Of a stretch of DNA of 64,000 nt, positions 1-64,000 are shown piece by piece. This stretch comes from Promethearchaeia archaeon. GTDB taxonomy: Archaea; Asgardarchaeota; Lokiarchaeia; Sigyniarchaeales; SOKP01. The position numbers and the translations under genes were made by a program. The notes under the pieces are model-generated. The model searched no databases. It worked only from the letters and a program-made list of their open reading frames with translations, and was not told the DNA's origin. The number at the start of each line of letters is the position of its first letter. Position 1 is the first letter of the stretch. The DNA is taken from the NCBI GenBank assembly GCA_029856125.1, contig JAHQWJ010000147.1:1-64000 (forward strand), in the 5' to 3' direction.

Positions 1-572
1 GTTATAAATCCCGGTGAGTCGTTGACAGTTACTACAGTTTTATTAAGACTAAGAGCAAATTTCTTAGATAATTCAAGGATTTCATCAGAGGTGTTTTTTC
101 CCTTTATTAATTCTATTAATTTCATTATTGGAGCAGGATTGAAGAAATGAATGCCAACGATTCTTTCTTGATTCGTCGCTTTTTTTGCCATTTCTGTAAT
201 ACTTAAAGAAGAAGTATTAGAAGCAAGAATGACATTTTTTTCACATTTTTTGTCTAAATCAGATAGTAAATCCTGTTTTAAAGCCATATCTTCAAATACT
301 GCCTCAATTATTATCTGTACATCCTTTATCGCTTCATCAATATTAGTGGTCAAAGTGATACTGTTAAGAATCTTTTCTGCTTCTTCTTTTGAGATTTTCC
401 CTTTTACTACAAAAAACCTATCTAGGTTTTTTTCTATTCTAATTTTTGCCTGTTTCAATATCTCTTCACTTATATCTACTAGATTTATGCTGTACCCATG
501 CGTAGCTACTAATTGTGCTATTCCAAAGCCCATTACTCCCGCACCTATCACACATACTTTATTTATTTCCAT
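1..572 (-). CDS. 3-hydroxyacyl-CoA (3-hydroxybutyryl-CoA) dehydrogenase, 3' end runs off the window
   Basis: Not in the ORF track. Read by hand from the ATG at 572: MEINKVCVIGAGVMGFGIAQL (GxGxxG), then IIEAVFEDMALK, ASNTSSLSI, GIHFFNPAP, NDSPGFI, all hallmark motifs. Confidence 0.93.
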   Translation of the reverse strand, partial: MEINKVCVIGAGVMGFGIAQLVATHGYSINLVDISEEILKQAKIRIEKNLDRFFVVKGKISKEEAEKILNSITLTTNIDEAIKDVQIIIEAVFEDMALKQDLLSDLDKKCEKNVILASNTSSLSITEMAKKATNQERIVGIHFFNPAPIMKLIELIKGKNTSDEILELSKKFALSLNKTVVTVNDSPGFI

Positions 573-579
573 TTTATTC

Positions 580-1371
580 TCACTTCTTCCTGAATTTCAT
601 AAAATCAGCTTTTCGCTTATCTACAAACGCATTCTTTCCTTCTAGTGCCTCTTCCGTCCCGTAATAAAGAGACAATCCTCCTACGCCTAACTGAGTAATA
701 CCATGGGTACCATCCGACTCTGCTAGAAAAGCAAACTTCAGCATCTTCAAAGCAGTTGGACTTTTTTCTAATATTTCTTGACACCATTTCTCTATTTCTT
801 CGTCTAGTTTTTCAAGGGGTACAACAGCATTTACCAAGCCCATATCCAACGCTTGTTGTGCGGTATATCTACGACAAAGAAACCATATTTCTTTCGCTCG
901 TTTTATTCCAACAGCACGCATTAAATCCCCCGTCCCATACCCAGGATCAAAGGATCCAACCCGTGGACCCGCTTGTCCAAGTTGAGCGTGTTCTGCTGCA
1001 ATACTGAGATCGCTTGCTACATGCCATACATGTCCACCCCCAATTGCATATCCATTTACTCGAGCGATAACGGGTTTGGGAAGTGTGCGAATCAAGCGAG
1101 TGACATGCTGCCAGCCAACCTCTAATGGCAACATATATCCTCCCTTGTAGCCTCCTTTCTCGCGAGTTGTTTGATCACCGCCAGTACAAAAAGCTTTTTC
1201 TCCAGCGCCAGTGAATACAACAACTCCGATATCATTATCCATACACCGATTAAATGCGTCGATCAGTTCATGGACTGTTTGTTGCGTACAAGCATTGTAG
1301 CGTTGAGGTCGATTGATGGTTATACGAGCAACGCCATCTTTCTTTTCAAATATTATATCTTTATAATCCAA
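580..1371 (-). CDS. Crotonase-family MenB/BadI enzyme, more likely BadI-like 2-ketocyclohexanecarboxyl-CoA hydrolase
   Basis: AFCTGGDQ, GYAIGGGH and GSFDPGYG motifs; ends 7 nt upstream of the hydroxyacyl-CoA dehydrogenase start; no men genes nearby. Confidence 0.75.
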   Translation of the reverse strand: MDYKDIIFEKKDGVARITINRPQRYNACTQQTVHELIDAFNRCMDNDIGVVVFTGAGEKAFCTGGDQTTREKGGYKGGYMLPLEVGWQHVTRLIRTLPKPVIARVNGYAIGGGHVWHVASDLSIAAEHAQLGQAGPRVGSFDPGYGTGDLMRAVGIKRAKEIWFLCRRYTAQQALDMGLVNAVVPLEKLDEEIEKWCQEILEKSPTALKMLKFAFLAESDGTHGITQLGVGGLSLYYGTEEALEGKNAFVDKRKADFMKFRKK

Positions 1372-1472
1372 AATCTCTCATCTCCACAATATTTTATTTT
1401 TAATATTATAATTAATCTATAAGAATGATCTTGAAATATTTATTTCGGTAAAAAAGAAATATTGAATTCACA

Positions 1473-1494
1473 TCGTGAAACTTCTGTTTCACGA
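1473..1494. promoter_or_regulatory. Perfect 9-bp inverted repeat TCGTGAAAC-ttct-GTTTCACGA in a divergent promoter region, candidate operator or hairpin
   Basis: Seen directly between the divergent crotonase and corrinoid operons. Confidence 0.4.
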
Positions 1495-1676
1495 AATTTT
1501 CAATTTATTATAGTCTATTTCTAATGTGAGTTCACGAATTCTTGATTGAGTTCTTCAATGAAATATTACACTTTCGACATTATTAAATAAGAGAAAGTCA
1601 AAATAAGATAGTTTTAAATAATTGTTGAGATCAATCTTAGAGTAGTACAATTAATTATAAATTTCTAAAAATAGGA

Positions 1677-2312
1677 ATGATTGTAATGGATTTTATAAAT
1701 GAAATAGTTGAATTAAATGAGAATAAAGTAAACGAAATGGTAAAAGAAAGACTCCAAAAAAATGAGAATCCCCTTAATATCATGAATGATGTTAGAGAAG
1801 CCATGAAAATTATAGGAGACAAGTTTAGCAGCAAGGAGTATTTTCTTCCCGAATTGATCATGTCGGGAGAAATTTTAACACAAATAGTCGAAACACTAGG
1901 TCCAAAACTGAAAGAAACACAGAAGGGTGGAGAAAAGAAAGGAAAAGTGTTGTTAGGAACAGTCTTTGGCGATATTCACGACATTGGTAAAGATGTCGTC
2001 AAATTTATGCTAGATGCGAATGGATTCGAGGTTATGGATTTAGGAGTAGATGTTCCTGCAGATAAATTCATTAGTAGCTTGAAGGAATTTAAACCTAAAG
2101 TATTAGCTCTGAGTGGTTTCCTAACCCTTGCATATGATTCAATGAAAGAGATTATTGAGAAATTAAAAGCCGCGGATTTAAGAGACGGAGTGAAAATCAT
2201 GATTGGAGGAGGTACTGTTGATGAGAGAATCGTTGATTTTGTTGGAGCTGATGCTTACGGAGAAAGTGCTGTCGATGCCGTAAATTTAGCAACTAAATGG
2301 ACGGAGGTTTAA
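1677..2312 (+). CDS. Corrinoid (cobalamin-binding) methyltransferase protein
   Basis: Cap domain (EYFLPELIMSGE) followed by GDIHDIGK (DxHxxG), LGVDVP and IMIGGG B12-binding motifs. Confidence 0.93.
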   Translation: MIVMDFINEIVELNENKVNEMVKERLQKNENPLNIMNDVREAMKIIGDKFSSKEYFLPELIMSGEILTQIVETLGPKLKETQKGGEKKGKVLLGTVFGDIHDIGKDVVKFMLDANGFEVMDLGVDVPADKFISSLKEFKPKVLALSGFLTLAYDSMKEIIEKLKAADLRDGVKIMIGGGTVDERIVDFVGADAYGESAVDAVNLATKWTEV

Positions 2313-2318
2313 CTAAAG

Positions 2319-3617
2319 ATGGATACAGAACAAATTCTAAAAGAAAAGGTTCAAAGAGTGAGAGATGCCGTAGCTTTAAAAGAACCTGATCGCGTCCCGA
2401 TTACGCCTTTTTCTGATATATTCTTTCCAGCTCTACAAGCAGGTATGACCCATAAAGAGGCGATGTACAAAGGTAGAAAATATGCTAAAGCTGCAATTAA
2501 AGTATATAGTCGATATGATTGGGACCTTTATCCAACCCTTCTTTTTCCAGGAATGGGAAAATTAAATGATGGGCTTGGAGTTCAGGCAATGAAATGGCCT
2601 GGAGCGGCAAATCCAGATTTTCGCATAGGGGATAATCAACCCTATCAATATATAGAAAAGCCGTGGATGGAAGCATCAGAATACGAGGAACTTTTAAAAG
2701 ATCCGACTGGTTATCTAATTAGAAATGTAATACCAGCCCAAAATGCATCGTTAAAGGTTCTTAAAAATTTCCCTCAATTATCTGATTTGGCCATGATGTT
2801 TAATGGAATAGGTTTTTTCTTCTTTTTTATAGATAAAGATGTGAAAAAACTAATAAAAGGATACAAGAAAACCTTGAGAAGTATGATTGGCGGATTATTG
2901 GGAATGCGGAACTACCCTAAAAAAATGAAAAAAATGGGAAATCCAGTAGCTGGGCAATTTGCTTTAGCACAAGCTCCATTTGATATGGTTTCAGATACAT
3001 TCAGAGGTATGAGGGGAACAATGTTAGATATGATCAGAAACCCTGAGGAATTAAAAACATTATGTGATAGATTGGTGCAGCCAACTTTGGATGCCATGGA
3101 TAATTCCCCTTTACAACTCGGAGATCCTGACGAAGATTCAATCACACTTTCTTTTATACCCTTACACAGAGGTGCGGATGGATTCATGTCAAATGACCAA
3201 TTCGAGGAGTTTTATTGGCCTTCTTTGACAAAAATTATGGATGGGATGATTAAGAAAGATATTATTCCAATGCCCTTTTTTGAAGGAAGATATTCAGACC
3301 GTCTTGAATTTTTAGGTGAATTCGCGAAAACGCATAAGGCAAAGGCAGTCTACTGGTTCCACGATACAGACATAATTAAGGTTAAGGAAATGATGGGTGA
3401 TGACGTATGTATAAGAGGGAATGTTCCCGCATCGCTTTTAGTAGGTGGTCCCCCCAGTGCTGTTGATGAATATGTCAAGAAATGTATAGAAGGATGCATG
3501 GAGGGCGGCGGGTATCTCGTAGATGGAGGGGTTTCGGGTATTCCAAACGAAGCACGCCACGAAAATGTGCAAGCTATGACTGACGCGGTCCATAAATATG
3601 GAATGTATCGAAAATAA
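2319..3617 (+). CDS. Uroporphyrinogen decarboxylase / MtaA-CmuA-like family protein (putative methyltransferase)
   Basis: EPDRVP N-terminus, APFD..SD.FRG, PLHRGADGFMS, EEFYWP, CIRGNVP, GGGY; 6 nt downstream of the corrinoid gene. Confidence 0.8.
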   Translation: MDTEQILKEKVQRVRDAVALKEPDRVPITPFSDIFFPALQAGMTHKEAMYKGRKYAKAAIKVYSRYDWDLYPTLLFPGMGKLNDGLGVQAMKWPGAANPDFRIGDNQPYQYIEKPWMEASEYEELLKDPTGYLIRNVIPAQNASLKVLKNFPQLSDLAMMFNGIGFFFFFIDKDVKKLIKGYKKTLRSMIGGLLGMRNYPKKMKKMGNPVAGQFALAQAPFDMVSDTFRGMRGTMLDMIRNPEELKTLCDRLVQPTLDAMDNSPLQLGDPDEDSITLSFIPLHRGADGFMSNDQFEEFYWPSLTKIMDGMIKKDIIPMPFFEGRYSDRLEFLGEFAKTHKAKAVYWFHDTDIIKVKEMMGDDVCIRGNVPASLLVGGPPSAVDEYVKKCIEGCMEGGGYLVDGGVSGIPNEARHENVQAMTDAVHKYGMYRK

Positions 3618-3632
3618 GAAATTAATCTCTCC

Positions 3633-3641
3633 TTTTTTTTT
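3633..3641 (+). terminator. Oligo-T tract, archaeal terminator candidate
   Basis: T9 located 16 nt after the stop at 3617, in a convergent gap. Confidence 0.5.
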
Positions 3642-3667
3642 AATTTAACACAAATATAAATGTGTGC

Positions 3668-4192
3668 TCATTTAATTAGCATGTTTTGCTTTACTTCATG
3701 TACCATGTTTTGCCCTTCCTTATTGATCTGAGAAATAATTTCTCTTAATATTTCGGTGATTTCTATACCCTTTAATTCGCTGGAAATATAGAGCATTGAA
3801 AGCACTTCTTTGGCTAAAGTTGTAAGATTCTTCATGTCATCAATAGGAATTCTGATACCTAGTGCTTTCAGATCCAAGTGTGTTTCATTTTCTTGTTGCC
3901 TAATGGCAATTAAGAAATCGTTCTTTCTGCCTTTCCACAATTCAGACACAGTTCTAATGGACATAATGTATCTTTTTGTAGGACTTCTTATGCCTTGAAT
4001 CTCTTTAGCGAAACTTAAAGGTTTAGAGTTTCTTATTGCCTCTAATCCGAAACTCCTATTAAATTTGTTAGTTTTATCTAATTTCTCTTTCATTTTTGAA
4101 ATTTCAGAACTTAATTGTTCGATTTTTAACGACATTTTTTCAAACTTATCGAGAAATAGTTCCTTATTCATTAAAATCTCATTATCGCTCAT
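3668..4192 (-). CDS. Hypothetical protein: N-terminal coiled coil plus possible PC4/PUR-like nucleic-acid-binding domain
   Basis: ORF 3668-4204; the ATG at 4192 follows a GGTG SD. KRYIMSIR...WKG...LIAIRQ...GIRIP resembles PC4 strands. Confidence 0.6.
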   Translation of the reverse strand: MSDNEILMNKELFLDKFEKMSLKIEQLSSEISKMKEKLDKTNKFNRSFGLEAIRNSKPLSFAKEIQGIRSPTKRYIMSIRTVSELWKGRKNDFLIAIRQQENETHLDLKALGIRIPIDDMKNLTTLAKEVLSMLYISSELKGIEITEILREIISQINKEGQNMVHEVKQNMLIK

Positions 4193-4347
4193 TTCAGAAA
4201 GCACCCAACATTTATGTATGATTCGTTTTAATTTAGTGGTTAATAAAATTAGTTATTAAAGGATTAATCTCTTTAGAATTAGTAATTTCTTATCGATTAA
4301 AACTTAAAAGAAAAAAAATGTGAGGAACAGAGTTATTTTCTATTTAT

Positions 4348-5616
4348 TTATTCAGTAGATTCAAAACCAGGTTTCTCTTCTTCGTAAGAATTTAAATTAT
4401 CACTATTTTGTTCGTCTAAGGACTCGGTTGTATGGAGAGGTTCTTTCATTTGTTCTACAAACTCTACTGGGCTTAATAAATCTTTAACTTCGTGATTGAC
4501 TTTATCTTTAAACTTTTTTTCGTTAAGATTATATTTCTTAATTTGATGAAAACCAAGAGCGACTAATATAATTAAGAAGAAAAGCAAAACTCCGATATTC
4601 TTTAAAAAATTAATAATTGCTTCATCCAAAAAATTTATGTAATCATTGTACACAAAGCCACTAAATAGGTTAAATGGATAATTACGAATAAATTCGTAAG
4701 CTACCTTTGAAAACACTAGCCAAATTAAAACGGAGTCAACCCCAATTCGCTTAATCCCGATGTTTTTACTTAAAAGTTCAGCTTGAGAACCCATTAGGGT
4801 GCTAATTGAATATAGCAATATCAATAAATCTACAACTAACATAATAATTTGGGTTGTAATTGAAGACTCCGCCCCCCCTATACTTCTTATAGCTAAAAAA
4901 ATCTTAATCAATAAATAAAAAGTATAAATTACCACTGAAAGCGAAAACATCCCTAACCAAGCGTTAAAGATTCTTTTAAACATGAACACGATTCCAACGA
5001 TAATAAAAATAATTACTATTATCCCAATAAAAATTACGACATAGTTTAATGTATCATATACAGCTTGTGTAAATGTTAAACCGATCAAGGCTCCTATAGA
5101 TTGCGATCCAAGTACGTAAGCAGTTAATAGAACGATTGAAAGGATAGAGCCACCGAAAAACTGAATCACCCTGTAAAATGAGCTGTGAACGCGTCGTTTA
5201 AGGCTATTGTCTAATCTCTTGCTTGAAAGATAAGCACCATATAATATAAACCACGAAGTAAAGAAAACATAAGAAAATAGCGAGAACAAAAAGATTCCTA
5301 CCATAATGGGAATAATTATTACTAAAATTGGTAAAGTCAAAAAGAATGTTAGTAAAACTTTCCATGAAGCAACTTCTTTCACGTCTTCCTTAGCAATTAG
5401 TGAATATAAAAATATAAAGGCTAAGAACGATAGAAAAGGGAGATACGTTACCACACCGATTAAATCTAATAAATCTATATTAATAGCAAAAATTTGGATT
5501 GTAAATTCAAAAGGAAGCTGTATAATTATGATATTTACAAGAAGCCAAATTACCAGAATTAAATATTTTCGATTTTCTTTGAGTCCTAATTTCTTTAAAT
5601 TATCGATAGTATCCAT
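4348..5616 (-). CDS. Polytopic membrane protein of unknown function
   Basis: 422 aa, about 10 hydrophobic segments, acidic C-terminal tail. Confidence 0.8.
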   Translation of the reverse strand: MDTIDNLKKLGLKENRKYLILVIWLLVNIIIIQLPFEFTIQIFAINIDLLDLIGVVTYLPFLSFLAFIFLYSLIAKEDVKEVASWKVLLTFFLTLPILVIIIPIMVGIFLFSLFSYVFFTSWFILYGAYLSSKRLDNSLKRRVHSSFYRVIQFFGGSILSIVLLTAYVLGSQSIGALIGLTFTQAVYDTLNYVVIFIGIIVIIFIIVGIVFMFKRIFNAWLGMFSLSVVIYTFYLLIKIFLAIRSIGGAESSITTQIIMLVVDLLILLYSISTLMGSQAELLSKNIGIKRIGVDSVLIWLVFSKVAYEFIRNYPFNLFSGFVYNDYINFLDEAIINFLKNIGVLLFFLIILVALGFHQIKKYNLNEKKFKDKVNHEVKDLLSPVEFVEQMKEPLHTTESLDEQNSDNLNSYEEEKPGFESTE

Positions 5617-5744
5617 AAAAAGAAGATAAAGTTCGAATATTTAAAATTTTATAATATGTAATAGAGGATGATTATAAAGTCGTAGCAATTCAATAAATAT
5701 TTAAAAGCATACTCGATCTAATAATTAAAATTTACCTTTTATAT

Positions 5745-6446
5745 GTGATTTATTTGATATTTCAAACAGAAATAATTTGGTCCTATGTATCAGCTTTCTT
5801 TGGTTGGGTTTCAGAATCAGCGGGAATATTTGTGCTCATTAGCGGAGTTATAGCCTTAACTTGGGTTGGATTTGAAAGTAAACGTAGAGGATCATTCTTC
5901 AAAAGAAAATCGGAATCGGAATCTACCATTTCCAAATTCTTAAGAATTATCTTAAGAATTATCTCTTACTCCGGTGTTGTTGTTGGAATCCTTTGTATCT
6001 GGGCAGGAGCTATGGGTTTAATCCTGGACATTCCACCAAGTTTTAAATACGGTGATATAACACCTCATGCTGATCATTTTACATGTATATTTTTGATTGT
6101 TATTGGAATCGCTATGTTTTTTAAACCGGTAAATGATCTACCACTCTCTAGCATCCTTGGCCTTATTGCAGCATCAGCTACAGTCTTTATTTTAGCACTC
6201 ATCGTTCCAGATTCAGCAGTGGAATGGATTGCCGGTTGGATTAACCCAAAATTGTTACTAATTATAATATTCATAATTGTAACAGCACTCGTTGCCTTTA
6301 TAGCTAAATTCTTCATTAAATTGCCTCAGGCAATTTCAAAATTCCTTTCATGGCCCCCTGTTGCCTTAATTATAATGGTCTTCGGATTTGTTCAGGGAAT
6401 TTTACTTTGGGGTTTCGGGATAAGCATATTCATGAATATACTTTAA
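5745..6446 (+). CDS. Membrane protein of unknown function
   Basis: 233 aa with about 6 TM segments; followed by a T9 tract at 6455-6463. Confidence 0.75.
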   Translation: MIYLIFQTEIIWSYVSAFFGWVSESAGIFVLISGVIALTWVGFESKRRGSFFKRKSESESTISKFLRIILRIISYSGVVVGILCIWAGAMGLILDIPPSFKYGDITPHADHFTCIFLIVIGIAMFFKPVNDLPLSSILGLIAASATVFILALIVPDSAVEWIAGWINPKLLLIIIFIIVTALVAFIAKFFIKLPQAISKFLSWPPVALIIMVFGFVQGILLWGFGISIFMNIL

Positions 6447-6482
6447 ATTACTCCTTTTTTTTTATTTCTGTAGATACATAAA

Positions 6483-7283
6483 TCAAAAGTAATCAGATAA
6501 TTTCTTCTGTTCGTTGAACTCTCTTAGTGGAATTTTAAGCCTCTTCTTTAACAAGTTTACAGATTCGGGAGCGTTACCTTGAAAGTGGTTATTCACAATT
6601 ATGAAAATTTCATAAATATTAGGCATTTTCTCAATCATTTGTAGGTTTCTAAGAAGATCGTTTATTCTTTCTTCTTGATCTCTTTGGACTCTATCAAAGA
6701 CTGTTAATTCGCGATCACCAATTAGGCGAATATAATATGTTTTTTGTCTTGGCAAATAGTAAGCTTTAATTCCCGGCATATACGTTGTCCCTAAGATAAT
6801 TTTCGAATTTTTTAATACTTCGTATAGCAGATCTTCCATAAACCAAGAATTATCACGTAACTCAATGAAGTACATATTCTCAGTAGGGAGTTCACTTATT
6901 AGATATTTTAGTTGGTGAAAATGGTTTTCAGTGTATTTAAACCATGGAGGGAATTGTAATAAATAACCGAAGATCTTTTCTTTTAAAGGAGATAGTCTAT
7001 AAAAAAATTGCAGGACTGAATCTTCTATGTTAGCGTTTTTGAAATTATGAGTAATCTCTTGCCAGACTTTAACTGCGAATTTAAAATCTGCTGGAGTTTG
7101 TTCTTTCCAATTTTGAACGACTGAAAATTTAGGAAGACTGTAGAATGTGTTATTGATTTCAATTATATTGAAATATTTTGCATAATAACCAAGTCTATTG
7201 TGTGATTCGAGCAGTTTAGGATAAAATGGACCTATCCAATCTTTATAATCCCATCCAGCGCACCCAATATTTATTCTAACCAT
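6483..7283 (-). CDS. DUF72 (YecE-like) protein
   Basis: IGCAGWDYKDW.GPFYP, EINNTFY, FAVK, LLQFPP, IELR, YIRL.G, NNHF.G.A. Confidence 0.92.
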   Translation of the reverse strand: MVRINIGCAGWDYKDWIGPFYPKLLESHNRLGYYAKYFNIIEINNTFYSLPKFSVVQNWKEQTPADFKFAVKVWQEITHNFKNANIEDSVLQFFYRLSPLKEKIFGYLLQFPPWFKYTENHFHQLKYLISELPTENMYFIELRDNSWFMEDLLYEVLKNSKIILGTTYMPGIKAYYLPRQKTYYIRLIGDRELTVFDRVQRDQEERINDLLRNLQMIEKMPNIYEIFIIVNNHFQGNAPESVNLLKKRLKIPLREFNEQKKLSDYF

Positions 7284-7532
7284 CCAGAATCACGATTATA
7301 ATTCCATTAAATAAACATATCTTACCTTTTCATATAAACCAAAGCGATTTTCAATAAAATAAATTAGCCTTATAAAAAATTAATGACTTCGCAAAGCTTA
7401 ATATAACAGAAGAAGAATTAATTTATATAGCTTAAAACAATGTACAGAAAATCTAAACAATATTTGAGAATATAATTAGATAATTTTAATATATTAATAA
7501 TTTTACAGATAAAGCAAAAAGGTGAGTAAAGT

Positions 7533-8195
7533 ATTACTATTAATTGGGAACGCGCAGAGCTGTCACCTGAAAAAGCATTAAAAGTAGAAGGAAGGGTTCT
7601 GTTAGATTTACGGGCTAAAATTAACGAATTGGAAAGAGAATTAGCTAAAAATCAAGAAGAACTTCAGAAAACTAAAGAAACTTTAAAGGAAACTCACAAT
7701 AAATTAGTCGGAAGAGAAAAAAGCCTAGTTAAAATAAGCGAGAAATTCTCATCGGCTAAGGAGAATTTAGACAGTGTTTCTGAAAATAAGTTACATTCCG
7801 ATATTGAGTTGACTCGACTGAAACCAAAGCTTGAAGAACTTGAAGCAAATCTCGCTAACGCAAATGATAATATTAGTAATTTGAAGAGTGAATTAAAATT
7901 TACGACTGAAAAAGCAAATGAAATGGAACAAAACCTTAAATTCAAGGAAAAGGCGATAGAAAACCACAAGGACGATTTAGAAAGAAGAAAAAAGGAGATA
8001 GACAATTTTAATGAAGTGGTTAAATTAAATCAAAAAGAAACTGATGAATTAATAAATAAAATCAAATCACTTGAAGCAAAACTTTCAGAAATAAGATCCA
8101 CACCAAAAGTTCTAGAACGAATTAAAGAAATGATGGCTCATAAAGGTTTTATTAGTGACCGTGAGCTCGATCGTATTTTTATAGAATTCGATTAG
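7533..8195 (+). CDS. Long coiled-coil protein, paralog A; predicted AUU start (220 aa)
   Basis: Track ORF starts at TTG 7629, but the frame is open from ATT 7533 (in-frame TAA at 7527) and encodes ITINWERAELSPEKALKVEGRVLLDLRAKINEL, conserved in paralog B. AAGGTGA SD at 7519-7525. Confidence 0.8.
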   Translation: MTINWERAELSPEKALKVEGRVLLDLRAKINELERELAKNQEELQKTKETLKETHNKLVGREKSLVKISEKFSSAKENLDSVSENKLHSDIELTRLKPKLEELEANLANANDNISNLKSELKFTTEKANEMEQNLKFKEKAIENHKDDLERRKKEIDNFNEVVKLNQKETDELINKIKSLEAKLSEIRSTPKVLERIKEMMAHKGFISDRELDRIFIEFD

Positions 8196-8359
8196 ATTAT
8201 AGGAGCTTCTCTTATACAGCAACTCTAAGTTTTAAAAAATCGTACATAAGCAAATATAATACGAGTTAATAAATAATTTGAAAAAATTATATATTGTAAT
8301 ATAAAAATAATAATTTAAAATAATGATATTAAAAGTAAATAAATGAAGGTGTAAGAAAT

Positions 8360-9058
8360 ATTACAATAGACTGGCAAAAAGCTAAAGAAAATCCAGAAAA
8401 GGCTCAAAAAGTAGAGGGACGATTTTTATTAGACCTTAGAGCAAAAATTGATGAGCTAGAGCAGCAATTTAAGCAAAAAAAACAGAAATTAGATTCCGTG
8501 TCAAAAGAACTGAGCGAAACTAAAGATAACTTAGCGGTAAATGAAAAGAAGCTCGACGAAACTACTCAAGATCTAAATTCAACTAAAGCAGAGTTAACAT
8601 CTGTGTCAGAAGAAAAAAACAAAATTAGTACAGAATTAGATTCATTAAAAAATGATAAATCTGACCTTGAGATGAAATACAATGAAGCAGAGGAGAAACT
8701 GAAGGAATTAGAACCAAAAGTAGGTTCTTTAAAAGAAGAATACGAGCAAAGAGAAAGGGAGCTAGAAAGTGTTAAGAAAGACCTTCAACAGACAATTTCT
8801 GATAAGTATGTTGAGATCGAAAGCTTAAAAGACGAGTTAACTGGACAATTGGAAACTAAAGAGAGCGAAATAACCACTGCTAAGGATGAAGTTGAAGCGA
8901 AGAACAAAGAAATTGACGCAATTAAACTTAAGCTAACTTCTTTAGAGGATTTCATTGAAGAATCAAAAGGAGCACCTCAAGTTATTGAAAAAATTAGAGA
9001 AACTATGGCACATAAAGGATTTTTGTCGGATCGGGAATTTGAAGATTTATTTCAGTGA
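8360..9058 (+). CDS. Long coiled-coil protein, paralog B; predicted AUU start (232 aa)
   Basis: Track ORF starts at GTG 8498, but the frame from ATT 8360 encodes ITIDWQKAKENPEKAQKVEGRFLLDLRAKIDEL. AAGGTG SD at 8346-8351. C-terminal P.V.E.I.E.MAHKGF.SDRE is shared with paralog A. Confidence 0.8.
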   Translation: MTIDWQKAKENPEKAQKVEGRFLLDLRAKIDELEQQFKQKKQKLDSVSKELSETKDNLAVNEKKLDETTQDLNSTKAELTSVSEEKNKISTELDSLKNDKSDLEMKYNEAEEKLKELEPKVGSLKEEYEQRERELESVKKDLQQTISDKYVEIESLKDELTGQLETKESEITTAKDEVEAKNKEIDAIKLKLTSLEDFIEESKGAPQVIEKIRETMAHKGFLSDREFEDLFQ

Positions 9059-9208
9059 GATCGTTGATTTTACGACTTAACTCTGCTGAATTGTCGTTAA
9101 GATTGAGAATTTTTATTTCTTTTATTTTTTATTTCTTTAAGGTTTAACTTCCGTGTGATAAGTCATGTAAATCAATTCATTAAAATAATAAGCAAAAAGG
9201 GTAATTAA

Positions 9209-10480
9209 TTGTTATTTCAAATTGTATCGTTAGAGGATTTTTACATCTTATTCTTTAAAATCATTGTATCGTTTTTCTGTGGCTTCGTTATAGGAATAGA
9301 GCGCACCAGAGTGGCAGCTCAATATGGCGCTCGAGACCACATCTTTTTTTCAATGATTTCGACCTCTTTAATAATTTTGTATGATATGTTTTTACCTGTG
9401 TCTGAAGGATTTATTCTAATTATTTTATTTTTTGGTGGAATGATTATTTTTTTGTTGATTGGATCTATCTATAGGTTATTTCTGGAAAAAGACCCCGGTT
9501 ATACAACTACTCTTTCAATGATATTAGCGATGATTGTTGGTATAATGTGTTATTATAATGAATATCTGGCAATTACCATTTCTGTTATATTTTTGATCAT
9601 CCTATCTACAAAAAAGCAATTTAATAAAATTAGAAGTATGAAAGATATTGAATGGACGGGAACCGTCGAGTTTATTGCAATTGTTGTTTTGCTTTACATT
9701 TTGATTCCAGAGAGTTTATTAGTTTATGGAATCAACATTAAATCAATTATAACAATTTTTATATTAATTTTAGCTGTAAAATATTTTAGCTACTTTATAT
9801 TGAGAAGTACAACTGAGAAAAATTTATATTACATTTCTTTTTTAGGAGGTTTTGCTCACAGTGAAGCTACAACTGTTGAGTTAGCTGAGGCTGGCGCATC
9901 ATCTTCATCAGTTTGGCTCGTAATTCAGACTATGCTAATTAGAATGTTAATTGTGTTGATGATCACTCCAACATTATTATCATATGCTTGGATTCCAATA
10001 CTTTCCACAGCGTCTATAGGATTAATCTTTTCATTTTTAATTTTAAAGAAAAAAGAAACTCAATTAACTTTAGATAAAATTAAAAATCCTCTCTCAATTA
10101 AAGGTGCTTTAATCTTTTCGGGAACATATTTAATTGGTTTGATAATATCTATCGTTTTAAGTTTTTTTGAAATAAATATTCTTGCTTATTACATTATTGT
10201 GTTTGGGATCGGATTTCTTTCCGGCGGTGCGTCCTCTCTGTTTGTAGCAACAGCATTTTATAAATCCTTAATTAACGAAGGGAATGCTCTATTGATGTTA
10301 ACAATTGGTTTATCGGCTGCGATAATAAATAAGATCTTCTATTCAACTCGAGCTTTGAAGGAAGATAAAAATAAAAAAGGATATGTTATTCATCTCGTCT
10401 TTTACATCATTATAACTATTTTTCTGTTAATCACGATGACCTTTTTAACAATAATTACATTCAATCTATCAATCTTCTGA
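9209..10480 (+). CDS. MgtC/SapB family membrane protein (MgtC + DUF4010)
   Basis: GFVIGIER...GARDH, PGYTTT and FLGGFAHSEATT motifs; about 12 TM segments. Confidence 0.8.
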   Translation: MLFQIVSLEDFYILFFKIIVSFFCGFVIGIERTRVAAQYGARDHIFFSMISTSLIILYDMFLPVSEGFILIILFFGGMIIFLLIGSIYRLFLEKDPGYTTTLSMILAMIVGIMCYYNEYLAITISVIFLIILSTKKQFNKIRSMKDIEWTGTVEFIAIVVLLYILIPESLLVYGINIKSIITIFILILAVKYFSYFILRSTTEKNLYYISFLGGFAHSEATTVELAEAGASSSSVWLVIQTMLIRMLIVLMITPTLLSYAWIPILSTASIGLIFSFLILKKKETQLTLDKIKNPLSIKGALIFSGTYLIGLIISIVLSFFEINILAYYIIVFGIGFLSGGASSLFVATAFYKSLINEGNALLMLTIGLSAAIINKIFYSTRALKEDKNKKGYVIHLVFYIIITIFLLITMTFLTIITFNLSIF

Positions 10481-10510
10481 AGAGAATGATAATAGTAAAA
10501 TGATTAGATA

Positions 10511-11593
10511 ATGGTTAAACTCACTTGGAAAAATAAGTCAAATATTTCTGAAAATATTGAAGATTCAAAATTAAGATATTCTGATTATTTTGAAACTGTG
10601 AATTTAGGATTAGGAGATTTTCAGGGTGATGAATGGAAAAACTTATTATTTTGGGGGGAAAACCTCAAAGTACTCCATTATTTAACGAATACCTTCTCTG
10701 GAAAGATCGACTTAATTTACGTTGACCCTCCTTTTTTCTCAGGAACGAATTACCAAATCAAAATCGAGGAAAATGGAAATGAATACGATTCAATTGCGTA
10801 TTTTGATCATTGGGACAAAGATATTGATTCCTACTTACAAATACTTCGTGATAGGATTGTTTTATTTAGGGAATTGTTGTCAATAAACGGGTTGTTATTT
10901 ATCCACTTAGATTGGCATGCAAGTCATTACATTCGAGTGATGTTAGACGAAATTTTTGGTGCAAACCGTTTTGTCAACAGTATAGTTTGGTATTACTACA
11001 ATAAATATTCAGCGGGGAAAAAGAACTTGCCGAGGGCTCACGATGACATTTTAGTTTATTCTAAATCTGCTAATTATACTTTCAATGAGTTAAGAAGTCT
11101 CCGTAAAAAACCAATAAAGCAGTTAAAAAGAGTAATGGTTGATGGCGTTTTAAAAAATGCAAAAGACGAGAATGGGCATGTTATTTATAGGGTTGTAAAA
11201 GATAAAAAAATAGATGATGTGTGGAAAATACCATGTATGCAACCTGCTTCAAAGGAGTGGACAGGATTTCCTACACAAAAGCACCACGATTTGCTTGAAA
11301 GAATAATTAAAATTGGAAGCAATGAAGGGGATTTAGTAGCTGACTTTTTTTGTGGTTCCGGAACTACTTTATTAGCTGCTGATAAATTAAATAGAAGATG
11401 GATAGGGAGCGACATATCCGAATACTCAATTTATCTAACTCGCAAGAGATTACTTAATTATAGAAAAAATATAATTAATCAAGTAAAAAAGCTTGAACCT
11501 ATTGAAGTCTGTACTCATTTTGATGAACAGAAAAAGAATTTAATATCCTCTGGCTTTTTTGAAAAAAATTTGAAAATAAAAAGAAAAAAATAG
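10511..11593 (+). CDS. Site-specific DNA methyltransferase (N6-adenine/N4-cytosine, beta class), apparently orphan
   Basis: IDLIYVDPPF (motif IV) precedes FPTQK and ADFFCGSGTT (motif I); no nuclease adjacent. Confidence 0.92.
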   Translation: MVKLTWKNKSNISENIEDSKLRYSDYFETVNLGLGDFQGDEWKNLLFWGENLKVLHYLTNTFSGKIDLIYVDPPFFSGTNYQIKIEENGNEYDSIAYFDHWDKDIDSYLQILRDRIVLFRELLSINGLLFIHLDWHASHYIRVMLDEIFGANRFVNSIVWYYYNKYSAGKKNLPRAHDDILVYSKSANYTFNELRSLRKKPIKQLKRVMVDGVLKNAKDENGHVIYRVVKDKKIDDVWKIPCMQPASKEWTGFPTQKHHDLLERIIKIGSNEGDLVADFFCGSGTTLLAADKLNRRWIGSDISEYSIYLTRKRLLNYRKNIINQVKKLEPIEVCTHFDEQKKNLISSGFFEKNLKIKRKK

Positions 11594-11607
11594 AGTTTTG
11601 TATATCT

Positions 11608-13035
11608 TTACTTTGGATAAATTATATTCCATCCAAGATAATTAGAAAGTGCTTCAAATACAATTTCGCCTACTTTTTCTAATGAGGCGGCTACATGGTG
11701 AGCAAAACCTTCTTTACATAATGTTTTTAATATATCTTGTAAATTAGGTATCTCTATCACTCCATAACCTCCAAAAGTTTCTAAAGGATCGTCTGTATAT
11801 TTTCCTTCTACTAAAAGGGCTTTAATCTCTCCGAAGACATCGTCAGTTTCAATCCTTAATAATGTACACGGTTTACTTTTAATTCTTCCTTGAATAGCTC
11901 CAAAACTATGGTCATCGCCTTTAAGATCTGAAATAATTGGGTGAATTGTCATCTTAGTGTCTTTAAAGAATGATTTTGGAAGATTACTACAGTGAAATAA
12001 AACCATTTTATTAGGATCATCACCATAATTATTGTTCCAATCTAAAATTGCCGAAGGCGTTTCGGTTGCCACCTGCAAAATATACATCCCTATTAAACCC
12101 GAAATATCTACTTCGCAAGCCGCGGGCACTAAACCTTCACTAAACATGCTCATGACGGCACAGGGAACAACCCCAAAATTATCTTGAATGCTTGGCCAAC
12201 ATTGAAAAGCAAAACCATCCAATTCGTTTTCCAATACCCATTTCTCGACGACAACTGATAGTTTTGCTAATTTTAATATGCCGTCTTCTGGAAATGTTGT
12301 AGTTGGTGTATAATCCTTAATGACTTGAATTTTTTCCTTTACTTTGGGATCGTCATCTGGTAACCTACTAATTTCTCCAAAAATTTCTGATAAATCAATT
12401 GGTTCAATCGTAATCCCATGTAATTGTAAAATTTTCTCGCTATATCTCACGGTTTCAAAAGCGTTAGGTCTTACTCCTATCTGTCCGAATCTTGCGTTTT
12501 TTAGTTTCTTTACAATTTTACAAACTCTTTCAAATTTTACCAAGTCTGTTTTAAAAGCATCAGAGTTAATAGGACATGTATGCGTCTCAGTTAGAGTAAA
12601 CGGAATTCCATGCTGATATAGAACGCTACAAACAGATAATTTTCCGCAGAATGCATCTCGTCTAAATTTTCGATGCATTTTGTCGACTTCATCAGATGAA
12701 GCTTGAATAAGGATTGGAACATTTAAATCAGATAATTTTAGAGTGTTGACGATACCTTTTTCATCTCCAAAATTTGGTAAAACTACGATAATACCCATTA
12801 TTTGTTCTTTCTTTTCTTTAAAAAGTTTAGCACATTTTTTTGCGTCAGAATAAGATTCAACTACGCCATCTTTTGTATCGCTCTCGTTTAAAATAACATA
12901 ACCATACCCTAATTCTTTCAACACACTTATAATTTCTATTCGTCCTTCTTTAGCAAGATGATCTGGAAAAACATCTCTATTACCGACGATTACTCCAAAT
13001 ACTAAATTTTTTTCACTTGTTTTCGTTATTGACAT
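11608..13035 (-). CDS. L-fucose/L-arabinose isomerase family protein
   Basis: PNFGDE, RRDAFCGKLS, QCWP, AACEVD, LFHCSN, FAHHVA. Confidence 0.88.
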   Translation of the reverse strand: MSITKTSEKNLVFGVIVGNRDVFPDHLAKEGRIEIISVLKELGYGYVILNESDTKDGVVESYSDAKKCAKLFKEKKEQIMGIIVVLPNFGDEKGIVNTLKLSDLNVPILIQASSDEVDKMHRKFRRDAFCGKLSVCSVLYQHGIPFTLTETHTCPINSDAFKTDLVKFERVCKIVKKLKNARFGQIGVRPNAFETVRYSEKILQLHGITIEPIDLSEIFGEISRLPDDDPKVKEKIQVIKDYTPTTTFPEDGILKLAKLSVVVEKWVLENELDGFAFQCWPSIQDNFGVVPCAVMSMFSEGLVPAACEVDISGLIGMYILQVATETPSAILDWNNNYGDDPNKMVLFHCSNLPKSFFKDTKMTIHPIISDLKGDDHSFGAIQGRIKSKPCTLLRIETDDVFGEIKALLVEGKYTDDPLETFGGYGVIEIPNLQDILKTLCKEGFAHHVAASLEKVGEIVFEALSNYLGWNIIYPK

Positions 13036-13048
13036 TTCTAAAACTATT

Positions 13049-13942
13049 TTACGGGTTATTTTTAATAAATTCTATAATAACTTCTGCCAGTTCAGGACCT
13101 TTATCTTCTTGAACAAAATGACCTGCATTTCTTATTGTAGTGTGTTTTTGACCTTGTGCGCCTGGTACGTTTTCTTGCCAAAATTTATCCCCTCCTCTTG
13201 TAATTGGATCCCCATCAGAAAATGCTGTTAAAAATGGTTTTTCCCATTTTCCAAACTGCTCAATAGCTTTTTTATTGGTTATGTGTTCTGGATCATCTTT
13301 ACTAATAGGAACTAATGAAGGCATGATACGGGCGCCAGCTTTAAAAAAATCATCGGGAAACGGTGCATCATAAGCTTTAATGACATTTCTCGGCAATTTG
13401 GTGGTTGTTGCTCCTTGTACTATCCTTCCAACATAGAACTTGGTTGCAGTTCTAGAGAATTCTCTCCAATTTGAAAAAGCATCACTCATTCTTTGCTCAC
13501 CTGTTGGGAGCCCTCCATTTGATAAAACAATTCTATTAAACCGATCCTGATTTTCAATAGCAAGTCTTAAACCTATTAACGATCCCCAATCTTGACAAAA
13601 TAAGGTAATATTTCGAAGATCGAGTAATTGTAGCCATTTCGTCATCCATTCCACATGTTTAAGGTATGTGTGGTCGTTTTGTTCAGTTGGTTTGTCTGAC
13701 CGACCAAACCCTACTAAATCTGGGGCTAAGATTCTAAATCCTGCTTTCACCAGAATAGGAATCATATGCCTATACAAAAAACACCACGATGGCTCACCGT
13801 GCATAAGTAAAATGACTTCTGCTTGTTTGTTACCCTCGTCTAAATAATGGATATTGATTCCATCAACTTTTATAAAATGTGGGTCAAATGTAAAATCGGG
13901 AAGGTTTTCAAACCTTTCTTCTGGAGTGCTTAGTAATTTCAT
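13049..13942 (-). CDS. Haloalkane dehalogenase (alpha/beta hydrolase, DhlA/DhmA type)
   Basis: HGEPSW, QDWG nucleophile elbow, AYDAPFP, AGHFVQED. Confidence 0.9.
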   Translation of the reverse strand: MKLLSTPEERFENLPDFTFDPHFIKVDGINIHYLDEGNKQAEVILLMHGEPSWCFLYRHMIPILVKAGFRILAPDLVGFGRSDKPTEQNDHTYLKHVEWMTKWLQLLDLRNITLFCQDWGSLIGLRLAIENQDRFNRIVLSNGGLPTGEQRMSDAFSNWREFSRTATKFYVGRIVQGATTTKLPRNVIKAYDAPFPDDFFKAGARIMPSLVPISKDDPEHITNKKAIEQFGKWEKPFLTAFSDGDPITRGGDKFWQENVPGAQGQKHTTIRNAGHFVQEDKGPELAEVIIEFIKNNP

Positions 13943-14066
13943 TCTTTACAAACCTATTTTATTCATTAATTAATGATATATAGTTAGTTATTTTTTCGAA
14001 TTTAAAAAATTTAATTGTTATGGACAAATTCTAAATCTTATAATATAAGAGTTATACAAATATTGA

Positions 14067-15341
14067 ATGACATTGAAAGTTTTATTCATTCGAGTATTTA
14101 ATAAATTGAAAGAATTCTGGAATGAGAAGATCTTCCGGTATGCTATCCTAATTCAAATATTTTACGTTCTTTTGTCTATAATTTTATTTTTCTTATTTTT
14201 ATACCAAAAAAATGATTTCGTAATCTTTTATGAATCGGGGAAGATTTTTCTTACAGATATTGAGAATTTGTATAATCAAGCAAATTATCTTTGGGATTTT
14301 AGGTATTTTCCTTTATCTGCATTCTTTTTTATTCCGTTTTCTTTTTTGGATTTCGGGCTAGCATTTATTCTTTTCAATGTTCTCAATTTCATATTGAACA
14401 TTCTGATCTCTTTGATGATGTATAAAATCATAAAAGCAATTCGAGGGCCAGATCACGAAACTGACGATAAACGAATAATACTTTACATTAGTTTATATTT
14501 AATGGGAGTACCACATATTCTAAATTATATTTATGGCCAAATTAATTTATTCATTACATTTTCAATCTTAGCTTCGTTATTGATTTTTCTATTCTATAAA
14601 AAAAAAAAATGGCAACTACTTGGTAGCGTTATATTAGGAATCAGTATTATAATCAAGCCAACTTCGTTCTTCCTAATTCCGTTTTTATTAGTAATTCATT
14701 TTGATATGAGTACTAAAAAGTTGAAAATCGACTTTTCAACGAGTGTAGTAAGATTGGTTGGAGTCTTAATACCCGTCTTATTGAACTTTGCACTTTTCGC
14801 TGTTTACCCTAAGCTGTGGAGTGATTTTCTCTCTACTAATTTTACGGGAAGCAACCCTCTTGCATTAAATTTTTCTTTCAGCTTGACAAAACTTGTGACG
14901 AATTTCTGTTATTTCTTTAATATACCATTCAGTCAATTAATCATATTGATAGTTTTAGTCGGATTAATTGGGGGATTAGGATTTTTTTCTTACATATTGA
15001 GAAGGAGGAATAAGAATTATATTTTACATGGTTATACAATTGGAATTATAATCATGCTCCTTACATATTTTGATAGTTGGGACCACCATTTGTTAAATCT
15101 AACTCCCTTACTGATTATAACAATCTTCAATCTTCCAAGAAGAGCGAAATTGATAGATTATATAAAACCAAGTTTCTTTTTCTTCAATTTTTTTGATATA
15201 ATTTTTGTAGGTGTATGGTTTTTAACTTATCCCTTGTTTCCCTATAACTTTGTAGGGACTTTTTTTCTATTCGTGGTATTATATAGCCTAATGAGGTATT
15301 TTCTGGTTAAAAGATTAAAAACTGATGAGGTAAAACTTTAA
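14067..15341 (+). CDS. GT87/DUF2029 family GT-C membrane glycosyltransferase, paralog 1
   Basis: NDF..FY, FRYFPLSA, GQIN, IIIKP and WDHH motifs; multi-TM. Confidence 0.82.
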   Translation: MTLKVLFIRVFNKLKEFWNEKIFRYAILIQIFYVLLSIILFFLFLYQKNDFVIFYESGKIFLTDIENLYNQANYLWDFRYFPLSAFFFIPFSFLDFGLAFILFNVLNFILNILISLMMYKIIKAIRGPDHETDDKRIILYISLYLMGVPHILNYIYGQINLFITFSILASLLIFLFYKKKKWQLLGSVILGISIIIKPTSFFLIPFLLVIHFDMSTKKLKIDFSTSVVRLVGVLIPVLLNFALFAVYPKLWSDFLSTNFTGSNPLALNFSFSLTKLVTNFCYFFNIPFSQLIILIVLVGLIGGLGFFSYILRRRNKNYILHGYTIGIIIMLLTYFDSWDHHLLNLTPLLIITIFNLPRRAKLIDYIKPSFFFFNFFDIIFVGVWFLTYPLFPYNFVGTFFLFVVLYSLMRYFLVKRLKTDEVKL

Positions 15342-16084
15342 TGAAAATTAAAAAAAGAGCCATTTTTTTCAGTATAATGCTCTTATTTCTTTTCATATTA
15401 GGGTTCTCATCAAATGTAATTGCAAATGAATATCAAAATGGAATTAAAATTAACGATGAGTTAATTTGGAATTGCCATTTATGCGATGATAAAAAAATGG
15501 ATGCATTATTTGGAGAATTTTGGAACGAAGCGGGAATATTTGAAAATTTGAGCGTGAATAGAAGAATGAAATGGAGCGTAAATATGGTAGAAGAAAACTC
15601 TACAACTTTATCAGCTTTATTTAGTATATGGATGTGGCAGTATGAAGATAATTGGGGTACGCAGGATAATAACTCTAAATTCTTATATCTAAGAAATCCA
15701 AGTCTATACCCTAGTGGCTTCAATTTTACAGACTTATTTCCATTTATTCCTTTTTGGCTTCCTGTTCCCGTTGGTGAATATTTAGGCGAATTACCTTTAG
15801 GTGAGATTTACGACGTCGATAATAGGGTATTACCAACTTTAAATGTAAAAATTATTAAAAACTCCATCCATCTTAATGAACCTATGGAAACTGTTTATTT
15901 TATCGCGGTCTATAATAGTAATGGGATTCTGAGCTCTTTTAAGTTATATACAAGCGGTAATGTAGTCGTAATTGACATTTCATTAGAAAACTTACCGATT
16001 TTTGTTATCCCTTCAACGATAGGTTTAGTATTAGCATTTGTTTGCTTCATAGTTTTATATATAAAGAAAAAACGGATCAATTAA
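15341..16084 (+). CDS. Secreted, C-terminally membrane-anchored surface protein
   Basis: Signal peptide (MKIKKR + hydrophobic stretch + VIA), sequons NLS/NST/NNS/NFT, C-terminal TM helix followed by KKKR; start overlaps the upstream stop (TAATG). Confidence 0.8.
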   Translation: MKIKKRAIFFSIMLLFLFILGFSSNVIANEYQNGIKINDELIWNCHLCDDKKMDALFGEFWNEAGIFENLSVNRRMKWSVNMVEENSTTLSALFSIWMWQYEDNWGTQDNNSKFLYLRNPSLYPSGFNFTDLFPFIPFWLPVPVGEYLGELPLGEIYDVDNRVLPTLNVKIIKNSIHLNEPMETVYFIAVYNSNGILSSFKLYTSGNVVVIDISLENLPIFVIPSTIGLVLAFVCFIVLYIKKKRIN

Positions 16085-16112
16085 TATTCAATTAAATTTT
16101 ACTATAAGTCCC

Positions 16113-17381
16113 ATGAATTATAAAGGAATATACAATAGCACTAAAAAACGGTTAGCAGAACTCTGGAATATAAAGTCTTTTAGATACGCAATTTTACTTC
16201 ATTTCTTTTACTTCTTTTTATCATTATTTTTAACACTTTTCGTTTTAAGAACGCAGAGTGATTTCTATGTGTATTATAAAGTTGGAGAAATTTATGTAAA
16301 CGATCCCAATAATCTTTATAACCCTGCTTACTATGTAGACATATGGCCTTTTAGATATTTCCCTCTATCAGCCTTACTTTTTGTCCCTTATTATTTATTG
16401 GGTTTTAATTTAGGATTTATTATTTTCAATTTTATCAATTTTATCCTAAATATTCTGATCTCTGTAATTCTATACAAAGTCATTATTATGGTTAGAGGAG
16501 ATGACCACGAAAAAGAAAATAAAAGAATTATATTATATATTTGTTTTTATTTAATTGGTTTACCTCAGGTTTTTAATTATGTTTTAGGACAAATCAATTT
16601 ATATGTGACTCTATTAATTCTATTATCCCTATTCGTTTTTCTTAAATTTAAAGAAATCAAATATCAATTATTGGCAAGTATTATATTAGGAATAAGCATT
16701 ATAATCAAACCTACTACCTTATTTATGATTCCTTTCATAATTGTTCTCAATTATAGCTACGAGAAAAAGAGAATTTCGTTTGATCTTAGACTTAGCTTTT
16801 TAAGGCTATTCGGAGTTCTTTTACCTCTATCACTAAATGTTGTAATGTTTCTCCTTTATCCTGGATTACTTAGCGGTTTTTTAGTCACGAATTTTACTGG
16901 TTCTGAAACCGTGCTATTAAATCATTCTTTTAGCATTACCAAAATCATTTCAAACATATTATTATTTATAGGCGTTCCGTCTAATGGATTAAATGTTTTA
17001 CCAATATTCATTAGTGTTTTGCTCGTCTTAGGTTGTTTTGGATTTATATTTTATATTTTTAGAAGGTTTAATAAAAATAATTTGATATACGGATACACTT
17101 TTGGAATGTTAATAATGTTTCTTGCTTATTTTGACTCTTGGGATCACCACCTTCTCAATTTGACTCCACTTCTAATTATTATGTTATTTAATTTACCGCG
17201 AAATTCAGAATTAACAAGAAAATACATAAAACCTAGTTTTTTCTTTCTAAGCTTTTTAGGTCTAGTTTTTACAGGAATTTTTTGGCTTACCCAACTATTC
17301 TTTCCATTTAATTTTGCGTCTACAATCTTTCTAATTCTAATTTTTATCGGAGTCAGCAGATATTGCATACTAAAAAATTAA
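16113..17381 (+). CDS. GT87/DUF2029 family GT-C membrane glycosyltransferase, paralog 2
   Basis: Same motifs as 14067-15341 (DF.VYY, FRYFPLSA, GQIN, IKP, YFDSWDHHLLNLTPLLI). Confidence 0.82.
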   Translation: MNYKGIYNSTKKRLAELWNIKSFRYAILLHFFYFFLSLFLTLFVLRTQSDFYVYYKVGEIYVNDPNNLYNPAYYVDIWPFRYFPLSALLFVPYYLLGFNLGFIIFNFINFILNILISVILYKVIIMVRGDDHEKENKRIILYICFYLIGLPQVFNYVLGQINLYVTLLILLSLFVFLKFKEIKYQLLASIILGISIIIKPTTLFMIPFIIVLNYSYEKKRISFDLRLSFLRLFGVLLPLSLNVVMFLLYPGLLSGFLVTNFTGSETVLLNHSFSITKIISNILLFIGVPSNGLNVLPIFISVLLVLGCFGFIFYIFRRFNKNNLIYGYTFGMLIMFLAYFDSWDHHLLNLTPLLIIMLFNLPRNSELTRKYIKPSFFFLSFLGLVFTGIFWLTQLFFPFNFASTIFLILIFIGVSRYCILKN

Positions 17382-17556
17382 TGGAAATTTGATTTAGATC
17401 AATTTTTCACCTAATTGAACAGCTTTGTATTCCCACTTCAATGAACACTAATTCTAAACATAATGATTAAAGTTAAATAATTTCTATTCTACACTTAATT
17501 TGAAAAATTGAATATACATAATAATAAATAAATCCAAAAGACACATTAGAAATAAG

Positions 17557-18267
17557 ATGGTTCAAGAATACATAATCATTTTTATGCCAGCTTTTTTATT
17601 AGGAATCTTACATACTGCTATTCCGTGCGAAGATAAAGCTATCTTCTTTTTTTGGTCTTTTGGAATAGCGAAAACCCCTGGTAAAAGCATTTTTATCTTA
17701 GCACTTTATGGATTGGGTTTAATCTGTGCAAATATGATCATTGCATCGGTAACAGTTTTAATTCCCCAAGTCCCAAGATTTGTCTTTCCGGGTTTTACCC
17801 CAGATCCTCATATTATCAACTTTTTTGGTGCTTTTACTTCTATGCTCGCTGGAATCGTTCTCTTATTCTTTTTGACAAGGCGAGACTACACGCCACACTC
17901 GAGATATTCGAAGGAAATTTCAACTTTAGATTGGGAATTAAAGAAGACTCCATTTTTCTTTGGTATTCTAGCGGGGTTTGCTCCTTGCATATTTGAGTTA
18001 ATTATATATTCTCAATCATTTCAGTTCGCATTAGGATATGGGTTTATCGAGGGTTTATTAGTTGTTTTTTACTTTTCGCTTGGGACTTTCGTGGGGCTTT
18101 TTCCGCTTGCGTTAGCGAAATATGGAACCTCGCAGATGGTCAAGCCAAATATTAAAAGGAGGAAAGTCATTTTCTATTTAATGATTTTAATCATCATTAT
18201 TTTCAATAGTGTGGTAATGATTTTATCGTTTTTACGAATATCTGTATTTCCTATAGAAAGTTTATAG
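17557..18267 (+). CDS. Membrane protein of the DsbD-TM / UreH / NicO-like superfamily
   Basis: LLGILH..IPC and FFGILAGFAPC motifs, FSLGT, 6 TM segments. Confidence 0.6.
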   Translation: MVQEYIIIFMPAFLLGILHTAIPCEDKAIFFFWSFGIAKTPGKSIFILALYGLGLICANMIIASVTVLIPQVPRFVFPGFTPDPHIINFFGAFTSMLAGIVLLFFLTRRDYTPHSRYSKEISTLDWELKKTPFFFGILAGFAPCIFELIIYSQSFQFALGYGFIEGLLVVFYFSLGTFVGLFPLALAKYGTSQMVKPNIKRRKVIFYLMILIIIIFNSVVMILSFLRISVFPIESL

Positions 18268-18436
18268 GTTACTATAAGCAAAACAGTAAATATTATATTT
18301 TTAATCAAAAAATTAAAAACTCATTAATTATTCAAATTAATCAATATTGGTCTTATAAAATAATTTATTATACTGTATTTTTATATATATTATAACTAAT
18401 TATACATCTTTCACCAATGATGGAGAGAAGCAAATA

Positions 18437-20809
18437 ATGGTTGACTGCAAATTTTGTGAATCCCAAAACATTTCTTTTACTTGTGAGAAATGCAAGTCAA
18501 GTTTTTGCATTAACCATATGGCTACAACAGAGAGCTGGCTTTGTAGAAAGCATGAGTTACATTATTCTAAGGCGAGTGCTACTGAGAAATTTTATAAATG
18601 TACTGTTATTGAAAATAGTAAATGTCCGGAGTGCGATTCTCTCTTAAGATTAGAAAGATTATCATCGGGTCATTATTATTTAGAGTGCATTGACGATACA
18701 TGCAGTTGGAACTCCTACTTAAAATCTCCCGGCTTATTTTTTCCTACTAAAGAACAGTTAGCTAGGGAAGCTACGAAATATAATTTAATTAAAGGATATA
18801 GGTTAAACTTATGTCGTCGATCTCTCAAAAAGATAGTTGGGAAAGATATTTGTCCAAATTGTTTCATAGAGTTTCTCAAGAGAGCCTCAATTACTAACTT
18901 CTCCACTATTATCGAATCATTCAATCTTACTGCTCAACAAATGGTTAAATTAATTAACCAATACATTGAAGAGGAACGAATTTATGGTATAATTGACCAG
19001 AAGAACCAGATTTTTTACTACATATCCTACGAAATCCGTGAGAAAATTTTATCGAAAATTCAAAACGAAGGTATATTGAAAGTAGCAGATCTGGGAGAAA
19101 TGCTCGATATGAGTTCAGAAGCGGCTATAAAAGTCATTTATAAGTTAATTAGCCAGTTTCAAATCAAAGGCTCGTTTTCTCAAACAAAACAATTCTATTA
19201 CTCCCAAAAATATATAATAGACCATTTAATAGAAGAGATTAATAAAAAGGGAAGGGTTTCGTTAGATAAACTTGCGAAAATATTTGATGTCCCAGGAGAA
19301 TTGACAAAATCTTTTTGCGTCAATCTAATGAGAACAAACGCAATTAATGGATTTTTTGCCGATCGTGGTAATGAAATTATTACTTCTGACCAAATTTATA
19401 AAGAAATTAAAGCTTTTTCAAAAGAAGTAGGTTTATTTGAGCTTTCTAAGCTTGCTACAAAATTAAAAATAGCTATAGAATTAGCAAGAAAAAGTCTTCA
19501 TGAACTCATTAAATCTGGCAAAATTAAAGGGCTTTTCACCCAACGCAGAGAATTCATGACACGTAAATACCTCGAGACGAAAATAAAAGAAATCGCTCGA
19601 GCCTACAGAACGATGCCATTAAGAGAACTTTCGAACAGATTGGGTGTAACTGAATCCAGCATAGAAGAGAATCTTGCTCAACTGATTGGAAGTGGAGATA
19701 TCGATGGTTTTATTGATTTAGGAAAGAGAATGTTTACAGCATACTCGGTACCGCGCACTTCATCAGGAACTTCGCGGCCAAAACAGAAAAAAGCAATTCC
19801 TGTTGACGAGGGAAACATTGAAGTTGTAAGGGATTATGATTTCGAGGGTGGACAAGTACACATGAAAATCGCTGTACGGAATAAAAGCGATATGGCTATC
19901 AATAATGTTAAAGTCCTATTAGATGCGCCAACTAACTTCAAAGTAAAACAACCTTTGATAAGTGTTCCCGTAATTGAAGCTAAGAGTAGTAGGGGAGTAG
20001 ATTTTTATCTTGAGCCCAAAAATTGCGGCACATCAAACATTGGCGGAACTGTTATCTTTAAAGATGCAACGGGTGAAAAACACACTAAACACATAAGAAA
20101 AAAAGAAGTTGCTATAAAATGTCCACTTGTTTGTACCTCAATGAGCACTATAGAGGATTGTCAAGTTGCAATACAAACCTTAGGAAACGATGCTCGGGCA
20201 TTTTTAATTGCTGACTTAGACCCTCGTTTAGCTTATAGGGCTGCGATAAGAACGCTAAAAAACTTTGATACTAGCGCTGTAACATCACACGAGGGTTCTG
20301 ATCCAAAGGGAAATTACGAAGCTGAAGCATGGTTCTGTTCTGAAGCAAAAGTTACTGGCGGGAGAATTATTACACGAATCTATGTATCTGAAACAAGTCA
20401 ATCATTGGAAGTAAGAGTATGGTGTGGAAATCCAGGACAATTAACTGGTTTCTTAGCTAAAATTATAGAAATATTGTTTGAGCAGATAAACATAATCAGA
20501 AAAATCAAATCAGAGGAAAGAGAGAAAACAATAGATGTCATGGCAATTACACAGAACTTAGCTGAAATCAGCGATTATTGTATGCTTAGATGGAAGGCAC
20601 AGAATATAAGAAACAAATTGCATGACACATTTGTACGTTTAAGGAAAATTTTAGGAGATAATGAGGCTATCTTAGGTAGAGTCGAATATTGGCTAACTCA
20701 ATTGAATAAATATGGCAAAGACGATAAAATCAGCGATGAGGATGCCGAAAAACTAGTGAATGATGTAGAAAAAATCAAAAGTGTCATTTCCCGAGCCATA
20801 AAAATGTGA
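18437..20809 (+). CDS. Multidomain protein: Zn fingers + tandem winged-helix/PCI-like repeats + GAE-platform appendage + helical tail
   Basis: CxxC..CxxC..C..H and CPEC..C....C at the N-terminus; about 5 repeats ending in G-x-[IF]-[DST] wings; C-terminal beta-sandwich and alpha/beta platform pattern. Confidence 0.75.
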   Translation: MVDCKFCESQNISFTCEKCKSSFCINHMATTESWLCRKHELHYSKASATEKFYKCTVIENSKCPECDSLLRLERLSSGHYYLECIDDTCSWNSYLKSPGLFFPTKEQLAREATKYNLIKGYRLNLCRRSLKKIVGKDICPNCFIEFLKRASITNFSTIIESFNLTAQQMVKLINQYIEEERIYGIIDQKNQIFYYISYEIREKILSKIQNEGILKVADLGEMLDMSSEAAIKVIYKLISQFQIKGSFSQTKQFYYSQKYIIDHLIEEINKKGRVSLDKLAKIFDVPGELTKSFCVNLMRTNAINGFFADRGNEIITSDQIYKEIKAFSKEVGLFELSKLATKLKIAIELARKSLHELIKSGKIKGLFTQRREFMTRKYLETKIKEIARAYRTMPLRELSNRLGVTESSIEENLAQLIGSGDIDGFIDLGKRMFTAYSVPRTSSGTSRPKQKKAIPVDEGNIEVVRDYDFEGGQVHMKIAVRNKSDMAINNVKVLLDAPTNFKVKQPLISVPVIEAKSSRGVDFYLEPKNCGTSNIGGTVIFKDATGEKHTKHIRKKEVAIKCPLVCTSMSTIEDCQVAIQTLGNDARAFLIADLDPRLAYRAAIRTLKNFDTSAVTSHEGSDPKGNYEAEAWFCSEAKVTGGRIITRIYVSETSQSLEVRVWCGNPGQLTGFLAKIIEILFEQINIIRKIKSEEREKTIDVMAITQNLAEISDYCMLRWKAQNIRNKLHDTFVRLRKILGDNEAILGRVEYWLTQLNKYGKDDKISDEDAEKLVNDVEKIKSVISRAIKM

Positions 20810-20884
20810 TTTTTTGTTCAAAAACATTTATAAGTGTTATCGTGAATTTATATTAATGATAAGTGAGAAGAGTTTTGAATTATT

Positions 20885-21298
20885 ATGCCCATAATTAGTA
20901 TATCTATCAATGAGAGCTTAAAACAATTTATCAATAAACTTGTTTCAAAAAACCAATATGACAACAAATCCAAGCTAATCCGAGATGCTTTATTAAGACT
21001 AATGTCTGATATTGAAGTATCAAGCGTCGAGTCTATTGGGGATGTGGCTTCGATTGAGAAAAGCATTATTGGAAATCTAATTATAATAATGCCCCATGAT
21101 CCGATTGTTCAGAGAAAATTGAACAAAATCGAAAATAAATATATGGAGCAAATTGTTAATAAAAATCAACACTTCCAAGGAGAAAATCTCATATTGTCAA
21201 TTATTTTCGATGGGAACGTCTCAGATTTTCAAAATATCGTAGTCGACATAAATGGGATTAAAGAAATTAAGAACTTCCGTTACTTAATAGTCAATTAA
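20885..21298 (+). CDS. CopG/NikR-like ribbon-helix-helix regulator with C-terminal ACT-like domain
   Basis: IISISINESLKQFINKLV...YDNKSKLIRDAL ribbon-helix-helix signature. Confidence 0.85.
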   Translation: MPIISISINESLKQFINKLVSKNQYDNKSKLIRDALLRLMSDIEVSSVESIGDVASIEKSIIGNLIIIMPHDPIVQRKLNKIENKYMEQIVNKNQHFQGENLILSIIFDGNVSDFQNIVVDINGIKEIKNFRYLIVN

Positions 21299-21460
21299 GC
21301 GTAAAATTAGCTTAAATAAATCTTGTTTTATTCTGCGTAAGGATTAAATAAATTAGTTATATTGAATTTGATACTTAAAACTAATCGGGATTAACTTTAA
21401 TAGATATATCTAATTTAAAACAATATCACATACCATATTATTATTGAAGTATAAAGAAAT

Positions 21461-22561
21461 ATGTCTTATAGAAAATTGCAACAACGGTTGAATACTTTAC
21501 CAATAGGATATCCGGCAACAAAATCAGGTGTAGAGCTTCGAATATTAGAAGCCCTTTTTACTCCTAAAGAAGCAGAGATAGCTGTGAAAATGAGTTTTAT
21601 ACCCGAATCTGTAGAAAAGATTTATAGACGCGTGAAAAAAATAGTAGCATCTAAAGACGAATTAAGGGAAATCTTAGATAAAATGTACCACAATGGGGCA
21701 ATAAACTTACAGAGAACCAATCAAGGTAATGGAGAAGAAATTCGATATCATTTAGCATTTTTAGCAGTAGGAATGTACGAATATCAAGTCGGTACGCTTA
21801 CTAAAGATTTTTATGAGGATATTGAGGATTATTTTGATGAAGCTTACCGGGATGAAGTTATAAGTACAAAGATTAATCAATTAAGGACAATACCCATTGA
21901 AGAAAGCGTCACACCCGAACATAATATAGCTACTTTCGACGAATTAAATGAAATTATAAGGAAAACTAGAAAGATTGCAGTTATGGAATGTATCTGTCAG
22001 AAAGGTAAAGAGCTTATAAACAAACCGTGTAAACAAACTGATATGAGAGAACATTGCTTCGCATTAAACAATTCTGCCCAACATGTTGTAGATCTTAACA
22101 ATGGTAAGTTTGTCACTAACGACGAAGCCCTACTCATTCTTAAAAGAGCTCAGGAAGAAGGACTAATCCTCCAACCAGGCAACGCTTTAGATCCAAATTT
22201 CATTTGTTGCTGCTGTGGATGTTGTTGCGATTTAATAACTAATATAAAAAAACTTGATCGCCCTTGGGAATTGTTTCATTCAAACTTTATCGCAAGTGTT
22301 GATTCTGATTTATGTATTGGTTGCGAATCCTGTTTGAATAGATGTCAAATGGATGCTATTGAAATGGTCGAAAATATAGCAACTGTGAACCAAAATCTAT
22401 GTATAGGATGCGGTAATTGCGTCGTCACTTGTTCAGAAGAAGCCATAACTCTCGAGAAGAAAGAGAAAGAGCTGATTCCACCCAATACTACAAAGGACTT
22501 ATTTCTGAAAATAATGGATAAGAAAGCAGAATTAAGACGAAAAGAAAAAGGAGTGTTATAA
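21461..22561 (+). CDS. 4Fe-4S dicluster ferredoxin-domain protein with N-terminal HTH-like region
   Basis: Two CxxCxxCxxxC motifs, plus CxC and ICCCCGCCC clusters. Confidence 0.88.
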   Translation: MSYRKLQQRLNTLPIGYPATKSGVELRILEALFTPKEAEIAVKMSFIPESVEKIYRRVKKIVASKDELREILDKMYHNGAINLQRTNQGNGEEIRYHLAFLAVGMYEYQVGTLTKDFYEDIEDYFDEAYRDEVISTKINQLRTIPIEESVTPEHNIATFDELNEIIRKTRKIAVMECICQKGKELINKPCKQTDMREHCFALNNSAQHVVDLNNGKFVTNDEALLILKRAQEEGLILQPGNALDPNFICCCCGCCCDLITNIKKLDRPWELFHSNFIASVDSDLCIGCESCLNRCQMDAIEMVENIATVNQNLCIGCGNCVVTCSEEAITLEKKEKELIPPNTTKDLFLKIMDKKAELRRKEKGVL

Positions 22562-22576
22562 AATTTTAGGTGTTGA

Positions 22577-22942
22577 ATGATGGGAAAAGGAAAGTATGGG
22601 AAAGGATATGATAAGAAAAATCAAGCTTCAAAAGGCTCTGGTTCTAAAGGTGGAGGCGCACCAATTCGTGGAGGTAAGATCAAAGCCAGTCACATTTTAG
22701 TTGATAAATTTAGTAAAGCTCAAGAGCTTTCTGAAGACATTCAAGCCGGAGAGAACTTTGAAAATTTAGCGAGGCAATTTTCTACGTGTTCGAGCAAGAA
22801 AAAAGGCGGAAATTTAGGAGAATTTGCCAAAGGGGATATGGTAGCTGAATTTTGGTCCGCTTGTGCAAAATTGAAGATCAACGAAATATCTCAACCCGTT
22901 AAATCTAAATTTGGATATCATATTATTAAAAGAACGGGGTAA
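22577..22942 (+). CDS. Parvulin-type peptidyl-prolyl isomerase with Gly/Lys-rich N-terminal extension
   Basis: KASHILV, FENLARQFS, GGNLG, PVKSKFGYHII. Confidence 0.93.
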   Translation: MMGKGKYGKGYDKKNQASKGSGSKGGGAPIRGGKIKASHILVDKFSKAQELSEDIQAGENFENLARQFSTCSSKKKGGNLGEFAKGDMVAEFWSACAKLKINEISQPVKSKFGYHIIKRTG

Positions 22943-22951
22943 AAGATTAAA

Positions 22952-23024
22952 TAGCCCAGCACGGATTCGAACCGTGGTTGCAGGGTTCAGGGCCCCGAGT
23001 GCTTGACCGCTACACCACTGGGCT
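22952..23024 (-). tRNA. tRNA-Gln(CUG)
   Basis: AGCCCAG/CTGGGCT acceptor stem (A1-U72), anticodon arm CGGGG-CCCTGAA-CCCTG, T arm CACGG-TTCGAAT-CCGTG; C at position 33. Confidence 0.93.
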
Positions 23025-23196
23025 TTAAAAAGATTATTAATTAATAGAATATAGTTAGTATTATCTAAAAAATCTTTTTCTTTTGAATTAAGGCTAATCC
23101 AAAAAGTCTACTAAAGGTTAATAATCTAATTTGTTAAAAAAAAAATATCTTTGAATTGAGATAGATTTTTATTAGAGTATTACCTTATGAATTATT

Positions 23197-23366
23197 GGAT
23201 TACACTAGGTTTACAAGGAGGATTTAAAAAAAAAAAACTTGTTTTTTTTTAATGCTCTTATGAGTATTAAAAACCCGTGAAATTACGCGTTTTCTGCGTA
23301 TTTTGGGAAACTGAAAAAACAAAACCCCGTAAACTAAAAGTAATTCTTTATCCTCCGGTGTAATCC
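23197..23366 (+). ncRNA. Candidate structured non-coding RNA of unknown family
   Basis: Closing helices GGATTACACT/GGTGTAATCC and GGAGGAT/ATCCTCC, two internal hairpins, a potential pseudoknot GGTTTAC/GTAAACT, G-U pairs favouring the + strand, and a T-tract immediately 3'. Confidence 0.55.
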
Positions 23367-23400
23367 TCTTTTTTTTAGAAAGATAATTAGAGAGATTTCT

Positions 23401-24609
23401 CTAATCAGTGTTATAAAGGGAAAAAATCTCTTGAAAATACTTATCCGACATACCCGCGATAAAATCTCGGGCTATTAATTTAAGGTTTCCATTTTGCTTA
23501 TTTGGTTCAAAATAAGTAGTATATTTTTCATCATCAATATATTCTATGTGGTCGATAAAAATAGGAGCTTTAAAATTTTCTTCCTCTAAATCTCGGAGAG
23601 AATTTTCAAAAATTAGGTTAAATTTCTTTGTTAGATTTTCCATGTAGGAAATTTTGGAATCATCGGTTTTATGCATATCTCTTCGACTATATATATTATC
23701 ATAATTAAATCTTTTTAATTCTTTAAACGCTTCAAAAATGTCTTCACTATATCCGATAAAATCGTTATGTAAACTTGTGTTCAATAAATCCATGATAAGT
23801 GCTTTCATGATTTTCCGATTAGTATCGCCAAGTACATTTTTACAACTATTTGGTATATCTGATCTTTTAATTATTTTTAATAGAATTGCGTCTTCAATAT
23901 CTCGGCCAATATAGGCTACAGAATCCGCAAATCTTACTGCGATGCCTTCGAAAGACATAGGTATTCTTTTAATTTGATTAGCGTTGAAACTTTCTTTATA
24001 TTCTTTAAAGTGATCTTCCCAACTCTTTCCGTTTATTGTAGCTGGCTTCAACTCTCTCTCGTTAACTTCGCCATCGTGACATAGAACGCCATCTAGCACT
24101 TGAAGGGTCAGATTTAATCCTTTTGCAGGTTTGTCAGGAAATCTTTTTTCAAGAAAAGATAACCACCTTATCCCTTGAGCATTATGATTAAAAACACCCA
24201 TATGATTTTTCAAACTTATATCATTTAATATAGCTTCACCTAAGTGCCCAAAAGGAGAATGTCCTACATCATGACTTAAAGCAATCGCTTCTATTAGATC
24301 AGTATTAAATTTCAAAATTCGTCCTATTTGACGCGCAATTCTGGCTACTAAAATAACATGTAAAGAACGATGAGTAATATTTGCGTTATTAATGCCAAAA
24401 AATACTTGAGTTTTATCTATATAGCGAGCGTAAGCTTTACTGTGAACAATTCGATCAACATCTCGAAAGAAGGCAGGCCTGATATCAATAGCGGATTCTT
24501 CATCTTCTTCGTAATATCTTACTGCTTGTGAATCAGATATAGCTAAACTTCCGATATCTGAATCCCGCCTCATATGGAGAGTATAAATTTTAAGATTTTT
24601 AGGATCCAC
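23401..24609 (-). CDS. HD-domain dNTP triphosphohydrolase (dGTPase-like)
   Basis: FRD.DRI.HS, KTQV, THRSLH, EAIALSHDVGHSPFGHLGE, RFADSVAY..DIED, DFIAGMSD. Confidence 0.9.
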   Translation of the reverse strand: MDPKNLKIYTLHMRRDSDIGSLAISDSQAVRYYEEDEESAIDIRPAFFRDVDRIVHSKAYARYIDKTQVFFGINNANITHRSLHVILVARIARQIGRILKFNTDLIEAIALSHDVGHSPFGHLGEAILNDISLKNHMGVFNHNAQGIRWLSFLEKRFPDKPAKGLNLTLQVLDGVLCHDGEVNERELKPATINGKSWEDHFKEYKESFNANQIKRIPMSFEGIAVRFADSVAYIGRDIEDAILLKIIKRSDIPNSCKNVLGDTNRKIMKALIMDLLNTSLHNDFIGYSEDIFEAFKELKRFNYDNIYSRRDMHKTDDSKISYMENLTKKFNLIFENSLRDLEEENFKAPIFIDHIEYIDDEKYTTYFEPNKQNGNLKLIARDFIAGMSDKYFQEIFSLYNTD

Positions 24610-24650
24610 GTATTAACTCACTTACTTATATTAGGATTAATAGCCAATGA

Positions 24651-25601
24651 TCATACACTCCCAAATTTAATATCTATGGCGTCGTAAGGACATTTTTCCT
24701 TGCATTCTAGACAAAGATTACATTCCCCCTTCCCTGTAAAGAAATCAAACGGCTCATCTAATATTCGTATTTGCTTCGGACACACATCCTCACAAATACC
24801 GCATTCCGACCGCCCTACACACTTAACGGGATTACGCGCCAGTTTTAAAAAGGAGTACTCTGAAACTGCCGAAGAAACCGCAGCAAATGGGCAAATATAC
24901 CTGCAGTATATTCTTGGATACCAAACTGACAATACAATAATCGATAGGTAAAAAAATAAGATTAAATAACCTCCAAAATCGAGCGCACCAAATTGTGCTG
25001 GAAGAAAGATGTTCTGGACTAAATTTGGGAAATAAACGAAGATAAATTCCGAAAGAGAGAAAAATCCAATAGGTTGGTCAGCGAAAGTACCTAATTGGGC
25101 TTTAAAATCGATGTAAAACAAAATATTTGCATTTTTAGTGATCCCTAAAGGAAAGATAATGATAATCGTAATAATTATGAACACATACTTTATGTTTAAC
25201 AGAGTCTTATGAGTTTGTATCTTAAATTTCTTTTTTTTAGTAGGGATCGCAGCACAAGCATCTTGAATCGAACCTATAGGACATATCCAGCCGCAAAAGA
25301 ATCGATTCGAGAATAATAAAACCAATAATAAAACTGCGATAAGGAAAAAAGGAAAAACTCCTTCTGCCATGGAAAAAAAGATATATTCTAAAATTCCTCC
25401 ACCTTTAGATAACGGATTTCTTGGTGAATTTAAAATAGGTAAAACTTTACTAAATCCTTCTAAACTTAATAAATTAATTGGTAAAATAGCCTCGAGAATA
25501 ATGTAATTAATAATTAAAAAAGCTAAAATCTGAATAATCCTTCGGGAGATAGTTATCGAGTTTTCCCTTATTTTTAACTTTTTAAATCTCAAAGATATCA
25601 C
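24651..25601 (-). CDS. Membrane 4Fe-4S binding protein (NapH/MauN/YccM-like)
   Basis: RFFCGWICP.G, RIYCRYICP and two C-terminal ferredoxin motifs. Confidence 0.85.
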   Translation of the reverse strand: MISLRFKKLKIRENSITISRRIIQILAFLIINYIILEAILPINLLSLEGFSKVLPILNSPRNPLSKGGGILEYIFFSMAEGVFPFFLIAVLLLVLLFSNRFFCGWICPIGSIQDACAAIPTKKKKFKIQTHKTLLNIKYVFIIITIIIIFPLGITKNANILFYIDFKAQLGTFADQPIGFFSLSEFIFVYFPNLVQNIFLPAQFGALDFGGYLILFFYLSIIVLSVWYPRIYCRYICPFAAVSSAVSEYSFLKLARNPVKCVGRSECGICEDVCPKQIRILDEPFDFFTGKGECNLCLECKEKCPYDAIDIKFGSV

Positions 25602-25753
25602 TTGTTCAATTTTAAATTAATAAATAATTGCTGGTTAAAAAAATTGATCTTCCTAAATGAGATGTGTGGATTTTCTATTTTCTAAAAAAAGAGTTTCATC
25701 ACCTAGAATTTTTTATAGTAAATTAGAAATAAAAAAAAATAGTGGAAATCCAT

Positions 25754-26188
25754 TTATGCTTTTTTAATTTTACTAAACGACTTCTTATATTCTTCTGGGT
25801 TTCCGCCATCATTGAGATAATTAACATATACTTTTAGACTTTTTAAAAATAGGTCTCCTGCCATTTCCATGATGGATCGTTGATCCTCCAACTCAAATTC
25901 AGCCCATAATGTGACAATAGTAGAATCGCCTTTATCTTCGAAAATATATCCCATTTTTTGCATCGGACTACCCTCTTGAAGGGATGTCATTTTTTCATGA
26001 GGTATGTTTTCTATTTCAGTGTTTGTTACATCTCCTACATTCGTTTTCAGGAAGTATTTTTTAGGTTCAAGCTGTGTGCATTCTGTTACAACTATATTCC
26101 ATTTAGGTAAAGCTAAGTAATCGTTAAGAATTTCGTAAATCTTCTCTACAGGTGAATCCATTTCTACTTTTAATTCGATTTCCGGCAT
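25754..26188 (-). CDS. SRPBCC / polyketide cyclase-like protein
   Basis: DSPVEKIYEIL.DY..LPKW pattern with a C-terminal amphipathic helix. Confidence 0.75.
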   Translation of the reverse strand: MPEIELKVEMDSPVEKIYEILNDYLALPKWNIVVTECTQLEPKKYFLKTNVGDVTNTEIENIPHEKMTSLQEGSPMQKMGYIFEDKGDSTIVTLWAEFELEDQRSIMEMAGDLFLKSLKVYVNYLNDGGNPEEYKKSFSKIKKA

Positions 26189-26327
26189 AAAATCAACTCT
26201 TTTGAAAATTAACTAATATTAGTGTATACTTATATTTTTCTAAAAATATAAATTAGGGCAATTCCCGGTGAATTTTTCACGAGTTGATAACAATCAAATA
26301 TAAAATGAGAAAATTATTTATTAGATA

Positions 26328-28238
26328 TTACTTTAGGAGTAAAGTTTCTCTATTCTTAGGGCTTTTAGTTGCTTTCCTTAATTTCTTATGAATCATCGTT
26401 GATAAACTCACGCATTTACTCTCTTCGCCGTGATTTGTTATGATGAGCTTAGGTTTTGGTTGAATTCTGCGTAGAAATTGAGATATTTGGCTGCGCGATG
26501 AATGACCGCTAAATCCTTCTAACGTGAAAACATTCAAATTAAGTCGTACTAGTTGGGTTCTTCCTTTTGCGTTAGAATATTGAATTTCACGAAATCCCCG
26601 CTGAATTCTTGACCCTAAAGTACCATTTACTTGATAAGATACGAAAATAAGAGAATTATTTTTATCTTCTGCGAGTGCTTTCAGATATTGTACTGAAGGA
26701 CCACCAATTAGCATACCACTAGTGGCTAATATTATACAAGGTCCACCCATTATAACATTGTTCCTTTCATCGCGACCTGAGACTGTAGTGAAAAATTCGC
26801 TCAAGAAAGGGTTTTTTCCTTGATGTAAGATTTTCTCTCTTAGGTCTGAACTGAGAAAATCAGGGTTAGCGGTGTGTATCGCTGTTGCTTCGGAGATTAA
26901 TCCGTCTAGAAAAATGGGAACTTGATCGATGATGCCCTTCGAAATGAACTCTTCTAACACGATTATAAGTTCTTGCGCTCTTCCTACAGCTAACACAGGA
27001 ATAAGCACCTTACCACCTCGCTTAATTGTTGAAGTTAGAATTTGTCTAAGTTCTCGCTCTGAATCTTGCCTGCTGGGAATTCGATCTTGCGGTCCACCAT
27101 ATGTTGACTCTATAAGTAAACTTTCGACGCGAGGGAATTTCACAGCGGCTTGTTCGAGCAACCGAGTCTTCTGATATTTGAAGTCTCCTGTATATACGAA
27201 ATTATAGCCTCCTTTTCCAAAATGGAGGTGAACTAGCGATGAACCTAATATGTGTCCGGAATTATGAAGTGTCAATTTTATATCGGGAGCAATATCAGTG
27301 ACTTTTCCCCATGAAAGAGGGATAGTATGGAGTACAGCGCTTTTCACATCTCTCTTTGAGTATGGCATTGGAACGCCCTCTTTTTCACAAATCTGGACGA
27401 AATCCAATTGTAACATAGTTGACAAGTTACGAGTTGGAAGAGTACAATAGACTGGACCGTCGTATCCATACTTAAATAAGTATGGAACCATACCACAGTG
27501 ATCTAAATGAGCATGGGTTACAATGACAGCATCTAAATCTCTTATAGAGAATTCGGGAATGTCAAAATTAGGATATTGATCGTTCTTGTTCCCCACATTC
27601 AAACCAACATCTAAAAGAATATTGCTATCCCTCGTTTGCATTAAAATACAAGATCTTCCAACTTCTCTAAATCCCCCTAACGCAGTTAGACGAATATCCA
27701 ATTCCTTGAACAGAGTAGGTCTGTGGATTCGTTTTCCAATATTAAGGAGTATATCTTTCTGATTTTGTCTTTCTTTGGTAAGCATTTGCCTAATTAAACT
27801 AATAGTTCTCGAGGCAAGAGGAGGAGTTCGGATGGTTTTCGGTTGCCAGAATGTATTCAATCTAATCTCTTTTAAATTAACACCTTTCTTACCAATAACT
27901 AATCCTGGTTTTCCCGATTCTATAATAACTTCGCCACGTGTGTGATCAAATTCAATGTTAGTAATTTCTGCATCCTCGCTTATTAAATTTCTAATGTAAT
28001 CCTCAGTTTCAGAGGGATCTTTGCGATCTTCTACATTCCATCGAAAAACCACTCTCTTTCGCATAGATTTAGCTAAATCCTTCAGTACATCGGAATTTTC
28101 CATAGATTCAAGATTTGTATTCTCTGAGTAAACAGCTATTTCAGGACCCTCAAATTCGATTTTTTTTACGACTATCTCGGGAGGGAGATGTGAAATAATT
28201 TGGTCTTTTATCCTTTGTAGTTCTCCTTCGAAACTCAT
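26328..28238 (-). CDS. fttA: Beta-CASP ribonuclease aCPSF1 / transcription termination factor FttA
   Basis: Two KH domains (EFEGPE, KPGLVIGKKG), LGGFREVGRS, THAHLDH, GHILGS, ESTYG, GFSGHS, HGE. Confidence 0.96.
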   Translation of the reverse strand: MSFEGELQRIKDQIISHLPPEIVVKKIEFEGPEIAVYSENTNLESMENSDVLKDLAKSMRKRVVFRWNVEDRKDPSETEDYIRNLISEDAEITNIEFDHTRGEVIIESGKPGLVIGKKGVNLKEIRLNTFWQPKTIRTPPLASRTISLIRQMLTKERQNQKDILLNIGKRIHRPTLFKELDIRLTALGGFREVGRSCILMQTRDSNILLDVGLNVGNKNDQYPNFDIPEFSIRDLDAVIVTHAHLDHCGMVPYLFKYGYDGPVYCTLPTRNLSTMLQLDFVQICEKEGVPMPYSKRDVKSAVLHTIPLSWGKVTDIAPDIKLTLHNSGHILGSSLVHLHFGKGGYNFVYTGDFKYQKTRLLEQAAVKFPRVESLLIESTYGGPQDRIPSRQDSERELRQILTSTIKRGGKVLIPVLAVGRAQELIIVLEEFISKGIIDQVPIFLDGLISEATAIHTANPDFLSSDLREKILHQGKNPFLSEFFTTVSGRDERNNVIMGGPCIILATSGMLIGGPSVQYLKALAEDKNNSLIFVSYQVNGTLGSRIQRGFREIQYSNAKGRTQLVRLNLNVFTLEGFSGHSSRSQISQFLRRIQPKPKLIITNHGEESKCVSLSTMIHKKLRKATKSPKNRETLLLK

Positions 28239-28602
28239 GTATTTTCAATTCTTTTATATAATTCTATTTAATGATTTTAAAATGTAAAAGCTAATGAATG
28301 TTGATTTAATTTAGAGTTATTTTATTTTGAGATTGAATTAATTGAAATAAATTAATTACAAACTCCTTTAAAATTATATATGCAGTTATTGTTATTCATT
28401 AAATGATGTTTTTGAACAAATAGAATAATTCTTAGATATTAATACAAATACCAGAGATTAAATTTAAGTATGAATTTATTCTAATTTCTATATATTATAT
28501 AAATTAATCAAATAAAAACATTTTCATTATAGATGGTGTCAAATTAGACATCTAACAAGGCATTAGGTAAAATTTTTTTGACAAAGAGGATTAGAAAAAT
28601 TT

Positions 28603-29238
28603 ATGACAGAATTAAAAATAGGTGCTATCGCTAGTGGTTCGGGCTCTAATTTAGAAGCTATAATTAAAGCTTGTAAAACTGGTATATTGAAAAGTAAGGC
28701 AAGCGTAGAAATTCTTATATGCAACAAAGCGGGAGCATTTTGTATGGAGCGAGCAAAAAATCATAACATTCCCTATGAATTAATTGAGTCTAATAAGTAT
28801 CTACATCTTCCAAGGGAAGAATATGACAAAAAAATGATAGAGGTGTTTCGAAAGTATAACTGCGAATTAATCGTTTTGGTAGGCTACATGAGATTAGTAA
28901 GCGGAGTGTTTATTGAAGCCTTTAATGGTAATGTTATGAATATTCATCCCGCTTTGTTACCTTCGTTTAAAGGGATGCACGCACATAGAGATGTGTTAGA
29001 TTATGGGGTCAAAGTTTCCGGATGTACGGTTCATTTTGTTGATGATCAATCGGATCACGGCCCAATTATTATCCAAAAATGCGTTCCTGTTTATGATAAT
29101 GACTCTGAAGATACTTTAGGAGCAAGAGTTTTAGAATGGGAGCATAGAATATTCCCTAAAGCGATCGAGCTATTTTGTAATAAGAAGCTGCATATAGAAG
29201 AAAGACTTGTTATCATAGATGGCGAATTTGAACTATAG
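28603..29238 (+). CDS. purN: Phosphoribosylglycinamide formyltransferase
   Basis: ASGSGSNL, GYMR, NIHPALLPSFKG, GCTVHFV, DHGPII.Q. Confidence 0.96.
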   Translation: MTELKIGAIASGSGSNLEAIIKACKTGILKSKASVEILICNKAGAFCMERAKNHNIPYELIESNKYLHLPREEYDKKMIEVFRKYNCELIVLVGYMRLVSGVFIEAFNGNVMNIHPALLPSFKGMHAHRDVLDYGVKVSGCTVHFVDDQSDHGPIIIQKCVPVYDNDSEDTLGARVLEWEHRIFPKAIELFCNKKLHIEERLVIIDGEFEL

Positions 29239-29256
29239 CCAAGCTACATTTATTAT

Positions 29257-29363
29257 GCGGGAAAATGAATGAATTCGGTGAAAGCTCTGACCCAACTGAA
29301 AGTATGGTGGATTCCATAACTTAATGAAGAAGATCTTGAGTAATGAGAATTTTCATTTCCCGC
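29257..29363 (+). ncRNA. Box C/D guide sRNA; D guide predicted to target C34 of tRNA-Leu(CAA)
   Basis: Long terminal stem; degenerate box C GTGAAAG at 29278; D' CTGA at 29296; hairpin; C' ATGAAGA at 29324; D ATGA at 29343. Both box pairs fold as K-turns and the guides are about 12 nt. Confidence 0.72.
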
Positions 29364-29454
29364 TCCTAATTTCCTTAAATAACCCTAAAATTTTAATCAA
29401 ATCACTCATGGTAAGTAATATATTATTAACAATAAACAAGAGAAAAAAGTTAAG

Positions 29455-31644
29455 ATGCCACGTCGGAAGGAGATTTCAGAAATTCTGAATATGATGGAAA
29501 AAACGCAGAATATTAGAAACATTGGATTTGTTGGACATATCGATCACGGAAAGACAACACTTTCTGATTCGCTTCTGAGTGAGGCGGGTTTATTATCACC
29601 CGATTTAGCTGGCGAGGCTCGTGCTTTAGATTATTTAGAGGAAGAACAAGCTCGTGGGATCACTATGAAATCTACCAATATTTCATTATACTACGAAAAA
29701 TCACTAGAAGACCATGAGCCATTTCTAATAAACCTCGTCGATACGCCTGGACATTTGGATTTCAGTGGAAAGGTAACTCGCGCCCTAAGATTAATAGACG
29801 GGGTTGTGGTAGTTGTTGATGCTGTTGAAGAAATAATAACACAATCAGAGACTGTGATTAAACAAGCTTTACAGGAAGGTGTAAAACCAGTTCTGTATAT
29901 TAATAAAGTAGATCGCCTTATCCGAGAGTTAAAGCTAACAGATGAACAAATAAGAAAAAAATATTCAAGAATTATTAAAGATTTCAATACGCTTATTAAA
30001 AGATACGCTGACAAACCCTTCAAAAAAGAGTGGCAAGTATCTCCGGCAGATGGAAACGTTGCTTTCGGTTCCGCACTTCACAAATGGGGTTTTACTTTGC
30101 AACTATTAGAAGATAACGATTTAAAATTTTCTGATATTAGAACTCGTTATCAGAAAGAAACTTATACCAAAGAGAGTTATGCTGATTTAGCAGTTTATTT
30201 TCCAATACATAACGCTATATTAGAAATGGTAGTTGACCATCTCCCCAATCCTAAAGAAGCGCAAGCTTACAGAATTAGAAAGATCTGGGAAGGCGATTTA
30301 GAATCGGATATTGGAAAAGCGATGATAAATTGTGATCCCGAAGGACCCACAATTATTTGTTTAAGCAAGGTACAAGTAGATAAACACAGTTTGGTAGCGA
30401 CGGGTAGAATTTTTTCTGGAATGTGTTCGATGAAAGAAGACGTTTTTTTGGTAAGAGAAAACAGTTATGATACAATCCGAAGGACAGCTCTCTTTATGGG
30501 ACAAAGAAGGGAACAAGTCGAACAAATTCCTGTTGGTAACATTGTAGCAGTTGAAGGATTGAAGCAATTACAGAGCGGTGAAACACTAATCGCCAAAGAG
30601 TTTGCCAGTTTAATGGTTCCGTTTGAAGATGTTAAATATGTATCTACTCCTGTAGTAACCGTTTCAATCGAGCCGGAGTATTTACGAGAACTGGATAAAA
30701 TGAAGGAACTAATTGAAAACTTATTAATAGAAGACCCAAACCTTAAATTTGAAATTAACGAGGAAAACGGTGAATTCTTGCTTTCGGGAGTTGGCCCCCT
30801 ACATCTTGAAATCACAGCAAATGAAATAGAAAAACGAGGGATTAATGTTTCTATTTCAGAACCACGAGCTGTATTTAAAGAATCTTGTAAGTATGATTCT
30901 CCCCTTGTCACCGTAAAATCGCAAAACAACAAGAATTCTCTTCAACTTAAAATTGAAAGAATAAAGGATAAGACTTCAAGGTTTTTACAAACTCATGATT
31001 TAGCAACAATTAAACCTAAAGCGAGATTGAAAGAACTATTTGAGGAACGCACAGAATTAACATTAGAGGAAATACACACCTTCTGGAGGTATTTTGACAA
31101 TATTAATCTGCTCTTTTATAAAAAGGATGAAGAAATTGCCCTCACTTATAAAAAAATTATAGAAGAAATCGTTACTAAGATTCTTTCAAACGGGTTTTTG
31201 TGTGGCGAAAAAATTACGGGAATTAAAGTTAAAATTAAAGATTTAACCATCGCTGAACTTAACGAAGAAAACGCTTATACAGAATTATCCACATTGTTCT
31301 ACGATGCCATCAAAAAGGCTTTAAATCAAGCTGAACTAATCCTTCTTGAGCCTATTTATCACACAGTTATTCAATTACCCCCCGATTACGTAAAAAATGC
31401 CCTTTCTTTAGCTTCAAAGTATTCTGCTAAAATAAAGAATGTTAACCAAGAAAAGGATTACCAAGCTATTATTGATATGTTATTCCCAGTAAGAAATTCG
31501 ATAAAGTTTGCTGAAGATATTCGCTCGTCTACTTCAGGAAAAGCATTCTGGCAGAATGAGTTTCACTCCTTCATGGAAGTTCCTGGTCAAGAAGCTAAAA
31601 AAATAATTAGCGATTTAAGATTTAGTAAAGGACTTTCATGGTAA
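29455..31644 (+). CDS. Elongation factor 2 paralog (aEF-2p type) lacking the diphthamide histidine
   Basis: GHIDHGKTT, RGIT, DTPGH and NKVD G-motifs. Domain IV reads DLTIAELNEENAYTE where HEDxxHRG is expected. Confidence 0.88.
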   Translation: MPRRKEISEILNMMEKTQNIRNIGFVGHIDHGKTTLSDSLLSEAGLLSPDLAGEARALDYLEEEQARGITMKSTNISLYYEKSLEDHEPFLINLVDTPGHLDFSGKVTRALRLIDGVVVVVDAVEEIITQSETVIKQALQEGVKPVLYINKVDRLIRELKLTDEQIRKKYSRIIKDFNTLIKRYADKPFKKEWQVSPADGNVAFGSALHKWGFTLQLLEDNDLKFSDIRTRYQKETYTKESYADLAVYFPIHNAILEMVVDHLPNPKEAQAYRIRKIWEGDLESDIGKAMINCDPEGPTIICLSKVQVDKHSLVATGRIFSGMCSMKEDVFLVRENSYDTIRRTALFMGQRREQVEQIPVGNIVAVEGLKQLQSGETLIAKEFASLMVPFEDVKYVSTPVVTVSIEPEYLRELDKMKELIENLLIEDPNLKFEINEENGEFLLSGVGPLHLEITANEIEKRGINVSISEPRAVFKESCKYDSPLVTVKSQNNKNSLQLKIERIKDKTSRFLQTHDLATIKPKARLKELFEERTELTLEEIHTFWRYFDNINLLFYKKDEEIALTYKKIIEEIVTKILSNGFLCGEKITGIKVKIKDLTIAELNEENAYTELSTLFYDAIKKALNQAELILLEPIYHTVIQLPPDYVKNALSLASKYSAKIKNVNQEKDYQAIIDMLFPVRNSIKFAEDIRSSTSGKAFWQNEFHSFMEVPGQEAKKIISDLRFSKGLSW

Positions 31645-31659
31645 TTTTGAAAAGTTAAA

Positions 31660-31730
31660 TGCGCCTGCCGGGAATTGAACCCGGGACGCTGACTTGGGAA
31701 GCCAGCATATTACCACTATACTACAAGCGC
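31660..31730 (-). tRNA. tRNA-Gly(CCC)
   Basis: GCGCTTG/CAGGCGC acceptor stem, CTGGC-TTCCCAA-GTCAG anticodon arm, CCGGG-TTCAATT-CCCGG T arm. Confidence 0.95.
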
Positions 31731-32002
31731 AAAAAAGAATAAAGTAACAAATAATAATGAGCTCTCGCAAATAAATTTGTATTAATTATTATTCGATTTC
31801 TCGAAAAAGATTGTCGTGTTAAATTAACGAACAACTACTATTTTCGAATAGTGTTATATTGCCATTTTTCATGTTATTCTAGAAAGAAAAGTGTTTTTCA
31901 TTTTCTATTCAATAATAGGTTTAAAATTCTACTATTAGGATTACAGGATTAAAGATCCTAAAGACGTAGATATCCAATTAGGGGAAAAAGGGAGAATTTT
32001 AG

Positions 32003-34270
32003 ATGATTAGCAAAGTAAACAGTCTGAAAAAACATCTCGAAGTATCGGACGAGATTTACAAAACGATTATAAATGATATTAGGGATACAATTGTCGAGAT
32101 AGATTTGAACGGTAATTTCACTTATGCCAGCCCTCAGTGTTTTCAGATGTTTGGGTTTAAACCACATGAGGTGATTGGCAGAAAAGCGCTTCGATTTGTC
32201 CATCCTGAAGATTTGAAGACTGTTATGGAAGCTATGAGAAATGCTATTGAAAAAAAGTTACATCTTTCTTATGAGTACAGAGCAAAACATAAAGATGGGA
32301 GTTATGTTTATGTTTCAACTAAAGGAGGATTAATCACCCGAGAAGGGAAGCAATTTTTAATTGGAGTAGTAAGAGATATTACAGAAAAAAAGATTGCAGA
32401 AATAAAATTGAAGGAATCAGAGAAAAAATATCGAAATATTATTGAAAATACTAAGGATGCGATCGTCATAATAGATTTTGAGGGAAAATTGTTATACATC
32501 TCACCCCAACTATCGAAGATGTTGAAAGGAAGAGAAATCACCAAAAACAGTAGATTCTTTTATTATATCCACAAAGATGATGTTAAGAAATTAATTTCTT
32601 TTTATAGAACTACTATTATAGAGAAGAGTTTTCTTGAACAACCAGTTGAATTCAGAATTATGCCTAAGCATGGAGATTTCATGTGGATTTCCAGTTCTTC
32701 TAAAAATTACTATGACGATTTTGGAAATGTCATTGGCTTTATTTCAACTCTTAAGGATATTACTGATAAAAAAAATGCTGAACATAAGCTAGAAGAATCG
32801 GAACAAAAATATCGTCTTATTACGGAAGAATCTAACGATCTCATAAGAGTTTTAAACGACAAATTTGAACTCGAATATGTAAACGAAAATTCACTCAAAA
32901 TTTTATTAGGTTATACTAAGCAAGAACTACTTGGTAAAAATTCGATTATCTTAAACCATCCTAATGATTATAAAAAAGTCCGACGTTTTATGCTCAAAGT
33001 CTTCAAAAATAGAGAAAATATGCATGAAACAAGGATAAGACATAAAAATGGTAAATGGGTGTGGTTTGAGAATAAAGCAAAAATGTTTACCGATGAACAT
33101 GGTAATCAAAAATACTTATACATATCCCGGGACATCACTGAAAGGAAAAAAGCTGAAAAAGCTCTTAAAGAATCAGAAGAAAAATACCGAAGTTTATATG
33201 AAAACTCTCCCAATGCTGTAGTTTTAACGAATGAAAAGGGATTGATATTAGATATCAACTCATCAGCAGAAAGAATTCTAGGATATAAACGAGAGGATAT
33301 TATTGGGAAAAACTATACGGAATTCAATATGGTTACTTATGATCAGATCTCGACTATTAAAAACAAGTATAAGGATCTTCTCAATGGCATTAAGCCCAAA
33401 TCTATTGAGCTACAAATAAAAAGAAAAAACGGTAATATATCATGGATATCTTTTCAGAGTTCAATGATTAAAATTGATAAGGAAATTATAATTGAATCGA
33501 TTTGTCAAGATATTACTAAAAAAAAAAAAGCTGAAAACCTCATAATCGAAGAAAATAAAAGATTAATGGAACTAAACAAAATAAAAAACGAATTTATCTC
33601 AAGAGCTTCCCACGAGTTGAAAACTCCAATAACTTCAATATATGGGGGATCTCAAATCTTAATGGAATTATATAAAGATCAGACGTGTTCAGATGCGATA
33701 GAATTTATAGAATTGATTAATAGAGGGGGAAAGAGATTAAAACTTCTAGTTGATAATTTACTTGATGCTTCAAGAATTGATTCTGATAAATTAAGATTAA
33801 ATCTTCAAAGTGAGAACATAACACAAATTATACGGGACAGCACGATCGAAATTCGATACTTAGCCTATAAGCGGAATATTATCATAGAACAGCACTTGCC
33901 TGAAACCGTAAATATTGTAGTAGATAAAATTAGAATTGAACAAGTTATCACTAATCTAATCTCAAATGCGATTAAAAATACTCCAAGAAAAGGGATTATA
34001 TTGCTAGTTTTAGAGGATAAACCTGATAGCGTTTTATTTAAAGTAAAGGATTCGGGTATAGGATTGACGGAAAAAGAAATGGATAAGCTTTTTAGGAAAT
34101 TTGGAAAAATAGAACGAATCGGTCCAAAAATGGATATTGACATCGAAGGTTCAGGTTTAGGATTGTATATTTCAAAGGAAATAATAGATCTGCACGGAGG
34201 AAATATTTGGGTCGAATCTGAGGGCAGAAATAAAGGGGCAACATTTTACTTCAAGCTATTTAAAAAATAA
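32003..34270 (+). CDS. Cytoplasmic sensor histidine kinase with 4 PAS domains
   Basis: Four PAS/PAC repeats ending in DITE.K, SHELKTP H-box, NLISNAIK, DSGIG, GSGLGL; no TM segment or receiver domain. Confidence 0.95.
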   Translation: MISKVNSLKKHLEVSDEIYKTIINDIRDTIVEIDLNGNFTYASPQCFQMFGFKPHEVIGRKALRFVHPEDLKTVMEAMRNAIEKKLHLSYEYRAKHKDGSYVYVSTKGGLITREGKQFLIGVVRDITEKKIAEIKLKESEKKYRNIIENTKDAIVIIDFEGKLLYISPQLSKMLKGREITKNSRFFYYIHKDDVKKLISFYRTTIIEKSFLEQPVEFRIMPKHGDFMWISSSSKNYYDDFGNVIGFISTLKDITDKKNAEHKLEESEQKYRLITEESNDLIRVLNDKFELEYVNENSLKILLGYTKQELLGKNSIILNHPNDYKKVRRFMLKVFKNRENMHETRIRHKNGKWVWFENKAKMFTDEHGNQKYLYISRDITERKKAEKALKESEEKYRSLYENSPNAVVLTNEKGLILDINSSAERILGYKREDIIGKNYTEFNMVTYDQISTIKNKYKDLLNGIKPKSIELQIKRKNGNISWISFQSSMIKIDKEIIIESICQDITKKKKAENLIIEENKRLMELNKIKNEFISRASHELKTPITSIYGGSQILMELYKDQTCSDAIEFIELINRGGKRLKLLVDNLLDASRIDSDKLRLNLQSENITQIIRDSTIEIRYLAYKRNIIIEQHLPETVNIVVDKIRIEQVITNLISNAIKNTPRKGIILLVLEDKPDSVLFKVKDSGIGLTEKEMDKLFRKFGKIERIGPKMDIDIEGSGLGLYISKEIIDLHGGNIWVESEGRNKGATFYFKLFKK

Positions 34271-34361
34271 GTTATAGAAAATACTTAGTTTTATTAGATT
34301 TTATTCACTTGCTTTTTTTTTATGATAAAATTTTAATTTTCTTGCTTTTATCTAGAATGTT

Positions 34362-35036
34362 ATGAGCGTTGAGAAACGATATTATCAAAAAAATATGTGT
34401 ATTAACAATACTAATGCTCTGATAATTGTTGATATGCAAAATGATTTTATGCCTGATGGGGCTTTACCTGTCGAAGAGGGCGATCAAATAATTGATGGTA
34501 TAAATCGAATATCTGAAATTTTTAAAAAATATAATGGAAAGATCATTTTAACACAGGATTGGCATCCAAAGAATCATAAATCTTTTGCTAGTAGCTACAT
34601 TGATAAAAAACCAGGTGATGAATATCATTCTGATGGCATTGGACCTATATTATGGCCAGATCACTGTGTCCAAGGAACAAAAGGAGCACAATTTCATGAT
34701 AAATTGAATATTGATCTAGCTCACGCCACAATCCGTAAAGGTTTTAATCCTGAGGTAGATAGTTATTCAGCCTTTATTGAAAATGATAAAAAATCTGAAA
34801 CTAGACTTAAAGGTTGTCTTAATTCCTTGAAAATTAAAAAGATTTTTATTTGTGGATTAGCTTTAGACTATTGTTGCTATTACACCGCTTTAGATGGAAT
34901 AGCTTTTGGTTTTGAGGTTTATTTTTTAGTAAATTTAACCAGAGGTATTGATTTACCTCCTGGAAACATCTCTAAATCTCTTCAGCACATGAAGGAGAAA
35001 GGAGTTAAATTCGCTACAATAGATAATTTGATATAA
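34362..35036 (+). CDS. pncA: Nicotinamidase/pyrazinamidase
   Basis: VDMQNDF, QDWHP..H.SF, WPDHCVQGT.GA, DSYSAF, GLALDYC. Confidence 0.93.
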   Translation: MSVEKRYYQKNMCINNTNALIIVDMQNDFMPDGALPVEEGDQIIDGINRISEIFKKYNGKIILTQDWHPKNHKSFASSYIDKKPGDEYHSDGIGPILWPDHCVQGTKGAQFHDKLNIDLAHATIRKGFNPEVDSYSAFIENDKKSETRLKGCLNSLKIKKIFICGLALDYCCYYTALDGIAFGFEVYFLVNLTRGIDLPPGNISKSLQHMKEKGVKFATIDNLI

Positions 35037-35145
35037 TATATAAATACAAATTTCTAATCATTTAACTTCAATTGCTAAACTAATATTCAAAATCATTTCT
35101 AAATCATAAATTAATTATTAAGAAAAAGAATTTTCAACACTATTA

Positions 35146-35610
35146 ATGAATTTTTCTAATTTACTAATAGTGTGTTCTGTCAGTACTGCCCGCAGCAAGA
35201 TGGCCGAAGGATTTTTCAGAGATTTCTTTATCCGTAATGGAATGGATGTTTCGGTATCTTCTGGGGGCATAGCTTCAAACGCAAGGGATGGAATGCTTAT
35301 ATCTTTAGATGCGAAATTGGTTATGAAAGAGATAGGTATCATATTATCTGACAATGCAGTGTCGATCGACCTAAAAAAAAGACCGGAATTAATTAACAAA
35401 GCAGATTTAATTCTGACGCTAACTGAAAAACATAAAAAAGAAGTGCTAAAATATAATAACTCCAGCGATAATAAAGTCCAAACTTTAAGAGAATTTGCTG
35501 GAGAGAGTGGAGATATCGAAGACCCATCAATGAAAGGAGTTGAGGGTTTTCGAAAATCACGTGACGAGATAAATCGTTGTATTTTTAAAGGATTGAAAAG
35601 ATTTGAATGA
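35146..35610 (+). CDS. Low-molecular-weight protein tyrosine/arginine phosphatase family protein
   Basis: CX5R P-loop CSVSTARS.MAE, ADLILT, DIEDP. Confidence 0.85.
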   Translation: MNFSNLLIVCSVSTARSKMAEGFFRDFFIRNGMDVSVSSGGIASNARDGMLISLDAKLVMKEIGIILSDNAVSIDLKKRPELINKADLILTLTEKHKKEVLKYNNSSDNKVQTLREFAGESGDIEDPSMKGVEGFRKSRDEINRCIFKGLKRFE

Positions 35611-36461
35611 TAATTATGATTGAATATATAATAATAGCTATATTACAAGGGTTATTCGAATGGTTACCAATTTCTTCTTCGGGTCAAGTTATGATAGTTT
35701 CAGTTAATTTTTTTGGAATTCCTCCTGAACAAGCCTTTAGTTTAAGTATTTGGATGCATTTGGGAACAACATTTGCGGTCTTGCTTAAGCTAAGAAAAGA
35801 TTACATTCATATTATTAAATCGATTCTACCAAAGAAGTTTGAAGTTGATGGAAACGATATTAAGAAAAGAAACTGGTTAATTTACGCCACAATTGGAACT
35901 GCTATAACTGCAATCCCATTATATTTCCTGTTTAAATTCGTAATAATAAAAGGATTTGACGCATTTCAAGGTGAGATTTTAACTTTAGTAATTTCCGGCT
36001 TGTTAATTATAACTGGAATTGTTTTACTGACTTTTAGAAGTAAATTTGGCATAAAAACTATCGATACTGTTTCAGATCGGGATCTCATCAGGGATTCTAG
36101 CATATCTGGATTAATTCAAGGGATTGCCATACTTCCAGGAATATCCCGTTCAGGTTTTACTGTCTCTACTATCTTATTCGAGAAATATAACCAAGATCAA
36201 AGTTTAAAATTAAGTTTTTTGATGTCCGTCCCAGTAGCTCTTGCGTCAATCGGGATGGATATTATTTTCGGAGAAGGATCGGTTTTTGGAACAATTGATC
36301 TTTTCACAATTTTGATTATAACAGCAGTTAGTTTCATTGTAGGTTACTTTTCAATGGAACTATTGTTAAGAATCGCACGAAAAATCAATTTTAGTTATTT
36401 TTGCATCTTATATGGAGTAGTGTCATTCGTAATAATTGTTCCTTTCATGTTTTTCGGGTAG
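35607..36461 (+). CDS. uppP: Undecaprenyl/polyprenyl-diphosphate phosphatase (BacA family)
   Basis: QGLFEWLPISSSG, HLGT, QG.A.LPGISRSG.T, SFLMS.P. Confidence 0.92.
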   Translation: MIIMIEYIIIAILQGLFEWLPISSSGQVMIVSVNFFGIPPEQAFSLSIWMHLGTTFAVLLKLRKDYIHIIKSILPKKFEVDGNDIKKRNWLIYATIGTAITAIPLYFLFKFVIIKGFDAFQGEILTLVISGLLIITGIVLLTFRSKFGIKTIDTVSDRDLIRDSSISGLIQGIAILPGISRSGFTVSTILFEKYNQDQSLKLSFLMSVPVALASIGMDIIFGEGSVFGTIDLFTILIITAVSFIVGYFSMELLLRIARKINFSYFCILYGVVSFVIIVPFMFFG

Positions 36462-36464
36462 AAT

Positions 36465-37361
36465 CTATAAATTTCTAATATATTCAATCAGATAACTAGA
36501 TAAAGCGTTTTCTACATTTTCTATTCCTCTAAATCCCGGAAAATCGTTTAAATCGATAAGATAAAAACGATCCTTATTTGTTAGTTTTATTAAATCAAAT
36601 CCAAAAATTTTAAGGTTAAGTTCTTCTGACAAAATTTCTGCTAGATATCTAATATCAGCATTGACCTTGAACTCTTTCCGCTTAATAGTATCAACATTAA
36701 TATTGGAAGGTTTATCTCTCAAAAAAATATAAATCGGATTTTCTCTTATAATGCCATAAACTTTATCTCCTATTACATAAACCTTTCTTTCAAATCCATC
36801 ACACTCAATAAATTTCTGAATATAGACATCGTAGTATAAAAGATGTTTATACCGATTGCAAAATGTATCTACTTCTTCAATCTTTCTAACTAAGAAGTTA
36901 AATCTATTATATTTGTCGTGCTGATAATGACTTTTAATTACGATTGGAAGCTTAGGTAAAGCCCATTTTTTAAATTTAAGGACATCTGTAGCATTATTAT
37001 TCCATGAGTTAGGAAATGAAAACTTTTTACTAATTTTGGGGTGGTTTTTAAATACCTTTCTTAGAGCATAATCAAGGGATATCTTGTTTTTACACATTTG
37101 AACGGTATCGACATTATGTAGCGTTGGAATATTATTTGTTTTAGCGTAATGAAGTAAATCGATAGAACAATCGTTTCTTACTTTGACTATTATTAAATCT
37201 GCTTCTTTAATCGATTTAGGCATTCTGGAAAGGTTAAAAAACTTTTTTGTAGGATCGTGAAAGTGTAAGTTAACATCGGGTAACCTTTTTAGCTTATTAA
37301 TAACACCCTTAATTATTTCGTGATCTTCCCTAGCTGAAAAAACGACATTTCTTATCATCAA
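36465..37361 (-). CDS. ITPK1-like ATP-grasp inositol phosphate kinase (copy 1)
   Basis: QKFI, KVYVIGD, FGFDLI and IDLNDFPGF match ITPK1 motifs (K-V-F-V-V-G, FG-D, IDIN-FPGY). Confidence 0.82.
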   Translation of the reverse strand: MMIRNVVFSAREDHEIIKGVINKLKRLPDVNLHFHDPTKKFFNLSRMPKSIKEADLIIVKVRNDCSIDLLHYAKTNNIPTLHNVDTVQMCKNKISLDYALRKVFKNHPKISKKFSFPNSWNNNATDVLKFKKWALPKLPIVIKSHYQHDKYNRFNFLVRKIEEVDTFCNRYKHLLYYDVYIQKFIECDGFERKVYVIGDKVYGIIRENPIYIFLRDKPSNINVDTIKRKEFKVNADIRYLAEILSEELNLKIFGFDLIKLTNKDRFYLIDLNDFPGFRGIENVENALSSYLIEYIRNL

Positions 37362-37474
37362 TTAAAAATAAAGAAGCGCAGAATATTCTTAAATTTTCCC
37401 TCAATGCATACTTTCTTTTTGTATTGTATATTTTAGAAAAATAATAACTTCTTTAAAAAAATGGGGATATTAAT

Positions 37475-38767
37475 TTGAAAGAAAAAGTGTTTAGTAAATT
37501 TCTCAGAAGACAGGTATTGTTAATCGGATTGCTTTACATGGGAGATTACCTTTTCTTCTTTTTTGAGCAGAATTTTTTCAACACGTACTTAGATCATGTA
37601 CTATATCTCCCAGAACTCTTCATTTCTATAATGGTTTCCTTATCAGCTACGGTTGGTCTTTTAAGTATGCCATTATGGGGGATTGCAAGTGATAACACAA
37701 GAACAAAATATGGTAGGCGTCGGCCATTTCTATTATTTGGTATTATGGCTGGATTTGGTATGGTATTATTTAGTTTTGCATATCTGTTATTCGGGAGAAC
37801 AGAGAGTGCATATATATGGTGTTTAATAATTGATGTTTTACTTATCGGTATTGCTTCAAATGCGTTTCTCGTAGCTGAAAGATCTCTTATTCCAGATACA
37901 GTCGAAGTTGAAAAAAGGGGGCGTGCAAATGGTATCATTAATTCAATTAGCTACATTGGGCTATTAATTGGTGTAGTATTTCTATTACTAGGAAATGAAT
38001 TATTTGGCATTCCTGATCCTCGCCCGGGTGCTACAGGAACGATTATTACACAAGATGGGCATATGATATTATTATCTATGGGTGGACTTCTTTTTGCTAT
38101 AGTTGGAATTATTGGTTTTTACTTCATAAAAGAAAAACCTGTTTCTGAGCTTCCTGAGAAGAAAAAGTTCTTAACAGAGCTAAAGCAAACTTTTAATATA
38201 GCAGAATTGAAATCCCATAAAGAATTCTTTAAAATTCTTCTAGCATTAGTCATATTCCAGTCTGGGATTTCTTCGATTATGCCGTTTTTATTTATTTTCA
38301 TCTTCGATCAAGGGCTCACAACTCTACAACTCTTATTAGGGATCGCAATCGCATTTCCAGTTGTGTTCGTTGCAACTATTTATTTAGGAAGATTGTCAGA
38401 TAAATTTGGAAGAAAAAGATTCGTACCTATATCTATGATTATAGTAAGTATGGGATACCTTTTAATGCCATTTGCTTCAAGTAATTACATCCTATTTATG
38501 ATTGGTTTGCCATTCGTGTTAGTAGGTGTATTATCATTAGTAACACCCTTGAATGCGTGGTCTCAAGATTTGTTACCAGAGGATAAACGTGGAAAATTTA
38601 CAGGAATACTAAATATTGTTAACACAGTATCTCAGATTATAGGTTCCTTTGCAGGAGGCATAGTTGCTACTTTATTTGGCATTTCTTGGATATTCGTTCT
38701 AGGTCCTGTCTTTTTTCTAGCCTCGATTCCACTATTTTTGAAAGTAAAAGAAACTGTAAATTTATAA
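37475..38767 (+). CDS. MFS transporter (GPH/sugar-type)
   Basis: G..SD.TRTKYGRRRPF, GRLSDKFGRK, 12 TM segments. Confidence 0.92.
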   Translation: MKEKVFSKFLRRQVLLIGLLYMGDYLFFFFEQNFFNTYLDHVLYLPELFISIMVSLSATVGLLSMPLWGIASDNTRTKYGRRRPFLLFGIMAGFGMVLFSFAYLLFGRTESAYIWCLIIDVLLIGIASNAFLVAERSLIPDTVEVEKRGRANGIINSISYIGLLIGVVFLLLGNELFGIPDPRPGATGTIITQDGHMILLSMGGLLFAIVGIIGFYFIKEKPVSELPEKKKFLTELKQTFNIAELKSHKEFFKILLALVIFQSGISSIMPFLFIFIFDQGLTTLQLLLGIAIAFPVVFVATIYLGRLSDKFGRKRFVPISMIIVSMGYLLMPFASSNYILFMIGLPFVLVGVLSLVTPLNAWSQDLLPEDKRGKFTGILNIVNTVSQIIGSFAGGIVATLFGISWIFVLGPVFFLASIPLFLKVKETVNL

Positions 38768-38990
38768 ATAAAATAATACTCTTTTCTCTTTTTTTTACTT
38801 CTTTTAGGATTCTACTATGATTTTCATCCACAAATATCTCCAATCAAATAATTTCAATAGTGTCAAAAATATCAAAAATCTAATAAATAGAATCCATCTC
38901 TATAGTTTATTTCAAAATGATTTAAATAATACTTTTTAATATAGATACTATAACGGCGACCACTAAAAATTTAGAAAAAAGTTGAATTAA

Positions 38991-40085
38991 ATGACTGAAA
39001 ATGATATAAAAGTCGCAATTATCGGAGTAGGTGACGTTGCAAGCGCATTAGTTGCGGGAGTCGAGAATTACAAGAAAAATCCAGATAAGATCATTGGTTT
39101 ATTACCAGAAATTACTCAATATGGAGTAAAAGATATAAATTTTGTCCTCGGTATTGATGTTAATGCTAAAAAGATTGGTAAAGATTTAAGTGAAGCTATT
39201 TTTGTTGAACCAAATTGTAATAGAAAAACATTTGAGCCAGGATTTTTAGACGCTCCTGTCCTAAAAGGTCCAATATTAGATGGATTAAAAAGTAATATCA
39301 AAAACATTATACCCGTTGATGAGAATCAAAAAGTCGTAGAGATTGTGAAAGAGTTTAGAAAACGGGATGTTGATGTTGTTGTTATTTTGCTTCCAACAGG
39401 CTGCCATGAAGCGGTTAAATTCTATGCTATGGCAAGTCTTGATGCGGGAGCTTGTGTGGTTAACGGTATGCCTTCACATGTAGTTAAAGATTCAGAAATT
39501 GTTGAAAAAGCTCTAAAATTAGAACTTCCATTAATTGGTGACGATGTAAAATCTCAAATAGGAGCTACTATAATACATCGATCGCTAGCAAATCTCTTTC
39601 CAATGCGTGGCGCAATTCTTGACAGAACTATACAGCTTGATTGGGGAGGGTCATCGGATTTCTGCAATTTATTAACCCCTCAATCTAATGGTGAATTAAT
39701 ATATGAGGAAGGAAAACGTCAATCTAAAACTGAATCGGTAATAGCAAATTTACAGAATAAAGACGATTTAGAATGTCGAATATCTGCGGTAGATTATATT
39801 CCATTCTTAAAGAATCAAAAAGAGGCTTATATGAGATTAGAGGGGAGGATTTTTGGTGGTGCCCCTGTTCGAGTCGATATTACTATGTTTGTAGAAGATG
39901 GTAATAATTCCGCAGGTATAATAGCAGATTGCATAAGGGTTATAAAAATTGCTAAAGATCGCAAAATTGGGGGGGTTTTACAATCAGCTTGCTCGTTTTT
40001 TAATAAACATCCTCCAGAACAATTAGATGATTATGTTGCAAAAAAACAACTTATAGAATTTCTAGAAAATAGAAGAGAACGATAA
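38991..40085 (+). CDS. ino1: myo-inositol-1(3)-phosphate synthase
   Basis: IGVG..AS.LV.G, IGDDVKSQIGATI.HR, GG..DF.N, SKT, DYIPFL...K, ED..NSAG, KHPP. Confidence 0.92.
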   Translation: MTENDIKVAIIGVGDVASALVAGVENYKKNPDKIIGLLPEITQYGVKDINFVLGIDVNAKKIGKDLSEAIFVEPNCNRKTFEPGFLDAPVLKGPILDGLKSNIKNIIPVDENQKVVEIVKEFRKRDVDVVVILLPTGCHEAVKFYAMASLDAGACVVNGMPSHVVKDSEIVEKALKLELPLIGDDVKSQIGATIIHRSLANLFPMRGAILDRTIQLDWGGSSDFCNLLTPQSNGELIYEEGKRQSKTESVIANLQNKDDLECRISAVDYIPFLKNQKEAYMRLEGRIFGGAPVRVDITMFVEDGNNSAGIIADCIRVIKIAKDRKIGGVLQSACSFFNKHPPEQLDDYVAKKQLIEFLENRRER

Positions 40086-40117
40086 TAAGATACGTGAAAC
40101 TTGATACTTTTAAAAAC

Positions 40118-41029
40118 TTAGCTCTTAGCTTTAACAAATGCGTTTCGATATATTTCTCGCGTATTAATTAAATTATAAATATGATCTGAAACTAAACTTA
40201 TTCCTTCTGGCACGCTCCTAAAGCTAGGAAAATCGTTAATATCTACGATATAAGGTCCCTTCTCGGTTAATATGTAATCTAACCCAAAAACTGACATCCC
40301 AAACTTTCGGCCTAATCGAATAATCCTCTTTTTGAATGGTTCTTCCACTGGAATCCTAATATGGATGAGTTCCAGAGGAGACAATTTATCTAATTGCTGT
40401 AAACGATTATGAGAAGTTATTGAAACAACCCAATTACCTATAACATAAATTTTATAGAGAATATCATGTTCCCCTAAATATTCTTGAAAAAATAACTCGC
40501 TTCCATTGTAATTTTTTATCAATTCAAGTAATTCTCTGTGATTTTTAGCGATACCAATTATTCTATCATTCTTAGGTAAATCTGGAATGTTATGAGGATT
40601 TAATTTTACAATAATTGGTGTGCCTTTTTGAGAAACACGAATCGCTTCTAATTTATTAGAAAAAGAGCGTGGGGTTAGAATTTTTTTGTAATTTTTATTT
40701 ATAAAATTAAAAGTGTTTTGCCTACTCTCACATAATTGAACGGATTCTAGGGTGTTAAGAATAGGAATTTCAGGACACGTTTTTTTAACGATTCTATAGA
40801 TTTTTTCATTTAACTCTTGAGTTGTCAGTTTTACAAGTAAAAACGAAATTGGATATTTTCTTAATCGTTTTTCAAGATACTTAGCATTAAACGATTCTAA
40901 TCCGTTTTTCATTAAATTAACTATTGTTATATTATAATTTTTAATTAAGAACTTCTTGATGTTTTCCAAAACTTCAAGATCTCTATTACAAATGGCTCCA
41001 ATATATTTTCGCTTTAAATTATTCGCCAT
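40118..41029 (-). CDS. ITPK1-like ATP-grasp inositol phosphate kinase (copy 2)
   Basis: FQEYL, LYKIYVIG, FGLDYI, VDINDFPSF. Confidence 0.82.
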   Translation of the reverse strand: MANNLKRKYIGAICNRDLEVLENIKKFLIKNYNITIVNLMKNGLESFNAKYLEKRLRKYPISFLLVKLTTQELNEKIYRIVKKTCPEIPILNTLESVQLCESRQNTFNFINKNYKKILTPRSFSNKLEAIRVSQKGTPIIVKLNPHNIPDLPKNDRIIGIAKNHRELLELIKNYNGSELFFQEYLGEHDILYKIYVIGNWVVSITSHNRLQQLDKLSPLELIHIRIPVEEPFKKRIIRLGRKFGMSVFGLDYILTEKGPYIVDINDFPSFRSVPEGISLVSDHIYNLINTREIYRNAFVKAKS

Positions 41030-41221
41030 TTAAAAAACCCATGCAATTTGATTTCTAAAAAACAAATTAAAATATATAAATGTATTGATAAATGAGTCCG
41101 AGTAATATTTCTATTTAGTTTATTATTTTTTCGCTATTATATATACTTTAAAATAACTTAGTTTTATATTATTCATAAAGGAAAGATTTTTTCATCGATT
41201 GCGTTTAATTGGGGTGGTTAT

Positions 41222-42040
41222 TTGATAAAAATAGGATTACTGACGGATAGTTACCATTTAGAGAAAAAATCGATTCAATTCTTAAAATATATTAAACCAT
41301 TAGCAGATATATCAGTTTATCTCGAAGAAGACTATCTAATTAATTTCTCGAATTACTTTTTCGAGGAAGATATTTTTTTTGTGAAAGCGAAAGGAGACTT
41401 AGTATTAAATTTAGTGAAATTAATAGAAAAAGAAACTAGTATTCCAGTAATTAATTCATCAAGAGGAATCTCTCTTGCTTTTAATAGATTTTTAAATAGC
41501 GTTGCCTTAAGAAAAGCGGGGATTCAAGTTCCCAATTTTTCGCTAAATCCTGTAGGACAGCCACCCCCATTTAATGAATACATAATTAAAAATATTATGG
41601 ACCAAAAAAATTATGCATTTAATCCTCAAGTTCAGAAAAAAGAGGGATATTTAAGTGTAATTGATGTTCGCGCTATCAATGAATCGAGTGGAAATTACCC
41701 AAAATACACACATCTATACTATCAAGAATTTATTAAGAGTAAATGGGAATACAAAGTGTATCTTGTAGGTGAAAACCTTCTTTACTTCAAACAATTACCA
41801 GTTTTAATAAATCCTGATAAAATGAAATCTAGAACAAAAATAGAGAAAATTCCCGAATTAACAGAAATGGCTTATACTGCTACAGAAACAATTGGATTAA
41901 AAATAAGCTCTATGGATTTCTTAAAATCAAAAGATGGAAATTATTTCTTGACAGATATAAATGCATCCCCAAATTTTAATTACATCAAGAATGGTCCTAA
42001 AATTATAGGAGATTATCTGATAAAACAAGCTAAACTATAG
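41222..42040 (+). CDS. ITPK1-like ATP-grasp kinase (copy 3)
   Basis: YQEFI, EYKVYLVGE, SMDFL, TDINASPNF. Confidence 0.75.
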   Translation: MIKIGLLTDSYHLEKKSIQFLKYIKPLADISVYLEEDYLINFSNYFFEEDIFFVKAKGDLVLNLVKLIEKETSIPVINSSRGISLAFNRFLNSVALRKAGIQVPNFSLNPVGQPPPFNEYIIKNIMDQKNYAFNPQVQKKEGYLSVIDVRAINESSGNYPKYTHLYYQEFIKSKWEYKVYLVGENLLYFKQLPVLINPDKMKSRTKIEKIPELTEMAYTATETIGLKISSMDFLKSKDGNYFLTDINASPNFNYIKNGPKIIGDYLIKQAKL

Positions 42041-42054
42041 GAAGAAGAGCAATT

Positions 42055-42837
42055 ATGAAAATAGGAATTTTATCAAAAAGGAGGGGAAATTTCGCTGGGG
42101 AAATTCAAAAATATCTTGAGCTTAAAGGGCATGATGTAAAAATCTTTACAGTAGATGATTTAATTGTTAATGAAATGCTTCTTAAAAGAGATTTATATAT
42201 ATTAAAATCTAAACACTTACTTTATCTTTATGCAGGTTATTTTTTAGAAGCTAATATGATTCCCGTCATTCCAAACACTACTATCAGTTATTTTCATAAA
42301 AATCGGGTTGAATCGTATTTTTCTATGAAAAAGCTTGATTTATTATGTCCAAATATTTTTATGGGTACCTTTAAAACTCTTAGAAGTCAACTTCAAGAGT
42401 CAAGTTTTCCCCTCATTTCAAAACCTATGCATGGATCTGGAAGTAGGGGTGTCAAAGTGTATAATTCTCTTCAAGAGTTTAATGTTTCTACCGATAATTA
42501 TCTCTATCTAGAAAATTTTATCAAAGGAACGCACTATTTAGCTTATTTTATAGAAGATGAAATTTGCATATGCAAAAAAAGACCACTCTCAAATGAACAT
42601 CAAGATACTGAATTAATCGAATCCGATAAAGAAATAGAAAAATATCTTATTAAATGGAAAGAAAAATATAATCTGTTATTTGGACATCTCGATCTAGTTA
42701 GAGAAACGAATACAAATAAGTTATATGTGGTAGATGCAGGTACTTTTCCGGAATTCTCTAATTGGAAGCGTGATACTGATCCTACTTCGAAAATATGTGA
42801 CTTAATTTTAAAAGAATTCAGGATGTTAAAGAACTAA
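42055..42837 (+). CDS. Divergent ATP-grasp protein, ITPK1/RimK-like (copy 4)
   Basis: FPLISKPMHGSGSRGV, LENFI, FGHLDLV, VDAGTFPEF. Confidence 0.68.
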   Translation: MKIGILSKRRGNFAGEIQKYLELKGHDVKIFTVDDLIVNEMLLKRDLYILKSKHLLYLYAGYFLEANMIPVIPNTTISYFHKNRVESYFSMKKLDLLCPNIFMGTFKTLRSQLQESSFPLISKPMHGSGSRGVKVYNSLQEFNVSTDNYLYLENFIKGTHYLAYFIEDEICICKKRPLSNEHQDTELIESDKEIEKYLIKWKEKYNLLFGHLDLVRETNTNKLYVVDAGTFPEFSNWKRDTDPTSKICDLILKEFRMLKN

Positions 42838-42886
42838 ATAGGTGTAAATAATAAGTTAATTAGTAAGTATTGAATTTCAATTCTTA

Positions 42887-44026
42887 TTAGGATTTTTTTT
42901 CTACTGAATCTTGTTCTTGCTCTTTGTTATACTCTTCTACTTTTTGCATAACGGATTCCGCAGGTGTCTGAGGTATAGGCATTTTCTCATACACTTCAAT
43001 GAACTTGACATCTTCAATTTCATCACCCATATGAGTCTGTAAATCCATAGCTAAACCGAATTTAAGATATGTAAGGTTTTGAAACAAGAGCATTTTAGGA
43101 ACAGTAATTTCTAGAGTTTTGTCCTTCAAAAGATTTACGATAAATTCAGATGCGTTTTCTTTAGGAATTCCCTTTGAAATCATAAAGTAATCGATTTTTT
43201 CGTTAAATGATTCGATCTTATCTACTATCTCAAGGTTATAATCTATTGATTGTCCTGCTAGAGGGTGATTGTAATCAATAATTACTTTGCCTTGAAGAAT
43301 ATTTGAAATAACACCTCTCTGTCCTTTTTTATTTGTAAAGTCTTGACCGTATTCTGGGTTTTTTCCATCGTTTAATTTTCTAAATTTAGCTATGCCAATT
43401 CTTTCAATTTTTTGAGGATCCCTTTTACCAAAGGCTTTAGTAGGGGGAATCTTTACAGATTTTTTTTGAAAGTAGTTCATATCTTTTACAGTTTCAGTTA
43501 AACCTTCATTTAAAAATCCCGGTTTTCCAATTATTACAAATTCCGGAGTGTAATACCCTTGTTGAGCTTTTTCCTCCTCATACATTCCTGCTTTTTTTGC
43601 ATCTTCTTCAGAAGATACTCTAAAAATCTTTCCTTTTTGCGTCCTTGCTGTCATCTTAAGTAAAACAAAATCGCCTTCTTCTGCCTTTTTGCCTTCTAAC
43701 TTCGCTTTCTTCTCTTCTAGCTTTTTAGCTTCTTCTTCAAGCTTTTTGGTTTCTTCTTCTTCCTTTTTTGCTTTCTCTACGTCCTCTGAGGGTTGTTCAA
43801 GAACTGAATCATCGCTTTCTATAGTAGACTCTTTTGATTCACTTAATAATTCTTTAGCGTTGCTTACGAATTTTTCAGCTGTAGCTTTTCCAATGCCTTT
43901 TAATTGCGTTAAATCTTCCACACTTGCGTTAGCTAACTTCTCTACGGATTCAATACCCGCTTCAATCAGCACATCTTTTTTTTTACCTACGCCTTTCACA
44001 TCTTCTAAATTCATAGAAAATACCAT
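42887..44026 (-). CDS. Archaeal long-type FKBP peptidyl-prolyl isomerase with N-terminal helix-hairpin-helix domain
   Basis: VKGVG...LKGIGKATA HhH pair, E/K-rich linker, GDFV, IPPTKAFGKRD, IDYNHPLAG. Confidence 0.9.
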   Translation of the reverse strand: MVFSMNLEDVKGVGKKKDVLIEAGIESVEKLANASVEDLTQLKGIGKATAEKFVSNAKELLSESKESTIESDDSVLEQPSEDVEKAKKEEEETKKLEEEAKKLEEKKAKLEGKKAEEGDFVLLKMTARTQKGKIFRVSSEEDAKKAGMYEEEKAQQGYYTPEFVIIGKPGFLNEGLTETVKDMNYFQKKSVKIPPTKAFGKRDPQKIERIGIAKFRKLNDGKNPEYGQDFTNKKGQRGVISNILQGKVIIDYNHPLAGQSIDYNLEIVDKIESFNEKIDYFMISKGIPKENASEFIVNLLKDKTLEITVPKMLLFQNLTYLKFGLAMDLQTHMGDEIEDVKFIEVYEKMPIPQTPAESVMQKVEEYNKEQEQDSVEKKS

Positions 44027-44096
44027 TAAATATAATTAGTTAAATTGTTGCTAGTAGGATTTAGGAATTAATCATTCCTTATTATTTTTTCTAAAA

Positions 44097-45209
44097 CTAA
44101 GAGACTGGCTCATACAAGATTCCTAAATCGTCAGCATAATTTTTCGCTTCGTGAATTTCTCCCATTGATGGCCTACGATTTATCTCAGGATATTCAGAGG
44201 ACTTCCATTGTGGTCTATATTGAGCCATCAGGTTCACTACAGCCTTCGGAAGATCTTTAGCTACAAAATCTAATATGGGTTTAGAACAACATTCTATGTG
44301 ATTGGGCATAATTAAGTGTCGGATTATAATTTCTCCACTTCCCTCATCGTGGATTCTTTTGTGATTTCTGGCAATGACATCAAAGTAATTATCAATACCA
44401 GAGTATTTTTTTCCACATGTATTATTTCCATACTTCCAGTCTGGCAACCAGAAATCCATGAAATCTATAATTAATGATAAGGATTTGTTAGTCAAGAAAA
44501 AGTTCGAATTCCAAAGTTGAGTTATGTTTGAGGTTTGATATTGTAAGCTACCAACAATAGTATGGATGTTTGGAATAGGATCTCCTCCTACATAGTTGAT
44601 ATTAATCGCACCTTTCTCAACTAATCTGTCTGCAAGAGCTGCTAATTGTTTTACATCAACTTTTTGAGCAACATCCTCAATTTTTTTCGTGTTTTTCCAT
44701 GACTGAGATATATCGTAGTTTTGGCAGAAAACACACCCAAAATTGCATCCTTGGAAAAATATTGTACCACTGGGTATTAGTGGAGCTTCTTCCCCAGAAT
44801 GAAGAAAAGCAGATGATACATAAGAATCCTTAGAAAGATAGCAAAAACCAGTTTCACCTTTAATACGATTAACTTTGCATTGTCTTTCGCAGAAAATGCA
44901 GTTCTCAAGATATTTATTTGCTAATTCTTCTGCCAGATTAATAAAATTTTTAGAAACTATACTACGTTTCTTTTGTTCTTCAGTAGATTTTTTTAATACT
45001 TCTTTAAATTCAAGAGATTTTTCTGCTAACAAATTCTCTAAGTTTTTAATGGATTCATTAGTATCAAAGTCACATTCTATGCTTTTTGCGATTAGATACC
45101 GAGCAATTTCTTTATCATCAATGATACTTCTGTATCTGGCAAATCGTTTGCGAATTATCTCATTTTTCCAAACCAAAGCTGAGTCTGGCCGAAGAATTCT
45201 AAAAACCAT
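44097..45209 (-). CDS. Radical SAM protein, PflX-like
   Basis: CIFCERQC.VNR...GFC, HSGEE.PL.PSGTIFF.GCNFGCVFCQN, RHLIMP, MAQYRP. Confidence 0.9.
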   Translation of the reverse strand: MVFRILRPDSALVWKNEIIRKRFARYRSIIDDKEIARYLIAKSIECDFDTNESIKNLENLLAEKSLEFKEVLKKSTEEQKKRSIVSKNFINLAEELANKYLENCIFCERQCKVNRIKGETGFCYLSKDSYVSSAFLHSGEEAPLIPSGTIFFQGCNFGCVFCQNYDISQSWKNTKKIEDVAQKVDVKQLAALADRLVEKGAININYVGGDPIPNIHTIVGSLQYQTSNITQLWNSNFFLTNKSLSLIIDFMDFWLPDWKYGNNTCGKKYSGIDNYFDVIARNHKRIHDEGSGEIIIRHLIMPNHIECCSKPILDFVAKDLPKAVVNLMAQYRPQWKSSEYPEINRRPSMGEIHEAKNYADDLGILYEPVS

Positions 45210-45271
45210 TTTGGTTTTCGCTCTTTTTTGCCTTAATTATGGTTAACTGCATAAAAATAGTGAGAATAACG

Positions 45272-46003
45272 CTATATATCAAAACTAAGCCATTTAATAA
45301 TGTTAGATAGAAATGGTATGTTATCTCCTGCGTCTAATCCAAAATCATCTTCAATAAGCCAATCAGATGAACCAATAGTTACACATCTTCCACTGAAAAA
45401 ATTGCTAACGACACAGATAGGGACAGTACCAATACTTCCCATGTCATCGTCAGCAAGATATTTAAACTCTGCTTTTTCTGAAGTCACTATAATATCTTCA
45501 ACATCTTCTTCAGTTATTGTAAAAAATGTACAGTTAGGGAGTACGACTTCAGTTATACCCTGAGTGATCGGATGGACAAACAGGTCATTTACTAACACAT
45601 TTTGTTTATTTACTAAAAAATGTGATGACGCTTCTTGTATAACCCCATTCCAATATCTTCGCACTCCAGTCATTTTATATAATACTCTGAGGGACCCCAT
45701 CTTCATTGGAACGTCTTGATCTCCTCCAGCTCCAGTAGTTATAAAAAGTCCCCCGCCGTCTCCAACATACCGCTTAATTGCTAATAATTCATCTTTAGTG
45801 AATTTATCTTCTTTGCCATCCTTAGTATGTTGGATATTTCCCAGAAATAAAACATCGTAATCTTCAAGTAAATCGTAGTCAATAGGACCTTCATTCTTGT
45901 CTATGTATTCGACCTCAAACTCATCATCACCCATAGAAAATTCGGGAAATTCCTCTATTTTTTCTCGATGTGATAAATCCACTATGACACTGTAAGGGCT
46001 CAT
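45272..46003 (-). CDS. Class I glutamine-amidotransferase-like GIFT/DUF4350 domain protein, IFT52-N-like
   Basis: DLSHRE, L..YDVL, KFT.DE..AI..YV..GGGL, HPITQG, GR....G.S....N..FL.NII.WL; no signal peptide. Confidence 0.7.
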   Translation of the reverse strand: MSPYSVIVDLSHREKIEEFPEFSMGDDEFEVEYIDKNEGPIDYDLLEDYDVLFLGNIQHTKDGKEDKFTKDELLAIKRYVGDGGGLFITTGAGGDQDVPMKMGSLRVLYKMTGVRRYWNGVIQEASSHFLVNKQNVLVNDLFVHPITQGITEVVLPNCTFFTITEEDVEDIIVTSEKAEFKYLADDDMGSIGTVPICVVSNFFSGRCVTIGSSDWLIEDDFGLDAGDNIPFLSNIIKWLSFDI

Positions 46004-46419
46004 TTTAAACCGACTCCAAGGCTATTTTGAAGTAAATTCTAATTTGTTCTAAGTGTAAATTCTATTATCTAAAATAATATAATTTTTATTTTTAAAGATA
46101 TGGTATTATTATTAAAGGTTTCTAAATCGGAATACTGCTAACGCAAAGTTTAAATATTTAGAGGAGAAAATATAAAGGATCAAAAAAATAAAGCACATTT
46201 ATATTCGCATACTTCTTCTCCGTGTAAATTTTCCGCGAATAAAATTTTAAGGAATTTAAATGAATTAAACCTCTTCAAAATTCAAGAATTACATCCTATA
46301 AATTCTAACTGCAAAATTGTGTGTAGATGTATCAAAGTAATATTAGGATCAGTTTAATGAATTATAATCAATTTTAAAAAATAGTGGACAAATAGAACTA
46401 GAAATATTGAAATATTTGA

Positions 46420-47124
46420 TTATATGGAAATAAAATCTCGTTCTGCAGGGCCATCTTTTTTGATGATTGCGATGTCTATTCCATTTCCTGAAGCCATATC
46501 TCTTATGATACTTGAAGTGACTGCTTTTATAATTATTTCTTTTCCTGCACTAATCGATAAGTTATCTTTATACTTTGCTTCGAGCACACCATAAGAGAAA
46601 TTTTGACCACTACCTACAGCACAGAATTTATCAGGTAAAATGGAACCATATGCTCCAAGATTTAGAAGTACTGGGCCTTCTTCTTCAGTTGCCCCTCCTA
46701 AAATGAGACCTACTTGAAACGGATACATTTTATTTTGATAGAGGATATTAGATAACATTTTTCCAGCACTTTTTATTTTAATTGGTGCTTCTTCCTTTAG
46801 TTGGTACAATGCAGTTTCAGCCCGGAGAACATCGACCAGATACATTGCGTCAGCCACCCCTCCAGCAATAGTCATGTATAAGTGTTCTTGGATTTTATGT
46901 AATTTTTCAGCAGTTTTACTCGCTACAAAGTAACTCATTGTAGCCCTCCTATCCGTACCTAAGATTACAGCGTCCTTGCACACTAGACCTACCGTAGTTG
47001 TCCCCGTTTTTAATGTTTGACTATTTCTTTGCGTAGATTGTTTGTTATCGCTGCTTATGGAATCTCGTAAAAAAATAGATTCAGATGGTTTAACTAAATC
47101 TTCTTTTCTCATAATTAATATCAT
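46420..47124 (-). CDS. psmB: Proteasome beta subunit
   Basis: Propeptide followed by KTG-TTTVG, DRRAT, AGGVADA, GSG, RD.ASG. Confidence 0.96.
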   Translation of the reverse strand: MILIMRKEDLVKPSESIFLRDSISSDNKQSTQRNSQTLKTGTTTVGLVCKDAVILGTDRRATMSYFVASKTAEKLHKIQEHLYMTIAGGVADAMYLVDVLRAETALYQLKEEAPIKIKSAGKMLSNILYQNKMYPFQVGLILGGATEEEGPVLLNLGAYGSILPDKFCAVGSGQNFSYGVLEAKYKDNLSISAGKEIIIKAVTSSIIRDMASGNGIDIAIIKKDGPAERDFISI

Positions 47125-47219
47125 TAAAAGACTCTTGTCTTAATAATTTTTTTTTAATTTTTTATAAATATATTGTGTTCTTAGGAGAAGAATCAAAGAT
47201 TATCTAATGATTTAATATG

Positions 47220-47552
47220 CTAGACTTTTAGATTCTCAAGGGATTCTATACCCCATAGGTATTTTTTGAGGTCAATTTTGTTTGTAGGGCTTATTTCAAC
47301 ACCTTCTTTTTCAAGCAAAATTTTTTGATAATCTTGCCCGTCTTGTGATTTCAAGGCAATTTTACCTTGTGAATTTATAACCCGGTGCCATGGTAAATTA
47401 TATTTTTTTGTGGATGAATGTAACAACCATGAAACTTGTCTTGCTCCATTGGGATTACCAGCCAATTTTGCAATCCTACCGTAAGTGAATACTTTACCTT
47501 CAGGGATATTTTGTATTAATAAAATCACATTTTGAGTAAAATCAGTAGGGAT
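47220..47552 (-). CDS. Alkyltransferase-like (ATL/YbaZ, MGMT family) protein; probable AUC start
   Basis: IPEGKV.TYG.IA, ARQV, PWHRVINSQG (Trp in place of the catalytic Cys). The frame extends from track start 47528 to ATC 47552 (PTDFTQNV), 7 nt after GGTG. Confidence 0.85.
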   Translation of the reverse strand: MPTDFTQNVILLIQNIPEGKVFTYGRIAKLAGNPNGARQVSWLLHSSTKKYNLPWHRVINSQGKIALKSQDGQDYQKILLEKEGVEISPTNKIDLKKYLWGIESLENLKV

Positions 47553-47702
47553 TTTAATTCACCTTAAGAAGTTCATAAGTTTTCTTTAATACAATTTATT
47601 TAGAAGAATAGACGCCTAATTATAAAATTTTATGAATAAAGCACAAATGGTATTTCTTACTTTTTTATCAGTTTAGAAAATATAGGAGATAATTTTAACT
47701 AG

Positions 47703-50903
<3,201 letters not shown>

Positions 50904-50920
50904 GAATAGAGAGTATTTCT

Positions 50921-52057
50921 TTAATTTGTATAATTTTTTATTTCTTTCAGTTTTCCTCCATCACGAGCAGATTGAGAAGCTTGAATCCCAGACATACAGA
51001 AATTGGCCGCTATTTTAGCGTGTATTGAAGCTTTGGTCCCATTTTTTATTGCTTGAAACCAGTTATCTAAAATACGAGCATTAGCACCAGAATGAAATCC
51101 TTCAACTCGGGAAATTATGCTAGATAATGATTCCTGATCAATTTTTCTAGCTTTTCCTTTTCTACGTTGGGCTTTATTAATTTTATGTCCATCGGCTATA
51201 AACAATCGACCAGGTTTATCAACTTGAGAGCATTCATAAGTGCCAGTCCGACCTACCACTTGAATCGAAATTCTAGCGGGTTCTCGAGCAAAGACATAAG
51301 CGTTAGCACACTTAGCTATAGCTGTAGTTTCTGTTCTAAACAACGCAACTTGGAAAGCTTTAGCAGGTTTGCATATTGGATTTCCCTGATACCCACCAAT
51401 ATCGTTAGCAAAGCTTGTAACTTCGATAAATGGCATTGGATTTTTTAGTCCTCCTAATACAACTTGAGCGGGACCAATGGAATGGGCGTACATCATTGGG
51501 TCAAACAACTGGTACCATGAATTGACACGAGGAGTATCAACATCTCCAAAACCTTGATCTCTCCATCTATAGGTAACATCATGCAAATATTCTGACTCAG
51601 CATATACTGGCTCACCTATTTTACCTGTTGATGTAAGTTGGGCGGCATATAATACTTCAGGGTAGAAACAATAGTTTTCTCCAAGTTGATAAACTTTTCC
51701 AGACACATCCTCAGCATTTATGATGCGATTTATATCATCCCCTTTAATAGCCATTGGAACTTCAGAAAAAACATGCAAGTTCGATTCTAGTGCAGCAACA
51801 GATTGATCCACATGATATTGAGGTGGGCTTGCTATAATAATTCCATCAAGTTCTTCAGTGTCTAATAAATCCTCAAAAGTTTTTGCAGTTTTAAATCCCT
51901 CAATCTTTTTGAACATTTCAGTAGCGATTGAATTTGGATCATAACCAGCCACCAATTTAGATTGCCCTTTTAGTAATGGATGGTTTTCTAACTCGGCTTT
52001 GATGCTAATTGAGTGAAGACCAAAACCAACAATACCAAGATGTATTAGCTTTCCCAT
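50921..52057 (-). CDS. Gfo/Idh/MocA family NAD(P)-dependent oxidoreductase
   Basis: GIVGFG, ASPPQYH, HVFSEVP, LGENYCF, ESEYLH. Confidence 0.85.
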   Translation of the reverse strand: MGKLIHLGIVGFGLHSISIKAELENHPLLKGQSKLVAGYDPNSIATEMFKKIEGFKTAKTFEDLLDTEELDGIIIASPPQYHVDQSVAALESNLHVFSEVPMAIKGDDINRIINAEDVSGKVYQLGENYCFYPEVLYAAQLTSTGKIGEPVYAESEYLHDVTYRWRDQGFGDVDTPRVNSWYQLFDPMMYAHSIGPAQVVLGGLKNPMPFIEVTSFANDIGGYQGNPICKPAKAFQVALFRTETTAIAKCANAYVFAREPARISIQVVGRTGTYECSQVDKPGRLFIADGHKINKAQRRKGKARKIDQESLSSIISRVEGFHSGANARILDNWFQAIKNGTKASIHAKIAANFCMSGIQASQSARDGGKLKEIKNYTN

Positions 52058-52158
52058 AATTTTAGATAATTCGCGAAAATATTAATAGTTAAGCGTAGCT
52101 GACAAATTTGTAAATTAATATCCTATATGTTTAATTTTTGTAAGGACTTAAACAATTT

Positions 52159-53484
52159 ATGGATAAAAAAATTGTCTTGATAGGAGCAGGCTCTGCTGCA
52201 TTTGGACCTCCAACTTTTGTCGATTTAAATTTAAGTAAAGTGTTAGCAGGTTCTACTATTACGCTTGTCGACATAGATACAGAAAAATTACAAATGGTAT
52301 ATGAAGTATTATCAGAAGATAATAAAAAAATTGGGAATAAATTCAATATTGAATGTACACCGAATCGAGAAAAAGCTCTTAAAGGAGCAGATTTTGTTAT
52401 AAATTCTACTGAACATGGAGATCGATTTGAGCTACGTTGGCAAGATAATACAATCCCTAGGAAACATGGCTCAACAGAAAGAATGGCTGAAAACGGTGGT
52501 CCTGGAGGATTTTTCCATAGCGCTCGCCAAATTCCTGAGATTATTAAGATTGCCAAAGATGTAGCGAGAATATGCCCTGACGCATTTTTTATTAATTATA
52601 GTAATCCAATGTCCCGTATATGCTTAGCTTTAAAAAGAGTAGTGCCTAATCTTAAAATGTTTGGTCTTTGTCATCAAATAGAACTTCTGGTACCTCATCA
52701 TTTATCGAAAATTATAAAAAAAGAAATGAAGGATGTTCAAATAATTACTGGAGGTCTAAATCACTTTGCGTTTCTGCTGGGATTAAAAGATTTAAATACT
52801 GGAGATAACTTACTACCTGTTTTTAACGCAAACTGTCAAAAATATTTTCAAGGTAAGTGGGATCGATTCCACTATGCCGATTTAACCTTCGAGATTTACA
52901 AAAGATTTGGTTGGTTTCCGTACGTAGGTGATAACCACATATGCGAATATCTACAATTTGGTTCTCATTATACAACAGCACAAGATTTAACAGATTGGAT
53001 TACTAGAATGGAACTGGGGAAGAAAGCAATAAATTTTCAACTAAAGTGGCATTATAAGAAATTAAAGAAGGGTAAATATCCTAAAAAGGGTATGCTTATG
53101 AGAGAATTTTCTGGTGAAAGAGCAATCCCCATTATCGAAGCAATCATAGAAGATAGTAATTCGTACGAAATAGCAGTAAACATTCCTAATGACGGCATTA
53201 TTGAAAATCTCCCAAACGATTTAATAATTGAATGTTCTGGTATTGTTAGTAAAGAAGGAATTCGTGGGGTTAATTTGGGTAATATTCCAAAAAATATTGC
53301 CGCTCTATTAAGAATTGAAGCCTCCATTCAAGATTTATGCGTTGAAGCCATAATGCGGGAATCTAAAGATCTTGCAATTGATTGTCTTGCGATGGATGTT
53401 AATTGCGGTAGCTTTGAGATGGCTGAAGCAATATTTCATGAAATGTGTGAACTTCAAAGAGAATATTTACCTGATTTTAAATAG
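52159..53484 (+). CDS. GH4 NAD-dependent alpha-glycosidase (MelA/AglA-like)
   Basis: IGAGSA.F, ENGGPGG, NYSNP, GLCH, GLNHF, VNIPN.G.IENLP. Confidence 0.92.
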   Translation: MDKKIVLIGAGSAAFGPPTFVDLNLSKVLAGSTITLVDIDTEKLQMVYEVLSEDNKKIGNKFNIECTPNREKALKGADFVINSTEHGDRFELRWQDNTIPRKHGSTERMAENGGPGGFFHSARQIPEIIKIAKDVARICPDAFFINYSNPMSRICLALKRVVPNLKMFGLCHQIELLVPHHLSKIIKKEMKDVQIITGGLNHFAFLLGLKDLNTGDNLLPVFNANCQKYFQGKWDRFHYADLTFEIYKRFGWFPYVGDNHICEYLQFGSHYTTAQDLTDWITRMELGKKAINFQLKWHYKKLKKGKYPKKGMLMREFSGERAIPIIEAIIEDSNSYEIAVNIPNDGIIENLPNDLIIECSGIVSKEGIRGVNLGNIPKNIAALLRIEASIQDLCVEAIMRESKDLAIDCLAMDVNCGSFEMAEAIFHEMCELQREYLPDFK

Positions 53485-53537
53485 AAGAACGATCTTAACA
53501 CAAATTTTAAATCAATATAAAACCAACTTAAAATATT

Positions 53538-54434
53538 ATGAGTAAATTAACACTTATAGAAAAACTTGGATTTGAGACTTCAGATAAAGTCGTAATCTTT
53601 CACATTGACGACGTTGGTTTTTCCCACTCTTCAAACCTAGCCTCATTTGAATGTTTAGACTTCGGTATTGCTAGTTGTGGTTCTGTAATTGTTCCTGCTC
53701 CATGGTTTTTAGAAGCGGTTTCCATATGTAGGAGTAAGCCTCAGTACGATATTGGTGTGCATCTTACTCTTACTTGTGAATATGATCTATACCGATGGCG
53801 CGCATTGAGTAGCGTGACCCCAGATTCCGGTCTATTTGACTCAGAAAAATCTTTATGGCGAACCACAGAGGAAGCAATTGCAAATGTAAATGCTAAAGCG
53901 GCAGAAATTGAAATGCGTACTCAAGTTCAAACAGCGCTTGATAGTGGTATTGACATCACACATATAGACACTCATATGGGAACTGTCATGGCTCCTAAAT
54001 TTCTTCCCTCCTATTTGAAGATAGCTCGCGAATTTAAAGTTGCTCCATTTTTACCTCGAGTCTCTAGGGAAGATCTTGAAGCTGTAGGTTTAGGAGACGC
54101 TGCTGATGTTTATTTAAAGATGTTTGATAAATTAGAAGAAAGTGGTACTCCTATTCTTGATTCTATGATTATCGATACGATGGGAGATAGTCCAAATAAA
54201 ACAGATTATTATTGTAAAAGGTTTGGCGAAATTAAACCAGGGATAACACATTTTTTGTTTCACGCAGCGAAAATGAGTCCAGAATTGAATGCAATAACTC
54301 CCGATTCTGCAAGTTGGCGAGATCTCGATTATCAGGCATTTACCGATCCAAAAATTAAAGATTGCGTTGAAAAGTACAACTTAAAGATAATTGGGTATAG
54401 AGAAATCCGTGATGTAATTAGAAAAGAATCGTAA
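53538..54434 (+). CDS. YdjC/ChbG family carbohydrate deacetylase
   Basis: HIDDVG, GVHLTL, THIDTHMG. Confidence 0.88.
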   Translation: MSKLTLIEKLGFETSDKVVIFHIDDVGFSHSSNLASFECLDFGIASCGSVIVPAPWFLEAVSICRSKPQYDIGVHLTLTCEYDLYRWRALSSVTPDSGLFDSEKSLWRTTEEAIANVNAKAAEIEMRTQVQTALDSGIDITHIDTHMGTVMAPKFLPSYLKIAREFKVAPFLPRVSREDLEAVGLGDAADVYLKMFDKLEESGTPILDSMIIDTMGDSPNKTDYYCKRFGEIKPGITHFLFHAAKMSPELNAITPDSASWRDLDYQAFTDPKIKDCVEKYNLKIIGYREIRDVIRKES

Positions 54435-54480
54435 TGAATATCGAAGCTATTCCACGATTTCTTTCTAATCTAAATTTTTT

Positions 54481-56466
54481 CTAATTAAAATTTACCCAAA
54501 TAGGAGATGTCCAACCTCTTTCCCCATCAAACTGAGTAGCTCGAGCATAAAAATAAGCAGTATCACATTTATTTAGATCGGTATCTTCAAAAGCAAACTT
54601 AATTCGATCATTTGTTGGTACTCGAATTGCTACAACATTTCCATTTTTTAGTAATTCTACACTTTCCAGTTTATTGGTACCACAAACGGTAACAATTATT
54701 ACTGGGGATTTATTCACTTCAATATTTTGACCCATCAAAGCAGAATCTATTTTTATTTTCAACCACATTCTCTCTCCAGTAGTCGCATAACACATCCTTT
54801 GGTTTAAACTCCGAATCAAATTTTTAGAATCTAACTGATTAGAAAATATAGCAGCAATTCCAGGTTTGTATCTTAAAATTGGGACTAAATTTTTCATCTT
54901 ATATTGTTTTACTGGGCAACCAGGATGCGAGTAATGATCGTCACCGCCACCTATGAATCCCAATTTAAAACCGTTATTTAAAGCCCAGTTTACGCTTCCT
55001 TTTTTCTTATTGTTAACTAAAGGTCTATAATTACCTTTCATTGATTCGCTAGAACCATGTGAAGAGTAGATCTCAACAACCTTTTCCATTTCGTTATCAA
55101 CTTCTGTCCAGGATGTACCCATTACATAACTTATTGGAGTATGGGAAATTATAGTGCATTCTATATTTTTTAGTGCTTCATATAGTTGATGTTGAAAACA
55201 TCCCTCTTTAGAGTAATAATCGACTAAGGGAGCATCTTTAGCGGACTCTAATGGAAATAACATTACCTTATCTGAGATTGATTCGTAAGGACTCTTTGTT
55301 TTTGTAGCATTAGTAACACAATAATTACGTCCTGACCACTCGTACGCTGGAATTGCTGTAAACTTTTTATCAGTCCAATCAGCACACAAATCTATTAGAG
55401 ATTCCCAAATAACTTTGTTATATGGATATGAGATGCCTTTTCGACCTTCCATAAAAGTATTACTTCTTTGGTTTAAATGATCTCCTAAAGCAGCAAAATC
55501 ATGAAGTACTACGTTTTTTGCGTAGTGAAATGCGTCAGCGCCCGTTCCCATACCATCAGAAAATTCTCTAGTATGTATATGAGTATCCCCCCAGTAAACT
55601 TGACTCGAGATATCCTCGTCCCAAACAATTGGATTTGAAGTTCCAGTAAGATTTCTATTGCTAACATATAACTTCCCAATATTTGATACTATTTCAGAAG
55701 ATACGGGATACAGCGCAAACCCCATATTATATCTTAGTAACCTACTGATTTTTGAATTTGGTTGGACTTCTTCCTTAAATTTCAATGCTTGTTCAATTAA
55801 CACGTATCCCTCTCTCAAAGTTGCTTTATTTGGGAAGTCTAGGCAATTATCACCTTGAAGTTCAACTTCTCCATTGAAGGAATAATCTCGATTTCCAAAT
55901 TTATCTAAAGCAACGATTTTAACATCCACTGGTTTTCCACGGTAAATTGTAGGGATTTTAATAAGAAAAAAAAAAGCTTTTTCTGAGATCATAGAAATTC
56001 TCTTTAATCCTATTCTATTGAACACTTTTTCTTTGGGAAGTTTAACATCTATAGCGAAGTAAACTTCATCAATGTAGGCTACATCTCCAGCCGTATTTAC
56101 GTTCTTCAATTTATTATAATTAAACTCAATTGTATCTCCAATGATCATTGGATCGTGCAATATGTATACAACCATTAATGTGGATTTTGTCGCTTTAATC
56201 TTCCCTTTCACAGAGGATTCGATAGAGCAAATTCCATTCTTTAAATTGATTGGTTCCCATCCATAAGGGATTATGAATCTAAATTGAGTACGGCTTGGAT
56301 AATCTTTTTTTGCTTTAAGGATTATTTTGATTGGTGTTTTACTGTTGACAACTATTTTTTCATCTATATCAAATGTAATATCATTTACATTATCTAATTT
56401 CACTCTATAATCGAGATACTCTGAATTATCTTTTGTTAGATCCATTTTTATCAGTTCTTTCGACAA
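54481..56466 (-). CDS. DUF3604 / PHP-like metallohydrolase
   Basis: YWGDTHIH...SDG, DF....DH, YEWS, VEIYSSHG, GFIGGGDDH, YATTG, WTSPIW. Confidence 0.82.
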   Translation of the reverse strand: MSKELIKMDLTKDNSEYLDYRVKLDNVNDITFDIDEKIVVNSKTPIKIILKAKKDYPSRTQFRFIIPYGWEPINLKNGICSIESSVKGKIKATKSTLMVVYILHDPMIIGDTIEFNYNKLKNVNTAGDVAYIDEVYFAIDVKLPKEKVFNRIGLKRISMISEKAFFFLIKIPTIYRGKPVDVKIVALDKFGNRDYSFNGEVELQGDNCLDFPNKATLREGYVLIEQALKFKEEVQPNSKISRLLRYNMGFALYPVSSEIVSNIGKLYVSNRNLTGTSNPIVWDEDISSQVYWGDTHIHTREFSDGMGTGADAFHYAKNVVLHDFAALGDHLNQRSNTFMEGRKGISYPYNKVIWESLIDLCADWTDKKFTAIPAYEWSGRNYCVTNATKTKSPYESISDKVMLFPLESAKDAPLVDYYSKEGCFQHQLYEALKNIECTIISHTPISYVMGTSWTEVDNEMEKVVEIYSSHGSSESMKGNYRPLVNNKKKGSVNWALNNGFKLGFIGGGDDHYSHPGCPVKQYKMKNLVPILRYKPGIAAIFSNQLDSKNLIRSLNQRMCYATTGERMWLKIKIDSALMGQNIEVNKSPVIIVTVCGTNKLESVELLKNGNVVAIRVPTNDRIKFAFEDTDLNKCDTAYFYARATQFDGERGWTSPIWVNFN

Positions 56467-56510
56467 TTAAGTTTAATTTCAAATCAATTTTAAGGAAACT
56501 GAAACGTATT

Positions 56511-57725
56511 CTATGCCTGACTTAAGAGATTAGATATATATTCCCATTTCTTGTTGATTTTTTCGGCAGTTCGTAATCGATTGAATATTTTATATTCGAA
56601 AGCTCCAATTAAATTATATAAGCCTTTTACTTCCTTGTATACATCGTAATTCTCGAAGACATTTTTATAATCTTCAATGTTCTCCGTACTCCATATATCT
56701 TCCTTCTCTTTCATTTTCTTTGCTATATTCGTTACCCATAAATTTGCCATTTCCATAGAATAATATAGACCTGACGAACCAAATGGATTAACAAATCCCG
56801 CACTATCTCCAATAAGAACAATACCAGGGCGTGGTACGAAGTTTTTTACCATTCGTGCATTCGGGAGTACAGTTACTTCTTCGTAATCAATTTTTGCCGC
56901 TTTAAAAAATTCACTAAAGCCGGGGTAATTTTTCTTCAAATTTTCCCAGACTCTTAAGATTTCCTTATTATCCGGGACAATTACAGTTTTCATTTGAGGA
57001 ACTTGTGCCATACGCAACATTAGTCCCACTTCTAATCGTTTATTCTCTAAAGGAAAAACATAAGCCACACTCGGAGGAAAATTAGGTGAATAGTTTAAAT
57101 CCCCATTTCCAATGAAAAAGAACTGTAAACCAGGAGTTTTTTCAATCTCTATGTTAGCTTCACTAACTAAAGATTTAATTATTGGACAATTAATTTCTTC
57201 GTCATAGGGGACACCATAATATCTTCCAATAACACCTGTATATCCGCTACAATCTAAAATTGCTTTTCCATAAATCTCGTTGATGTTACTGGACTCATCC
57301 TTGTATTTTAATCCAACACATATCCCATTTTTCTCAATTGGTTCTATTACTTCGCTCTTAAGTAAAATATCAACTCCTACTTCTTTTGCTTTTTCTACGA
57401 ACCTATCGATAAATTCCCTCCATTCGAAAAAATAATGAGGATATTCGCGGAAAGTCGTTGTTATCTGTAGATCTCCTGGAGAATGCCAAACTCTAGCACC
57501 ATCGGATTTAAATCCTATAGATGGTAAAAAATCTTTTCCTAGAATATCATCTACAATAGAATAATAACCCATTCCCTCACCACGAGGTTTTGGTCCAGCT
57601 TGGTCTCCTTTCTCTATAACCACTACTTTAAATCCTTCTCTGGCAGCTACAATACTGGCAGTTAGCCCTGCAGGACCTGCTCCAACGATTACAAAATCAA
57701 AAATGCTTGAATTATTTGATGCCAT
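56511..57725 (-). CDS. Geranylgeranyl reductase family FAD-dependent oxidoreductase
   Basis: VGAGPAG, YVFP, IGDSAGFVNPF...G. Confidence 0.85.
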   Translation of the reverse strand: MASNNSSIFDFVIVGAGPAGLTASIVAAREGFKVVVIEKGDQAGPKPRGEGMGYYSIVDDILGKDFLPSIGFKSDGARVWHSPGDLQITTTFREYPHYFFEWREFIDRFVEKAKEVGVDILLKSEVIEPIEKNGICVGLKYKDESSNINEIYGKAILDCSGYTGVIGRYYGVPYDEEINCPIIKSLVSEANIEIEKTPGLQFFFIGNGDLNYSPNFPPSVAYVFPLENKRLEVGLMLRMAQVPQMKTVIVPDNKEILRVWENLKKNYPGFSEFFKAAKIDYEEVTVLPNARMVKNFVPRPGIVLIGDSAGFVNPFGSSGLYYSMEMANLWVTNIAKKMKEKEDIWSTENIEDYKNVFENYDVYKEVKGLYNLIGAFEYKIFNRLRTAEKINKKWEYISNLLSQA

Positions 57726-57976
57726 AAAATGAAATAAGAATAAGGGTAATTAATTACTTTTGGTGATGACACATCAAATACAATAGTGTCCATGATTACT
57801 AATGAGCCTATAGGAAATCATTTTTAACGCTTTGGCTATAATTTTATAGCAATTGATTTTTCGCAATTTTTTCTTAGATGTTTTTTTAAAAATAATTTAT
57901 AAACGATCGAGAATAGTCATATATACATTTTTAGCAATTACACAAAAATGTGAAATGTATTGAGAGGTGAAATTAA

Positions 57977-58297
57977 ATGGTAATAGTTATTATGAGATTA
58001 ATTCAAAAAATAGCAAATGGTAAATGGGATGAATTAGAAGAGCTTGATAAAAAATTCAATGAAATTGAGGACAAAATAGGTTATCCTCCAAAAAAGCGAT
58101 ATCGTAGCCTATCGGGGGCCTATGACAACAACGTAATTATTATTGAAAGAGAATGGCAAAGCTTATCAAAAATGGAAAAGGGTTTGACAAAAGGTTTCTT
58201 AGATCCTGAATTAGCAAAATTAGAAAAAAAATTAGGTTCAATTGTTGAATGGCAAAAAACAGAATTGTATGTACCTCATCCACCATTTCCGGTATAA
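57977..58297 (+). CDS. Small NIPSNAP/dimeric alpha-beta barrel-like protein
   Basis: Strong GAGGTGA SD 7 nt upstream; IEREWQSL..ME pattern. Confidence 0.6.
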   Translation: MVIVIMRLIQKIANGKWDELEELDKKFNEIEDKIGYPPKKRYRSLSGAYDNNVIIIEREWQSLSKMEKGLTKGFLDPELAKLEKKLGSIVEWQKTELYVPHPPFPV

Positions 58298-58395
58298 AGA
58301 TTATTTCAAAATCGTTAACTCTCCTTCTTTCTTTTTTTTATATTTCGATGAAATAATGTTTAAAGGGCTTCCTATATTTATCAAACTAAGTTATA

Positions 58396-59004
58396 ATGGA
58401 GAAATTAAAGACATATTACCTTAAAACATATAATTTGTTACCAGCACCAATTTATGGATTGCTTTCAGCAATAGTAGGTATAGGCGGAGATATCATAGGC
58501 ATAGCTCTTTTTCCGGGTTATAATTTAAACTATATGATAAGTGCTTTAGGAGCCGGTCCTGGTGCGATATATTTTAATATTGGAACAATCTTATCTGGTA
58601 TATTCGCCTTATTATTCTATTTATATATGATAAAGGCTATTGGAAACGAAAAAAATGATCCAAAATTACAAAGAGTAGGCCATTTTTTCGCAATTAATTC
58701 ATGTATCTTTTTTTCATTAGTTGGTGTTTTTCCTACTTCAACAAATATGATACTTTTCTATCTTCATGGAACTTGTGCTTTAATTAGTTGGTTGAGCGCG
58801 ATTATTTATTTAAGCATTTTTAGCTCTTTGATATTTAAAAACAAGGTTATTCCAGAATTTTTTGGGTATTTAGCACTAATAACTGCGGGCACAATAATTG
58901 TGTTCTTATTAACATGGATACCTATAATAGAATGGATTATGGCATTAGGAGTCACAGTTTGGATAACTCTACCCTCTATATATATGCTCTACCATAAGAT
59001 TTAG
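58396..59004 (+). CDS. DUF998 (Frag1/DRAM-like) membrane protein
   Basis: YMISALG...YFN.G, VGVFP...LH, EW. Confidence 0.75.
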   Translation: MEKLKTYYLKTYNLLPAPIYGLLSAIVGIGGDIIGIALFPGYNLNYMISALGAGPGAIYFNIGTILSGIFALLFYLYMIKAIGNEKNDPKLQRVGHFFAINSCIFFSLVGVFPTSTNMILFYLHGTCALISWLSAIIYLSIFSSLIFKNKVIPEFFGYLALITAGTIIVFLLTWIPIIEWIMALGVTVWITLPSIYMLYHKI

Positions 59005-59080
59005 GGGCCCCTTATATCCATTTCTTTACAAATTTAGTATATAAGAGAGTTTTAATGCGATATTTAATAAGATTAAGATA

Positions 59081-60016
59081 ATGTCAGATTTAATTGGATA
59101 CATTTTAACCCTTGATGCTTTGTTCACTTGGGGTATTGCTTCGTTAGTTTATAAATTTAGTCTAGGTAAAATTGAATCAAAACCCGGTCTTCTATTTAGG
59201 TTAATATTCGTGTCGTGCTCCACTTTTATTCTCGCTCTTTTCTTCGGCACATTCTCTTTCATTCCCTTATTGAGTTCGCAAAATTTAACAAGCTATATAA
59301 TCGCATGTTTAATTTCAGGGTTATCAGTCACAATAGGAGATTTGCTTTATTTCGCTTCCTTAAAGAAAATTGACGCCTCTCGAGCATTTCCGCTAACTCA
59401 ATTAAGTTTAATCTTTGTTTATCCATTTGCGTTTATTTTTTTTGGGGAAGAATTGAAACTTTCTATAGTACTAGGCGGTTTATTAATCCTTCTGAGTGCT
59501 TTTATTTTAAGTACTAAAGATAAAGAAAATGTAAATGAAAATGGTTCAGAAAAGAAAATCCAATCTTCAGAGAAAATGGTTATTGGAGTTCTACTAGCCA
59601 TTGGTTCGGCATTTCTCTGGGGCCTTTCTATAGTTGCATTCAATCAAGCAAGAATTATCTCTAACGATGTGTTCGTTACAAATTTTATCAGAGTATTTTT
59701 TGGTACTATATTCTTTATCATACTTGGTATTTTTCAGATAGAATTTTACTCTAGTTTTACAAAGGCTAACAGAAAAAAATTTAAATACTTTATATTTGTT
59801 GGAATAGCAGGAGCGTTGTCTTTAGGTTTAGCAGATACATTATTTTATAAAGCAGCGGAAATAAACGGCTTAGTATTGACATCAACATTTACAGCTAATA
59901 CACCAATGGTCCAACAAATTCTATCAATATTGATTTTAAAAGAGAAATTCCGTAAGAGATTTATATTTGCTGTCGGATTAATAATTATTGGCAATTACAT
60001 CATTTTATTTTTATAA
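59081..60016 (+). CDS. EamA/DMT family transporter
   Basis: Two EamA repeats (WG..., SLKKIDASRA.P, FFGEE; ILKEK). Confidence 0.9.
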   Translation: MSDLIGYILTLDALFTWGIASLVYKFSLGKIESKPGLLFRLIFVSCSTFILALFFGTFSFIPLLSSQNLTSYIIACLISGLSVTIGDLLYFASLKKIDASRAFPLTQLSLIFVYPFAFIFFGEELKLSIVLGGLLILLSAFILSTKDKENVNENGSEKKIQSSEKMVIGVLLAIGSAFLWGLSIVAFNQARIISNDVFVTNFIRVFFGTIFFIILGIFQIEFYSSFTKANRKKFKYFIFVGIAGALSLGLADTLFYKAAEINGLVLTSTFTANTPMVQQILSILILKEKFRKRFIFAVGLIIIGNYIILFL

Positions 60017-60043
60017 ACTTCATTAATCTAAGTAAGAATTATT

Positions 60044-61075
60044 ATGATTAGAGTCGAAATAGAATTATTAACTAATAATATTGTTTTACCTTTTCAAAAT
60101 TTACGAGAAAATCCGGAAATTGATTTTCTTGAATTAAATAAATTATTTGCCTCAAAGTCACTAGCTGAACACGGTTTAGGCTTTTTAATTAATGTTTATG
60201 AAGTGGTAGATTTAGATCATCCTAATAATTATAAATTAATTAAAAAAATTGTGTTTGATACCGGAGGTACAAATCTTACATATTTACATAACATAGATGT
60301 TCGAGGATATCCATTATACGATGTAGATTGCATTGTATTGTCACATTGGCATTATGATCATTCTGGGGGATTATTCAAAATATTAGAACGAATAGATAAG
60401 AAAGTTCCAATTATTAGTCATGAGAGTGCTAAGTTTGAGAGATTTTTTAAGCGAGTTAGAAATTTAAAAAATGAAGATTTGATGGGAAAAAAGAGGACAG
60501 ATCTTTTACATCTGCTCTCATCTTCAAAAATCGTCAGTCAGGAACCAATGAATATAGAGCTTGTTAAAAATTTAAAAGGTCATATCCACTTTACAAAGGA
60601 ACCTTATGAAATCCTCAATATCGAAGGACTTAAAATAGTTGCTAGTGGAGAAATTCCTAGAAATCACACAGAGGAAGATTTTAATAACTTTTTTTCGCTA
60701 CAAGCAGGAATTCTTAATGTTGACAAAATTTTGGACGATAAATGCTTGATTTTAGAGTTTGAGGAAAATATCGTTTTGCTAAACGGATGTTGTCATTCAG
60801 GTTTAATGAATACATTAGATTATGTTAAAAGCTATTCAAGTAAACCAATAAGTCATATTATAGGGGGATTTCATATGGCAGGCGCATCTGATAAAAGGAT
60901 TAGAATTACGCTCGAATATCTAAATTCGCAGAATATGTTTAAAAATACGCTTTATCTCTTTCCAATTCATTGTAGTGGAGAAAAATTCATTGAGATGGCT
61001 AATACAACTAGTAACAATAGAATCAAGGCGTTTAATCCTAGCGTAGGTACAACCTTCTATTTTAAAAAAATTTAA
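60044..61075 (+). CDS. MBL-fold metallo-hydrolase (MptB/dihydropterin-type family)
   Basis: AEHGL, FDTG, LSHWHYDHSGG, DD, GCCHSG, GGFH, HCSG. Confidence 0.85.
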   Translation: MIRVEIELLTNNIVLPFQNLRENPEIDFLELNKLFASKSLAEHGLGFLINVYEVVDLDHPNNYKLIKKIVFDTGGTNLTYLHNIDVRGYPLYDVDCIVLSHWHYDHSGGLFKILERIDKKVPIISHESAKFERFFKRVRNLKNEDLMGKKRTDLLHLLSSSKIVSQEPMNIELVKNLKGHIHFTKEPYEILNIEGLKIVASGEIPRNHTEEDFNNFFSLQAGILNVDKILDDKCLILEFEENIVLLNGCCHSGLMNTLDYVKSYSSKPISHIIGGFHMAGASDKRIRITLEYLNSQNMFKNTLYLFPIHCSGEKFIEMANTTSNNRIKAFNPSVGTTFYFKKI

Positions 61076-61182
61076 AATTTAATCTTTTTGTATTATTATT
61101 GCATTTTAACTTTCAATGAATTTACGGATTAAATAATAAAAAATATAAAGTTATTTATCAATGAAATTATTGATGATTATTT

Positions 61183-61827
61183 ATGAATGTTCGATCATTA
61201 TTGAATAAACGGAAAGTATTTGTTGATGATGTTATAACTGCACTTCTATTAATAATTGTATTATATTTAATCATATTTAATATAAGATTAGCTATTGTGT
61301 CATTGGGTGTGTATCCTTTCTTTTCTCTTATATTGTATGGATTCTATAGATCTTACAAGGGTATTTTTACGAGAAAATTAGATTTTATACTTAGAGGTTT
61401 AAATTTATTATTTGGAATAGCAAGTATTATTTTCTCAATTATTTTTATAAATTCTTTACTTTCACACCGTGACGCACCTGCGAGTTTTAGTATATATCTC
61501 TTAGGAATGCCTATATTTCTTATAGGACTTGCTGGATTATTAAAGGGATTAATTGTTAATGTATACTCTCCTAATTTTCGGTATTTAAATATAATAATCG
61601 GCGCAACCACTGTACTTATTACTGTTATCGCCATAATTTTTGCGGAAACAGGTTTTATGTTTCATATTTTTACTCTTTTGACTACTTTGGCGCTCAACGG
61701 GATATTTAGATCAGCGTTATATTTGAGTGAATATGGATTATCACTAAAAAACATTAAAAATTTAAAACTTGTTTGGTTCATGATGGATAATCTTCCACTA
61801 GAAATACCTCAACTAGAGGAGAATTAG
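61183..61827 (+). CDS. Membrane protein (HdeD/DUF308-like)
   Basis: 6 TM segments with repeated R.LN...G helix-turn units. Confidence 0.6.
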   Translation: MNVRSLLNKRKVFVDDVITALLLIIVLYLIIFNIRLAIVSLGVYPFFSLILYGFYRSYKGIFTRKLDFILRGLNLLFGIASIIFSIIFINSLLSHRDAPASFSIYLLGMPIFLIGLAGLLKGLIVNVYSPNFRYLNIIIGATTVLITVIAIIFAETGFMFHIFTLLTTLALNGIFRSALYLSEYGLSLKNIKNLKLVWFMMDNLPLEIPQLEEN

Positions 61828-61964
61828 ATTTAACTATAAAATAAAATCTCAAGAATTTTTTATCCTCAACTTAAGGTTTTAGTATGAATATTATATCATA
61901 ATCTTTTATTATACATAATATATAAAATTTAAAAAATAATTAATTCAAGGTTTCTGGTTAAATC

Positions 61965-63083
61965 ATGGCAGAAATACATTTTAATAAAGAAAAAGGCTCT
62001 CAAACAAAATTATTCACTCCCGGACCAATCAATATTCCTGAAAGGATATTAAAAGAAATGGCAAAACCAAACGACACCCACAGGTCAAAACCATACACAG
62101 AGATGCATCAACTGGTTGAAGAAGGACTAAAGAAAATTATGTACACATCTAACACTTGCTTAATTTCTACTTCGAGCGCTACAGGATTAATGGAAGCTTG
62201 TGTAAGAAATTTGGTCAAAAGCGACGAAAAGGCTCTTTTTCTATCAATTGGTGCGTTTGGAGATCGTTGGTATAAAATTGGTGTTGCAAACGGGAAGACA
62301 TCCGTAAAAGAGGGCGTTGAATGGGGTAAAGCAGTAACTCCAGAAGTTGCAAAAGATGTTTTAAGCAAAGATAAATACGCTGTAGTTTTCATTCAATCTA
62401 ATGAGACATCCACAGGAGTGTATAATCCAATGGATGAAGTTATTCCGATCATAAAAGATTCTGGGGCTCTTGTATGTGTTGATGCGACGTCTTCCATGGC
62501 TGGTATTAAAATTGAGGTCGATAAATTAGGAATAGATGTATGCTTAGCTTCAGTTCAAAAAGCTTTCACGATCCCACCAGGATTAGCCGTGTGTTCCATA
62601 TCTCAAGCAGCGATTGAAAAGTTTCCACTAGTTAAGAATAGAGGATTTTATTTTGATTTCAGTGATCTACTAAAACGGGCTGAGAAGCATCAAACACCGT
62701 CTACTCCACCTATTCCACAAATTAGGGCTTTAGCCGCTCAAATTGATTATATTTTGAATCAGGAAGGCTTAGAAAATAGATTTGAAAGGCACGCACAACT
62801 TGGTAAACGAACAAGGGAATGGGCAAAAGACACTAATTTTGAAATGTTTCCAGAAAAAGGATACGAATCAAACACGGTCTCTACTATGAAAAATTCTTTA
62901 AATATCGATATTGCAAAAATGGTTTCAACGCTTTTAGAAAACGGTTATCGAATAGTCAACGGTTATGGTGATTTGAAAAACAAGACATTCCGTATTGGTC
63001 ACATGGGTGAAGTTACAGTAAAAGAGCTTGATGAAATGTTAAGCGTTCTATCAGATATCGTATCTGATTTAAGATTAAATTAG
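61965..63083 (+). CDS. Class V PLP aminotransferase (serine-pyruvate / phosphoserine aminotransferase)
   Basis: FTPGP, HRS, NETSTG, VDATSS, SVQKA..PPG, FRIGHMG; lies just upstream of serA. Confidence 0.9.
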   Translation: MAEIHFNKEKGSQTKLFTPGPINIPERILKEMAKPNDTHRSKPYTEMHQLVEEGLKKIMYTSNTCLISTSSATGLMEACVRNLVKSDEKALFLSIGAFGDRWYKIGVANGKTSVKEGVEWGKAVTPEVAKDVLSKDKYAVVFIQSNETSTGVYNPMDEVIPIIKDSGALVCVDATSSMAGIKIEVDKLGIDVCLASVQKAFTIPPGLAVCSISQAAIEKFPLVKNRGFYFDFSDLLKRAEKHQTPSTPPIPQIRALAAQIDYILNQEGLENRFERHAQLGKRTREWAKDTNFEMFPEKGYESNTVSTMKNSLNIDIAKMVSTLLENGYRIVNGYGDLKNKTFRIGHMGEVTVKELDEMLSVLSDIVSDLRLN

Positions 63084-63199
63084 TGAAATTATTAAATCTA
63101 ATATTTTCTTTTATTTTATTGAATAATTGGGGAAAATAATCAAAGTTCTTCTATTTTAATGAAGATAAATATTTAAGTGAAAGAAATAATTTTATTCTG

Positions 63200-63466
63200 A
63201 TGGATAAAGAAAAGAGAGAAGGTAACAGTAAAAGAGAAAAAAACCAAAAAATGGAAAGCAAAAAAGAATTTAAAACGCTTATCTTTGAAATATTAATTGT
63301 TGATATTATATTGTTGCCTTTTTTTATTATATTCTTGTTCCTCTGGGTGTCAAGTATGTTTTTTCTATTTTATTTTATTTTTTTAGGAATTATAATATTT
63401 ATTGGTGTATTGGGCATACTTCTGATTACGAAAAAGATTTCGATAATTAAGTTAAAATCGAGATAG
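63200..63466 (+). CDS. Small two-TM membrane protein
   Basis: Charged N-terminus and two hydrophobic helices; fills the gap on the same strand. Confidence 0.55.
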   Translation: MDKEKREGNSKREKNQKMESKKEFKTLIFEILIVDIILLPFFIIFLFLWVSSMFFLFYFIFLGIIIFIGVLGILLITKKISIIKLKSR

Positions 63467-63590
63467 AATATCGAATGGTATAATTAATTGCGGTATTTAA
63501 AGGGATATAATTAGAACAGCAAAAATTCTTTTATATATTAGTTGATTAGAATAAGTATTCTATTAATTGGAATCATAAGAAGTGAATCGT

Positions 63591-64000
63591 ATGAAAATTT
63601 TGATTAGTGATAAACTTCAAGAAGAGGGCGTGAAGATACTTCAAGAAAATGGGTTTGAGGTCGTCAAGAATTTCGAGATAACTAACGAACAGCTAAAAAA
63701 AGAAATTTGTAACTACGATGGAATAGTAGTTCGTTCCCGAACCAAATTGACGGCAGATGTTTTGGAAAACGCAAAAAATCTTAAAGTCATAGGTAGAGCT
63801 GGGGTAGGTTTAGACAATATAGATAGAAAGAAAGCTGCAGAATTAAATATAGAGGTCTTAAACACACCAGATGCGCCTTCTGTTTCTGTCGCAGAGCTGG
63901 CGCTAGGTCTAATGTTCGCTTTGGCTCGACACATCTCAAATGCTGATCGAACCATGCATCTTGAAGAATGGAATAAAAAACAATACTTAGGGTATACACT
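63591..64000 (+). CDS. serA: D-3-phosphoglycerate / D-2-hydroxyacid dehydrogenase, truncated by the window end
   Basis: Not in the ORF track. Read by hand: MKILISDKL...VVRSRTKLT...VIGRAGVGLDNID...NTPDA.SVSVAEL..GL.FALAR. Confidence 0.88.
   Translation, partial: MKILISDKLQEEGVKILQENGFEVVKNFEITNEQLKKEICNYDGIVVRSRTKLTADVLENAKNLKVIGRAGVGLDNIDRKKAAELNIEVLNTPDAPSVSVAELALGLMFALARHISNADRTMHLEEWNKKQYLGYT

Follow-up and report, generated by a model that had tools for sequence, protein, structure and literature searches.

Two tandem paralogous genes of a Promethearchaeia archaeon, A and B, are probably translated from ATT codons by ordinary Shine-Dalgarno (SD)-directed archaeal initiation, on ribosomes that in this genus would tolerate single-mismatch start codons positioned by an SD box. 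We put the probability of this reading, which is drawn from comparison of genomic sequences, at about four in five. Nothing in it is particular to the pair: A and B illustrate a habit of the whole lineage and are no special case. The genes lie in a stretch of 64,000 nucleotides (contig JAHQWJ010000147.1, positions 1 to 64,000), which we refer to as the window.

Start sites of the tandem genes

The features of the two loci, together with a canonical gene used as control and a third paralog (gene C) on another contig of the same genome, are as follows.

7520–7525, + strand: SD box (AGGTGA) ahead of gene A, complementary to the 3′ tail GGAUCACCUCCU of the 16S rRNA in the same genome
7521–7524, + strand: GGTG core upstream of gene A, with an 8 nt spacer to the ATT at 7533
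7527–7529, + strand: stop codon TAA in the frame of gene A, two codons upstream of the ATT
7533–7535, + strand: ATT, almost certainly the start codon of gene A, at the start column of its orthologs
7533–8195, + strand: gene A, 220 aa, with a conserved head of about 25 aa, a coiled-coil rod and a two-helix tail
7533–7628, + strand: segment of gene A (32 codons) that is dropped if TTG 7629 is taken as the start
8336–8338, + strand: stop codon TAA in the frame of gene B, seven codons upstream of the ATT
8346–8351, + strand: SD box AAGGTG of gene B, conserved in orthologs
8348–8351, + strand: GGTG core upstream of gene B, with an 8 nt spacer to the ATT at 8360
8360–8362, + strand: ATT, almost certainly the start codon of gene B, at the ortholog column (EM posterior 0.78)
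8360–9058, + strand: gene B, 232 aa, a paralog 37% identical to A, with the same head–rod–tail layout
57966–57979, + strand: control, a canonical gene with GGTG at 57966–57969, a 7 nt spacer and ATG at 57977
Contig C28, 103–993, − strand: third paralog, 296 aa, with the same head and an ATT start at 993

The stops, GGTG boxes, ATT codons, first canonical codons and ATG control were all found where the first-pass annotation had placed them. The first canonical codon in frame is TTG 7629 in gene A, 32 codons in, and GTG 8498 in gene B, 46 codons in. A box of the GGTG or GTGA type is preserved in nearly all gene A orthologs. The two genes had been described as encoding the same 33-residue block with many synonymous differences, the similarity beginning exactly at the ATT. 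Over these 33 codons the heads have 24 residues in common, 15 of them through synonymous codons, indicating selection on the head extension at the protein level; before the ATT the genes share a single codon, the GGT of the SD box, and both parts of the description therefore stand. Comparison of one head with the other by tblastn within the genome gave E values of 9e-11 and 3e-11, and a 40-residue head profile matched 190 proteins among 1.84 billion, almost always at their extreme N-terminus; for most of the 150 representatives listed the match starts with residue 1. These values, together with the matches at protein N-termini, show that the likeness of the heads is not due to chance.

The start codon was read four positions above a conserved Trp in 100 members of the family, drawn from the genus and more widely from its order and class; it is at this column that sequence conservation sets in. 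In 30 orthologs of gene A the column contained ATT (10), TTG (7), GTT (6), ATA (2), ATG (2) or GTG (1), the other two being ambiguous where ATT adjoins GTG; three of the TTG, GTG and ATG calls fall one or two codons away from the column. The 28 orthologs of gene B had ATT (18), TTG (8), GTG (1) or ATG (1), and 21 copies of the third paralog had ATT (10), ATG (7), GTG (2), TTG (1) or CTG (1). In other families (21 copies) the codon was ATG (15), TTG (3), GTG (1), ATT (1) or ACG (1). As the column alternates among initiator-type codons, with an SD box upstream and stops just above, it is the start. The spacing from the SD box, the lack of any canonical start codon in frame ahead of the conserved part and the presence of ATG, GTG and TTG in the ortholog column all agree with SD-led initiation of A and B. 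Database homologs with a canonical codon start with MSINW or MGIDW, and the remaining ones are cut short. The ESM Atlas entry for gene A starts at residue 33 and so lacks 32 residues, in line with the prediction that gene callers would miss these starts. Four gene B orthologs have an in-frame GTG within the SD box, a possible alternative start.

Several other features of the region were noted. A mini-ORF of three codons (8343–8354, + strand, ATG AAG GTG TAA), out of frame with gene B, overlaps the SD box of that gene and stops 5 nt upstream of its ATT. It occurs in several close relatives and is missing from others, and is therefore probably incidental, re-initiation being conceivable. The pair is flanked by an ordinary divergent DUF72 gene (6483–7289, − strand) and a gene for an MgtC/DUF4010 membrane protein (9209–10480, + strand); neither showed a functional connection with A and B. 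A scan for sigma-70 promoters, a model unsuited to archaea, gave matches at chance level.

We regard it as scarcely credible that the ATT codons reflect an artefact or alternative decoding, whether the cause be errors in sequencing, pseudogenes, decoding of ATH as Met, a special initiator tRNA of Ile type or editing of the RNA to AUG. Logan contigs from other sediment samples spanned 7300–8297 and 8330–8467 (sample X6) and 7472–7689 (sample X10), each with 0 differences; figures for sample X7 are identical to those for X6 and look like the same data filed twice. The ATT starts are therefore not an assembly error, and the frames of A and B are intact in about 30 genomes. An RNA run (X19) matched only 8647–8797, and thus neither start site. 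The first-pass claim of non-canonical initiation at ATT, which had been staked in part on the absence of ATG from reads at these sites, is upheld by the ortholog column, by the MSINW and MGIDW homologs and by the Logan contigs, which contain no ATG there.

The start codons of A and B change repeatedly on the genus tree, alternating among ATT, GTT, ATA, ATG, TTG and GTG, with at least eight changes in gene A and at least four in gene B. One subclade has TTG, GTG or ATG almost throughout, and in the ATT subclade gene B starts with ATT in all 16 genomes. Across orthologs the ATT is conserved to the extent that the column is often ATT; the codon is not invariant, and is replaced by TTG, GTT, ATA or GTG and rarely by ATG. 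The changes, to ATG and TTG among others, largely refute the further suggestion that A and B are themselves dedicated sensors of start-codon fidelity, like infC or pcnB. Retention of ATT in both paralogs after the duplication, and in gene B throughout the ATT subclade, would suit such a role; the products, however, show no link to translation (no similarity to translation factors), and in this genome only ATG and TTG starts outnumber ATT. A sensor function of the pair is accordingly very unlikely. ATG is found at 3 of the 58 A and B starts, as against 75% genome-wide, a hint of selection for a weak start; the rarity of ATG suggests such selection and not pure drift, with the reservation that these genomes are related.

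The proteins and their distribution

In the AlphaFold2 model of the gene A product (mean pLDDT 88, pTM 0.37) a short head is followed by a single helix spanning residues 20–188 and by a tail of two helices. No fold match to the model was found in the PDB, and no Pfam or NCBIfam family scored over cut-off for either protein. The most conserved motif of the family, W-x6-P-x-K-x5-G-x2-LLD, sits inside the 32 codons dropped from gene A, and so is lost with the 32 and 46 residues missing from A and B when they are called from canonical codons. The tails of A and B carry the motif HKGF.SD.E, whereas in other families the protein occurs as a single-copy form, for the most part with a Cys-rich zinc-ribbon-like tail. 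A tail of this latter kind also forms the C-terminus of the third paralog, which looks like the ancestral form, occurring across Lokiarchaeia.

Every one of the 40 family genomes and the 3 sister-family genomes contained the head; no copy was found among 157 others of the phylum. Additional families within the order and the class have it too, and on this distribution it looks like a core feature of Lokiarchaeia. The A and B products are Lokiarchaeia-specific head–rod–tail coiled coils of no named family. They resemble crescentin, intermediate-filament-like and SMC-related proteins in having a long unbroken helix between conserved caps, but the matches cover the rod only and fall far below the curated cut-offs (SMC_prok_B 37–43 bits against 567; Rod_CreS 23 against 100), there is no ATPase head or membrane segment, and the head motif is confined to Lokiarchaeia; identification as SMC, Rad50 or crescentin was not accepted. 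An ESM Atlas cluster at 0.91 with 134 shared features pointed to DUF8221, which was not taken as evidence of family, and the other clusters are unnamed. There is an even chance that the protein is a dimeric tether or scaffold with the head serving for assembly or docking.

Prediction of an A–B complex gave 0.45 against 0.00 for the best control, with a contact agreement of 89% and partner pLDDT of at least 74. Of 80 solved complexes 58 pass the mark used, as do 2 of 110 mismatches, passes at or below 0.60 comprising 7 of the 80 solved complexes and both passing mismatches, and the controls were not paralogous coiled coils. The model thus lends weak support to a heterodimer. If A and B do pair, matched weak starts might serve to hold them at equal amounts, and the start classes often agree within a genome (ATT/ATT, TTG/TTG, ATG/ATG). 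This agreement amounts, however, to just two or three independent events; a lineage-wide codon preference (ATA in the relative G017, ATT in this genome) explains it equally well, and mismatched pairs such as ATG/ATT and ATA/TTG occur. Even allowing for the complex prediction, matching of expression is an unlikely purpose of the ATT starts.

Near-cognate starts across the genome

The genome comprises 3.69 Mb at 32.7% GC. An EM fit with a free start codon to 2,979 frames assigned 74.7% of starts to ATG, 9.6% to TTG, 4.2% to ATT and 3.8% to GTG, making ATT the third commonest, with ATA at 1.4%, ATC at 1.3%, and ACG and CTG at 0.5% each. The best non-cognate codon reached 0.5% and the abundant AAA 0.3%; the noise floor, from a fit made without a negative-control genome, is a few percent spread over many codons. 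Near-cognate codons made up 22 of the 517 confident calls with a strong SD box. A model-free scan used 259 ORFs with no canonical codon in their first 20 codons. SD boxes followed by ATT were found in frame 31 times, compared with 2 and 0 times when the frame was shifted; for ATA the counts were 11 against 4 and 2, and for ATC 6 against 1 and 2. The spacing from SD box to ATT peaked at 5–8 nt, inside the 5–11 nt range of ATG in this genome.

Pairwise comparison with G017 (56% identical), filtered against antisense shadow frames, yielded about 11 clear near-cognate cases in 228 orthologs, several of them opposite ATG. The preference is reversed in G017, where the EM fit, on a small sample, gave ATA 5.2% and ATT 1.3%. 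In a 400-kb sample of a sister-family genome none of 61 confident starts was ATH, so that near-cognate starts may be more of a habit in this family than in its sister, from which the sample is small. Genes which we take, from recognisable N-terminal motifs, to be uS4 (ATC), RadA (ATT), TatD (ATT) and MvhD (ATA) were among those with near-cognate starts, as presumably were genes for RuBisCO-like, small GTPase, Sm-like and ubiquitin-like (ACG) proteins. Three of these are located as follows.

Contig C82, 28855–29364, + strand: uS4, apparent ATC start behind a strong SD box
Contig C152, 47496–48734, + strand: RadA, apparent ATT start behind a strong SD box
Contig C56, 9316–9573, + strand: ubiquitin-like protein, ACG start, 96% identical to its G017 ortholog

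The G017 ortholog of the ubiquitin-like gene starts with ATG. A further gene with GAGGT and ATT lies at 68401 (− strand) on the contig of A and B, just past the window, and its G017 ortholog likewise has ATT. Overall, near-cognate starts (ATT, ATA, ATC, ACG, CTG, GTT) would be used by about 5–8% of genes, on the order of 150–250. As housekeeping genes are included, ATT is not special to A and B, and the first-pass view of AUU initiation as rare does not apply to this organism.

The host had been taken to be an archaeon, which is supported: the 16S 3′ tail is of archaeal type, and intron-bearing tRNAs are present. The initiator tRNA is normal, with a CAU anticodon, A1:U72 and the three G–C pairs, and tRNA-Ile(GAU) is an ordinary elongator with G1:C72 and without the three G–C pairs; no odd or Ile-type initiator was seen among the tRNAs of this genome. 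Internal ATT, ATC and ATA codons align with Ile in 52–58% of cases and with Met in 2.4–2.9%, which rules out reassignment of ATA or ATH to Met. The code is thus unchanged, and these results also count against alternative decoding of the A and B starts. Deletion of KsgA/Dim1 favours non-AUG genes (PMC7897474), but the gene is intact in this genome and nearly all relatives. Loss of aIF1 was likewise rejected as a cause, the factor being found in 49 of 61 genomes, this one included. Among the components checked (aIF1, KsgA/Dim1, initiator tRNA and code) no loss was found that would explain relaxed start selection.

Under SD-directed initiation, the GGUG box would pair with the 16S tail and bring AUU into the P site, where the normal Met-tRNAi (CAU) would accept it despite the third-position mismatch. 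The resulting proteins would begin M-T-I-N/D-W, presumably with Met at the N-terminus. Once positioned by an SD box, single-mismatch starts would be tolerated by the ribosomes of this Lokiarchaeia genus, and the weak codon of A and B, probably of lower efficiency, would most likely just set modest expression, being interchangeable with TTG, GTG, GTT and ATA and only rarely with ATG. On the simplest model, start selection would be relaxed through SD anchoring combined with a permissive or low-abundance aIF1. The most plausible cause would be that aIF1, the gene of which itself opens with an invariant ATT, has a low set-point.

aIF1 and comparison with known systems

The aIF1 gene lies outside the window.

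Contig C84, 118611–118961, + strand: aIF1/SUI1, PF01253 over cut-off

In its frame a TGA stands three codons above the ATT, and no canonical codon follows for 100 codons. All 32 copies read from the genus (loci L031–L060 and L161–L180) start with ATT, and the case for aIF1 draws on the lack of any canonical revertant among these related genomes; four genomes contain a second, divergent aIF1 that also starts with ATT. An internal Ile five codons into the gene is ATT in 28 of 28 copies as well, and the invariant start ATT alone is therefore no proof of selection. The aIF1 of this genome has the lowest Pfam score among the copies found, and QGE in place of the QGD motif, the D of which we take to be the position altered in yeast sui1-1. 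The D-to-E change was rejected as a cause of ATT use, as most ATT-using relatives retain D.

As a fidelity factor with a conserved AUU and no alternative start, aIF1 has sequence attributes expected of an infC-type sensor. Sulfolobus aIF1 discriminates against AUU in vitro (PMC4705826); since IF3 and eIF1 autoregulate via poor starts, aIF1 is a natural candidate for feedback. By analogy, it would be a better candidate start-codon sensor than A or B, its regulation being putative. A tentative possibility is that aIF1 autoregulates through its invariant AUU and that near-cognate-start genes, A and B included, have been selected to rise when aIF1 or the stringency of initiation falls. Such a regulon would fit alongside SD-directed initiation, adding regulation as its purpose. 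It accords with the invariance of the aIF1 start while the same genomes vary those of A, B and C, with the mostly TTG, ATA or GTG starts of sister-family aIF1, and with the scarcity of ATG in A and B. The near-cognate-start genes are, however, of mixed function, a whole subclade has switched A and B to TTG, GTG or ATG, and the internal Ile codon also weighs against it. The broader picture, in which relaxed, aIF1-tuned initiation is general in Lokiarchaeia and the level of an autoregulated aIF1 sets the output of some 150–250 genes, uS4, RadA and the A/B pair among them, is more speculative still and on balance unlikely.

As gene callers permit only ATG, GTG and TTG, several percent of Loki proteins would be truncated or missed; those affected include small GTPases as well as candidate ubiquitin-like and cytoskeleton-like proteins that figure in studies of how eukaryotes arose. 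The aIF1 AUU loop, if it exists, would be the archaeal equivalent of the feedback loops of IF3 and eIF1 and becomes directly testable, with a bearing on the origin of strict AUG selection in eukaryotes.

Near-cognate initiation is known from infC, from pcnB, another bacterial AUU start, and from organelles. SD-directed initiation at A and B resembles that of infC in that an SD-positioned AUU would be read by the initiator tRNA. E. coli infC, which encodes IF3, starts at AUU and controls its own translation (Butler 1987, as cited in PMC4705826); aIF1 of this genus, also a proofreading factor, starts at a conserved AUU, although it is not homologous to IF3. In contrast to infC, A and B vary their AUU and encode no fidelity factor, and whereas AUU starts very few genes in E. 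coli, ATT accounts for about 4% of starts here. eIF1 autoregulates through an AUG in poor context (Ivanov 2010, as cited in PMC4705826 and PMC6237735). The homologous SUI1-family factor aIF1 similarly has a suboptimal start on its own mRNA, but there the codon itself is near-cognate and SD-positioned; the likeness, with putative regulation, concerns aIF1 and not A and B.

Percent-level use of AUU in an archaeal lineage, or an AUU-started aIF1, was not found described in the literature searched; nor, within incomplete coverage, was lineage-wide non-AUG use in Asgard archaea. The one Asgard ATT start met with there is that inferred for atubA of Kariarchaeaceae, where it is described as rare (PMC13394414). 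Like A and B, atubA is an Asgard gene with ATT behind a ribosome-binding site and a deposited protein that is cut short; unlike them, it is a single gene, of another Asgard class, for which no genome-wide habit was reported. In Haloferax volcanii ribosome profiling placed near-cognate codons at about 30% of putative alternative sites (PMC7261190). Here too, archaeal ribosomes would be placed at near-cognate codons. The Haloferax sites are, however, alternative ones, set aside as possible false positives, whereas those described here are the sole conserved starts of core genes.

Follow-up and report, generated by a model that had tools for sequence, protein, structure and literature searches.

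A predicted single-chain archaeal relative of the UFL1-DDRGK1 winged-helix scaffold, joined to an adaptin-type appendage and a Vps28 C-terminal-like bundle

The forward-strand ORF at 18437..20809 of the 64,000-nucleotide stretch of DNA that was analysed (the window) encodes 790 aa followed by a stop codon. The gene is single-copy, and no paralogue of any of its modules was found by tblastn and an orthologue HMM search of the genome. Its product is basic (pI 9.0 overall, 9.9 for WH4) and would be a cytosolic non-catalytic scaffold or adaptor of Loki-type Asgard archaea (Promethearchaeota). As predicted, its parts, all on the + strand, are in order a module with three zinc sites, five PCI-like winged-helix (WH) domains that form a rigid rod, a flexible basic linker, an appendage and a Vps28-C bundle. 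Orthologues 57-96% identical were present in about 80 Promethearchaeota genomes, and the neighbourhood GT87-hyp-GT87-DsbD-gene-NikR-(Fer4)-parvulin-HD was syntenic in about 80 Promethearchaeota loci. No ESCRT or ubiquitin gene was linked to it in this neighbourhood (GT87, DsbD-like, NikR-like, parvulin), and because the entire block is conserved, the neighbourhood gives no functional link. The NikR-like gene is inverted in G147/L014 and L095. In RNA libraries from two studies, short contigs 93-99% alike lay on the gene; such contigs can neither prove transcription nor rank genes.

The protein begins with a two-zinc cross-brace finger (residues 1-50; 18437..18586) with invariant ligand columns, in which C4, C7, C16, C19, C24, H27 and C36 are invariant across orthologues and H39 is nearly so. 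A zinc ribbon, a helix and a third Cys knuckle follow (residues 51-139; 18587..18853), with C63, C66, C84 and C89 as ligands of the ribbon and C126, C139 and C142, possibly together with C55, as those of the knuckle. The initial annotation had described AN1-like and Zn-ribbon fingers here, and the description held in part. The zinc ligands and the ribbon were borne out: residues 56-116 returned the Elf1 zinc ribbon in the fold search (Z 4.2), the best match for the N-terminal module folded alone, and dynactin p62 matched the ribbon/knuckle region (E 6.7e-4). The AN1 type was not recovered. The ligand spacing is AN1/HIT-like, and that of the first six ligands fits AN1; the final pair, however, reads C-x2-H where AN1 has H-x-C. 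Pfam zf-AN1 gave no match at E <= 10, the zf-AN1 structure 1wfe matched weakly when the orthologue profile was compared with the PDB (E 0.56), and the fold search with the finger gave generic cross-brace matches of the FYVE/RING/PHD type (Z about 3). Ligand pattern and fold model together predict three zinc sites at the N-terminus, with the AN1 type unconfirmed.

In the AlphaFold2 model, which was template-free (mean pLDDT 82; 81-91 across the WH array), five adjoining units of the form helix-strand-helix-helix-hairpin follow the zinc module: WH1 (residues 140-197; 18854..19027), WH2 (198-256; 19028..19204), and WH3 (257-316), WH4 (317-375) and WH5 (376-436), the last three spanning 19205..19744. 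About five repeats of ~60 aa had been proposed from the sequence at 18899-19740, which corresponds to residues 155-434, and the peptides quoted then lie at 162-219, 265-285 and 398-427. The five modelled units agree with that proposal, as does their comparison by HHalign, in which eight of the ten pairs reached a probability of 72-97% at 11-30% identity; the WH1-WH3 pair reached just 22%. No internal repeat was detected by BLASTP self-comparison of residues 131-460. The best of the five stretches matched by Pfam PCI (6e-24) is 372-434, so that the last unit, WH5, is the most PCI-like, as had been suggested.

Three Pfam families that the initial annotation had named for comparison all scored above their gathering cut-offs: PCI, E3_UFM1_ligase (2.1e-16 at 225-435) and DDRGK (3.9e-15 at 141-219); for the last two, PF09743 and PF09756, the scores were 60.8 bits (cut-off 23.2) and 56.4 bits (cut-off 27.8), respectively. 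When the orthologue profile was searched against the PDB, the best sequence match of the array was the DDRGK1-UFL1 chimera 8b9x (E 2.8e-14), and the human DDRGK1 sequence quoted in that annotation agreed with the HMMER alignment to 8b9x and 8c0d_B. The same structure was the top Foldseek match of the model (5.5e-11), followed by 60S-bound UFL1 (8qfc_B, 8ohd_A) and adaptin/COPI appendages, and in the VIA superposition the modelled array fitted the crystal structure of the human chimera (8b9x_B) over four domains with Z 16.2 and an rmsd of 3.3 A for 242/255 residues. Sequence, fold and packing all pointed to DDRGK1-UFL1. A better match to SelB, ESCRT-II or generic WH domains, without UFL1-like packing, had been named as grounds for rejecting this relationship; SelB and ESCRT-II scored far below DDRGK1-UFL1 for the WH array, with SelB 1lva at 1.5e-4 in Foldseek. 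In the ESM Atlas the closest named clusters were eukaryotic E3_UFM1_ligase fragments (0.79 and 0.76), which lie below the 0.9 level and serve as a lead only. As judged from profile comparison and the predicted model, these results support the proposed kinship between the archaeal WH array, which lies in a single chain, and the WH scaffold of UFL1-DDRGK1.

The likeness could also reflect a shared PCI-type WH fold only, if the protein imitates a PCI assembly (proteasome lid, CSN or eIF3-like) within one chain or is simply a tandem-WH protein of a generic kind. The highest-scoring Pfam family is PCI, the CSN chain 9efq_B superposed on WH4-WH5 with Z 13.2, the DDRGK model has matches in Methanosarcina, and such arrays occur in many archaeal proteins. 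What is specific, however, is the 210-residue colinear E3_UFM1_ligase match, a 204-residue stretch aligned to the chimera and the rigid-body fit of four domains, and the E3_UFM1_ligase model found nothing in the 14 control genomes (14/14 silent). PCI proteins of the lid, CSN and eIF3 consist of a helical-repeat part followed by a WH subdomain, whereas the archaeal protein, although it passed Pfam PCI, carries five tandem WH subdomains and lacks the helical-repeat half in the AF2 model. We therefore regard this explanation as decidedly unlikely. The JGI names of orthologues and weak matches to HTH families (HTH_DeoR, AsnC-type, MarR) would instead suggest a DNA-binding transcription regulator of the Lrp/ArsR family, as some automatic annotations have it, but every one of these matches is under its cut-off, and PCI-type units stacked into a rod and fused to trafficking-type domains make such a role highly improbable.

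Residues 142-345 of the orthologue profile aligned to 8b9x 13-222 as a single colinear stretch of 204 residues over the chimera junction, and against the PDB native DDRGK1 aligned to residues 141-221 and native UFL1 to 224-346. Within WH2, H1-H2 align to the C-terminus of DDRGK1 and H3 with the wing to the N-terminus of UFL1. The place of the split falls in the turn between H2 and H3, at about residues 223-226 (nt 19103-19114). Because the alignment is colinear over this junction, the archaeal WH2 is the undivided form of what in eukaryotes is a composite WH; it is not assembled from two half-domains on two polypeptides, and residues 198-256 form it in one chain. On this alignment and the model, WH1-WH5 are homologous to DDRGK1 WH1', the composite WH and UFL1 WH1-WH3, respectively, and run in the same order; a shift of register among tandem repeats is possible in principle. 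The wing of WH1 carries the motif IIDQKNQ, whose human counterpart is IDDRGK; D187 is invariant, and the K at the position of the catalytically important Arg of DDRGK varies among orthologues of 41-45% identity. No counterpart was found for the UFC1-binding alpha1 helix and hinge of UFL1; where the UFL1 N-terminus would lie, the AF2 model has no additional helix, and a 3-residue turn joins H2 and H3 of WH2. Eukaryotic DDRGK1 and UFL1 would then have arisen by fission of such a chain within one WH domain, and the UFC1-binding helix would have been gained afterwards at the newly made N-terminus of UFL1. A gene split offers a simple explanation for the odd composite domain of eukaryotes.

A search of the genome for UFM1-pathway homologues, which the initial annotation had proposed, came back empty: at E <= 1 the Pfam models for UFM1, UFC1, UfSP (Peptidase_C78) and CDK5RAP3 matched nothing in this 99.1%-complete genome, and Pfam Ufm1 was found in 0/151 Asgard genomes. 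Structure-based Ufm1-like proteins have been reported from nine Asgard clades and could escape the Pfam model. The genome does have a Ubl-E1-E2-JAB operon, on C65, and four ubiquitin-like genes. The ...AG ends of three divergent Ubl paralogues resemble the UFM1 C-terminus; these paralogues were dropped as UFM1 candidates, with weak Pfam 'ubiquitin' matches only, no Ufm1 match and an ordinary Ubl-E1-E2-JAB operon. Of DDRGK1 the protein lacks the membrane anchor and the long helix, and of UFL1 it lacks WH4-5 and the C-terminal tRNA-site/PTC module; in place of these UREL ends it has the N-terminal Zn module and the C-terminal appendage and Vps28-C. It is very unlikely that the 790-aa protein is a UFM1 ligase, because it has no UFC1-binding helix, membrane anchor or ribosome-plugging C-terminus and the pathway genes were undetected by Pfam.

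A broader catalytic role, as a proto-UFM1 ligase, would make the protein a scaffold-type E3 for an archaeal Ubl, with WH1-WH3 binding the charged E2 and promoting transfer to a target held by the remainder. The minimal human UREL ligase is WH1'-composite-WH1 (Peter 2022), which is exactly where the archaeal array superposes, and the Ub operon, the four ubiquitin-like genes and the Ufm1-like folds reported in Asgard archaea also speak for this role. However, UFL1 alpha1, which is needed for UFC1 binding and aminolysis, has no counterpart, H2 and H3 of WH2 being joined by the 3-residue turn, UFC1 and UFM1 are not found by Pfam, the position of the DDRGK-motif arginine varies among orthologues, and the gene is unlinked to the Ub operon. 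Conservation against the 41-45% orthologues also runs the other way: WH2 (0.22) and WH3 (0.29), which match part of the eukaryotic catalytic core, are the lowest of the WH units, whereas the appendage (0.57), Vps28-C (0.48) and WH5 (0.46) are the highest, with WH4-WH5 the best-conserved part of the array and the appendage that of the whole protein. Such a ligase is in our judgement unlikely.

Zinc ribbons are common in ribosome-bound factors, and together with the basic character of the protein and of WH4 they would suit a ribosome-associated factor that, like UREL, places its WH rod along the large subunit and so connects ribosomes with membranes or with ESCRT, in the service of quality control or turnover. 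In the human complex every WH except WH1' contacts 60S (uL1, eL13 and others). UREL nevertheless owes its 60S specificity to elements that are all absent here (the UFL1 C-terminal domain with the PTC loop, CDK5RAP3 and the N-terminal helix of DDRGK1), and no ribosomal genes lie in the neighbourhood, so we consider such a role unlikely.

The C-terminal half lay outside the scope of the initial annotation, and it is the appendage and Vps28-C that dominate the functional reading. After a Ser/Thr/Lys-rich basic disordered linker (residues 437-460; 19745..19816; pLDDT <50 at 437-458), fold matches identified an adaptin/COPI-type appendage (residues 461-665; 19817..20431). It is a two-subdomain ear, with an IG-like beta-sandwich (461-562) followed by a platform (TBP-like) subdomain (563-665), matched in Foldseek by 1e42_A (2.4e-9) and 9qpq_H (6.3e-9) and also by 1pzd; in VIA the AP-4 beta appendage 2mj7 gave Z 13.7 at 562-690 and 9qpq_H Z 13.3. 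By sequence, the Pfam adaptin-appendage match is below its cut-off (E 0.087). The protein closes with a long helix and a four-helix bundle resembling the Vps28 C-terminal domain (residues 666-790; 20432..20806), detected both by Pfam VPS28 (3.7e-6, above the gathering cut-off; profile positions 87-180 of 188) and by fold, with Vps28 CTD 2j9w_A at Z 14.7 (rmsd 2.2 A, 98/101 residues) and 2g3k_A at Z 12.4. Genes for ESCRT-I Vps28 and for ESCRT-II EAP30 (Vps22-like) are present in the genome, the Vps22-like one at G000:C126:229935-230597.

Considering all the above results, we favour, with somewhat better than even confidence, a non-catalytic scaffold and cargo adaptor that docks on ESCRT-II and whose chain is of the UFL1-DDRGK1 type before fission. 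Such a protein would not conjugate UFM1 but would work as a cargo adaptor. By analogy, its Vps28-C bundle would dock on ESCRT-II, whose Vps22-like gene the genome carries; the precedents for this presumed docking are eukaryotic Vps28-C and Y2H results for the canonical Asgard Vps28, a different protein. The appendage would act as a hub for short-motif partners, and the Zn/WH half would select the cargo or target, with ubiquitin-like-modified proteins and the large ribosomal subunit as candidates. A stronger version, in which the protein preserves the unsplit UFL1+DDRGK1 ancestor and natively tethers large ribosomal subunits or other bulky cargo to ESCRT/coat-like machinery without UFM1, seems to us improbable. 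If it were true, the ribosome-embracing WH scaffold would predate UFM1 and would have begun as a trafficking adaptor, and the E2-binding helix would have evolved at an N-terminus made by gene fission inside a WH domain.

UFMylation, though essential to eukaryotes, is a pathway that is still poorly understood, and its E3 is odd because the WH repeats are divided over two proteins. The occurrence of these repeats in a single chain, in a genome where UFM1 is undetected, supports the published idea that the scaffold predates the modifier, and by its fused Vps28-C and adaptin ear the protein is tied to the early history of ESCRT/coat adaptors. High conservation and a single copy per genome within one lineage should make the family tractable for binding studies. 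The feature itself is a known one, which our analysis confirms: Liu et al. 2021 described its architecture, Picchianti 2023 the origin of UFL1/DDRGK1 in Asgard archaea, and Makarova et al. 2024 put forward the ESCRT-0-analogue idea, and the unsplit WH2 is our sole small addition to that picture.

Compared with known systems, the protein shares with human UFL1-DDRGK1 (UFBP1; 8b9x, 8c0d, 8ohd, 8qfc) a rod of stacked tandem PCI-like WH domains, but the human rod is made of two chains with half-domains and the archaeal one of a single chain with an intact WH. The human complex also has the alpha1 helix, UFIM, anchor, UFL1 WH4-5 and C-terminal domain, none of which the archaeal protein has, carrying instead Zn fingers, the adaptin appendage and Vps28-C. 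With canonical ESCRT-I Vps28 (2j9w, 2g3k) it shares the C-terminal four-helix bundle and not the N-terminal core that joins the Vps23/Vps37 headpiece; the canonical Vps28 of the same genome is a separate gene (G000:C33:6535-6963). Makarova et al. (2024; PMC10936438) suggested that Asgard Vps28-C/adaptin-appendage proteins are analogues of ESCRT-0, and these proteins resemble the present one in Vps28-C and the adaptin appendage (IG-like and TBP-like), the HTH/PCI domains being presumed to bind the cargo; that work does not discuss the UFL1/DDRGK1 correspondence, and the longin domain is absent from the present protein. The closest description is the Asgard multidomain ESP family with an E3 UFM1 ligase 1 domain, an adaptin/COPI C-terminal domain and Vps28 (Liu et al. 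2021; bioRxiv 10.1101/2020.10.19.343400, Fig. 5a), which unites an E3_UFM1_ligase WH array, the appendage and Vps28-C in one protein and of which the present gene is a member with no essential difference.

The scaffold-protein gene is a single open reading frame on the forward strand (18437-20809, +; 790 aa; G+C of the window about 31%), and it contains the whole stretch in which the initial annotation had claimed tandem winged-helix (WH) repeats ending in a PCI-like one, a description that was borne out. The array peptides it had named were located at residues 162-219, 265-285 and 398-427, and a template-free AlphaFold2 model from 34 homologues (mean pLDDT 82; 81-91 over the array) showed five back-to-back units, WH1 to WH5 (residues 140-197, 198-256, 257-316, 317-375 and 376-436), all in the order helix-strand-helix-helix-hairpin. 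BLASTP found no likeness among these units, since they are too diverged for it to see the repeat, and profile-profile comparison gave an HHalign probability of 72-97% for eight of the ten pairs, WH1-WH3 being weak (22%). In Pfam, the protein scored well above the curated cut-offs of three models: PCI at 6e-24 in five stretches, the best of them 372-434; E3_UFM1_ligase at 2.1e-16, with residues 225-435 on profile positions 21-234; and DDRGK at 3.9e-15 over residues 141-219. A generic PCI-like assembly, to which the first of these matches could point, was judged distinctly unlikely beside the following comparisons with DDRGK1 and UFL1.

In PDB searches, the human DDRGK1-UFL1 chimera 8b9x was matched at 4e-7 with the single sequence and at 2.8e-14 with an 18-orthologue profile, which aligned residues 142-345 to chain positions 13-222 in one unbroken stretch. 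Against the orthologue profile, native DDRGK1 covered residues 141-221 only, the match stopping about 18 residues short of its C-terminus, and native UFL1 residues 224-346 only. The top Foldseek match of the model was again 8b9x (5.5e-11, target TM 0.68), followed by UFL1 on 60S (8qfc_B, 8ohd_A); SelB (1lva) reached only 1.5e-4, and Pfam EAP30 stayed below significance in the 790-aa protein. A second structural alignment (VIA) to 8b9x_B gave Z 16.2 and rmsd 3.3 A over 242 of 255 residues, so that four WH domains superpose as one rigid body on 8b9x, a crystal structure released in 2023 with which a model built without templates was compared. SelB, ESCRT-II and generic WH domains were thus not the better matches, the packing was UFL1-like, and the proposed single-chain archaeal relative of the UFL1-DDRGK1 array was upheld by sequence and fold; that the array instead marks a DNA-binding regulator seems very improbable. 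Pfam DDRGK also passed its cut-off in the Methanosarcina acetivorans control, so this model alone is not specific and is no evidence for a UFM1-pathway relative; E3_UFM1_ligase matched in none of the 14 control genomes. With the latter, 20 of 25 genomes from the organism's own family each gave a single strong match, and other parts of the phylum only sporadic weak ones; DDRGK matches lay just upstream in the same ORFs.

In eukaryotes, the DDRGK1 C-terminus and the UFL1 N-terminus each supply half of a composite WH domain that holds the ligase together (Peter et al., 2022; Makhlouf et al., 2024). In archaeal WH2, the DDRGK1|UFL1 junction aligned to the turn between H2 and H3 (residues ~223-226), with H1-H2 (198-223) aligning to DDRGK1 and H3 plus wing (227-256) to UFL1; the domain that eukaryotes assemble from two halves is therefore intact in the archaeal protein. 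As a half-domain cannot originate alone, the simplest inference from these alignments is that DDRGK1 and UFL1 derive from fission of one such chain. The UFC1-binding helix alpha1 of UFL1 is located exactly at the N-terminus that this fission would have created.

Residues 1-139 carry invariant Cys/His ligands in the orthologue alignment for three predicted zinc sites, namely a cross-brace pair (C4, C7, C16, C19, C24, H27 and C36, with H39 almost invariant), a zinc ribbon (C63, C66, C84, C89) and a third knuckle (C126, C139, C142). When this module was folded by itself (pLDDT 83), its matches were all weak: dynactin p62 at E 6.7e-4, the Elf1 ribbon at Z 4.2 and FYVE/RING/PHD-type fingers at Z ~3. 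Of the fingers described initially, the Zn ribbon has invariant ligands; the AN1 label is tentative, as the first six ligands are spaced in an AN1-like way but the searches did not recover AN1.

After a disordered, basic linker (residues 437-458) follow a two-part adaptin/COPI appendage (461-665), whose fold matches include the beta2-adaptin ear 1e42, COPI 9qpq_H and the AP-4 beta platform 2mj7 (Z 13.7), and a Vps28 C-terminal four-helix bundle (Vps28-C; 666-790), matched by Pfam VPS28 above cut-off and by 2j9w_A (98 of 101 residues aligned at rmsd 2.2 A, Z 14.7). The earlier interpretation, which was given without this rest of the protein, is therefore supported but incomplete. At 25-35% identity, the appendage (residues ~450-690) turns up again after a wide variety of N-terminal regions (proteins P0131-P0271; Helarchaeota P0140/P0134); these proteins reach 2311 aa, and some have Vps28-C and some double zinc ribbons, DUF4350 or ABC_transp_aux. 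Such extensive shuffling is in line with Liu et al. and Makarova et al. The NCBIfam model NF045535 ('Sel_Asgard, putative selenocysteine system protein', 195 aa) aligned end-to-end to residues 594-788 (window 20216-20800), the platform plus Vps28-C, at 3e-9, a match that falls far short of the model's cut-off and points to this family as a free-standing relative of that module; no true member was found in the own genome.

Against three orthologues at 41-45% identity, conservation was highest in the appendage (0.57), Vps28-C (0.48) and WH5 (0.46), and lowest in WH2 (0.22) and WH3 (0.29). The eukaryotic catalytic core has three domains, and WH2 and WH3, the least constrained WH units, correspond to two of them, which speaks against conservation of an E2-activating role. 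We lean slightly towards a non-catalytic adaptor, in which Vps28-C would dock on ESCRT-II, the appendage would collect short-motif partners and the Zn/WH half would pick cargo. Makarova et al. (2024; PMC10936438) proposed that Vps28-C/appendage proteins bind ESCRT-II directly as ESCRT-0 analogues, with cargo bound by HTH/PCI domains. A ribosome-bound factor, recalling the 60S-bound UFL1 structures, is rather unlikely, and would be compatible with the adaptor if the cargo were the ribosome.

ESCRT is represented in the genome (3.69 Mb, 153 contigs, completeness 99.1%) by a Vps28 gene of ESCRT-I and an EAP30 gene of ESCRT-II, and the ubiquitin system by four ubiquitin-like genes and an ordinary Ubl-E1-E2-JAB operon. 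The search for UFM1 and UFC1 homologues that the initial annotation had proposed gave no match at E <= 1 in this genome with the Pfam models of Ufm1, UFC1, UfSP peptidase or CDK5RAP3, and Pfam Ufm1 had no match in 151 sampled Asgard genomes. In nine Asgard clades, however, Koestlbacher et al. (2026) reported Ufm1 homologues recognised by structure, which could escape the Pfam model. A proto-E3 for an archaeal Ubl, for which E1 and E2 partners are encoded, is unlikely beside the weak constraint on WH2 and WH3. The canonical operon lies outside the window on contig C65 (locus L103, 10281-14494), in the order Ubl (109 aa), ThiF-type E1, UQ_con E2, JAB/MPN protease and a 374-aa protein with no Pfam match. 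Of the divergent Ubl paralogues, three (two encoded on C65 and one on C145) start with acidic, disordered extensions and have ...IPAS[TI]AG(+K/IL) in place of GG at the C-terminus; a fourth, on C56, ends in QAGG.

Close orthologues (57-96% identity, ~790 aa) occur in about 80 genomes, which with few exceptions carry the label Promethearchaeota or Promethearchaeia, i.e., Loki-type Asgard archaea; source annotations read 'PCI domain-containing protein' or 'DUF2042 domain-containing protein', and no second copy was found in the own genome, where the gene is unique. The co-directional flanking genes, a DsbD/CcdA-like membrane protein upstream (17557-18267, gap 169 bp) and a NikR-like regulator downstream (20885-21298, gap 75 bp), are kept in nearly all of these genomes, the latter inverted in the most distant relatives (L014, L095); since the whole block is syntenic, the neighbourhood gives no functional clue. 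Short RNA-library contigs from two studies map onto the gene, a weak hint of transcription. At L086 (6001-8205; CP070831.1, a complete-chromosome MAG), the orthologue aligns to residues 56-790 only, lacking the cross-brace finger, and upstream DsbD/GT87 synteny stops where the alignment begins, reflecting either natural N-terminal truncation or rearrangement. At L091 (6001-8282), the frame is interrupted near residues 730-742, within the Vps28-C bundle, perhaps by a frameshift or through a fault in the assembly.

Compared with known systems, the 790-aa protein differs from UFL1 in lacking the alpha1 helix, WH4-5 and the C-terminal module plugging the tRNA sites, and from DDRGK1 in lacking the membrane anchor and long helix. 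Among the papers in the library searched, a single one, Picchianti et al. (2023), treated DDRGK1, UFL1 and Asgard archaea jointly; its main text makes no claim that both proteins are covered by one archaeal chain. The unsplit composite WH is a small new point and the only, modest, addition of the present analysis. The feature itself is already known from the literature, as Liu et al. (2021; bioRxiv 10.1101/2020.10.19.343400) described an Asgard fusion of Vps28/Vps23 with adaptin and COPI C-terminal domains and E3 UFM1-protein ligase 1, which has exactly the same architecture as the 790-aa protein.

Follow-up and report, generated by a model that had tools for sequence, protein, structure and literature searches.

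What is the multi-stem segment that lies between a tRNA-Gln(CUG) gene (divergent) and a dGTPase-like HD-domain gene (convergent) in this Lokiarchaeia genome of 3.69 Mb and 33% GC? A sequence-only reading of the window, that is, of the whole 64,000-nucleotide stretch analysed, had proposed a standalone novel ncRNA on the + strand. Our comparison with relatives bears this out through a family-wide single copy, covariation, G-U polarity, the position of the TATA element and the lack of an Rfam match, and we consider it very probable that the gene is real; as far as sequence can tell, it is an undescribed, family-wide ncRNA gene that fits none of the families against which it was compared. Every segment listed in that reading was recovered where it had been placed, including a heptamer at 23208-214, its complement at 23329-335, and an inner hairpin within CCC/GGG. 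The features of the RNA gene and its immediate neighbours are as follows.

22952..23024, - strand: tRNA-Gln(CUG), the divergent neighbour in most genera
23160..23174, + strand: BRE-like GATAGA and T-rich TATA element, the latter at about -30 to -23 relative to G23197
23197..23366, + strand: precursor ncRNA of 170 nt (140 nt if spliced as predicted)
23197..23206, + strand: 5' strand of P1, pairing with 23357-23366
23207..23216, + strand: 5' bulge separating P1 from P2, with neither length nor sequence constant; in one genus it forms a hairpin
23217..23223, + strand: 5' strand of P2, polypurine, pairing with 23350-23356
23226..23273, + strand: A-run (A12, 23226-237), CUUG/U-run and a genus-specific 12-bp AU hairpin (23246-23273)
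23350..23366, + strand: 3' strands of P2 (23350-56) and P1 (23357-66)
23367..23376, + strand: U-rich terminator-like tract (T tract at 23369-376 seen directly, after P1)
23401..24609, - strand: dGTPase-like HD hydrolase, the usual neighbour, though several relatives lack it here or have it inverted

The RNA is a property of one lineage. Homologues were recovered genus-wide by BLAST, a motif search extended the set to further genera, and CM searches placed the RNA in 92 of 126 genomes of one Lokiarchaeia family (SOKP01-like), across 10 of its 13 genera, with one credible copy in each; lengths run from ~100 to 220 nt, with a median of ~140. The 3.69-Mb genome yielded no further copy. Neither the CM nor a second model gave a hit at a credible E-value in 24 genomes from six other Lokiarchaeia families, a search in which diverged forms could be missed, and a search for stems beside tRNA-Gln in other families returned nothing comparable. 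The RNA was likewise not found in genera g24 and g25 or in genus g18 (0/5), where the syntenic gap lacks it and, in one genome (G187), the dGTPase gene is inverted with respect to the window. Other Asgard classes were searched by exact pattern only, and no homologue was present among 54 viral pattern matches or among the bacterial pattern matches in GTDB genomes. Some records titled Hodarchaeota or Hermodarchaeota do carry the ncRNA; because the neighbouring proteins are 63-82% identical to those of the window genome, and several of these records coincide with genomes of the family, the titles look mis-assigned. One genome (G193) also has a weak second CM match (2038-2182 of its excerpt), with three CCCCGUG copies and an ACUGA word and without P1 or P2; it lies downstream of three similar small ORFs and is a possible paralogue or remnant.

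Both closing helices covary. P1 is 100% paired in the unfitted alignment (A2), with 2 compensatory pairs, and in the wider alignment fitted to the model (A3) 99.5% of its cells are paired, with double-sided changes in 7 of 9 pairs; for P2, that alignment shows double-sided changes in 6 of 6 modelled pairs. The combined figure from this model-fitted alignment, 13 of 15 pairs, lies beyond all slid registers and was matched by 0 of 500 shuffles. Most of the P1 sequence is replaced in two genera. The wobble cells of P1 comprise 7 G-U and 0 A-C, in agreement with the earlier claim that G-U pairs work only on the + strand, and it is therefore the + strand that represents the RNA. Two further proposals did not survive comparison. 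First, a pseudoknot between the two heptamers, possible over 7 bp, is confined to the window genome among the 77 copies; the remaining 76 give 3-6 bp, save for one 8-bp A/U match, and the element is thus not conserved. Its 3' strand looks like a decayed strand of P3, a third covarying helix that is present in most other genera (5' strand found in 42 of the 77 copies) and lost in the genus of the window. Second, P2 had been described as an SD/anti-SD-like pair; covariation turns its 5' strand into GAAGGA, GAGAAU or GAAGAU in relatives, which speaks against such a role.

The geometry of archaeal promoters is well established and was used to read the upstream region. Across 84 homologues, the position profile has T at 94-95% at -30/-29, with a purine-rich element upstream of it (G at 71% at -37), and the T-rich element at -30 therefore places the start near G23197. 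A T-rich run follows within 20 nt downstream in 51 of 82 homologues. Folding of the + strand gives -45.9 kcal/mol (z = -4.2, equalled by 0 of 200 shuffles), and that of the - strand z = -3.4. From these features we infer a stable, standalone ncRNA that would have an archaeal promoter to itself and run from about G23197 to the U tract. Since the flanking genes vary among relatives, with the dGTPase gene inverted or absent and different genes upstream, the RNA is not a UTR element of the dGTPase gene.

In size, in its paired 5' and 3' ends, and in having an internal loop, the RNA is like Y RNA, 6S RNA, the C/D and H/ACA guides, RNase P RNA, and SRP RNA. Rfam 15 nonetheless returned no match at the gathering threshold, its best matches by E-value lying far under their cut-offs, and the earlier impression that the RNA is unlike tRNA, SRP, RNase P, C/D, and H/ACA RNAs held for each class. 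A tRNA, including a split or multi-intron one, is not apparent: removal of the insert leaves neither a T-loop nor a D-arm, and both ARAGORN and Rfam were negative. The CUGA word resembles a D box, but there is no conserved C box, and the spacing before CUGA ranges over 0-18 nt; for an H/ACA guide, neither a 3' ACA box nor an apical kink-turn is conserved (A2 and A3). The genome's own RNase P RNA (124.7 bits) and SRP RNA (59.9 bits, below the cut-off) lie on other contigs. That SRP RNA, at 190148-190383 of its contig, has no match to model positions 1-66. A Y RNA is disfavored because Ro60 (PF05731) was not found in 5 genomes and the P1 sequence covaries freely, and no 6S match was returned by Rfam.

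What is conserved in sequence are two C-rich, single-stranded motifs, M1 and M2, set on A-rich linkers. This core was missed by the sequence-only reading, as was the probable nature of the inner hairpin within CCC/GGG, which we read as a BHB-type intron that interrupts M1. The relevant segments are listed here.

23272..23279, + strand: first half of M1, AACCCGUG (four C in most relatives), in which CCCG (23274-77) provides the 5' side of the central BHB helix and UG (23278-79) the first two nucleotides of bulge 1
23280..23309, + strand: candidate BHB (HBh') intron of 30 nt, consisting of A, a stem-loop (23281-23303), UGGG (23304-07, the 3' strand of the central helix) and AA
23310..23314, + strand: second half of M1, ACUGA, with ACUG invariant in alignments A1 and A2 and A23310 as the third nucleotide of bulge 2
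23321..23330, + strand: M2 (A-run and CCCCGU), a duplicate of M1, predicted to be single-stranded

M1 is present in 76 of 77 copies, and 75 of the 77 have two C-runs. Folding predicts that M1 is paired with the intron in the precursor and that both motifs would be open once it is spliced, with unpaired probabilities of 0.82-0.96 for M2. P1 and P2 would thus clamp both ends of the RNA and keep an A-rich loop open in which M1 and M2 are displayed. One genus has the motif and P3 in swapped order, the spacing within M1 takes values of 0-18 nt, and the linkers lack structure; together with the duplication of the motif, these properties suit protein-binding sites. The mature RNA would then offer two unpaired C-rich sites to an RNA-binding protein, acting as its scaffold or decoy. 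That splicing unmasks such a scaffold is the reading we prefer, tentatively and with confidence not far short of even. CsrB and RsmZ, which are protein-sponge sRNAs with repeated GGA, offer a parallel, as they too are standalone sRNAs in which a short unpaired motif recurs on a scaffold that varies. Unlike them, the archaeal RNA has only two motifs, which are C-rich rather than GGA, its ends are clamped by P1 and P2, and its partner is putative.

A different function for the spliced RNA, which we regard as unlikely yet deserving of weight, is that of a snoRNA-like base-pairing chaperone, in which M1 and M2 would pair transiently during 30S assembly with a G-rich site, for which the h15/h4 junction of 16S rRNA is the best candidate. 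The complementary site lies at nt 391-398 of the window genome's 16S rRNA; nowhere else in the 16S does either motif form a better duplex (-18.1 and -14.6 kcal/mol), and 1 of 40 shuffles did equally well. The site occurs throughout the family and is different in the other sampled families, in which the ncRNA was not found; however, it is also retained in genus g18, where no ncRNA was found either. Variants of the M1 C-run are C-to-U changes or an added U, so wobble pairing to G is kept, but C-to-U is the commonest mutation in AT-rich genomes anyway. Further, the complement spans only 8 bp, one site needs no two copies of a motif, the RNA has no working C/D or H/ACA boxes, and the sole apparent compensatory case (G190) is accounted for by an internal helix. 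An apparently different 16S site in two genomes (G243 and G255) proved to be a match in the 16S leader. In another genome (G007), the 16S and 23S genes are unlinked, ~50 kb apart; one half of a 7-nt complementary pair lies in the 16S leader and the other upstream of 23S, the latter next to a C-box-like word.

About a third of the copies, the window genome among them, carry an insert of 29-32 nt that divides M1. In all 25 inserts, that of the window genome included, the order of elements is CCCG, UG^N, stem-loop, NGGG, A(A/U)^N. This amounts to a helix of 4 bp whose strands are each followed on the 3' side by a bulge of 3 nt, with the insert boundaries behind the second nucleotide of each bulge, the point at which EndA cuts BHB motifs. 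These boundaries were defined from insert-less alleles, independently of the motif, and cutting at the canonical bulge positions yields the insert-less allele of sister genomes. In 6 alleles they are unambiguous, and in the others a shift of 1-3 nt is possible; one sub-lineage has a short allele with an additional UG, its insert still ends in AA^, and the sister genomes match accordingly. All 4 pairs of the central helix form in 21 of the 25 alleles and 3 of them in the other 4, and an intron-side stem-loop occurs in 25/25, with at least 2 contiguous pairs beside the bulge in 20. In the window genome, where the helix is CCCG/UGGG, the fourth pair is its one G-U (pair probability 0.45), bulge 1 can slip, and the exon-side helix is absent. 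The BHB motif is described in PMC6379350, and the canonical HBh' rule, as used in a 2026 preprint on Asgard tRNA introns (10.64898/2026.10.13.758758), holds for 16 of the 25 inserts versus 0.1% of shuffled ones. On a quick dGTPase tree (62 rows), the presence of the insert requires 12 changes, against a shuffled mean of 17, and several sister pairs differ in it; gain and loss are indistinguishable from this tree, and because kin are not independent, the 25 alleles represent perhaps 10-12 events. Considering these features, the insert is probably spliced as a BHB intron.

Should the insert instead be no more than an optional hairpin that always stays in the RNA, the ncRNA would still be real and would have some other function, for example as a 6S-like RNA polymerase decoy. 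Some relatives do have non-BHB spacers of 3-18 nt at the same site, and one has a 59-nt non-BHB insert, so the site tolerates unspliced insertions; relaxed BHB shapes are also frequent by chance. Against this stand the exact boundaries, the fixed 3-4-3 geometry and the constant length despite divergent insert sequences, a canonical class that takes in 16 of the 25 inserts where shuffling gives 0.1%, and a presence/absence pattern that is precise and repeated, and we therefore judge a never-spliced hairpin quite unlikely.

The lineage appears equipped to remove such an intron. In seven relatives, the neighbouring tRNA-Gln gene is interrupted at 45/46 by an intron of 30-31 nt whose BHB geometry is that of the ncRNA insert, which means that the lineage must splice such motifs. 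The genome contains a gene for RtcB and two for ~200-aa EndA paralogues, an alpha and a beta subunit. The alpha subunit has Tyr/His/Lys and a Lys44-type specificity loop and is closest to the EndA of Aeropyrum pernix. Such a loop has been tied to broad-specificity EndA (PMC6379350), and on these residues the enzyme is predicted to be of the broad-specificity (alpha-beta)2 type. The crenarchaeal specificity loop retained in lokiarchaeial EndA alpha (1456-2055, - strand, of its excerpt) fits the family's many non-canonical tRNA introns. In the splicing model that we favor, the 3' end of the 30-nt intron would pair with the CCCG of M1, (alpha-beta)2 EndA would cut within both 3-nt bulges, and RtcB would ligate the exons into the insert-less sequence, thereby freeing M1.

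The tRNA-Gln introns also raise the prospect that the RNA is a mimic or decoy derived from tRNA-Gln, with M1 copying positions 37-47 and attracting EndA, GluRS/GatDE, or an anticodon nuclease. M1 shares an 11-nt identity with positions 37-47 of the window genome's tRNA-Gln(UUG) (shuffle p 0.002, from a null that is lenient because rRNA also gives a 10-nt same-sense match at p 0.02), the intron sits in the register of the tRNA-Gln 45/46 introns, and the gene adjoins tRNA-Gln(CUG). Yet the RNA has no cloverleaf, D arm, or T arm, and M1 shows no covariation with tRNA-Gln 39-47, a stretch that varies widely among family members. Lacking covariation, the match more likely explains where the intron landed than what the RNA does, and a tRNA-Gln mimic is distinctly improbable. 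By eye, the ncRNA and tRNA-Gln introns have no clear identity beyond their ends, so recent copying between them is unsupported. Least probable of all is a DNA element with terminal inverted repeats (a MITE, a protein-binding array, or an origin-like site). In its favor, both strands fold and the C-rich word is directly repeated, but there is a single copy per genome at a fixed, largely syntenic locus, the G-U wobbles are strand-biased, the promoter and U tract are oriented, and the intron signature is at the RNA level.

If the insert is spliced as we propose, it is probably an intron of a known kind in a new host. Like other archaeal BHB (HBh') introns, it has 3-4-3 geometry, would be cut after nucleotide 2 of the bulges, is ~30 nt long, and is patchily gained or lost; it differs in that the known hosts are tRNA, rRNA, and mRNA, whereas here the host is a small ncRNA and splicing is predicted from sequence. 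In Thermoproteus SRP RNA, a BHB reportedly joins permuted ends, whereas in the present RNA an internal, polymorphic insert would be removed. The parallel is that the Thermoproteus RNA, circularised via a BHB motif (PMC4731332), is a stable ncRNA beyond tRNA and rRNA on which EndA acts, as it is proposed to do here. Described BHB substrates comprise tRNA, rRNA, cbf5 mRNA, and the 5' UTR of Haloferax HVO_1309 (PMC7714728), and the literature searched contained no small ncRNA as a BHB intron host besides tRNA, rRNA, and the two mRNAs. An intron in an ncRNA would, if true, widen the substrate range of the tRNA-splicing machinery. How BHB introns arrive is a question left open by the Asgard tRNA-intron preprint (10.64898/2026.10.13.758758), and the insert provides a test case for it, since its site matches 11 nt of tRNA-Gln and the neighbouring gene has introns in the same register. 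More broadly, Asgard non-coding RNAs beyond the universal set are little described, and an RNA that occurs family-wide, in single copy and with its own promoter suggests that relatives of the eukaryotes contain an RNP that has escaped recognition. It is possible, though we place this clearly below even, that the RNA belongs to a so far undescribed class of stable RNAs in archaea, in which a motif masked by a tRNA-type intron is freed by EndA and RtcB, conceivably to act as a snoRNA-like chaperone of ribosome assembly.

The surroundings of the gene have features of their own. The tRNA-Gln(CUG) gene has C33 in place of U33; since C33 also occurs in the tRNA-Gln(CUG) and tRNA-Gln(UUG) genes of many relatives, intermixed with U33 versions, it is a trait of the lineage and no error. 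Beyond it lies a parvulin gene (22577-22942, + strand) whose product has a basic N-terminal tail rich in Gly and Lys, which we take to resemble that of eukaryotic Par14. Homologues of this parvulin occur in 133 of 161 Lokiarchaeia and were not found in genus g29; as a candidate partner for the ncRNA it was set aside, as the two show no co-distribution. Finally, the gene at 18437-20809 (+ strand) encodes a 790-aa protein with Pfam matches to PCI, UFL1, DDRGK, and VPS28 and is retained in the neighbourhood family-wide.

Follow-up and report, generated by a model that had tools for sequence, protein, structure and literature searches.

Organization of the locus

The window (the whole stretch of DNA that was analyzed, 64,000 nucleotides long) belongs to a metagenome-assembled genome of a Lokiarchaeia archaeon, whose assembly amounts to 3.69 Mb in 153 contigs with 32.7% G+C. 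The features that concern this work all lie on the forward strand.

28603-29238, + strand: upstream gene, purN-type formyltransferase (PF00551, E 2e-52); 18 nt separate its stop codon from the sRNA
29257-29276, + strand: 5' strand of the terminal stem, outer GCGGGAAAAUGAA, UG bulge, inner AAUUC; pairs with 29347-29363
29277-79, + strand: GGU bulge of K-turn 1 (3 nt)
29278-84, + strand: box C, degenerate, GUGAAAG
29285-29295, + strand: D' guide spacer, 11 nt, with the core UCUGACCCA at 29286-94
29296-99, + strand: box D', CUGA
29300-29322, + strand: hairpin between D' and C', AAGU AUGG ... CCAU A ACUU
29324-30, + strand: box C', AUGAAGA, 6/7 of RUGAUGA
29331-42, + strand: D guide spacer, 12 nt, with the core GAUCUUGAGU at 29332-41
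29343-46, + strand: box D, degenerate, AUGA
29347-29363, + strand: 3' strand of the terminal stem, GAAUU, then UUCAUUUCCCGC
29455-31644, + strand: downstream gene, EF-2-family GTPase (EF-2 paralog; Pfam GTP_EFTU, EFG_III, EFG_IV, EFG_C); starts 92 nt after the sRNA

Analysis of the sequence confirmed the element at 29257-29363 (+) as a single-copy, double-K-turn box C/D-type sRNA. A guide RNA of this type had been proposed by the first-pass annotation; all of its elements are present at the coordinates given there, and the same guides occur in Asgard orthologues, most of them with canonical C and D boxes. One part of the proposed layout had to be revised: with box C placed in register, the D' spacer (29285-95) is 11 nt long and not 12. 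The assignment of the flanking genes as purN and an EF-2 paralog is confirmed by Pfam, which identifies a purN-type formyltransferase and an EF-2-family GTPase. purN is also found upstream of the sRNA in genome G042, and linkage to the EF-2 paralog extends to genomes G050 and G055 of family f2; this linkage is absent in the loci read from other Asgard families.

The terminal C/D motif contains the stem, the GGU bulge and tandem sheared G.A and A.G pairs, which can be read from the window sequence as G29280.A29346 and A29281.G29345; its boxes fit the consensus poorly, at 4/7 (GUGAAAG) and 3/4 (AUGA). The internal boxes C' and D' (AUGAAGA and CUGA) form a second K-turn, closed by a covarying hairpin that converts the usual K-loop into a closed K-turn. 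The spacing of 11 nt from C to D' and 12 nt from C' to D is constant in homologues, two of which have one extra base. The sRNA strand folds better than 199 of 200 shuffled sequences (z = -3.0). A search of Rfam at gathering thresholds returned no match to the sRNA, and permissive thresholds gave nothing usable; the best sub-threshold match is SNORD25, with 22.3 bits against the 39 required (E 0.019). An open reading frame at 29324-29488, which overlaps the 3' half of the sRNA, was rejected as coding, as on our reading the compact orthologues stop within a few codons and the flanks differ by indels. A third helix proposed by RNAalifold, in which the two guides pair with each other, shows no covariation and was taken as an artefact.

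Machinery, expression and other guide candidates in the host genome

The genome contains genes for proteins of the box C/D RNP, including two L7Ae-family genes and the following adjoining pair.

Contig C63, 87950-88624: Nop5
Contig C63, 88752-89417: fibrillarin, adjoining Nop5

In one metatranscriptome, short contigs cover 29233-29357, in a kind of library that can contain DNA. A contig of another metatranscriptome, whose library may likewise contain DNA, spans 29362-29612 and so runs from the last bases of the sRNA into the EF-2 paralog. Between the sRNA and that gene, at about 29376-29391, lies a conserved AAAUAA-CCUAAAA block that looks like a promoter. Together the contigs are weak evidence that would fit a small RNA alongside an mRNA that is either separate or processed. 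RNA runs X15 and X17 were given no weight because they are probably DNA, and regions left uncovered in X16 and X20 were not counted as absence.

The genome appears to make little use of the textbook sRNA form. The strict canonical dual-guide pattern RUGAUGA...CUGA, searched across the whole genome, has one match, compared with 0-1 in shuffled sequence, and 10-mers antisense to rRNA in a box context number 63 in this genome against 58 in the control, which is no excess; the longest rRNA-antisense 10-mer matches fall in coding-looking sequence. The repertoire of rRNA guides, if there is any, is thus not of textbook form. The assembly has an SSU rRNA gene (contig C84, 102706-104197) followed by a tRNA-Ala gene; an LSU rRNA gene was not found in it. 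About 30 tRNA genes were detected, many with introns. One ARAGORN prediction, a tRNA-Leu(GAG) on contig C142 (71200-72958) with a 1666-nt intron, is probably spurious.

Conservation and covariation among Loki homologues

By BLAST the sRNA is present as one copy in about 31 of 36 genomes of the same genus. With a covariance model it was detected in 83 of the 102 genomes sampled from the family; its position relative to the EF-2 paralog, about 90 nt upstream, is the same in 67 of 70 loci. The alignment shows invariant boxes and guide cores, with variation at guide positions 1 and 12; the stem of the D'-C' hairpin, when each homologue is folded singly, is maintained through quite different sequences (UUGAUAA/UUAUCAA, GUUAAGC/GCUUAAC, GUGGG/CCCAC). 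Invariant boxes and guide cores, variable outermost guide positions and a hairpin that is repeatedly rebuilt form the pattern that is expected of a guide RNA.

Statistics for the stem and the K-turns were taken over 64 distinct homologues. The terminal stem is 92-97% paired, with six pairs changed on both sides, a number that none of 500 shuffles reached. K-turn 1, formed by boxes C and D, has the 1b.1n G.A pair in 64/64 homologues and the 2b.2n A.G pair in 43/64; its 3b.3n pair covaries between A-U (37) and G-C (19), and 4b.4n between A.A (26) and C-G (23). In some relatives the second sheared pair is U.G, C-G or G.U instead, and the terminal motif may therefore not be a standard K-turn everywhere. 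Box D reads AUGA in 33 of the 64, GCGA in 17 and UUGA in 5. K-turn 2, formed by C' and D', is better conserved: G.A is present in 64/64, A.G in 55/64 and 4b.4n G-C in 63/64, and the 3b.3n pair covaries between A-U (50) and C-G (6). Box D' is CUGA in 54/64 homologues and CGGA in 8/64, the latter accompanied by a compensating C in box C'.

A separate observation concerns the outer part of the terminal stem, whose core GGGAAAUGA/UCAUUUCCC (29257-29268 / 29352-29363) is near-invariant across the family, whereas the hairpin covaries freely. This near-invariance suggests sequence-specific recognition, as a processing or binding site, beyond the demands of pairing.

Distribution across Asgard families

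The pair of guide cores was searched for in 400 Asgard genomes with a pattern consisting of an exact UCUGACCC, then 20-90 nt, then GAUCUUGAGU. It occurs in 152 of them, compared with 2 for the reversed-pattern control, and the carriers belong to families f1, f2, f9, f20, f21, f27, f28 and others; by the same search it was not found in f13, f16 and f19. The carriers, which belong to several Asgard families, include single-contig genomes, possibly of cultured strains.

The Loki form of the RNA has a length of about 100-107 nt and a terminal stem of 17-20 bp. Outside Loki families f1 and f2 the orthologues, of which 12 were read, are compact: the linker from D' to C' measures only 7-12 nt and forms no hairpin, box C is GAUGAUGA-like in most, and box D is CUGA in f9, in f21 and in one f20 genome and variable among the remaining orthologues read. 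The existence of compact orthologues with the same guides settles the kind of RNA as a box C/D sRNA, and the fact that most of them have canonical boxes identifies the long stem, the D'-C' hairpin and the degenerate C and D boxes as a Loki elaboration of an ordinary sRNA. The first-pass remark that this RNA is longer than ordinary archaeal sRNAs is upheld by this comparison.

Match of the D guide to the tRNA-Leu(CAA) anticodon loop

When both guides were matched against tRNA and rRNA genes, the D guide found tRNA-Leu(CAA), the D' guide found the intron of tRNA-Met(CAU), and one weak LSU rRNA site was obtained in addition. The target of the D guide is the following gene.

Contig C84, 129967-130088: tRNA-Leu(CAA) (locus L032), with an intron of 36 nt at about 32/33, a non-canonical place

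The mature anticodon arm of this tRNA reads GGUGGA-CUCAAGA-UCCAUU. The D guide forms 10 contiguous Watson-Crick base pairs with A31-C40, the fifth nucleotide from box D (N+5) falls on C34, and the calculated duplex energy is -15 kcal/mol. Shuffled versions of the 10-mer core have an exact complement in the tRNA set in only 30 of 20000 trials, and the target is invariant in relatives. The annotated antisense relationship with N+5 on C34 thus stands, in the form of a 10-bp duplex within the RNA's own genome; its claimed extent of 12 nt does not, since the target reads G-ACUCAAGAUC-C and pairing is confined to guide positions 2-11, or 10 of 12 positions. For the same reason the predicted 11-nt string ACTCAAGATCT is absent from the gene as written, which reads ...GATCC where the duplex had been over-extended, and its 10-bp core is present. 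Exact 12-mer targets in the genome are chance matches in coding regions, because the actual duplexes of the two guides are 10 and 9 bp long.

The ten target bases are contiguous even in the unspliced tRNA-Leu(CAA) because the intron ends in AC, and methylation of C34 could therefore either precede or follow splicing. From the perfect duplex, Cm34 is inferred to be made on tRNA-Leu(CAA) by this guide. A tRNA-Leu(CAA) with the same loop is also found in f16, f24 and f25, families in which the guide pair was not detected.

Two side observations were made on the introns of this tRNA. The 3' part of the tRNA-Leu(CAA) intron contains UCUUGAG, a 7-mer identical to part of the D-guide core, so that the anticodon loop would be masked through the same pairing that the D guide would use. 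In sister genus g18 (L247 of G119 and L257 of G098, around position 1500) two introns in tRNA-Leu(CAA) bracket exactly ACUCAAGAUC, leaving a micro-exon of about 10 nt that corresponds to the bases bound by the D guide; a rigid tRNA-Leu pattern misses the g18 genes because of the second intron.

The D' guide matches a conserved block in the tRNA-Met(CAU) intron

For the D' guide, a tRNA D-loop had been suggested as the target. No D-arm matches this guide; its match is instead to a conserved intron block of a tRNA-Met(CAU) gene.

Contig C2, 10132-10270: tRNA-Met(CAU) (locus L031), with a D-arm intron and a second intron, of 33 nt, at the canonical position 37/38
Contig C2, 10215-10224: D' target block UGGGUCAGA, within the canonical intron

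The core UCUGACCCA has one exact 9-mer complement in the tRNA set, namely UGGGUCAGA in this tRNA(CAU) intron; a complement in the tRNA set was found for shuffled cores in 233 of 20000 trials. The duplex has a calculated energy of -16.3 kcal/mol and places N+5 on the intron G directly 5' of UCAGA. A further match to the D' guide, at position 674 of contig C59, includes one G.U pair and is not tRNA-like. A D' guide aimed at tRNA position 34 was rejected by reasoning, as it would need G32 and G33 in the anticodon loop, which is not a tRNA feature. The tRNA in question is not the initiator, which is encoded on contig C84, and is unlike tRNA-Ile(GAU); by likeness it looks like elongator tRNA-Met, and it may also be tRNA-Ile2. 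An intron-bearing tRNA-Thr(GGU) gene lies about 90 nt upstream of it.

The block GGGUCAGA is the sole invariant part of an otherwise variable Met(CAU) intron. It is retained in five genomes of the same genus (L057-L060, L063) in which a single intron lies 5' of the anticodon, and it is also present in distant Loki genomes. In broader comparison the intron block is found in the sRNA-bearing families f1, f2, f9, f20, f21 and f27, and is at noise level in f16, f19, f13 and f31, families without the sRNA. Comparison of 29 genomes having both partners shows 8-11 contiguous base pairs between D' guide and intron, with covariation at the edges of the duplex. The pair between guide position 2 and the base that precedes GGG in the intron is A-U in the majority of Loki genomes, but C-G in G142, G143, G255 and G257-G259 (families f9, f20 and f21), and across families guides reading UCUGACCCC go with introns reading GGGGUCAGA. 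Guide position 11 is mismatched in most genomes, and is G-C in G068, G069 and G255 and A-U in G257 and G258.

The literature searched contained no report of a trans-acting guide with a target in a tRNA intron, nor one of C/D sRNAs from Asgard archaea. The D' guide, as judged from complementarity and covariation, would thus be a trans-acting guide with a conserved, covarying target inside a tRNA intron, and such a guide appears to be new.

Discussion

In the mechanism proposed here, L7Ae, Nop5 and fibrillarin would assemble on both K-turns of a dual-guide sRNA. The D guide would place the wobble C34 of tRNA-Leu(CAA) at the methylated fifth position, and the D' guide would pair with the intron block of pre-tRNA-Met(CAU), placing the intron G at the fifth position from box D'; the latter contact would presumably act before splicing. 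Apart from what the intron contact is for, we consider it probable that these elements hold jointly: two guide duplexes, their conservation across families with covarying edges, the derived nature of the Loki form and the formation of Cm34 on tRNA-Leu(CAA).

With respect to the purpose of the intron contact, the reading that comes nearest to an even chance, while falling somewhat short of it, is that the D' guide acts on the intron alone, either by methylating the G that lies 5' of UCAGA or as a chaperone of folding, splicing or the fate of the excised intron, and has no role at C34 of tRNA-Met. A C/D RNP by default methylates the N+5 nucleotide of any well-paired target, and here that rule is joined by a D' duplex with the intron that is perfect and covaries, and by the stronger conservation of the C'/D' K-turn relative to the C/D one. 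Moreover, on our reading the UCAG of the type A intron pairs with CUGA as the 3' side of a small hairpin, so that binding of the guide would open this hairpin, and the Met loop is mismatched to the D guide at two central positions. Against action on the intron alone, we know of no use for a tRNA intron that is methylated or opened, and no other guide for Met C34 was detected. Nor does this reading need two features described below, namely the distance of 8-16 nt between anticodon and block in all families and the AUC with which most introns start and by which the D match is kept on the precursor.

These features are those that an alternative purpose, a tether, would account for. In this proposal the D' guide would clamp pre-tRNA-Met, and the D guide would then methylate Met C34 despite its two mismatches, in a manner dependent on the intron. 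Between the D guide and the Met anticodon loop, 8-9 of 11 positions match; there are two central mismatches, the duplex energy is -8.6 to -9.9 kcal/mol and N+5 is again on C34. The distance between the two Met sites, counted from the sequences, is 12 nt for an intron on the 3' side of the anticodon and 13 nt for one on the 5' side; the duplex ends bridged by this linker come together at the C'/D' turn in the former case and at the C/D turn in the latter, and across families the linker from anticodon to block measures 8-16 nt. Most Met introns begin with AUC, which preserves the match to the D guide on the precursor; the introns of G042 and G046 have no AUC start, and their match between the D guide and pre-tRNA-Met is consequently shorter. 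A separate perfect guide for Met C34 was not found in the Loki genome by a search of limited sensitivity. The fit to the Met loop, the confined linker and the lack of another Met C34 guide suggest that the intron serves as a handle by which one RNP handles two tRNAs. Two central mismatches would weaken methylation, as indicated by work in vitro. On balance, an intron contact that tethers pre-tRNA-Met and so enables the D guide to methylate Met C34 is a tentative reading with perhaps a third of the case behind it. That one C/D RNP would serve both tRNA-Leu(CAA) and elongator tRNA-Met, with the Met intron kept phylum-wide as its docking site, is a shade more doubtful again and as a whole rather unlikely. 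Other purposes of the contact, or none, take up what these two readings leave.

The remaining alternatives dispute the dual-guide interpretation itself. The first of them holds that the true D' target is a site in LSU rRNA, AUGGGUUAGAAU near position 1488 in two genomes of the same genus, and that the match to the intron is secondary. rRNA is the usual target of archaeal C/D sRNAs, and this site offers 8 Watson-Crick pairs and one G.U over guide positions 2-10 with N+5 on a G. By our calculation, however, a chance match with at most one G.U is expected for about 7% of guides against some 4.9 kb of rRNA. The site is readable in those two genomes only, the genome of the window having no LSU gene in its assembly, and the UCUGACCCC/GGGGUCAGA covariation is explained by the intron, whereas an rRNA site would need to change in step with the guide. 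Neither guide has any site in SSU rRNA. An LSU target is considered improbable.

Still less probable is that the element acts mainly in cis, as a K-turn leader of the EF-2 paralog mRNA recognized by L7Ae or another protein. L7Ae reportedly binds archaeal mRNAs, 67 of 70 loci, and family f2 as well, have the element at a constant distance of about 90 nt from the EF-2 paralog, and one RNA contig reads from 29362 into the gene. However, in the loci that were read from other Asgard families the RNA with the same guides has no EF-2 paralog beside it, and since this synteny is limited to f1 and f2, a purely cis-regulatory role is unlikely; further, the invariant parts of the element are two guides that match tRNAs, the conserved AAAUAA-CCUAAAA block between sRNA and gene is on our reading promoter-like, and roles as guide and leader could coexist. 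The least probable alternative, a conserved structured RNA that resembles a C/D guide and whose complementarities to tRNAs are coincidental or functionless relics, could appeal to the degenerate C and D boxes, to the lack of an Rfam match above threshold and to the indirect nature of the evidence for expression and methylation, and is countered by guide cores that are invariant throughout the phylum while their flanks vary, by the rarity of equally good matches in shuffles, by covarying duplex edges and by orthologues with canonical boxes.

Comparison of the dual-guide RNA with known systems shows which of its properties have precedents. Guided Cm34 of tRNA-Leu(CAA) is of a kind already known from Pyrococcus, where, according to a later account that summarizes work of 2001, four sRNAs serve C34 of tRNA-Leu(CAA), Leu(UAA), Met and Trp (PMC7994747). 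The Asgard RNA shares with these the antisense relationship to the Leu(CAA) anticodon loop, the fifth-nucleotide rule acting on C34 and the box C/D architecture. It differs in that the Pyrococcus system uses four RNAs for four tRNAs whereas the Asgard RNA combines a Leu guide with a Met-intron guide, and in that the Loki RNA, at about 100-107 nt, has a long stem, a hairpin and degenerate boxes, the Pyrococcus RNAs being compared here by their description only.

A second precedent is sR-tMet of Haloferax volcanii, a box C/D RNA reported by Joardar et al. (2011) and described, in two papers that cite this work (PMC4033218 and PMC6601510), as methylating C34 in the precursor of elongator tRNA-Met. 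Both systems involve a trans-acting C/D guide that acts on an intron-containing precursor of elongator tRNA-Met. sR-tMet is said to use one continuous guide that spans the exon into the intron; in contrast, the Asgard RNA contacts the intron by a separate guide, 8-16 nt from the anticodon, and its anticodon-facing guide perfectly matches another tRNA, that for Leu. In archaeal pre-tRNA-Trp the intron is itself a box C/D guide, for Cm34 and Um39. There, too, a tRNA intron is tied to C/D-guided methylation of the anticodon arm before splicing; the difference is that the Trp intron is the guide, whereas in the Asgard case the guide is encoded elsewhere and the intron is what it targets.

In human cells SNORD97 and SCARNA97 guide Cm34 of elongator tRNA-Met (PMC6601510). 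Guided methylation of the same nucleotide is what the tether would achieve in Asgard archaea, with the differences that the human RNAs belong to eukaryotic RNPs with no intron contact described, and that the helper role of the Asgard intron contact is hypothetical. Accessory pairing beside a weak guide is known from yeast to aid methylation by eukaryotic snoRNAs.

If the tether is correct, docking for modification would be a selective reason for an archaeal tRNA intron, and the contact would parallel, in archaea, the accessory pairing of eukaryotic snoRNAs. The persistence of archaeal tRNA introns would thereby acquire a concrete hypothesis, in which the intron is kept as a handle for modification. 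The Loki version of the RNA would represent one step of a compact archaeal sRNA toward a longer, snoRNA-like form with its pair of guides fixed, which raises a testable question about the lengthening of sRNAs in the lineage nearest to eukaryotes.
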